DNA from: Macrostomum hystrix | Taxonomy: Eukaryota; Animalia; Platyhelminthes | Assembly: GCA_950097015.1 (NCBI GenBank) | Contig: CATNEN010000025.1 | Span: forward strand, 3,472,001 to 3,536,000 | DNA: 64,000 nucleotides | Reading direction: 5' to 3' | Part shown: positions 1 through 64,000 of the stretch, one piece after another | Layout: every line of letters starts with the position of its first letter | Numbering within the stretch: the stretch's first letter is position 1 | The notes under the pieces: model-generated | Seen by the model: the letters and a program-made list of their open reading frames with translations, nothing else | What the model was told of the DNA's origin: nothing | The model's database searches: none | Program-made: the position numbers and the translations under genes

Positions 1-898
1 CCGAGAAATAAAACAGTTGCAGCATTGTTGGGGTGGAAGTTAGGGCAGGTGTGGCTGCTTCACTAGTCCACAGACTGAACAGCTGTACAGTTTTCGGAAA
101 CGGGGCGCAATAGCTGTTGCCTGTGCCACTTTCTGAATATCTATGAACTATTTGGCTGAATGCCGGTAATCTAATTTTACCATCTTAAATGTGTAATATT
201 GGTTGAATACATGTACACGATAAAGTGTACACTCATAATAACGAAGCATATCACAATGACGGCAGCAGCTGACGATGACTAAACATGCACACGGAATAGA
301 TGACGCATCAGCAGCCGCCGCGCCACGCTGCCCCCTCCTGCAGCTGCTGCATATTTGGTATTCCAGCCAAATAGACTAGAGAAATTCCTTCCCTTTACAT
401 TGGACATATTCGCAAAGAACGCGCTGCTGCAGTGTCAGATGGCGCCCGAGCATGGTCCTATCGTACCGGGGGAATGATTGCGAGCCTAAAAATCTCTTTC
501 CGGCGAAGTATACAGCGAAGTCACCCCCCTCCAAGAGCATGCCGGCATGGCCTTCTGCAGTTTTAAAGTCATCCTCTTTCCCGATCCTCTCTGCGGGCCG
601 CACCTCCCGGCTGAACAGCATTCCTCGGACTTCAGCTGCTGCCGTGGCGCACGCTGGCGTTTGCTCGACCTCCTTTCCTATATAGCAAGAAAATCTTCTG
701 CCCAATCGGCCCCCCTATACCTGCCCGATCCACCAGTTCAACTACGAAATTCTGAAACGGCACCAATTCCCATTGTTGATAACTTTTCCGAAAGACCCTT
801 ACAGGCTTAATCGAATGTATGCCTGCCAAGATGCTTTAGAACTTTAATCCTTTAAATCTCTAATTTTGTTGCCATTTTCTCTATAGCTACAAACCGCC

Positions 899-3800
899 AT
901 GGATCATCTGCCCATCCGGAAGATGCTGACTGTGAAGCTGGACAAGGAGGGCGCTCTGGCAAGGTAAGCTGGGATGAGACTGAAGTGGAATTCCATGTGC
1001 AGCATACACACTGTGCGATCGCTGCGGTAAATTACTTTTTAAAGTCCTTTAGTCAATTAAAGGTATACTTTTTGGTATACCTCTTTCAACTACTTTTAAA
1101 GTCAATTGTTGTAAATAAAATTTTGTTCGTTGAAATCACTCGTTTTCGTTTTACATTTATTAGATGTTCAAATCCATGGTGCGTACTTGTAGTCGTGTGT
1201 TTTGGCTTGGTTTGATGACAATGCCACCGAGTCTTCGCAGCTTGATCACACTTTCATTTGAGGGTGTTTTATGCGATTCTCTAGAAATGTATTGTCCCAA
1301 CTGCAACAAACCATATTACTGTAGTGAGCTCAACTTGTTTAGAAAGTTCTTGTATTGTCCACAGACAACACACACAGGAGGTTATAACTGATCCGTTGAA
1401 AATTCATACTCCAGATCCTCGTCTGATCGTCACCAAATCGACGCCGCGGCTAGCAAGGACAAGCGATCGCATCATCGAGGCGCACCAGAGCCCATGAACA
1501 GCCTAGCGGATCGACCACGCGTGAGTTTTAGGTTTTTTGGAAAAAATCTATAAACTATGCGAATTCTATGATATACGCAGCGGACACGCACTGTACTCTC
1601 GATAACATAGACTATTTGCACGTACTGATTATTTAAACGTCCAAGACATTCAACAAACTACCTGCATATATTGCTTTGTAAGAACCCGTGAGACCTTTTA
1701 AGTACAGTTAAAAATTTTGTAAAAATTATAATAAGTTTAATGTACTTGTATACGAGTACAAATGGTCTAGAGTACTTTTTTAAACGTCCATGCATTCACG
1801 GTGATTTTATAAACACATTTTCGTTCAAGCGATCCGCCGAGGACAAGTTTCTATTTCTCCTTCCTTCCACCTCGCTGCCGCCGTCATTGTCATCGACTTC
1901 ACTTGCGTCATCGGCGGTGAAGTCCAGTTCAACACGCGAGACGCCTCCTCGGCATTGGGCCTACATTCGGGAGAAGCAGCAGCAGTACCAACAGTACAAT
2001 CGAGTGTCAGGAGCTCAACAGTCGACAAGCGGTGGCAAGGGACGATTCAAAGCTGATGAAAAATTGCCACAGCACTATCACAGCAGTCAGTCGCTGTACC
2101 AGCCTCCACATCGAAAGCAGCGCCACTCAAACAGTCTACCGCAGCAGCAGCAGCAGCAGCAGATGTTGATAGACAGGCCGTACTCACCCAGCGCCAGCGC
2201 CGCAGCAGCTGCGGCTCGAGCTCGTCGGCGTTCACCGCCTCCTGTACAGCGCCATGTGACATCTGACAATTCTGTGTTCACCATTACCTTCGATCCAGAC
2301 TACTACGACAGGTGCTATCGTCAGCAGCAACGTCAGCCAGATTTGGGACTAGCAGCGTCCTCTGCCATCGCCCTGTCAGCATCCTGCGCTAGTCGTTCTG
2401 CGAAAGCGCCGCCGTCGGTATCGCCGGCTCCGCCCGTCGGCGTTAGTGGGAAGAGAAAGAGACGGCCACCTCGACGGAGAGGTGGTGATCGGCTATGTCC
2501 ACGCAGTCAACAGCGACCAGATCCGGAGGGCGCACCGTCTACACCAGAAAAGGTGGATTCGCTTGGCGCGGCCGGCTACGGAGGCGCATCTGGAGGACAA
2601 TGGACTAGCTGTTGGCGTGACAAACGGCGAGACTCAGCCGCCTCAGATCTGGCATATCTACTCAGTAAGGAGCCGCTATTCTCGGACTATGGAAGCTGCT
2701 CGGATAGTGATACTGCCTCAACAATGTCCACAGACTCAAGAGGTCAAGTAGACGAAAAGGGCGTCATCATGCGTGGCTTTTCGTCAGCGAATTTGAACTC
2801 CAGCACCATGATCAAGTTTTCTATTATTGGCGCTGAAATACAAAACATCATAACGCAGTCTTTGCGAAAGGTAATTAGATTCTATTTAAATTTTCGTTTT
2901 ATCCCTATTTTTTATATGAAGATATGAATGTGAGACGAAATCGTAAGTCTAATTTTCTTATTTTATCAGGGGTTGTCGAACAAACTACAAAAACTGTCTG
3001 TTTGCATATTTGCTGGCCGTGACGAAAAAATATATAGCTACCCCGGCCTTTGGCAATTGCATTTTACCAAATCTTTTCTTCAAGAAAGTGCATGGTTTCA
3101 TTAAAATTCCTTCTACAGCCTTATCTCTTAAGTCAGCTCCAACGCAATACTTCTCCACATACCGAATGTATATGGCTGTATGCAAGTTATTTTTACCTTA
3201 GCAATTGCAATTGTCTTCTTCCTCCCGTACTCTGAGTATGTGTTTCAAAATATTATTTCAGATACTTTTATTTTCTTTAGGTGTTTTTCACTCCTGTTCC
3301 TATCATTTTTTGCAGTATTCAAACCTTAAAAGCGTGTATAAAAGCTAGAAACTAACTTTTTGTCACAATTTGCAGTTGTTATTTTTTGTTTAAATGACCG
3401 GAAAGGCGAAATTTTAACTCGACACGTGTTCCTTCATTTTCTGATTTACTTTGCGCTCAGGCACATATATAGCCTTTTCTAAAAGTTGTAATTCTCACGC
3501 ACGCTGTTTTATTTTACTTTTGATTTGCATATCTAGATATGGCGGCTGAAAAGAGCAACCAAACACAGGGTGTCCTAATGGTTTTGAAGCAAAAAATGCA
3601 AGCTCTAAAAAACGATTTGGAAAGGGTCACTGATGAACTTGAGCGGAAGGAAGAGGAGCTTAAAATGGAAATTGAGCTGCGCAACGCGGTAATATATAAA
3701 CAAAAATCTAATTTTTATTTTTATAGACTAGACAGAACGTAAAGCGACACGTTGCTTGCTTTGTTTATAGTTTTGCTAAATTAATACCTTTAGAAGCTAG

Positions 3801-6800
3801 TTAGCTAGCTTAACTAAGAAATGTATTAGCGTTTTTTCTGTATTTATTTTGTACAGATATCTTTTTACTGGTCAAAGAAAATTTAATTCTTTCAAGTGCA
3901 GAAAATATAGGAAAATTGTATTACATTTAATGTTTATACTGTACACTTTTGAAGTGTAATCTGCCAAGTATTGTATATAGTGAAAATGCAAATACATATA
4001 TGCTTATTTTCAATTTATAAAAAGTTTATATCAAAACATGTTGCATGCCTGAATATTTAATTTCACTTTTAAATAAGTTTTCAATGCCTGTTTTATATAA
4101 AGCATTTCGCCTATCATTTATTTTTTTAAATCTAGGCTGAGACAGAAGTTCAAAGTCTTGCTAGACGAGTGCAACTGCTTGAAGATGAGCTTGAGCAGAC
4201 CGAAAGCCGCTTGCAGGAGACAAACCAGAAGCTTCAAGAGGCAAGCAAAGTAGCTGAAGAAAGTGAAAGGTATGTTGTTTTCAAATAGTTTTTGTAATGC
4301 TAAGTAAATTGTTTCAAAAATATTTTAAGGAATGATTTTATATGATGTAACTACAAGTATAAGTATAAATGTAATTAGGCTATGTTTTATTTGGGTGTTG
4401 AGATTTTTATTATTTTAACTCATGCTATTTTAATATAGCATGAGTTCAATTCAGCCACCGGTTAATCAAATTTTTCTCAGGTCATGACAAAAGCATTTGA
4501 CTGCTGTGTTTCAATGGTTAATTTCTATATAGCTGCAAGCGTATTGTTTAAAGAAATGCATATGAAAAAGACTAATGCATCTGAGATTAATATGCAAAAG
4601 AGATAATTGAAAAAGTTTGCGAAATATCACGTTTTTTCAACTAGCCTGCCCATACTACTCTAGTTTGAATGCGGACGCTATCATAAAACAGGGCCCGCAA
4701 GGTTCTGGAGAATCGGCAGAACATTGACGACAGCCGAATCACCCAGCTTGAGCGGCTGGTGAACGACGCCACCGACTCCGCTGCCGACGCGGAGAGCAAT
4801 TTGGAGGAGGTGAACATCAATAACGGAATTGCTCGCTTCAATGTCTTCAGCAAATATATACTTTCTTTATTTAGGTTTTCTAGTTTAAAATCTACTCTTC
4901 ACATGGGGCAATGCACTTTAAATCCATTCGCACTACACAAACCCGCCAGATCCCGACAGACCCGGTCCCAGCAACTGTTGCTAAGCGACGAAGCGACAGC
5001 CGTCAGTGAAGGCTGTCGCTTTGACTTCGCAGACAGGTTCGAATCAAACTAGAACGTTTATTGTCAACTGCTGTGCTTTTCACTTGCCTGTGCAATTGCT
5101 ATTGTTATTGCTATTGCTATTGCACGACTCGTGTGCTGTGGGTTCTGGGAATTTTAGCATGAGATCTCCCAGCTTCGAATTCCCTATAGTACACTTGCCA
5201 GCTATTCGGTCAGCCGAAAACGGCGAGCTAGAAAACGTCGTTCGAAACACCGGGAACACTGGGGAAATGTGAATCAAAACACTTGGAAATTGCAGTTCAA
5301 AACACTGGGAAACGGCAGTTCAAAGCACTGGGAAACGGCAGTTCAAAGCACTGGGAAATGGCAGTTCAAAGCACTGGGAAACGGCAGTTCAAAGCACTGG
5401 GAAATGGCAGTTCAAAGCACTGGGAAATGGCAGTTCAAAGCACTGGGAAATGGCAGTTCAAAACACTGGGAAATGGCAGTTCAAAACACTGGGAAATGGC
5501 AGTTCAAAGCACTGGGAAATGGCAGTTCAAAACACTGGGAAATGGCAGTTCAAAACACTGGGAAATGGCAGTTCAAAGCACTGGGAAATGGCAGTTCAAA
5601 ACACTGGGAAATGGCAGTTCAAAGCACTGGGAAATGGCAGTTCAAAGCACTTGGAAATGGCAGTTCAAAACACTGGGAAATGGCAGTTCAAAACACTGGG
5701 AAATGGCAGTTCAAAACACTGGGAAATGGCAGTTCAAAACACTGGGAAATGGCAGTTCAAAACACTGGGAAATGGCAGTTCAAAGCACTGGGAAATGGCA
5801 GTTCAAAACACTGGGAAATGGCAGTTCAAAGCACTGGGAAATGGCAGTTCAAAGCACTGGGAAATGGCAGTTCAAAACACTGGGAAATAGCAGTTTGAAA
5901 CACTGGGAAATGTCAGTTCAAAACACTGGGAAATGACAGTTTGAAACACTGGGAAATGGCAGTTCAAAGCACTGGGAAACGGCAGTTCAAAGCACTGGGA
6001 AACGGCAGTTCAAAGCACTGGGAAATGGCAGTTCAAAGCACTGGGAAATGGCAGTTCAAAACACTGGGAAATGGCAGTTTGAAACACTGGGAAATGTCAG
6101 TTCAAAACACTGGGAAATGGCAGTTCAAAGCACTGGGAAACGGCAGTTCAAAGCACTGGGAAATGGCAGTTCAAAGCACTGGGAAATGGCAGTTCAAAGC
6201 ACTGGGAAATGGCAGTTCAAAACACTGGGAAATGGCAGTTCAAAACACTGGGAAATGGCAGTTCAAAGCACTGGGAAATGGCAGTTCAAAACACTGGGAA
6301 ATGGCAGTTTGAAACACTGGGAAACGGCAGTTGAAAACACTAGGAAATGGCAGTTTGAAACACTTGGAAATGGCAGTTTGAAACTCTGGGAAACGGCAGT
6401 TCAAAACACTAGGAAATGGCAGTTTGAAACACTGGGAAACGGCAGTTCAAAACACTAGGAAATGGCAGTTTGAAACACTGGGAAACTGCAGTTCAAAACA
6501 CTGGAGAATAGCGTTTGAAAACAATCGAAACTGGCAGTTGGAAACAATGGGAAATGGCGGTTGGAAACAACGGAAAATGTAGGTTAAAAATATTAAGAAC
6601 GACCTTCAATTTTATTTGAAAATTGAAGTTGATGAAAAAAACATTTCGCTTTTCTCAGGTTTCTAGTCCAATTCAATTAATCACACTTCATCTAATATAT
6701 TTCTCTAACTTCATGCATCTGTTCATAAGCTCATGAATAGTTGACATTTTTGCAATAATTGCATTGCATGCCAGTGCATCCCAGATCATGCTTAGACTTC

Positions 6801-9800
6801 AACTACCATATTTTCCACCGCTACTAACACCCAGGTACGCAGGAAATTGCAGTTGGCCGAAGACCAGCTGGCTAAGGCCGAGGATCGCTCCGAAGCCGCC
6901 GAGAAGAAGGTCAAGGAGCTCAGAGAAGAGTTGCACCTGGTCACCATTCATTTAAAGTCTTTGGAGCTCAGCGAAGCCAAGGTGCCTTTTTTGTGTTTTG
7001 GCTCTTCAGCTGTCCATGCATTGGAGGGACCCACCGAAATTTCTACCCCAAGCTAGTACCGACACCCATTCTGTAGTTGTCTGAGGACACAATTTGTTTT
7101 GAATATTTAAAGATGGCTGAGTGTCGAACTCCCGAAAATACATATCGCAGAACAGACGTTGCAAAAACATATCAAACCCAACATAAATAGAAAACTCCAA
7201 TAGTAACATCATCCAAGCACTTCGTTTAGTCTAAATTCAGCACCCTTTCTAACGCTCGCTACTACAATGTTCTTTTAATAATTATTACTGATAAATTGCC
7301 CATACGTTCTATCAAAAGCAAAAGACACTATCGGATTTGCAGTCGCATGTCGGTACCGCTCGCTTTGCGTTGTGTGTTGCTGGTACCAATTTATACTAGC
7401 CAACTCCTTCTTTGGAGGAATTTCAGGGGTGAAACCTAAAACTTGACTGTAAACTCAAAATCGGGTGAACTACTTACAGGACTGCATAGTAGGCGGCGCC
7501 TTAGAATGGCGTACTTGCATTAGATTGATTAGCGGATCACGATTATTTATTTTTTAGTGTCGTGTACAGTTCACGAGAAAAAGATTTTGAATCGAAATAC
7601 ATTTCGAAATACACTTTGTTACGTAATAAGGCAATAATAAAGTAAAACTTATATTATTATAAAAATTTATAAAAACTCGGAAACCCGAACCCGTCCCAAA
7701 GCCGACACGACCCGAACCCCGAACACCGCTAGTGGGCGCCCGCCAGCTCAATCTTTATGCAGGTTCATTCATATTGCCTCCACTTAGGTGGAGTGACAAC
7801 TTAAATATAGATTATATGACAATAACCTCGTCCCACCCAATTAACTAACTTCAGTCGAAATGTTCAGAAACGCCCCTCTAACTTTAGCAGTTGAAATAAA
7901 AGGATCCGCCTGCAGCGTCTCGTTTCAAGAATTTCGAAAATTAGCTTGTAACTCTTTAAAGCAAGTGTTGCCGTTTCCATGGCGTTTATAATTGATGGAC
8001 AATAATCTTGAAAGATTTTACAATTGCGTATGAACCTGTCACACTAACGTCGCCACCTTCACTGTCGCTGCCAAGCAGCAAGGTGTTGGAGCTCGAGGAG
8101 GCTCTGCGTGCCGCCGGCATCCGGTTGAAATCGCGCGAAATATCCGAGCAACTGGCCGCCAGCTGTCGGATGAGAAGCTGCGCCATGGTTCGAGCTCATT
8201 TCATTTCAATTGTCCTGACCTGCATGAATTCCATTGTTGAAATGCTTGGTTAAGCAATCTTATGCGGACAGCATGGCTTGACTTCTGTGTGGCTTCCATT
8301 AGCTCCGAGCATGCGGAGTGACTTTCCAGGATCTTTAGATCTGAATTCGAGGTGCTAAAACTGGTCCTCTTAAGTACAGGAACTCCAATTCTTGTGTGCG
8401 GAAGTGCAATAATTTCCGTCCAAAAGTACAGACTCTTCCGTACTAATTTAGTGCAACGTCCCTACGTAAAAACTAATTCACACAAAACATTTCATGTGCA
8501 ACAATAATCGACTACTAAGGGACGACTAAACACTTCCTCTTAGTACGAGCTTGAGTACATACTACTCTCAGTAGTCCCTGAGTATGCAATTGCATGCTGT
8601 GCGCCCTACCGACATGCGAATGCCATGTCCACCTCAGTTTAAACTCGCCATTGAATAATTTTGTCATTTCTTAGTGAAATACCTGCATGGGAAGCGTTAA
8701 AATGATGTCAATCACTAAAACCCGCCTCCATTTTTCTCTCTCACCGATGCAGTCGGCACAGAAGGAGGAGAGCCACGAGAGTCTCATAATAGACCTCACC
8801 CTGAAACTCAAGGAGGTGAGCTCATCGTCTGCTCTCTTTGATTCTTGGAAAATTCATTTCTACTCGTAGAAAACAAATCGGGCAAATGAGCTCAATTGTT
8901 GTGTGACTTAAAATGAGAATTTTTTAAAGGCTCAGAACATAATCCAATGACTGCCGTTCTACCCATGCTGCCCCGTTTCTGCCAACTTAATCTTCTTGAA
9001 ATCTTAGCTCCTATGCTCCCCCCAACCCCCATTCTTCCCCTAACTCCCCATTCTTCCCACCAAACTTCCCACTCTTCCCCTAACTCCCCATTTCTCCCCC
9101 TCAACTCCCCATTTCTCCCCCTTAACTCCCCATTCTTCCCCCCAACACCCCATTTCTCCCCCTTAACTCCCCATTCTTCTCCCCCAACTACCCATTCTTC
9201 CCCCAACTCCCATTCATCCCCCCAACTACCCATTCTTCTCCCCAACTCCCTATTCTTCCTCTAACTCCTCGCCGAATTCCAGTTGTCATTCCTTTAGCAC
9301 TTATAAGACAGCCATTGGTCAATGTTTTCCCGATAAGCATTCAACTGCCCAAACACCAACCAATGACGGGACTGCTCGCGCTGATCAAATTTAGGCCGAG
9401 GAAAGGCTGGAGACCGCCGAACGTGAGGCGACTAGTCGACAGAAAGAAATCGATCAGACGGAAGGTAAAAAACGTTGGTTAAAAAGATCGTCCAATTTCT
9501 TCAAGAAGATTTCTCTATTGAGGTAGCAGAAGTCAACGGATTTGGATTGTTTGATAGGAATTCAAAATTAAGAATTCAAGAGAGCAGACAAGCCAAGCTA
9601 CTACGGTTTTTATTCGGATATTCGATTGTTTTAACTTTCGAAACAAAATATATTTCCTCTAAAAATGAACTTAACTCGCTAACACTACTTGTCTTTTTCT
9701 TACAACGCGAGTAGGGTGATGCGCATTTTTCTCCATTTTATGAAATTGATTTTAAATTTGAAAGAAAAATATGGCCAACACCAAATAACAATGCGCAGAG

Positions 9801-11441
9801 CGAGAGACGCAGAGAGGCAGCCGAGAGAGCCGCGTTTGCTCGCCAAGTGGAGGTTGAGCAGCTGGAAGGTATTATTAATTACTAAAGTCCGATTGGAGGA
9901 TTTAGTTTAGACATTTAATAAACTGTACACATAGCGCATTGCATGTGATCACATATCTGTGCCATTGGCACAGTGCTTCTCTGCACTCCAATTCGATTTT
10001 ATCACAATTGCTACTCATTAGTAGATATTTCAAAAATGTCAAGTTCAACGCACTTATTTTATTTAATGCCGTTACTGAAGGTACTCACTTTCCTATAATT
10101 CTTGTTTTTCTGAATTTTGGCTATCTTTTCTTACATAATTTGTGTTTTTTTGGCCCCAAATTCCGTACTAAATAAGCGGTGAGTAAGTGGTTTCGTATTT
10201 CGCCTCGTCAGCTAATTAGCCTATCTTTTCAAAGTTGATGCAATTTTTTCTGCTGTTTAATTCATAATTATTTTTTTCCAGCCCGGCTTCATCAGCAGAG
10301 TCAGCTGGTGGTTAAACTCAAGCGCGACCTGGACCAACTGTTTCAGGCTGTGAAATCTGCGGCTTAGGCCTCTATAGATTAGTTAGAGCTTCAATTTTTA
10401 GTCAGCTTTGGAATTTTTTGGAATTTTTAATTTGCCTTCTTTGTGTCTTCTATGATGCGTTCCTTTGAAAAACAATTAACACACTTTGTTAATTAAAGCT
10501 TCGAAGCTTGTGATAGGAGTAGAGAAGCTTTTAGTACAGTGGTTTGAGTTTTGTACTTTTGACCTAGAGGTCGTGAGTTCAAATCTCAGCCAAATAGGGA
10601 ACTATATTTGTGTCGTTTGACAAGACACTCGATGCCATATTGCCCTACTTCAGCTTCACAATAATAATAACTGCAGGAGGGCTGCGGGAAATCACACATC
10701 ATCTGGTGACACTAGACCTGCAGCCAGTGAGGAGGCAATTCTGCCATTCCAGCTGACTCCTGAGCACACTCACACAGGTGTGTACATCTGCCCTGACTTT
10801 CTTATCGTCAGGCAGTGTACACTCTCACTGTGCCTTGGGGGTTGGCCCTCAAGGGCGTAAATTGGACGACAAGCCCCCCCCAAGCCTTCTCTCCGCGGCT
10901 GCGCCCCAAAATGAATGTGGCCTCGCCGCGGAATCGAGCTCAGTGACCTTGGTACGAGAGGCAAACGCGTTAACCGCTCTGCCACTCAGCCCCCAAACCA
11001 GTCCATGGACTGAACAGCTGTACACAGCTTTTGGATGCACCAGGCAGTAGAACTGCGGCTAAGCATCTGACTAATCTGGGCTAGGTGTCATTTCTTGAAC
11101 TCTCTAACTATAAGAAGGTGCAAAATGAAAAGTTGAAGAAGTTTTATCTGCCATAGTAGCTTGGCTGTTGTGTTGTCTCATTTTCTTTGTATTTTAGAAA
11201 GCGATTTCTCTTAGTAAACTTTACTGACCTTCGCTTAGTTTGCTTTCTTGTATGCCTTCTGCTACCTCGAGAAGTTATTTTTAAGTATTTTCCTATTCAA
11301 CTATCATTTATAATTTAACACAATAAATTAATCTAAACTTCCAAATCATTAACTGCAGAGGAGCTTCAACAAAAGAAGGACCATCTTGGCAAGCTGAAAG
11401 CCGACTTGGAACAATACTACAAGGATATCGAAAGCATTTAG
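899..11441 (+). CDS. Tm1: Tropomyosin, long atypical isoform (~608 aa): join(899..963,1415..1520,1830..2870,4136..4269,4692..4809,6835..6981,8753..8815,9395..9464 or 9799..9868,10282..10367 or 11359..11441)
   Basis: The core exons translate to a tropomyosin coiled coil ([26 protein letters not shown]; [17 protein letters not shown]; [25 protein letters not shown]). Exon sizes of 134/118/147(=71+76)/63/70/83 nt match canonical tropomyosin exons. All junctions are GT-AG with matching phase. The three upstream exons are open and phase-compatible (2, 0, 0) with the 4136 exon, but their joining is inferred. Confidence 0.8.
1830..2870 (+). CDS. Tm1: Large low-complexity (Ser/Arg/Gln/Ala/Pro-rich) exon of the atypical tropomyosin isoform
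   Basis: 347-codon open frame inside ORF 1740..2927, GC-rich between AT-rich flanks. It ends [21 protein letters not shown]|gtaatt in phase 0. The 5' acceptor (ttcaag| at 1829) is less certain. Confidence 0.7.
3539..3688 (+). CDS. Tm1: Tropomyosin alternative first exon (exon 1b type, short ~254-aa isoform)
   Basis: [50 protein letters not shown]|gtaata: 50 codons, phase 0 into AETEV, typical of low-molecular-weight tropomyosin N-termini. Confidence 0.88.
5281..6560. repeat. 23-bp minisatellite (gttcaaa(g/a)cactgggaaatggca), ~55 copies, tropomyosin intron
   Basis: Direct tandem periodicity that decays at both ends. It explains ORFs 5269..6458. Confidence 0.97.
8079..8253 (+). other. Orphan tropomyosin exon-6-like copy (alternative terminal exon or decaying exon)
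   Basis: ctaac branch motif, then cag|C AAG GTG: [25 protein letters not shown] aligns with [25 protein letters not shown] of 6835..6981. There is no GT donor at the expected end (8154), and the frame runs on to a stop at 8253. Confidence 0.5.
8990..9265. repeat. C-rich degenerate tandem repeat (ccccattct.../ctcccc)
   Basis: Repeated C4-C6 runs; the minus strand is G-rich. Confidence 0.85.
9799..9868 (+). CDS. Tm1: Tropomyosin exon 8b (alternative to 9395..9464)
   Basis: cag|[23 protein letters not shown]+G|gtatta: 70 nt, same size and phases (0/1) as 8a ([23 protein letters not shown]). Confidence 0.75.
10282..10367 (+). CDS. Tm1: Tropomyosin alternative terminal exon 9a
   Basis: ttttccag|, phase 1, (A)[27 protein letters not shown]; similar size to 9b (11359..11441, [27 protein letters not shown]). 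Confidence 0.75.
10531..11085 (+). mobile_element. tRNA-derived SINE family A copy, interrupted by a family B copy
   Basis: tRNA-like head (gaggtcgtgagttcaaatct), body tgtgtc...caagacact and 3' part cagtccatggactgaacagc, all shared with 14362..14655. Confidence 0.75.
10660..10990 (-). mobile_element. tRNA-derived SINE family B
   Basis: Minus-strand head agtggcagagcggttaacgcgtttgcc...gagctcgattcc (A/B-box-like) and (TTA)n tail. Near-identical blocks occur at 38640, 53190 and 61668. Confidence 0.88.
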
Positions 11442-13319
11442 TTTAACTATAATGGACGCGATTATCTTACACTGCGCGTGTTGGTTGTGGGCAGAATCTA
11501 TAGTCTTAATTAACATCTAACAACGCAAACATCTCACATGTGGATGTACATGCTTGCTACAAATAGCTTTGTCCGCGTGCAGTGTATGCAGTGTACATCT
11601 AAGTGTATGTACAATGAATTGAAGTTTCCTTACCCCTCGATCCCTAATTGGATGGTCACGCCAGGATCCAAACAGCCAATCACAAACGACACCGACTATT
11701 TTATGTCTGTTCTTTGTTTCTTGCAATGAAAAGTTCTAATTTTGTACTGTCTCAAACTGAGAACATTTTACACTGATGTTCACTTGGATTATACTTCATC
11801 CAATGCTTACAAATCCCTGAAGTGCTTCATTTACCGAGATCAAAACCTATGATTTGGCCAAGATCGATCGCATAGTTATCGACTTTTTATACTTTAATTG
11901 GGCGGTATTAACTAAGGTTCTGTCGTACGTTTAGCCTTGTACATAACAATCTGCTTTTAGCTTTATAAAATTCATCTCATATTTAGCGTACTATTAATAA
12001 TTTTTAACGGACATACTTAAAATACTATTTGTTTTATACTCGTAAATCACTAACACTCTCGAATTGTCTGCTAGAAATTTTTTTTTTCTAATTAAGTTAT
12101 CTGCAGCCATGTTATTACCTTGTGTAAAACTATTGTCTATTCCTCGGTTCGACTGTTGACTCCTTTTAGACGTTGTAGTTTTTTTCTTCCTTTTGCAACA
12201 GAATTGGAAATGTTGATTGTACACGCTAGTTTTTTCCTTCTGTTTGTGCATGCATAGCTGCGAAACATCGATGGTGTCCACTAATCGACAAAGCATGGAC
12301 ATTTTTTCTAAAAGAAAATTTCAACTGAAATTCTGCACCGCCTACCAAGCTCTTGTCATTGTTATAAACTTTTCAGACAATATATATTATATTGATACTT
12401 TTCTACTCGAACGGTTGAGCATAGCCTGCCGTTGTTTGTCTAATGTAACTATATATTTACAGCGATTCGTGTTCGTATTGTCTACTTATAGTACTAATAG
12501 GTTTGTTATTATGCTAAATTTTCAGGCTGCAGTCCACTAGCCCAAAAAGGCCGGAAAAATTCCTCAACTGGAGGAAGTTCTGTCGATTTGAACTACCCTG
12601 ACCTTCTCACCGTCTCATCGGACACTCAATTGCGTTACAGGCCCACAAATCTTCTCTACGCGGCTGCGCCGTGCCACTGATCCTCCGTCTACTCATAGTA
12701 GTAAAGAACTGAAAAAGACATAAGAATCGCTTGATTTCGAATAAGCTTTACTGATTTATATATTGGCACAATTGCATCCGGATATTGGCAGCAGATAGAG
12801 TACCAGGTCACTGTAATTCATCACTGCCCTCTAGGAAACTAGGCATACTTTACACTTACAAAAAACTCGCAAAACATAAGTATAATTTATTGAGAAGAGG
12901 CACGCAGACTGGGATTTCTCTCAACTAACCAACTAGACAGTCAGATGTGACGCAATCACACACGTTTCAGCCATAGATTTATACATTGTTCATAACTGAC
13001 TGCAGGCCGTAATACAGAATCGGTATTAGCAAGCGATTAATGCTTAGGTGAGAAACATCAACATAAAATTGTTAACAATACAACTTTATTTGTGCAGGAA
13101 GAATAAATAAAAACAAAAACAAACAAAAAAGATTTCTTTGAATCATTGGCACCGGCTGCTTTAGGCATATAAAACAAGAAATGAATGACCAGATAAATAT
13201 TTCTTGGTTTAGGTCGATAAAAAAAGACGCATTGGGAAGATAAAAGTTGAATTTTTGGAAGAGCAATTAATTAAAAGCAAATGTGTCAACACTTTAAAGG
13301 ACGATATTCCAAAAAGGCG

Positions 13320-13790
13320 TGACAGATATTTTAAGGCGATTTCTTGGAAAGTTACAACTGAAATTTGAAGGCAATTTCCTAGAAAGTTAGAATTGATATT
13401 TGAAGGCGATTTCCTAGAAAGTTGGAACTGATATTTTAAGGCGATTTCTTGGAAAGTTGTGACAGAAATTTGAAGGCGATTTCTTGGAAAGTTACAACTG
13501 ATATTTGAAGGCAATTTCCTAGAAAGTTAGAATTTATATTTGAAGGCGATTTCCTAGAAAGTTAGAATTTATATTTGAAGGCGATTTCCTAGAAAGTTAG
13601 AATTTATATTTGAAGACAATTTCCTAGAAAGTTAGAATTTATATTTAAAGGCGATTTCCTAGAAAGTTGGAACTGATATTTGAAGGCGATTTCTTGGAAA
13701 GTTGAGACAGAAATTTGAAGGCGATTTCTTGGAAAGTTGTGACAGAAATTTGAAGGCGATTTCTTGGAAATTTGTGACAAATATATATCT
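13320..13790. repeat. 35-bp minisatellite (atatttgaaggcgatttcctagaaagttagaattt)
   Basis: Tandem periodicity in the tropomyosin-PIP4K intergenic region. Confidence 0.92.
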
Positions 13791-14361
13791 CAAGGTGATT
13801 TACTAGAAAAGTATGATACTTATTCGGAATTAATCGGCAAAAGTTTAAATTAAATTAAGAGGCTATTTCTTGGAAAGGTGTGGCAAATTTTTTAGGCTAA
13901 TTCCCAGAAAGAGGTGTGACTAATAGTAGAAACGTTTTCATCAGTTGGTGCAAACAACGTGTTTTAAGGCAATTTCCTGGAAAATTCTGACTGGTACTTG
14001 GTGGCAAATGGACTCAATGTTACTAAAAAGATGACAAGAAAGCAATGCTAATAGAATAACTAAAACTATCGCTTACTGCGAGGGTAGCTGAAATTTCTAA
14101 TGATTTATTTTACCAACACCAAGAGAATCATATTGATAAAATGAAGGCAACTATCATTAATTTATTACACTTTTAGTCTACGAAAAACCTAAAAATAAAG
14201 CAAAATACATTTTTTGGCTTGCATTCCATCCGGACTACCACATGAGGGAATACAAAATTCTAGATATATACAAATGGAATAAATATGGTGAGCGAAAAAT
14301 CGTGATAAAGATAGATAACAGGTGGAGATAGATATGTTACTACCGGATGACTATCGGATGG

Positions 14362-14655
14362 CGTTGTTGTCTAGCAGTTTTAAAGCGTCGGACTCGCGGC
14401 TTGAAGGTCAGGGGTTCGATTCCAGACTTTACTGGAACCATTTGTGTCCCTTTAGTCCAAGACACTTAACTCTGCATTGCTTCAGTTCACCCAACTGCTA
14501 AATGGGTACCACCATTTGCTGGGGTAATTGAGGGTGGGTGTGGCGTCCCCCCAGTCCATGGACTGAACAGCCGTACGCAGTCTTTAGATGCGCCGTGCAG
14601 TAGCTGCGGCTGTGCTGTCGGCTGCACACCTGACCCAATTGGGGCAGGTGTAACC
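14362..14655 (+). mobile_element. tRNA-derived SINE family A (fullest copy)
   Basis: Head gtcggactcgcggcttgaaggtcaggggttcgattcc; central tgtgtcc...caagacacttaac...gcttcagttcacccaactg..aaatgggtacc (CORE/V-domain-like); 3' cagtccatggactgaacagc...gcaggtgt. Homologous pieces lie at 40..125, 19030..19220, 39617..39893, 55035..55135 and 58974..59130. Confidence 0.85.
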
Positions 14656-14870
14656 ACTCAATATAAATCTTAAATTCTTAACTAACACACACATTGTATT
14701 CTAAATCGAGCAGCTCATACAGCTTAGTAAAACCTTCGGTTTAAGAAGTCGTTGTTTGAAAACAAGCGAAACACTGTTAGATTCAACCATAAACTTGCAC
14801 AGAAAGAACACAGAATAGAACTGATTCTAACTCAAGATTGAAATCTCTAACTGTGCAAAGAAAAACTCAT

Positions 14871-17165
14871 TTAAACAAGGCTGGATTCCACAAACTCCAG
14901 GAATCTTCTAGAGTAGATCTCCGGCTTTACAGAGCTGAGCTGCGCCTCGTTGCCGTGCTTCATTGTCTTGTAGGTCTTGGCCGTTCTCTTGCGAACGCCG
15001 TATTTTGTTAGAATGTCGATTAGGCCGATGAAGTACACCAGCTGCGATTGGTCGGCGGCTGGCACAGCGAATCGGCGCTCCCTGGCCGCGGCTGCGGCTG
15101 CGTCTGGAGCGGCGGCGATCGACACACCGATGCCGAGCTCTAACTCGTTGCCGGAGCTGGCCTGATCGTCTAGCTCGGCGCCGTCGCCCTCGGATGCTGC
15201 TGCCGCCGAGCCGCCAGCCGAGGCGCCTCTAGCATCTTCACAGCCGCCGCCAGCAGCCGGATCATGAATGCCAACTAACAGGGAATAGTCCATGAGGTGG
15301 CAGCGAGCCAGGAACTCCGAGTCGCTATGCAGTGTGGCCATCAATCTGGCCTTGGCCTCAGGTCCAACATGAAGTTTCTCACCGGCTCCAACAAAATCAA
15401 CATCCTTCAGAGTTGGCAACTCTTTTGCTTTCTCTTTCTCGGTGGCTTCGCGCGAAATTCTGCTGCCCTTCAAGTCGTATTTGCGATGGATTTTTAAGTC
15501 GGCGCTAAACACGGAACTGCGAGTGCAGACGGGGTGGCGTCCGACCATCAGGATAATGCAAGGTCATTGTCCGCGCTCTCTTTATCTACCTTTCCTATCT
15601 CTCATCCTAGTCCTGCTTTTCTCTCATCATTTCCTTTCTTCCCACTCTACTCTCTCCTCTCCCCACTCTACTCTCTCCTCTCCCCACTCTACTCTCTCCT
15701 CACTCTACTCTCTCCACTCTACTCTCTCCTCTCCCCACTCTACTCTCTCCTCTCCTCACTCTCCTCTCTCCTCTCCCCACTCTACTCTCTTTTCTCCCCA
15801 CTCTACTCTATCCCCTCCCCACTCAACTCTCTCCTCTCCTCTCCCCACTAAACTATCTTCTATCCTCTCACCACTCAACTCTCTCTCCCCACTCAACTCT
15901 CTCCTCTCCCCACTCAACTCTCTCCTCTCCCCACCCAACTCTCTCCTCTCCCCACTCAACTCCCTCCTCTCCCACTCTACTCTATCATCTCCCCACTCTA
16001 CTGTCTAATCTCCAAACTACTGCATCGAGAAATGCCTAACTCACCGCATAACTAGCAGGTAGTGCTCGGTATCTTCCACGGTGGCTCGGTACATGCCAAC
16101 AAACTGCGGCAACAGCGTATCAGCCGAGCGTTCAACAATGTAAGCGTGATAGGCCTGCAGCAGATTGTGCACCTGTTCAACTTCGTCGCTAGATATAGTC
16201 TTAATCACGTAGTGCAGATTGTAAGACCAGATCATGTTCTGCGAGCTGTCCCTAACTGGCTGCCGCTTAGTCCAACTGTCCGCGTAGTGCAAAGCGTCGA
16301 TGCCGAACTTCGAGCGCAATTCTTGAAACACCATTGGACAGTACTCCTTGAATTTGAACTTGCTGGGCATGTTGTCTCTGGTTTAGGGGTGATGGAGATT
16401 GATCATGTCAATTACTTGTGTCTTTTGGGCCGCATTCCAATTTAAACCTATCAGAAGCTCGCACGACTCCATTCAGGCTAATTGATAGCTTCATGCAACC
16501 TCTCCAGCCAATTAGCAGCTCCCTGCCACCACCTCTCCAGCCAATTAGCTTCATGCTTACCATCCAGCCAATTAGCTTCATGCCTACCATCCAGCCAATC
16601 AGCTTCATGCTTGCCATCCAAGCCAATTAGCTTCATGCTTACCATCCAGCCAATCAGCTTCATGCCTACCATCCAGCCAATCAGCTTCATGCTTACCATC
16701 CAGCCAATTAGCTTCATGCTTACTATCCAGCCGCTTAAGCCAATTAGCAGCTTCCTGCCACCTTTCCAGCCAGTCAGTAGTTTCGATTCTATGTCTAGCC
16801 AATCAGAAGCTATCGATCAACAAATCAGTCAATCATTCACTTACTTGTTAAATAAATAATTGTCCACTTTGACTTTTTGGAAGCTTTTAAAATCGTCTGG
16901 CAGCAGCATTGTTCGCTTGGTGACGTGGCTCAGCTGGATTAGCTGGAATTGAATAGTTAAAAGACAACACTATGCAAGGTAGGTCCAAAATTTATTGAAC
17001 TATTTATTTATTGAGTCAATCGATTAACCCCAAAATATTTGTTCAACTCACTGAGTGATTGATGCCCCACATAATGACTGATTTAAGAGGCTCGCTGGAA
17101 CGGAATAGCTTCAGCTTCTGGCGAACACCTTTCACCTTGTGGCTCTTCTTAACCTGCACTTCCAT
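14871..17165 (-). CDS. PIP4K2: Phosphatidylinositol-5-phosphate 4-kinase type II (~396 aa): complement join(17052..17165,16845..16942,16045..16377,14871..15516)
   Basis: Motifs QKLKLFRSSEPLKSVIMWGINHS, LLPDDFKSFQKVKVDNYLFNK, FKFKEYCPMVF, RKYDLKGS, LMDYSLLVGIHD and YFIGLIDILTKY. The activation loop KRTAKTYKTMKHG has Ala where type I enzymes have Glu. All splice sites are GT-AG and in phase. Confidence 0.95.
15640..16010. repeat. ~23-bp pyrimidine-rich minisatellite (ctctactctctcctctcccca), PIP4K intron 3
   Basis: Tandem periodicity; explains ORFs 15442..16008. Confidence 0.9.
16490..16790. repeat. ~27-bp minisatellite (catccagccaatcagcttcatgcttac), PIP4K intron 2
   Basis: Tandem periodicity; each unit contains CCAAT. 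Confidence 0.9.
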
Positions 17166-19029
17166 TTAGAAAAGTTGGCTTCAGAACTAAAGCTGCAAAT
17201 TGAAAAAAACATAATTAGCTATACAGTAGCATAGGATATGTTGTAAAATAATAGTGGATAGAGTAGGTCTTTATCATTGCCATGCTCATTAAAGCTCATT
17301 ATCAATTGCAATAATTTATAGTAAATCAAAAGTAAATAAATACTGCCTTATGAAGACAAATCTTGTCACATTGTCTGAAACAGAGAAATGCAACACTCTG
17401 TTTAGAGTGTACAGTTAATAGCAAAAAAGAAAAATACCCTGGCCATTTTGAATAAGAAGAAAATTACTAGGATTAGTCTCATTTAGTAAATCTTGATGGA
17501 TTTTAATTAAAAAAAATCATATCAAAAGCAATAATTAACAGATCATAGGCCTAATTGCTAAAAAGTAAAGTATGTTTAGCTAAGTTGCTATCTATTAGCT
17601 AATTATTAAAGTACTTGTTAAAAGTGCTTATTATCTATATATTAGCCATTGCTTTGGGCTTTATGCTAGAGTTGTGCTAATTACATAGTCTTCATTTTAT
17701 GTTATAGTTTAAATATGAATTATAAGTGAGCTAGAAATTAAAAAAAAATAAAATAAAATTCAACGACATTAAAAACTTGTCTATCTTAGTAATAGCAACT
17801 AGTCAAACTAGAAAACAGTCGCTTAGCCACTAAGTAGCCACTCTGTAGTCAACCACGTTGAAATAAAAATATAAAAAAATTAACTATGCAATATGTGGAC
17901 AAAAATTGCAAGAAATTGCAAGAAATTGTTGCAAAACTTGCAAGAAATAGACTCACATTCTTAACTTGCTACGATAGCGCTAGCCTTACTCATGGCATTA
18001 CAATAACGATCGGAGGAAAACGTAGACTTAAAAACCCTTTCTTTCTTGTTAAATCCGAACAATAGGGCCTACTGAATTCACTTTAACTAAACGAGATGTG
18101 AATTCTTTTTTCTTATAGCAGAAGCTATTGCCGTCATTGTGTCATGCATTTTTCTGTTTCCTGTTTTGCTACTTGATTGATTCTGTGTAGCTAAAATTCG
18201 TTTTCATATGTTTTACATTTTTGCTTATAGAGGACCTGGCCCGCATTAATGGTTTGTGCAAGCGACGAGCGTATATTCATAATATGTGTATTGACTAGGT
18301 GTTACACTGTCTATTTCTGTTGTTGAATTCTCTATGATTGTATGCTAAACCTTGGACAGGATGTCATTGAATACTTCAAATTCCACACCGCAGATTTAAG
18401 TGATGCGAAACTATTTTTTTTATTGTTAGAATCCAAACTCAATCTTGTTGCCTTGTGTGTAAAGCATTTATTACTTTTTTACAGTGTCTCGTAACTAAGG
18501 TATACAAACATAAGGTATTGCATTTATGCATATAGCATTACCCTCGTGACTAAACATAATCGATATTTACTAGATTTTCATTACTTCATTGAACCGTGCA
18601 CTGCATCTTGCACTATAACTGCCGTCGTACACCGTAAACGACTTGTTTAGGCAAGATCCGTAGGCATATGATTCGTCCGTTCCAATCTTATGAGATGATT
18701 TCAGCCGCAAGGCTGCATCCTGGAAATCGATAAACATAAAATAATATAGTTTTTGCCTTCATACGTGTGCAATTATAGCTACGCTCGTAGCTGCATGGGT
18801 CTAGACGTCAATTATAAATAACGATCTAACCATACGACTGGCTTTCTGGCTCCTCAAAATGAGGGTAGAACTTATCTCGTTTGTTAGAATTTTATTCAAG
18901 TCCGCGGATGAGCAGAAATAGATTATTAAATATACGCACATAAAGTTCTTACCGAACTACTACTCACTTTAGTTTAGACTTTTAGAATAAAAACTAACTG
19001 CTGATCTTGGATACCTGCCATTATGTTCC

Positions 19030-19220
19030 TGCCAGGTATAGTCGCATCCAGATGACTGGCGGGACGCAACAACCACAATTATCCAAACTCATGCTGGCAC
19101 CCATTTAACAGCTGGGTATAACTGAATCAATGCAGATTTTAGTGTCTATTGTTCCAGTGTAGGTGGGAATCGAACCCCCGAGTCTTGAGTTCGACGACGC
19201 TCTAACGCTCTTGGCTACAA
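19030..19220 (-). mobile_element. SINE family A, degenerate copy
   Basis: ctggcacccatttaacagctgggt...caatgcag...gggaatcgaacccc matches the reverse complement of 14362..14655. Confidence 0.75.
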
Positions 19221-19916
19221 ACCATTTCGGTTCCTAAACATGTAAAATTAGCTTAAATACTGTTCTTAACTGTATTTTTTGTTTAAAATTGACGGAATTC
19301 ATAAAAAGGCTATGAACTAAGTGTCCTGCATTTCAATGCATTTGCTCACAGTCCCAACAGCTGTGCTGGGATTCGCTGATTTGCATGCTCCCCCACCCCA
19401 ATCCCTGCAAACCGGGATTATGAAAGACCAGCGACGCATATAGAAGAGAAAGAGAAGTGAGCAGAGGCGAATAGGCCAGCCAATAGGGGAAGTGGGATTT
19501 CCAATTTACAGTAGGGACCTTTCTCGCTATAATCTCTCTCGCTCTGTGCACCTCTCCCACTTGCCACCGCCACAGCATTGGCTGCAGTCCAAAGCACGCC
19601 AGTGTGGCAAAGCCCTACCTTTGAGCATTTGTCCTCAAGGTAGACAATATTATTAATTGTCAACCGGAGAAAATTTTCCCGAAGGAGCGTCCTGTAGTAG
19701 ATCTTCAACTCCTTCTTCAGTAAATTGTAATATAGGAAGCAAGCTTCCTATATTCCTATAAGGCCGATAATTCCTATAAGGCCGAAGAAGCACTTTAAAG
19801 CAAACAAGAAAGGAATATTCAGAAGAAAGCTTGTTAAACAATCACAGGACAGTGGCATAGGGTGCGCCCTGATTTTAGCCAAATTGCTGGCTGGCTGACA
19901 CGAGTGCTGCTCAGAC

Positions 19917-43016
<23,100 letters not shown>

Positions 43017-43289
43017 TTTATTTAATTAAGTCTCTGTTATAATTGATGACTGTCATTTTGTACTATGCCATCGGCAGCTCCGTGATTGGATAGTTTGATC
43101 AACTGAAGCCCTTGGCAACTCCATGGCAACTAAGAAAAGAAAAATATGTGCTTATTCCTGTTTTTTAGACTTAAAACGGATCCCATACTAAAAATGTTGT
43201 ACTTGTGACACCTTGCTGACTCAAATTATCACTTGGTTGTTATCCTTACTATCTAAATCCTGATTGTTTGTTGTTCCCACCACTCGTTG

Positions 43290-43930
43290 AATTGTGGGGG
43301 TCAAAGCTCTCACAGAATCCTGATTGGTTGGGGTCAAAGCTCTAACAGAATCCTGATTGGTGGGGGTCAAAGCTCTCACAGAATCCTGATTGGTGGGGGT
43401 CAAAGCTCTCACAGAATCCTGATTGGTTGGGGTCAAAGCTCTAACAGAATCCTGATTGGTGGGGGTCAAAGCTCTCACAGAATCCTGATTGGTGGGGGTC
43501 AAAGCTCTCACAGAATCCTGATTGGTTGGGGTCAAAGATATCGCGGAATCCTGATTGGTGCGGGTCAAAGCTCTCACAGTATCCTGATTGGTGGGGGTCA
43601 AAGCTCTCGCGGAATCCTGATTGGTGGGTGTCAAAGATATCGCGGAATCCTGAATGGTTGGGGTCAAAGCTCTCACAGTATCCTGATTGGTGGGGGTCAA
43701 AGCTCTCGCGGAATCCTGATTGGTTGGGGTCAAAGCTCTCACAGAATCCTGATTGGTGGGGGTCAAAGCTCTCGCGGAATCCTGATTGGTTGGGGATCAA
43801 AGCTCTCGCGGAATCCTGATTGGTTGGGGTCAAAGCTCTCACAGTATCCTGATTGGTGGGGGTCAAAGCTCTCGCGGAATCCTGATTGGTGGGTGTCAAA
43901 GATATCGCGGAATCCTGATTGGCTGAGGTC
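43290..43930. repeat. 33-bp minisatellite (tcctgattggtgggggtcaaagctctcacagaa)
   Basis: Tandem periodicity downstream of Shal; explains ORFs 43221..43943. Confidence 0.95.
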
Positions 43931-44631
43931 TATAGACCCCTGACTAGGAACACTTCTAATTTAGGTTACCATGGAGATCTTTCTAGTGTAAAATGTTAGT
44001 TTCGATATTTTTCTGACTGAATATATCCACTATCGTCCATCATCCCTTCACAGTATTTTTCACGCCAGAACTGCCTAAATTTGTCACCCAGAAATTATTT
44101 GCCGTCATATTAAATTCAACTCAGTCTCAGTTTCGTCATCATTAAAGTCTATATAATAGGCATTCTAAATTAGAATTCGTTTTTGCGGCTCAAAATGCTA
44201 TTTTACATTTAAGGACAATATTAACAATTATTATTCGCGCGAACTTAGACAAGGAACGATCAATTATGCATCATTGCGCTTTAGTTGCACTTGCCTCAAT
44301 TCATCACTGTTGAATCCTCCACTGTTCAGTGTGAAACTGTAGATAATTCATTTACTAATGTGTTATTGAATACAACAAACGATATAGAACAAAGTGTGGC
44401 TGACTCATACATAATATGAATGTATTGATATTTTCAAACTATTACGAAACATTATATCATAAATATAGCGAGAAAGCACTTCATATTTATCGAGACTGTT
44501 TATTAATAAATGTTGATCACTGATTATTGAAAAGGAAGAGTTTTTTGTTCTGCAGTTGGTGAATTTTTTGCTTGAATCATACATATACACAGGTAGGTCA
44601 ATCAAATAGCAAATTGCCCCAGAATTCAGTC

Positions 44632-56444
<11,813 letters not shown>

Positions 56445-58586
56445 CCTTTACTTGGCGACTGCTTCAGTATGCTATTGTGGATAATTTATGATTAGTTTAC
56501 TGGCTTTATAAACTCAGCACTTGTTCAACTAGCAACTACCCTGGCAACCAACCAATCTTAAGCTGCATCCTATCCGGTCCTTATCCGATTCACATCCTCG
56601 ATATAGTACCTTGTAAATCAAATTTTCCAGCATGCGTACTCATGGATGTAGACCGTATAGATAATACGAGCTATAAAAAAGTAAAATACTGCACTTCCTA
56701 AGCATCTATGAAGTTTCCATATTATGAAATTTGTCATATCAAATAAATAGGACTACTGCACGTTCCGTAAATTTAACATTCCATGAATTGCACATCCGTA
56801 AATCTGATTGTCTGATTTTGCATACTTATTCGAGCTATCATGAATATATACATGACCGTGGCTATCTATAATTACAACTTCATAGTCTTCGGGAATAAAA
56901 TATAGATTGCCCGCTTTGAGCGCGTCTGCATCGAAATCCTGAAAAGTTGCGTTAGCAGGTGCCGCGTAAATTTTGTATGACTTTCTAGTGACCATTGCAC
57001 TACGGTTATTAGAAAAACAAGACACTTCGTTTCTGATTTTCTGATCTGTTTTTTTAAAAGGGACTGATTTTCATGAAAAATTGCACTAGCAAGGTAGGAA
57101 ATTTCCTCTTTTTTCTATTACAACACTGGCAGTTTTTTATTGGAGAGATCAAAAGTATTTTGTTTGGTACAACTTGTGCAATTTTGCTTAGTGGTCCTTG
57201 TTAGTGTTAGCGACAATGTTGTAGAGGGCGGATTTCCTCCTAAAAATTTCACAGGTATACTCAGCTGTGGCTTAAAGATATACCAGGCTGAGAATATAAA
57301 GATTTTATTTTGAATTACAGAAGTCATAGACGTTTAAAATACAAAAAATTGATGACAATCTCTTTTAGATGTAAACGTGTAAACGGAATTCGATTATAAC
57401 AAATTGATTGCGCATATTATCCTAAGCTATGACTTTTGGTCAAGAGGTTTGGCTTTTTTAAATAAATAAAGTAGCTATGCCTTTCATTTTCGCCGATTAT
57501 TACCATAGTAAAGTATGTTGCTACAATCAACAGATTGTAATCCTATTGGATTCGACGTGATTGATTTGCAGAAAAAAATAATTTTGATAATTGCATTTCC
57601 AATATTTGGTCTTTTTGTTTGCGTGCCTATTAAATTATATACCGTATAGATTTTCCGTCTCTGTGACTTCAGGTTTTAGACGATGATTTATTCTGAGAGA
57701 TATGTGTTGGAATCATTCTGTTGCCTGTGGAATTCTCTTCCTCTGCAATTGCCTGTTGACAGCTTTGACAGTCAATTCTTTAATTTGATACTGTACCTGT
57801 AGCATAAAGATACATAATATTTACATTAAAAAAGTTTTTTGCTCACTATGGTCTTCGAGAAACCTAGATTTAGACTTTAAGACTTCACAATTTTTAAGAT
57901 TTTTTTGCTTTAAAACATTTAGTCCACAAAGGATGCATTCTGTACAATTATGCCTATGATCTTCTTTAGATTTTTTGCAGAACGATTACATAGCTAGTCC
58001 ATTAATCCAGTTTCCGGTTTACATAAAGCTGAAGATTAAACCAATTTAAGCTTTCCCGTAATTTTTTGAACTTCGTTTACTTTTAGTGTCAATTTATAAA
58101 GCAGCATTTTATCAAATAATTTAAGGATTATTCTTTCATATTTAAAAAAGCTTCAATTTTTTGTGAGGTTTTATATGCCACTGAAGACACCTTCATACCA
58201 CTTTTTGATAAAATAACATAGAGTGTTTTTTTTCAATGTTTTACAATAATGCAGGTATTTATATACATTAATAATACTGTCTGTCATAAATTGTAATAAT
58301 GTGCGCGCAAGAATAAATGGACATAAGGACCACGTAAGGAGCCCTATAAGTGCAAATGCTTGAGCATTCTAGCCTTTGTGACACATTTTTTACTGAAAAA
58401 ATAAATACTTATGTTAACCTTTTTACATTATTAATTTTATGCATATTCAATGAGCTGGGTTCTTACAGAATGGTGCTTAAATAAATGACATGCGTTACCA
58501 ATTGCAGGAATTAAATACAATCAAACAAAATACATTTCAAAAGTCACTCTATAAGACCAGCGCATTCGTAACCGCATAAAACTGCG

Positions 58587-61500
58587 ATGGCGAGAACAAA
58601 GCAGGCGCCCAGAAAAAGTGGAACCAGCAATTTGTTCCCCATTCAGCAGCAGGTGCAGCAGGAGCAGCAGCAGCAGCAGCAGCAGGACTCAGAGGAAGAG
58701 AAAAGCGAAGCTGAGACAGGCTCGGCGACTGCCGAGTCAGAGGCAGAGACCGAGGAGGCGAAGAGTCTGTTCTCTAGCAATACCGAGTCTAAGCGCCCCC
58801 GACGACGCCAAGACGAAGCCGCCGAGGGACCGGAGACTCGGCTGAGCACAAAGAATTCTCAGGCGATTCACAGCGCCTACGATCGGCTGCAGCTCGAGAG
58901 GAACGCTCTAGATGTGAGCAACTATGCTCAGATTTCTATGCATTGAGTATTTTTGTTTACCTCTTAGATTAGACGTTGTGTAGCCTAGTAGTGTAGAGCG
59001 TTAGTATTGCGACTTGAAGGTCGGGGGTTCGATTCCCTCTGCCTCCTCTTCTCTTCCCTCCAGTCCACAGACTGAACAGCTGTCTTCAGATCAACTCAAT
59101 TGCGGGAGGTGTAATCAAAAAATAATTAATTTGTAATTAATTAGACCGCGGTGTTAACCTGTTAGACTCTGTCATAGAGCTAGACAAGATAGTAATTTTA
59201 AATATAAACGTGACTATTTTACTTTCTCTGCTTCCAGGGAAAGTTCGATCAGCTGCTAAAGCAGCGTTCAGAAAAGCAGGTGGTCTGCTGCTCCGATGGA
59301 CCGCGCGAATTCGACCCCACCCTGCCGCTGTGGACCTCACTGTGGACTGACATGACTCTGAGAAATTTCGCCAAGGAATTGGTAAGCGTTAAAAAATACA
59401 TTTTTACCTTTCCATTTTCTTATCGTCTTTATTCTCTTTTCATATTGTCACCGCCGACCCCAAACACCGCAGGTGAAGAAGGACTCGGCGAGCTTCTTCC
59501 AATTGTCCTTCCGCGGCGAAGCCTACATCACCGACCAGGGCATCCGCTGGCTCTGCGACGCATTCGAGAAGGAGCACAAAGATCCAGAAAAGATAAAGGT
59601 TCGACCTCACTTAGTCTTGATGGGCAAGAAGTATTTTTATTTAGAATAATGAGGTCGGGCATTAAGGGGAAAAATTTATGTTTTTAAATTGTCAATTGCA
59701 GAAAATCCAGATGAACGTGGACCTACAGCACTGCCCGGCCATCACAGCCAATGCCGTCGCCCTACTGACTAGAACTTTCTCCAGCGCCTCCGTGGTGAGA
59801 TCCGACCTTGCTAGCAGACTGGACAGCGAGGAGGTGAAGAAGAACAAAGGTAATTGGATTGCTTGCTGCTGCAAAGGTACCCAGGAGATAACTGGTCTCT
59901 TAACTTATTTCTTCAGTTTTATATTTTCTAATGAAACCACGCTCTCCCCTTTTTATCCTCTGCTCTCCTCTTCTCATCCATCGCTTTCCCCTTTCTTTCC
60001 CCCCGCTCTCCCCTTTCTTTTCCACCGCTTTCCCCTTCTCTTCCACCGCTCTCCCCTTTCTTTTCCACCGCTCTTCCCTTCTCTTCCACCGCTCTCCCCT
60101 TCTCATCCACCGCTCTCCCCTTCTCATCCACCGCTCTCCTCTTCTCTTCCACCGCTCTCCCCTTCTCATCCACCGCTCTCCCCTTCTCATCCACCGCTCT
60201 CCCCTTCTCATCCACCGCTCTCCCCTTCTTATCCACCGCTCTCCGCTCTGATTCCCAGATCCACCCCTGACTCTACTCCGCCCACCCTTTTCCAACACAC
60301 TCCCTGCAGAACTGGCCGAGGAGATGGCCGTCAGCAGCTTGCTGTTCGTGTCGCTGCCGGAGGTACAATTCAGCGCGATGTCAGCCGTCAAGGAAGGCAA
60401 GCTGCGGGCAGCCGGCAGTCGGGGAGTCACGGTTGACGACAAATTTATGAAGATTGGCGATGCCGATGTGGTGGCAGCCGAACTCTGCATGTCGGTGCGT
60501 AAAAAACTTTTTTTCTACAGATTCAACTAACGATTGGAGCGGCTTGCTAGACTAGCCTACTAGTAGTAATGTGTAAAGAAACAAAATCGAAAACATTTCC
60601 TTATTTTACCTGTTCAGGCGTACAATTCTCAGTACTTCCCCAGCCAACCGGACCAGGTGGTGATGGTGGTTCTGAACGATTTCGACAGGGCGGTCAGCCA
60701 CATCGTCGAGACTTTGGTCACATTCTTGTCTAGGGTGAGTGAACTGGTCGAGATCCGTGTGGATACGGATGTCAGGAGGATGGGATGAATGTCAAGAGGG
60801 AAATGCAAGAAGTTGGGGATATTGTCAGGAGGTTTGGGAGAATGTCTGGAGGTTGGGTAGGATGTCAGGAGGGTAGAGAGAGTCTGAGGAGGGTAGGGAG
60901 AATCTCAGGAGGGTGAGGAAAATGTCAGGAGTGTAGGGAGAATGTAAGGAGGGTAGGGAGAATGTCAGGAGGTTGGGGAGTATGTCAGGAGGGTAGTGAG
61001 AATGGCAGGAGGGTCGGGTGGATGTAGGAAGGTAGGGAGGATGTCAGGAGGGTAGGAAGAATGTCAGAAGGGTAGGGAGAATGTCAGGAGGGTAGGGAGA
61101 ATCTCAGGAGGGTAGGGAGAACTTCCGGAGGGTAGGGAGAATCTCAGGAGGGTAGGAAGAATGTCAGAAGGGTCGGGAGAATGTCAGGAGGGTAGGAAGA
61201 ATGTCAGAAGGGTCGGGAGAATGTCAGGAGGTAGGAAGAATGTCAGAAGGGTAGGGAGAATGTCAGGAGGTTGGGGAGAATGTCAGGTAGCTGGGAGAAT
61301 AGCAGGAGGGTCGGGTGGATGTAGGAAGGTAGGGAGGATGTCAGGAGGTTGACAAAGACTTCACTTCCCGCAGGCAAATCCAGCTCTTAGGCTGCCAGAG
61401 CCGGCCGTCAAGCGCAGGCTGGCCGCGGTCTCAGACGAGTCGCTGCCTGATCTGCCGGACAAGCCCAGAGTTGCGCGCAGTGGTGGCGCGGAGATCGAGG

Positions 61501-63895
61501 CCAATGAAAAAATTGAGATGCTGAAGGGAAGCGACTATCACCATGTTGGCATGAAGATTAGCAACAACTGGATGTGAGTCTTTGCTGATCGATTCATTTA
61601 CGGAATTGAGTTCGCTTTAGTTGGTTTTAAACACATTTTCTGACGCGGGGAAACAAGGCTCAACCCTCATAATAAAATAATGATTGCAGGAGGGCTGCGG
61701 GCAGTGGCACATCATTTGGCGACACTGGACCCGCAGCGAGGAGGCAATTCTGCCCATTTCGCTGACTCCCGATCACACACGCAAACATATTCTGTACGCA
61801 GGCCCACATTCACACAGGTGTGTACATCTGCCCTGACTTTCTCATCGTCAGGCAGCTAGTGTACACTCTCACTGTGCCTTGGAGGTTGGCCCTCATGGGC
61901 TTAAATTGCACGACAAGCCCACAAGCCTTCTCTCTGCGGCTGCGCCCCAAATGAATGTGGCCTCGCCGTGGAATCGAGCTCGGGGACCTTGGCGCGAGAG
62001 GCAAACGCGTTAGACCTCTCTGCCACTAACCCCCCAACCTCCTGAGCCAATCAAAAAGTTTTGTCAGCGAAGGACTAAATGACCTAAATACATTCCGTTA
62101 ACCCGACCTGCAGTCTACCAATGGAGGACTGCGGCAGCATGTTCGTCAGCAACAAGGCTCTGGACATCGCCAAGCCCAGCTCCGTGTTCTCCGTGGTAGT
62201 CGCCGACTGCTCCGAGTGCACAGTGGGGCTGCTTCGCATGGACCCGATGTGGTTCAATTTTGCCCAGAAGTTTCACAGCTTCGCAGACATCACGGAGCGG
62301 GCGACTGTGAAGCTAGAATTCAGTGATTTTGGCAAGGAGTTGTGAGTATTGAATACCATATGTGGGCAGGGCATTTATTCCTGGAAATGTCACTGATGAA
62401 AATATTCAACGATCGCTACCTTCGAGATGTAAACTCAGAAAATGAAATTACATTTTTTGTGTAACACTAACTGTATGTACTTTAATAGATTCACTCTCAA
62501 TAAATAAGTATTAAATGTTGCATCTCCACTGATTCAATGTGCTCTCAATATGCAGGCTTGATGAGTGTAACTTCAATATTTTCAATAACTTTATATCGCT
62601 GAATATCCTGACGATGCTTTGAAAGTTAGTTAGTTCATCGTAAACGTCAGAAAATTTTCATCCAAATTTTGGACCGTCAAGAAAGTCGGTCATTTGGTTT
62701 GGGAGCTGTCGTGAGGTAGGCAGTGGGTATTTTTAATACCTCTCCAGTGTCCTTCCCACGGGCAATAGCCTGGTCTTTCTGCTGCTATTGTGCACTGATT
62801 TCACTGAGTCCCACCAACCAATCGCATCGCAGCAAGCTCAGCTGCGTTAAGGACGACGGCAAGCTGGCGACGCCAGCCACGTGGAGAACGGCCGCATTCG
62901 CTTCGGACACGGACCAGTTTGTGGTGTCCATCGAGGTGCGCAAAGCCGCACTCAGCAACGAGTCGAACATGGTGCACATCCTCCTGAACAACACGACGGT
63001 GCATCAGTTCATCGTGAAATCGACCGCTCTGTCGCGCGGCGGCCAGCAGCAGAAGAGCGGCGAAGTGACGCAGACGGTGCACGAAGGCATCTTCGGTTAC
63101 GTCAGCTGCCCCAAAGGCAAAGCCGGCCGGTCAGCCTTCTACCCGCTGGCCGAGGCCGACAGTCCGATCTACAAGACGTCTGGCTCAAGCGCGCCAGCTG
63201 CGACCAAACCGAAAAAGGACGAAGCTGAAGCCGCTACGAGCGCTGACAGCGATCTGGCGGTTGGAACCCCGCTGCACACGCCGCCGTTTCGCGTCCTCTG
63301 CCACCGGATGTTGCAGGCGGCGTCGGGTTCAACAGTTGGCCGAGTTCGCGAGGCAGTTTCGGCCGAGTTAAAGCGTGTTCGCGACCGCCTCGATGCGGAG
63401 GCCAAGAAGCTGACGAATGCAATCGAGAAGGCCGGCGACGGAGTATTTCTGCAGCAGCTGCGCTGGGCGGAGCTCACCGCCACCGCTGAGCGAATCGAAG
63501 CCTATTTGAAGACTCGACTCGGCGACGACCTGGAAGTGTTCGGCACCGACCAGCTGGCTGAGCTGCGCGCCGCATTGGCGGCCACTTCGCAGGCGGCAGT
63601 TGAAGCCCTGCTGCCTGACCGTCTCTGGCGTATTCGGCAAGTCAAGGAGGCGCTGAAGGTAGCCACCGAGGAGGCCGAGAAGAAGGGCCGAATCCGAGCA
63701 TTGGACTGCCTGGCTGAGGCAGACAAAAAGTACGGCCGATTGCAGCTTGTCGAAGCGTTACAGTGGCTGCACGAGAGAGTGAGTCCTCGGACCTTGGAGA
63801 CCATGCAAGGCGGTGGTCAACTTCGTAGCGAATTCGAACTCGGGAGGTTTTTAGCCTTCATAAATGGCACATACCTTAACCAGCACAAGCCATAG
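58587..63895 (+). CDS. Uncharacterised ~845-aa protein: H3-tail-like N-terminus, polyQ/acidic linker, LRR region, degenerate Roc/COR-like region, helical C-terminus: join(58587..58913,59238..59381,59473..59598,59702..59849,60310..60494,60618..60734,61374..61573,62114..62341,62833..63895)
   Basis: Nine GC-rich exons with GT-AG sites and matching phases (0,0,0,1,0,0,2,2) give one open frame of 2538 nt. LRR-like segments: LSFRGEAYITDQGIRWL and VDLQHCPAITANAVALL. The domain labels are from motif reading only. Confidence 0.85.
58974..59130 (+). mobile_element. SINE family A, centrally deleted copy
   Basis: Head gcgacttgaaggtcgggggttcgattcc joined almost directly to cagtccacagactgaacagctg. Confidence 0.75.
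59940..60260. repeat. 21-bp pyrimidine-rich minisatellite (ttctcatccaccgctctcccc)
   Basis: Tandem periodicity in intron 4 of the 58587 gene. Confidence 0.92.
60770..61350. repeat. 20-bp purine-rich minisatellite (gagaatgtcaggagggtagg)
   Basis: Tandem periodicity in intron 6 of the 58587 gene. Confidence 0.92.
61668..62035 (-). mobile_element. SINE family B, near full length
   Basis: tRNA-like head and shared body and tail; matches 38640..38978. Confidence 0.88.
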
Positions 63896-64000
63896 ATTTC
63901 ACTGCCATTCAATAGACGGGGAGCCTTAAACCCATGAATGCGAATTTCAAACACCTGCATTTGGAACATAAATGAAATTTACTACTATTATAAGTAGCAA

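Follow-up and report, generated by a model that had tools for sequence, protein, structure and literature searches.

In Drosophila, kinesin-1 brings oskar mRNA to the oocyte posterior by way of an adaptor, the atypical tropomyosin aTm1 (Tm1-I/C), which forms a 1:2 antiparallel triple coil with the alternative cargo-binding coil of the kinesin-1 heavy chain. aTm1 has been described as "present in Drosophilidae" and its kinesin-binding extension as "unique" (PMC8247599), and our literature searches found no aTm1-type isoform described outside Drosophila. Here we describe a tropomyosin locus of the flatworm Macrostomum hystrix, located in a window (the whole stretch of DNA analysed) of 64,000 nucleotides. 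Like aTm1 (PDB 7BJS, 7BJG and 7BJN), its product comes from a tropomyosin gene, has a long disordered N-terminal region (PMC8247599) joined by a phase-0 splice to the exon for the equivalents of residues 81-125, and carries a helix of ~25 residues which extends the coil and has the same core residues and the same heptad skip. Unlike aTm1, the flatworm protein opens with the canonical 21-residue tropomyosin N-terminus. Two further motifs in it (RPDPEG and PLFSDYG) are conserved among flatworms.

Four annotated flatworm proteins are also similar to the Macrostomum product: Schistosoma haematobium "tropomyosin, variant 2" (XP_051064558.1 / A0A922II96), S. margrebowiei A0AA85AP20, Rodentolepis nana A0A0R3TJB9, and Trichobilharzia regenti VDQ02023.1. 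In each, a module reading ...LNSGTLIKxAIIGxELQNVxKxSLRK runs straight into the exon-3 coil, and the donor position is the same. All four come from automatic gene prediction and carry no stated connection with aTm1. Between these proteins and Macrostomum, the exon shows no sequence relationship in its N-terminal parts. In addition, the atypical exon of the annotated models follows exons 1 and 2, placing an 80-residue coil before the insert, whereas the Macrostomum transcripts lack the exon-2 coil. The short (low-molecular-weight) tropomyosins that begin at exon 1b likewise reach this exon 3 from an alternative 5' start, but they bring 50 residues of ordinary coil with their own start, and the end of that coil is unlike the aTm1 helix.

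Gene structure and transcripts

An earlier note on this DNA proposed that a 347-codon exon ends in a phase-0 donor fitting the acceptor at 4136, and named reads across 2870/4136 as a test beforehand. Sequence and contigs both confirm the proposal. The large exon has AG (1828-1829) as its acceptor and GT (2871-2872) as its donor, the exon at 4136 is preceded by AG at 4134-4135, and spliced contigs spanning the 2870/4136 joint (GT..AG) were found in all four runs. One such contig (X2 record 7) carries 478 nt to the left of the joint and then 134, 122, and 145 nt from the next three exons, while a 1412-nt contig (X1 record 1) connects 728-961, 1413-1520, 1830-2868, and 4134-4164. No insertions or deletions were found in the spliced contigs. 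The features of the locus are collected in Table 1.

Table 1. Features of the Macrostomum tropomyosin locus, in window coordinates.
Feature	Coordinates	Strand	Size	Description or basis
5'-most atypical exon	728..963	+		5' UTR, ATG 899, 21 codons + 2 nt
Second exon	1415..1520	+	106 nt	1 nt + 35 codons; disordered
Large atypical exon	1830..2870	+	1041 nt, 347 codons	Both ends in phase 0
Basic patch	2448..2486	+	13 residues	Candidate RNA-binding or nuclear-import patch
Motif R-P-[DE]-P-E-G	2514..2531	+		Alignment A1
Acidic-aromatic motif P-L-F-S-D-Y-G, then S/D/E	2673..2693	+		Alignments A1 and A3
Helical coil extension	2793..2870	+	26 residues	Corresponds to fly aTm1 256-281
Alternative short-isoform exon 1b	3539..3688	+	50 codons	MAAEKSNQ...ELRNA, own start
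Shared tropomyosin exon	4136..4269	+	134 nt	Equivalent of vertebrate exon 3 (residues 81-125) and fly aTm1 282-325
Shared exon 4 equivalent	4692..4809	+	118 nt	Joint 4269>4692 in 4 runs
Shared fused exon 5/6 equivalent	6835..6981	+	147 nt, 49 codons	Splice sites
Exon 7 equivalent, predicted	8753..8815	+	63 nt	Like tropomyosin exon 7 in splice sites, size and sequence
Exon 8 equivalent, predicted	9799..9868	+	70 nt	

The picture given in the same note is corrected in two respects. First, the large exon is not the initial one: the acceptor at 1830 is internal, with the ORF beginning in an upstream exon at ATG 899, which sits in the context gccATGG with an in-frame stop four codons upstream. Contigs from four runs begin at 728/731 and splice from 963 to 1415, and the joints 963>1415 and 1520>1830, each GT..AG, are present in 4/4 runs. 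Single contigs span from ATG 899 into exon 3. A TATATAG sequence is found at 679-685, upstream of the exon at 728. The 21 codons of the first exon encode a canonical tropomyosin N-terminus, with 55% identity to residues 1-21 of Schistosoma tropomyosin; because so short an exon is out of reach for phmmer, this identification is based on alignment A2. Relatives of the second exon were looked for and none were found. Second, in three runs contigs starting from 3507 carry the joint 3688>4136, by which exon 1b also reaches 4136; the shared coil is thus entered from the 5' side in at least two alternative ways, the large exon being one of them.

The shared exon at 4136-4269 matches Pfam Tropomyosin (2.4e-9) as well as PDB tropomyosins and aTm1 chains (7bjs_C positions 33-76), and the exon sizes and phases of tropomyosin (Pfam PF00261) are kept from here on (134, 118, 147 for the fused 5/6, 63, and 70 nt). 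In four runs the loose end of contigs after exon 4 matches 6837 onward, within exon 5/6. The coil of Drosophila aTm1 is cut to the equivalents of residues 81-165 and followed by a low-complexity C-terminal tail, whereas the flatworm contigs run on into exon 5/6. Since X2 record 7 continues past the atypical exon into exons 3, 4, and 5/6, the coil of the flatworm isoform, unlike that of the fly, is apparently not shortened, with the qualification that short-read contigs cannot phase the 3' end.

The isoform is therefore spliced and expressed, as these contigs show directly. The large ORF, given its low-complexity composition and its lack of a Pfam match, might otherwise have been taken for a separate gene, an open frame arising by chance, or an artefact of assembly. 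This is refuted by the GT..AG joints on both sides of the exon in 4/4 runs and by the single contigs running from ATG 899 to exon 3, and the end of the exon is moreover conserved across flatworm classes; we give such a reading practically no credence.

A disordered N-terminus and a flatworm-conserved module

The two upstream exons and the large exon together place 404 residues ahead of the shared coil, a long, disordered, low-complexity N-terminal domain of the aTm1 type. The large exon abounds in S, R, A, P, and Q; over residues 1-220 it is strongly basic, with a pI of 10.8 and a net charge of +21. A 13-residue basic patch within it is a candidate RNA-binding or nuclear-import patch. Pfam searches retrieved no family in the large exon or in its Schistosoma counterpart, and a PDB search with the entire large exon returned low-complexity noise alone. 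An AlphaFold2 prediction for window:2490-2870 has pLDDT below 55 over most of the modelled part; the exon end alone (residues 104-126 of the model) is predicted as a confident helix, with pLDDT of 85-96.

An exhaustive phmmer search of 1.84 billion proteins retrieved nine relatives of the large exon (E 3e-9 to 1e-3), all of which match the last ~70 residues only (query ~275-347); the N-terminal ~275 residues had no detectable relative in this search. The named relatives are all from flatworms, being tropomyosins of Schistosoma, Trichobilharzia, and Rodentolepis, and in tropomyosin genes of trematodes and cestodes the same module precedes the equivalent of exon 3. As judged from these alignments, the module is conserved across flatworms. 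P12, E13, and G14 of the R-P-[DE]-P-E-G motif are nearly invariant in 10 flatworm sequences (A1), and L, S, D, Y, and G of P-L-F-S-D-Y-G are invariant in A1 and A3. Because all ORF-called relatives have K followed by V (GTN) at the exon end, the donor position is conserved as well.

The closest relative of the module is P0001 (51% identity, E 3.4e-9), a 331-residue protein found in three independent transcript assemblies (L001-L003). It differs from the Macrostomum isoform in having its own non-tropomyosin N-terminus and a divergent coil that stops 60 residues past the junction, a short-coil architecture that is closer to fly aTm1. The 4241-residue P0006, which matched in four stretches, was dropped as a low-complexity match. 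Word-index protein searches retrieved no relatives for the whole exon (swamped by low-complexity words), its last 86 residues, or the 395-residue read-through ORF; a metagenome scan with the module profile also found no relative, and an ESM Atlas feature search gave chance-level scores (<=0.81).

The exon-end helix compared with fly aTm1

The final 25 residues of the large exon align without gaps to Drosophila aTm1 256-280 (7bjs_C), with 11/25 identical (44%), and the alignment is flush with the exon junction. The fly junction as given in the earlier note proved essentially correct, the PDB chain reading ...MMKFNIIRNELHNIMNTQLKR up to the junction and AESEVAALNRR after it, and the likeness to Tm1-I/C which the note had expected at the exon end lies exactly at this junction. 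The anchored ungapped score is 55, which none of 200,000 shuffles reach, and the runner-up among 36,794 25-mers of the window scores 25. With the last 40 residues of the large exon as query, a phmmer search of the PDB retrieved the aTm1 chain 7bjs_C as its sole match, at positions 7-31, and this match is collinear with that of the next exon (33-76) and flush with it at the junction. Taken as a stand-alone, PDB-wide search, the ~25-residue helix has an E value of 0.39 as a single sequence and 0.11 as a profile, and the flatworm module profile matches the same stretch of 7bjs_C as the single sequence does. The profile also matched Ino80 (8a5d_G), where the acidic motif was aligned to a FLAG-tag-like "DYKDDDDK" stretch; this match was rejected.

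Natural database proteins (P0007 and P0001) were used for PDB comparisons across the junction. The junction-spanning Schistosoma protein P0007:236-326 matches 7bjs_C gaplessly across the junction (2.1e-15, 59.9 bits), compared with ~29 bits and 1e-5 for ordinary tropomyosins. P0001 matches the PDB at 4.9e-8, with aTm1 chains as its sole matches.

Residues I333, I337, and L345 of the large exon (2826-2828, 2838-2840, and 2862-2864) correspond to fly I267, L271, and L279, the mutation of which abolishes Khc binding (PMC8247599); the 7bjs_C numbering used here was validated by five residues named in that paper. The core spacing F-I-I-I-(5)-L retains the one-residue heptad skip of the fly at T277. 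Polar residues outside the core are also common to fly and flatworm (S258, T260, K263, E270, and N273), and 5/8 of the flatworm-invariant columns are identical in the fly (S, T, I, E, and N).

If any helix that has to continue the exon-3 coil gains a similar hydrophobic pattern, the isoform could be real and conserved in flatworms with its likeness to aTm1 convergent, the protein having an actin-linked role in muscle or tegument without kinesin. The cross-phylum likeness does consist of ~25 residues with marginal stand-alone E values. The protein retains a canonical tropomyosin N-terminus, which may hold it to actin-related functions, and seemingly also the whole of the C-terminal coil, and in the Schistosoma and Rodentolepis gene models the exon is a cassette between exons 2 and 3. 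However, a heptad pattern alone is insufficient to produce the match, as the end of exon 1b scores -25 against the aTm1 helix (1/25 identical) and thousands of PDB coiled coils went unmatched. Convergence of the core would also leave aside the polar non-core residues and the unusual one-residue skip common to both, as well as an intron position and phase that are identical. We consider convergence unlikely, though a rival to be taken seriously; on comparison of the two phyla, the flatworm module is very probably homologous by descent to that of fly aTm1.

Proposed function and age of the module

Our preferred explanation, which we think fairly likely to be correct, is that the locus encodes a real, expressed alternative flatworm tropomyosin isoform whose helix is homologous to that of fly aTm1 and which would act as a kinesin-1 adaptor by the mechanism suggested by the fly structure. 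The transcript starts near 728 and encodes first the 21-residue tropomyosin N-terminus, then ~380 basic, low-complexity, and mostly disordered residues, and then the conserved module of ~120 residues with RP[DE]PEG, the acidic PLFSDYG, and an amphipathic helix of ~25 residues. The helix, a probable homologue of the 20-25 residues called "unique" in Drosophila aTm1, is joined in phase 0 to the exon-3-equivalent coil, and this splice thereby extends the coiled coil N-terminally. The unique residues and the next ~50 coil residues would, as in the fly, make up the kinesin-1 heavy-chain binding site. The extended coil may then open and pack antiparallel on the kinesin-1 heavy-chain tail, at its conserved alternative cargo-binding coil, with the basic disordered region engaging RNA or RNP cargo. 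Kinesin binding and the role with RNA cargo are both proposed for the flatworm isoform by analogy with the fly.

The main role could instead lie in polymers built from head, rod, and tail. Flatworms are not known to be without cytoplasmic intermediate filaments, a point which we count against this reading. The long low-complexity head preceding a coiled-coil rod would suit it, and fly Tm1-I/C forms intermediate-filament-like polymers (cited in PMC10512467). On the other hand, no low-complexity tail is joined to the atypical isoform in the contigs, and the part conserved between phyla is the helix that by fly analogy would bind kinesin rather than the low-complexity regions. We regard a primarily filament-forming role, in place of a motor adaptor, as quite improbable.

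Returning to the kinesin-1 adaptor, the presence of an expressed flatworm isoform with the fly aTm1 helix means that an adaptor reported so far only in Drosophilidae is probably much older. The suggestion of the earlier note that aTm1-type isoforms are not an insect invention gains support from the module in trematode and cestode tropomyosin genes, with two phyla compared. A bolder version, which is possible but which we hold only tentatively, is that the last ancestor shared by flies and flatworms already had the kinesin-1-binding helix, that the tropomyosin kinesin-1/RNP adaptor is ancient in protostomes and not a novelty of drosophilids, and that RP[DE]PEG and the acidic PLFSDYG.xSD are docking sites for further transport-complex partners. 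If this is true, the origin of the motor-adaptor pairing would move back to the protostome ancestor or earlier. Whatever its role, an extension at the same junction is part of an expressed transcript in a free-living flatworm and has been kept in trematodes and cestodes, and it brings with it two conserved short motifs not pointed out before. An unrecognised tropomyosin isoform is thereby flagged in parasitic flatworms, whose tropomyosin has been studied as an antigen.

The atypical exon and its transcripts

The earlier note had described a long tropomyosin exon, here called the atypical exon, spliced to a shared coil exon (exon 3), and direct reading of the sequence bore out its open frame, codon count and splice sites, with the last 21 residues standing directly before the GT donor. 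The coding sequence before exon 3 comprises 65 + 106 + 1041 nt, or 404 codons. Since the ATG at 899 lies in an exon farther upstream, and residues 1-21 of the isoform are a canonical tropomyosin N-terminus (55% identity to residues 1-21 of Schistosoma tropomyosin), the exon of the earlier note is the third of its isoform and not the first. By PDB search, the exon 3 product aligns with residues 81-124 of vertebrate tropomyosins, and the following exons of 118 nt and 147 nt (a fused exon 5/6) and the predicted ones of 63 nt and 70 nt have classical tropomyosin sizes. Two more tropomyosin-like open stretches (9395-9464 and 11337-11438) look like alternative variants of exons 8 and 9, judging by their sequence.

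Features and splice joints of the tropomyosin gene and of the surrounding window
Feature	Position	Strand	Remarks
First exon of atypical transcript	728-963	+	ATG 899, context gccATGG; stop four codons upstream of ATG
Atypical exon	1830-2870	+	347 codons exactly; AG acceptor 1828-1829, GT donor at 2871
Exon 1b	3539-3688	+	ordinary short-isoform alternative
Exon 3	4136-4269	+	134 nt; Pfam Tropomyosin 2.4e-9
Joint	963>1415		4/4 runs
Joint	1520>1830		4/4 runs
Joint	2870>4136		4/4 runs
Joint (exon 1b to exon 3)	3688>4136		3/4 runs
Joint	4269>4692		4/4 runs
Minisatellite, 23 bp	5255-6569		57 copies, 91% match; in tropomyosin intron between exons 4 and 5/6
Tropomyosin-like open stretch	9395-9464	+	24 residues given
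Tropomyosin-like open stretch	11337-11438	+	ends in 15 given residues, then stop
PIP5K-family phosphatidylinositol phosphate kinase exon	14871-15548	-	Pfam PIP5K, 2.5e-48
Shal/Kv4-type potassium channel, large first exon	19917-21026	+	Pfam Shal-type N-terminus, BTB_2, Ion_trans
Many other minisatellites, e.g.	near 40050-41050, 43220-43940, 48400-52660		across window
Open frame at right window end	62723-63895	+	390 residues; no Pfam match

Between 80 and 90% of the sampled words of the atypical exon were present in four runs, all from one study, whose contigs are spliced and therefore RNA-derived. These contigs were compared with positions 1-5200 of the window, and the joints are GT..AG. The junction between the atypical exon and exon 3, postulated in the earlier note, is spanned by transcript contigs in every run. 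One 1412-nt contig (record 1 of X1, the spliced-contig set of one run) runs from 728 through the three atypical exons into exon 3, and record 7 of X2, the set from a second run, links 478 nt of the atypical exon to exons 3 and 4 and then to 145 nt matching exon 5/6 at 6837. Exon 1b lacks a contig in X2, a gap that proves nothing about the rank of the isoforms.

The contigs of the four runs contain no insertions or deletions relative to the assembly. They differ from it at 2415 (T>C, Ser>Pro, four runs), at 4205 (A>G, Ser>Gly, two runs) and, synonymously, at 1991 and 2204, which is probably strain or allele variation. One contig, from X2 only, links 4948-5036 with an exon at 8079 that resembles an alternative exon 6 (24 residues given); the piece upstream of 8079 is in frame with exon 4 read-through, with an ATG near 4905 inside, and may represent a further 5' route to a very short tropomyosin.

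Comparison of the exon end with the fly aTm1 helix

The last 40 residues of the atypical exon retrieved a single PDB match among 177,635 sequences searched (E 0.39), namely 7bjs_C, a chain of Drosophila atypical tropomyosin (aTm1, or Tm1-I/C) complexed with kinesin heavy chain (PMC8247599). Query positions 15-39 align to chain positions 7-31 and the exon 3 product aligns to positions 33-76; the two exons thus match the chain in collinear order, one match adjoining the other at the splice junction. The alignment to Tm1-I/C anticipated by the earlier note is thus present, with 11/25 identities flush with the junction in an anchored, ungapped comparison (BLOSUM62 score 55). None of 200,000 shuffles reached this score, the runner-up 25-mer across all six frames of the window scored 25, and the end of exon 1b, a coil that also feeds exon 3, scored -25 against the aTm1 helix.

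Chain positions equal aTm1 residue numbers minus 249, as verified with I267, L271, T277, Q278 and L279 named in PMC8247599. Fly I267, L271 and L279 correspond to I333, I337 and L345 of the atypical exon; in the fly, double mutation of I267 and L271 strongly reduced both binding to kinesin-1 heavy chain (Khc) and oskar localisation, and triple mutation with L279 abolished Khc binding (PMC8247599). The hydrophobic spacing F-I-I-I-(5)-L of the atypical exon equals fly F264-I267-L271-I274-(5)-L279, and T277, at the (5) spacing before L279, is looped out in the fly crystal structure (PMC8247599). An AlphaFold2 model of the last 127 residues, made with the family alignment, is mostly disordered outside one confident helix at residues 104-126 (pLDDT 85-96).

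Relatives of the exon and cross-junction comparisons

Three word-index protein searches with the atypical-exon sequence found no relatives. When 1.84 billion representatives were searched exhaustively, ten matches reached E <= 1e-3, nine of which cover residues ~275-347 only; the tenth (P0006) was rejected as low-complexity noise. All named relatives are flatworms: Schistosoma margrebowiei, S. haematobium and related species ('tropomyosin, variant 2'), Trichobilharzia regenti and Rodentolepis nana. The family alignment contains three conserved elements, RP[DE]PEG, [DE]PL[FY]SDYG.xSD and the helix LNS.T.I...II..E..N....L.K, and the fly shares five (S, T, I, E, N) of the eight helix columns invariant in flatworms. 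A metagenome scan with the profile of this module found no relative, and an ESM Atlas search stayed at chance level (scores of 0.81 or less). The exon 3 coil follows the module directly in three database relatives (P0001, P0007 and P0009), and in ORF-called genomic fragments K is followed in frame by V (GTN), which places the donor at a conserved position. At a Schistosoma locus (L005) 300 nt separate the atypical exon, which has an acceptor, from exon 3 downstream of it, and at locus L004 the atypical exon is flanked by exons 2 and 3.

Only natural database proteins (P0007, P0001) were used for comparisons across the junction. Residues 236-326 of Schistosoma P0007 matched 7bjs_C without gaps over chain positions 7-76 (2.1e-15, 59.9 bits), whereas they matched ordinary tropomyosins at ~29 bits from the exon-3 part only. 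Three aTm1 chains were the sole PDB matches of P0001 residues 225-331, and the flatworm profile alone retrieved 7bjs_C positions 7-31 (E 0.11). P0001 itself is a complete 331-residue ORF that recurs in identical form in three independent transcript assemblies, one a JGI metatranscriptome and two of them Logan runs (loci L001-L003). It combines an N-terminus of its own with the conserved module and with a divergent tropomyosin coil ending 60 residues past the junction. As P0001 shows, atypical tropomyosin also exists in a short-coil version in some organism.

Likeness to and differences from aTm1

The helix of the flatworm isoform is very likely homologous to that of fly aTm1, because the two agree in gene family, in the position and phase of the intron, in register, in the heptad skip and in the polar residues under constraint. 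aTm1 has been described as a protein that 'is present in Drosophilidae', with a 20-residue extension called unique (PMC8247599), and our literature search found no reports of it outside Drosophila. Since kinesin-1 carries a partner site that has been called evolutionarily conserved (PMC8247599), we infer that the most likely function of the flatworm isoform would be to bind kinesin-1. The flatworm isoform also carries the motifs RP[DE]PEG and [DE]PL[FY]SDYG.xSD, conserved among flatworms. It differs from Drosophila aTm1 in beginning with a canonical tropomyosin N-terminus and in probably keeping the full coil.

What the first reader, a model, noticed from the sequence alone, without database searches (positions are those of the whole stretch)
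58587..58625. Histone H3 N-terminal tail mimic on a non-histone LRR protein
Seen: the gene starts M-ARTKQAPRKS-GTS, versus H3 ARTKQTARKS-TGG (8 of the first 10 residues identical). R2, T3, K4, Q5, R8, K9 and S10 are kept at the same register, followed by polyQ, an acidic linker, a KRPRRR NLS-like motif and LRRs, with no histone fold. It can also be read as H3 1-5 fused to H3 15-18 (APRK). Established: Met removal before Ala leaves the free ARTK amine read by PHD fingers, and K4/K9/S10 are substrates of SET methyltransferases and Aurora B; histone mimicry is known for influenza NS1 and G9a. Inference: the protein may be a decoy or reader bait, or may be switched by chromatin-modifying enzymes, coupling them to an LRR/Roco-like scaffold.
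Basis: partly seen in the sequence, partly recalled or inferred. Interest (0 to 1): 0.85.

Follow-up and report, generated by a model that had tools for sequence, protein, structure and literature searches.

The report
H3-tail mimic on flatworm Roco-like protein
A spliced, expressed flatworm gene encodes a large non-histone protein whose predicted first ten residues match the histone H3 tail at eight positions, and this tail likely serves as bait for proteins that normally grip the tip of H3, although its conservation in relatives and its binding are untested.

Summary
The motif is real. ATG 58587 gives M-ARTKQAPRKS, 8 of 10 identical to H3 residues 1-10; chance is about 1e-3 per 30,000 genes, or 0.07 under a basic-tail composition. 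Contigs from three runs confirm all 8 introns. One contig carries the Macrostomum spliced leader joined at 58507/58508, and 58587 is the first in-frame ATG after it, so the tail is very likely the true N-terminus. The gene runs past the window. The body is a narrow family seen mainly in Macrostomum, with two LRR-like repeats, no P-loop, and a COR-like fold in a distant homologue: probably a nucleotide-dead Roco-like scaffold. The tail meets the published H3 N-terminal mimic (H3TM) definition. Its two departures from H3 (A6, P7) break the ARK site used by G9a but create an RxKxxPxK pattern close to RBBP4/NuRD ligands, so reading of the free A1-K4 tip is more plausible than a K9 switch. The key test is missing: every M. 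lignano orthologue model lacks its N-terminus, and two paralogue-group sequences show no tail. The scan noted a similar H3 tail on a Naegleria LRR/ankyrin family (unchecked). Verdict: new variant of a known kind; function about 50% likely.

The parts
58506..58507 (+). Trans-splice acceptor AG; the spliced leader is joined to 58508
   Evidence: A contig of run X4 has a 24-nt loose 5' end here that, with the shared G, equals the 3' 25 nt of the 35-nt M. lignano SL printed in PMC8629364. One contig in 1 of the 6 runs laid.
58508..58586 (+). 79-nt 5' UTR without ATG; the SL's terminal AUG opens an out-of-frame uORF (24 aa; 11 aa in an allele) that stops before the main ATG
   Evidence: the alleles at 58538 and 58569 are seen in X4 and X1
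58587..58619 (+). H3-like N-terminal tail M-ARTKQAPRKS (8/10 identical to H3 1-10; RxKxxPxK pattern)
   Evidence: covered by contigs of X1, X3 and X4 with no difference listed inside it
58644..58685 (+). PolyQ tract (aa 20-33); contigs show 3 gap letters in exon 1, probably a length variant here (inferred)
58686..58760 (+). Acidic low-complexity linker (aa 34-58)
   Evidence: Net charge -8 over aa 36-62
58791..58808 (+). KRPRRR, NLS-like basic cluster (aa 69-74); the M. lignano orthologue has RPNRRRR here
58587..58913 (+). Coding exon 1 (aa 1-109)
   Evidence: GT-AG joint 58913/59238 in X3, X4 and X5
59238..59381 (+). Exon 2 (aa 110-157), conserved WTSLWTD helix region
59473..59849 (+). Exons 3 (59473-59598) and 4 (59702-59849): two degenerate LRR-like repeats (aa 158-240)
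   Evidence: Joints; pattern; Atlas leads for homologue P0017 are in the LRR clan with scores 0.84-0.86, lead only
60310..60734 (+). Exons 5 (60310-60494) and 6 (60618-60734): well-conserved block where a ROC domain would lie; no GxxxxGK[ST]; pseudo-ROC reading is inferred
   Evidence: 51/94 identical to P0008 over aa 255-349; no P-loop in 13 of 13 family sequences
61374..62341 (+). Exons 7 (61374-61573) and 8 (62114-62341): linker and start of a region of unknown fold
   Evidence: no family hit
62833..63778 (+). Exon 9: beta-rich part, long helices, ending in WLHER(G), a COR-A-like motif (resemblance recalled); the gene continues beyond the window
   Evidence: orthologue models continue with a COR-like part and a Cys-rich part, and an overlapping model with SPRY

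Best explanation
This expressed, SL trans-spliced Macrostomum gene encodes a large non-histone, probably nucleotide-dead Roco-like scaffold whose N-terminus is an H3-tail mimic that likely docks on readers of the free H3 tip. Shown: the transcript structure, the first in-frame ATG, and the 8/10 match. Inferred chain: (1) Met is removed before Ala, exposing ARTKQ on a long low-complexity arm. (2) KRPRRR brings the protein into the nucleus. (3) The unmodified tail binds acidic pockets that take H3 1-4, most plausibly RBBP4/7 (NuRD) or H3K4me0-type PHD fingers such as that of UHRF1. The two departures from H3 give RxKxxPxK, between the RxKxxxPxK and RKxxPxK RBBP4 ligands. (4) K4 methylation or T3 phosphorylation would switch partners. 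(5) The LRR/COR-like body, with SPRY in the orthologue, would act as adaptor or sponge for the captured complex. A K9-methyl/HP1 switch is less likely because ARK is replaced by PRK.
For: Start: SL joined at 58507/58508; no ATG in the 79-nt UTR and an in-frame stop upstream in both alleles; 8 of 8 introns confirmed in 3 runs of one study. Non-chance match. Meets the H3TM pattern M-Z-R-X-K. Looser human H3TM peptides bind PHD/Tudor domains when K4-trimethylated, and BCL11B, TSHZ1 and H3 peptides bind NuRD when unmethylated (PMC8166343). The tail matches the TSHZ1 N-terminus at 7 positions with one gap. PAF15 VRTK binds the UHRF1 PHD at 2.2 uM, like H3 ARTK (PMC7060239). RBBP4 motifs tolerate an RxK spacing (PMC11602157). 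The NLS-like cluster is kept in the orthologue. The COR-like fold of distant homologue P0010 ranks 2-3 of 48,161 chains (Z 8.6 and 8.2, rmsd 2.2-2.4 over 86 residues).
Against: No conservation evidence. M. lignano orthologue models P0001-P0007 and P0011 all start downstream of the tail. The two homologues that reach the exon-1 region, both from a paralogue group at 34-36% identity, show no significant H3 match (P0008 4 identities, 3603/5000 shuffles as good; P0017 3 identities, 4978/5000), although either may be cut at its start. Aa 1-97 are the least conserved part of the family. With a basic-rich background the genome-wide chance is 0.07, and this motif was picked from a very large scan. No published RBBP4 consensus is matched exactly, and the RBBP4 reading is post hoc. 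The SL evidence is a single contig. The H3TM authors found no K4me3 in vivo. The COR match is tied with an unrelated protein (YajQ, Z 8.8), comes from a low-confidence model (mean pLDDT 39.8), and concerns a homologue rather than this protein.
Confidence: 0.48

Rival explanations
1. The tail is an unselected, species-specific basic N-terminus (or just a nuclear/nucleolar or acidic-patch-binding stretch) in a fast-evolving exon, and the H3 likeness is a tail-end coincidence.
For: Exon 1 is low-complexity and diverges fast; the paralogue-group N-termini differ from each other and from this one. Expected 0.07 per 30,000 genes under a basic-rich composition, and the scan reads many genomes. Identity stops dead after residue 10.
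Against: With realistic composition the expectation is 4e-4 to 9e-4 per genome. The match sits exactly at residue 1 after Met, where readers need it, and both registers (H3 1-10; H3 1-5 plus 15-18) fit.
Confidence: 0.27
2. The 5' end of a histone H3 gene (with an internal deletion of codons 6-14, or two substitutions) was captured as a new start for the orthologue lineage and is a decaying relic, not a selected ligand.
For: ARTKQ+APRK equals H3 1-5 plus 15-18, 9 of 9. The paralogue group lacks the tail, compatible with a gain in one lineage.
Against: No H3 gene lies in the window (six-frame motif scan).
Confidence: 0.13
3. One reading: the tail is a multi-mark switch in which K9 methylation and S10 phosphorylation (G9a/SUV39, HP1, Aurora B) matter as much as K4.
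For: R8-K9-S10 is kept in register. The Arg next to the Lys is what G9a needs most. RxS fits the Aurora B preference (recalled).
Against: T6A and A7P fall inside the G9a minimal site TARKSTG and remove ARK. Chromodomains bury A7 (recalled). T11 and G12 are lost.
Confidence: 0.12

Closest known systems
H3 N-terminal mimicry proteins (H3TMs: VRK1, BCL11B, TSHZ1, HIVEP1, PCLAF and others; PMC8166343, abstract, introduction, part of the methods and sections 12, 14, 17 read)
   Same: M-small-R-x-K at the true N-terminus of a non-histone protein, on a low-complexity arm; 7 identities with one gap to the TSHZ1 peptide.
   Different: Far closer to H3 than the 7 peptides printed there (exact ARTKQ, plus RKS). 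The host protein is a Roco-like scaffold rather than a transcription factor or kinase. Binding is untested.
PAF15/PCLAF (PMC7060239, passages read)
   Same: N-terminal xRTK read like H3 ARTK by the UHRF1 PHD finger.
   Different: PAF15 is PCNA-associated and ubiquitylated by UHRF1. No PIP-box pattern was found in the 807 aa here.
RBBP4/NuRD interaction motifs (RRKQxxP; RK(x)xxPxK/R; RxKxxxPxK of BMRF1; RxKxxxxxK of PRDM3/16; PMC11602157, passages read)
   Same: R, K, Q, P and a final K in the same order (RxKQxPxK).
   Different: Matches none of the published spacings exactly: T instead of R before K4, and one residue shorter than the BMRF1 form.
Group-1 Roco proteins (LRR-Roc-COR; MFHAS1, C. 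tepidum Roco; PMC6337361, passages read)
   Same: Order of LRR-like repeats, a ROC-sized alpha/beta block (inferred) and a COR-like region; CtRoco COR is a top structural match for homologue P0010.
   Different: No P-loop; only about two repeats; a roughly 290-aa extra region; a Cys-rich region and SPRY follow in M. lignano models; no sequence-level Roc or COR hit.
G9a ARKT and influenza NS1 ARSK mimics (as described in PMC8166343 introduction)
   Same: Short H3-like motif on a non-histone protein.
   Different: Those motifs are internal or C-terminal and 4 residues long; this one is N-terminal and 10 residues long, with the ARK site broken.

Membership tests
H3 N-terminal mimicry proteins (H3TM) | iMet-small-R-x-K pattern | tested here: met
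   MARTK (definition)
H3 N-terminal mimicry proteins (H3TM) | Motif lies at the real N-terminus | tested here: met
   SL-joined contig and first in-frame ATG; transcript-level evidence from one contig, no protein-level data
H3 N-terminal mimicry proteins (H3TM) | Not a histone (no histone fold) | tested here: met
   No histone hit in Pfam or PDB; an 807-aa open spliced frame
H3 N-terminal mimicry proteins (H3TM) | Met removed, free amine, and binding to PHD/Tudor/NuRD | not testable with these tools
   Ala after Met is permissive by the rule quoted; needs MS and pull-downs
Selected histone mimic | Motif conserved in orthologues | tested here: inconclusive
   Orthologue models are N-truncated; two paralogue-group sequences show no significant match
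NuRD interaction motif (N-terminal NIM / iNIM) | RRKQxxP or RK(x)xxPxK/R consensus | tested here: not met
   Neither pattern matches; only KxxPxK with R shifted by one
G9a/HP1-type H3K9 mimic | ARK(S/T) site | tested here: not met
   PRKS; RK kept, ARK absent
Roco proteins | Roc GTPase with G1 P-loop GxxxxGK[ST] | tested here: not met
   0 of 13 family sequences carry it; many are fragments, but the model, P0004, P0008 and P0017 span the expected place
Roco proteins | COR domain | tested here: inconclusive
   Homologue P0010 model aa 132-237 matches CtRoco COR (3dpu Z 8.6, 3dpt Z 8.2, 8r4b Z 6.5; LRRK2 9ci3 Z 5.8), tied with YajQ Z 8.8; no Pfam COR hit; most of the region lies outside the window
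Roco proteins (group 1) | N-terminal LRR domain | tested here: inconclusive
   One LRR_CC-like pattern; Atlas leads in the LRR clan at 0.84-0.86, under the 0.9 bar; no Pfam hit

The most novel reading that the evidence does not exclude
Macrostomum evolved a GTPase-dead Roco/SPRY scaffold with a selected hybrid tail: exact H3 1-5 for PHD/Haspin-type readers and writers, plus a KxxPxK RBBP4 grip. It would act as an endogenous, K4- or T3-switchable decoy or adaptor that captures NuRD or other RBBP4/7 complexes, an animal-lineage invention of near-complete histone-tail mimicry on an immune-receptor-like protein. If the unchecked Naegleria LRR/ankyrin case holds, it would be a convergent theme.
Probability: 0.22. 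Interest if true: 0.8.

Novelty: new variant of a known kind. Interest (0 to 1): 0.5.

Why it matters
Known endogenous N-terminal H3 mimics in animals share 3-4 residues with H3 and sit on chromatin factors. A 10-residue near-copy on a Roco-like signalling scaffold would link a family known for GTPase/kinase signalling and innate sensing to histone readers, in a genus used for stem-cell and regeneration work where RNAi and transgenesis exist (recalled). It gives a cheap, sharp test (one peptide, one orthologue alignment), and such a protein could cross-react with anti-H3K4/S10 antibodies used in these worms (inference). If orthologues lack the tail, it is only a curiosity.

Tried and rejected
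No genome is held for the window, so paralogues and H3 genes of this species could not be searched. No run was on record as RNA; spliced contigs were used instead. Three word-based homologue searches (each scored only about 7,990 best candidates) and one HMMER scan of 1.84 billion representatives (9 hits, 7 M. lignano models, 1 Logan, 1 ENA) found no full-length orthologue and nothing named outside Macrostomum. Both metagenome scans found no relative (0 of 296 and 0 of 78 pattern matches). The 'M-RKSIG' start of P0008 looked like H3 8-12 in register but is not significant (3603/5000 shuffles), so it was dropped as evidence. Exon-9 fold: pLDDT 40.2; Foldseek gave no hit at E<=0.001 and VIA gave only generic helical hairpins. 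Foldseek on the P0010 model gave no hit at E<=0.001 (top rows H-NOX). PDB sequence searches, NCBIfam, plasmid tblastn and the Atlas on P0004 gave nothing useful. My idea that the beta-rich insert is SPRY-like got no support (P0011 vs P0009 BLASTP best E 3.8). UniRef names of the homologues (COR, SHR-BD, calpain, SWIB, helicase, Rad60, exostosin) contradict each other and were not used as evidence. No complex prediction was sent: no eukaryotic reader was available as a reference, and a pass would only echo solved H3 complexes. Literature searches listed no paper on this gene; two searches showed only 20 of 195 and 20 of 201 papers, so absence from print is not established. No supplements were read.

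Full report
Observation. The + strand from 58587 reads MARTKQAPRKSGTSNLFPI. Against H3 1-18 as printed in PMC8166343, 8 of the first 10 residues after Met are identical in register and none of residues 11-18 match; the first nine also equal H3 1-5 plus 15-18. The chance of at least 8/10 at this register is 3e-8 per protein with the protein's own composition (9e-4 per 30,000 genes), 4e-4 per 30,000 with the composition of the M. lignano homologues, and 0.07 with a pessimistic basic-rich composition. 0 of 5000 shuffles of the first 40 residues reach 8 identities. No histone family is hit, and ARTK/ARTKQ occurs nowhere else in the window's six frames.

The gene and its start. A nine-exon model gives an open frame of 807 aa. 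All 8 GT-AG joints appear in contigs of each of three runs (X3, X4, X5; one study; not on record as RNA, but spliced); the fourth run laid, X1, showed no joint. One X4 contig begins with 24 letters that lie on nothing in the window and is joined at the AG 58506-58507. These letters plus the shared G equal the 3' end of the 35-nt M. lignano spliced leader (PMC8629364, passages); SL trans-splicing is also reported for two other Macrostomum species (PMC10468722, passages). The 79-nt UTR has no ATG, an in-frame stop lies upstream in both alleles seen, and the SL's own AUG opens only an out-of-frame uORF of 24 or 11 aa. Contigs of 3 of the 6 runs laid (X1, X3, X4) cover the motif with no difference listed in it; they are 98-100% alike, so this is not a conservation test. 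The gene continues beyond the window: a 3270-nt X5 contig leaves the window sequence at the exon-9 donor after its base 2353.

Relatives. The organism is a Macrostomum-type flatworm (SL; all named homologues are M. lignano); the species was not determined. Three word-based searches and one HMMER scan of 1.84 billion representatives returned only this small family. It comprises M. lignano orthologue models P0001-P0007 and P0011 (48-55% BLAST identity overall for P0001-P0004, with apparent frameshifts), a paralogue group (P0008, P0009, P0012, P0017, P0018; 27-36% where measured), and one distant unnamed protein (P0010). The orthologue model reaching furthest upstream (P0004) begins at the equivalent of aa 59, so the tail cannot be checked. 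The two paralogue-group sequences that reach the exon-1 region have no significant H3 match (P0008: 4 identities, 3603/5000 shuffles as good; P0017: 3 identities, 4978/5000); either may be cut at its start. This is the main gap, and as far as it goes it speaks against family-wide conservation.

The body. Aa 158-240 hold two degenerate repeats (ITDQGI..., VDLQHCPAIT...) of the cysteine-containing LRR type (pattern). Pfam does not call them, while the Atlas leads for P0017 are all in the LRR clan but under 0.9. Aa 255-349 are well conserved (51/94 with P0008) and lie where a Roc domain would sit; their likeness to Roc is from recall, and no GxxxxGK[ST] is found in 13 of 13 sequences. Exon 9 ends in WLHER, continued as WLHERG/WLHQRG in homologues, which recalls the COR-A motif. 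A low-confidence model of P0010 (mean pLDDT 39.8, about 60 in aa 160-220) matches the C. tepidum Roco COR domain at ranks 2-3 of 48,161 chains (Z 8.6 and 8.2, rmsd 2.2-2.4 over 86 residues), tied with YajQ (Z 8.8); Foldseek found nothing significant. COR was my hypothesis before that search, which adds weight, but it is not proof. An M. lignano model overlapping the orthologue's C-terminus continues through a Cys-rich region into SPRY (PF00622, E 0.004, below the curated cut-off). Best reading: a Roco-like scaffold that has lost nucleotide binding. By the family definition (PMC6337361, passages) it fails the G1 test and should not be filed as a Roco GTPase.

How the tail most likely works (inferred). 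It meets the H3TM definition M-Z-R-X-K, which 48 human proteins meet at their N-termini (PMC8166343). Such peptides bind PHD/Tudor domains when K4-trimethylated, and some bind NuRD when unmethylated, in vitro; the authors found no K4me3 in vivo. PAF15 is a proven case: VRTK binds the UHRF1 PHD like ARTK (PMC7060239, passages). The two residues that differ from H3 are informative. They remove the ARK of the G9a site (PMC8541646, passage) and produce RxKxxPxK, which has 7 identities with one gap to the NuRD-binding TSHZ1 peptide and lies between the RK(x)xxPxK/R and RxKxxxPxK RBBP4 ligands (PMC11602157, passages) without matching either exactly. H3, FOG-1 and PHF6 share one RBBP4 surface (bioRxiv 10.1101/303537, search listing only). 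I therefore favour a tip-reading mechanism (RBBP4/7 or K4me0 PHDs, switchable at T3/K4) over a K9 switch. Haspin/Survivin reading of ARTK and chromodomain need for A7 are recalled; one search gave only a listing.

Rivals. (a) Coincidence in a fast-evolving basic N-terminus (0.27): cannot be excluded without orthologues. (b) Relic of a captured H3 5' end (0.13): fits the 9/9 deleted reading, but the tail's codons (GC3 0.50 against 0.74) do not look like a fresh copy; only 12 codons, and no host H3 DNA was available. (c) Full K4/K9/S10 switch (0.12): weakened by P7.

Novelty and verdict. N-terminal H3 mimicry is a known class; the new points are the closeness of the match and the host protein. 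Searches listed no paper on this gene or on such a tail on a Roco-like protein, but two of them showed only 20 of about 200 papers, and no supplements were read. Earlier notes of this scan describe an H3 tail on a Naegleria LRR/ankyrin family and histone-tail copies in fungal loops; I did not test them, and no note concerned this sequence. New variant of a known kind; interest 0.5, rising to about 0.8 if orthologues keep the tail and it binds.

Noticed in passing
window 58508-58586 (+): The spliced leader ends in AUG and opens an out-of-frame uORF of 24 aa (11 aa in the allele with a stop at 58538, seen in X4 and X1) that ends before the main ATG; possible translational control by leaky scanning or reinitiation.
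   Followed up: partly
window ~58975-59045 (+), intron 1: tRNA-like A/B-box fragment, probably a SINE; contig depth 95-224 in this bin against about 10 on exons. No tRNA by ARAGORN; only a weak 18-nt T-arm-like Rfam match.
   Followed up: partly
window ~61680-62020, intron 7: High-copy transcribed repeat (contig depth 1,900-4,000 in three runs); a similar stretch appears at ~53146-53470 on the - strand (shared translated words).
   Followed up: no
window 49862-56447 (-): Divergent neighbour about 2 kb upstream: ankyrin repeats (Pfam) followed by channel-like exons; looks like a TRPV-type channel (recalled resemblance).
   Followed up: partly
window 19899-21026 (-) and 14871-15563 (-): Exons resembling a Shal/Kv4 potassium channel and a PIP4K/PIP5K-type kinase (by eye).
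   Followed up: no
proteins P0008, P0009, P0012, P0017, P0018, P0010: An unannotated paralogue group and one distant unnamed relative share the LRR-like, P-loop-less and COR-like parts; their UniRef names contradict each other. The family itself appears undescribed.
   Followed up: partly
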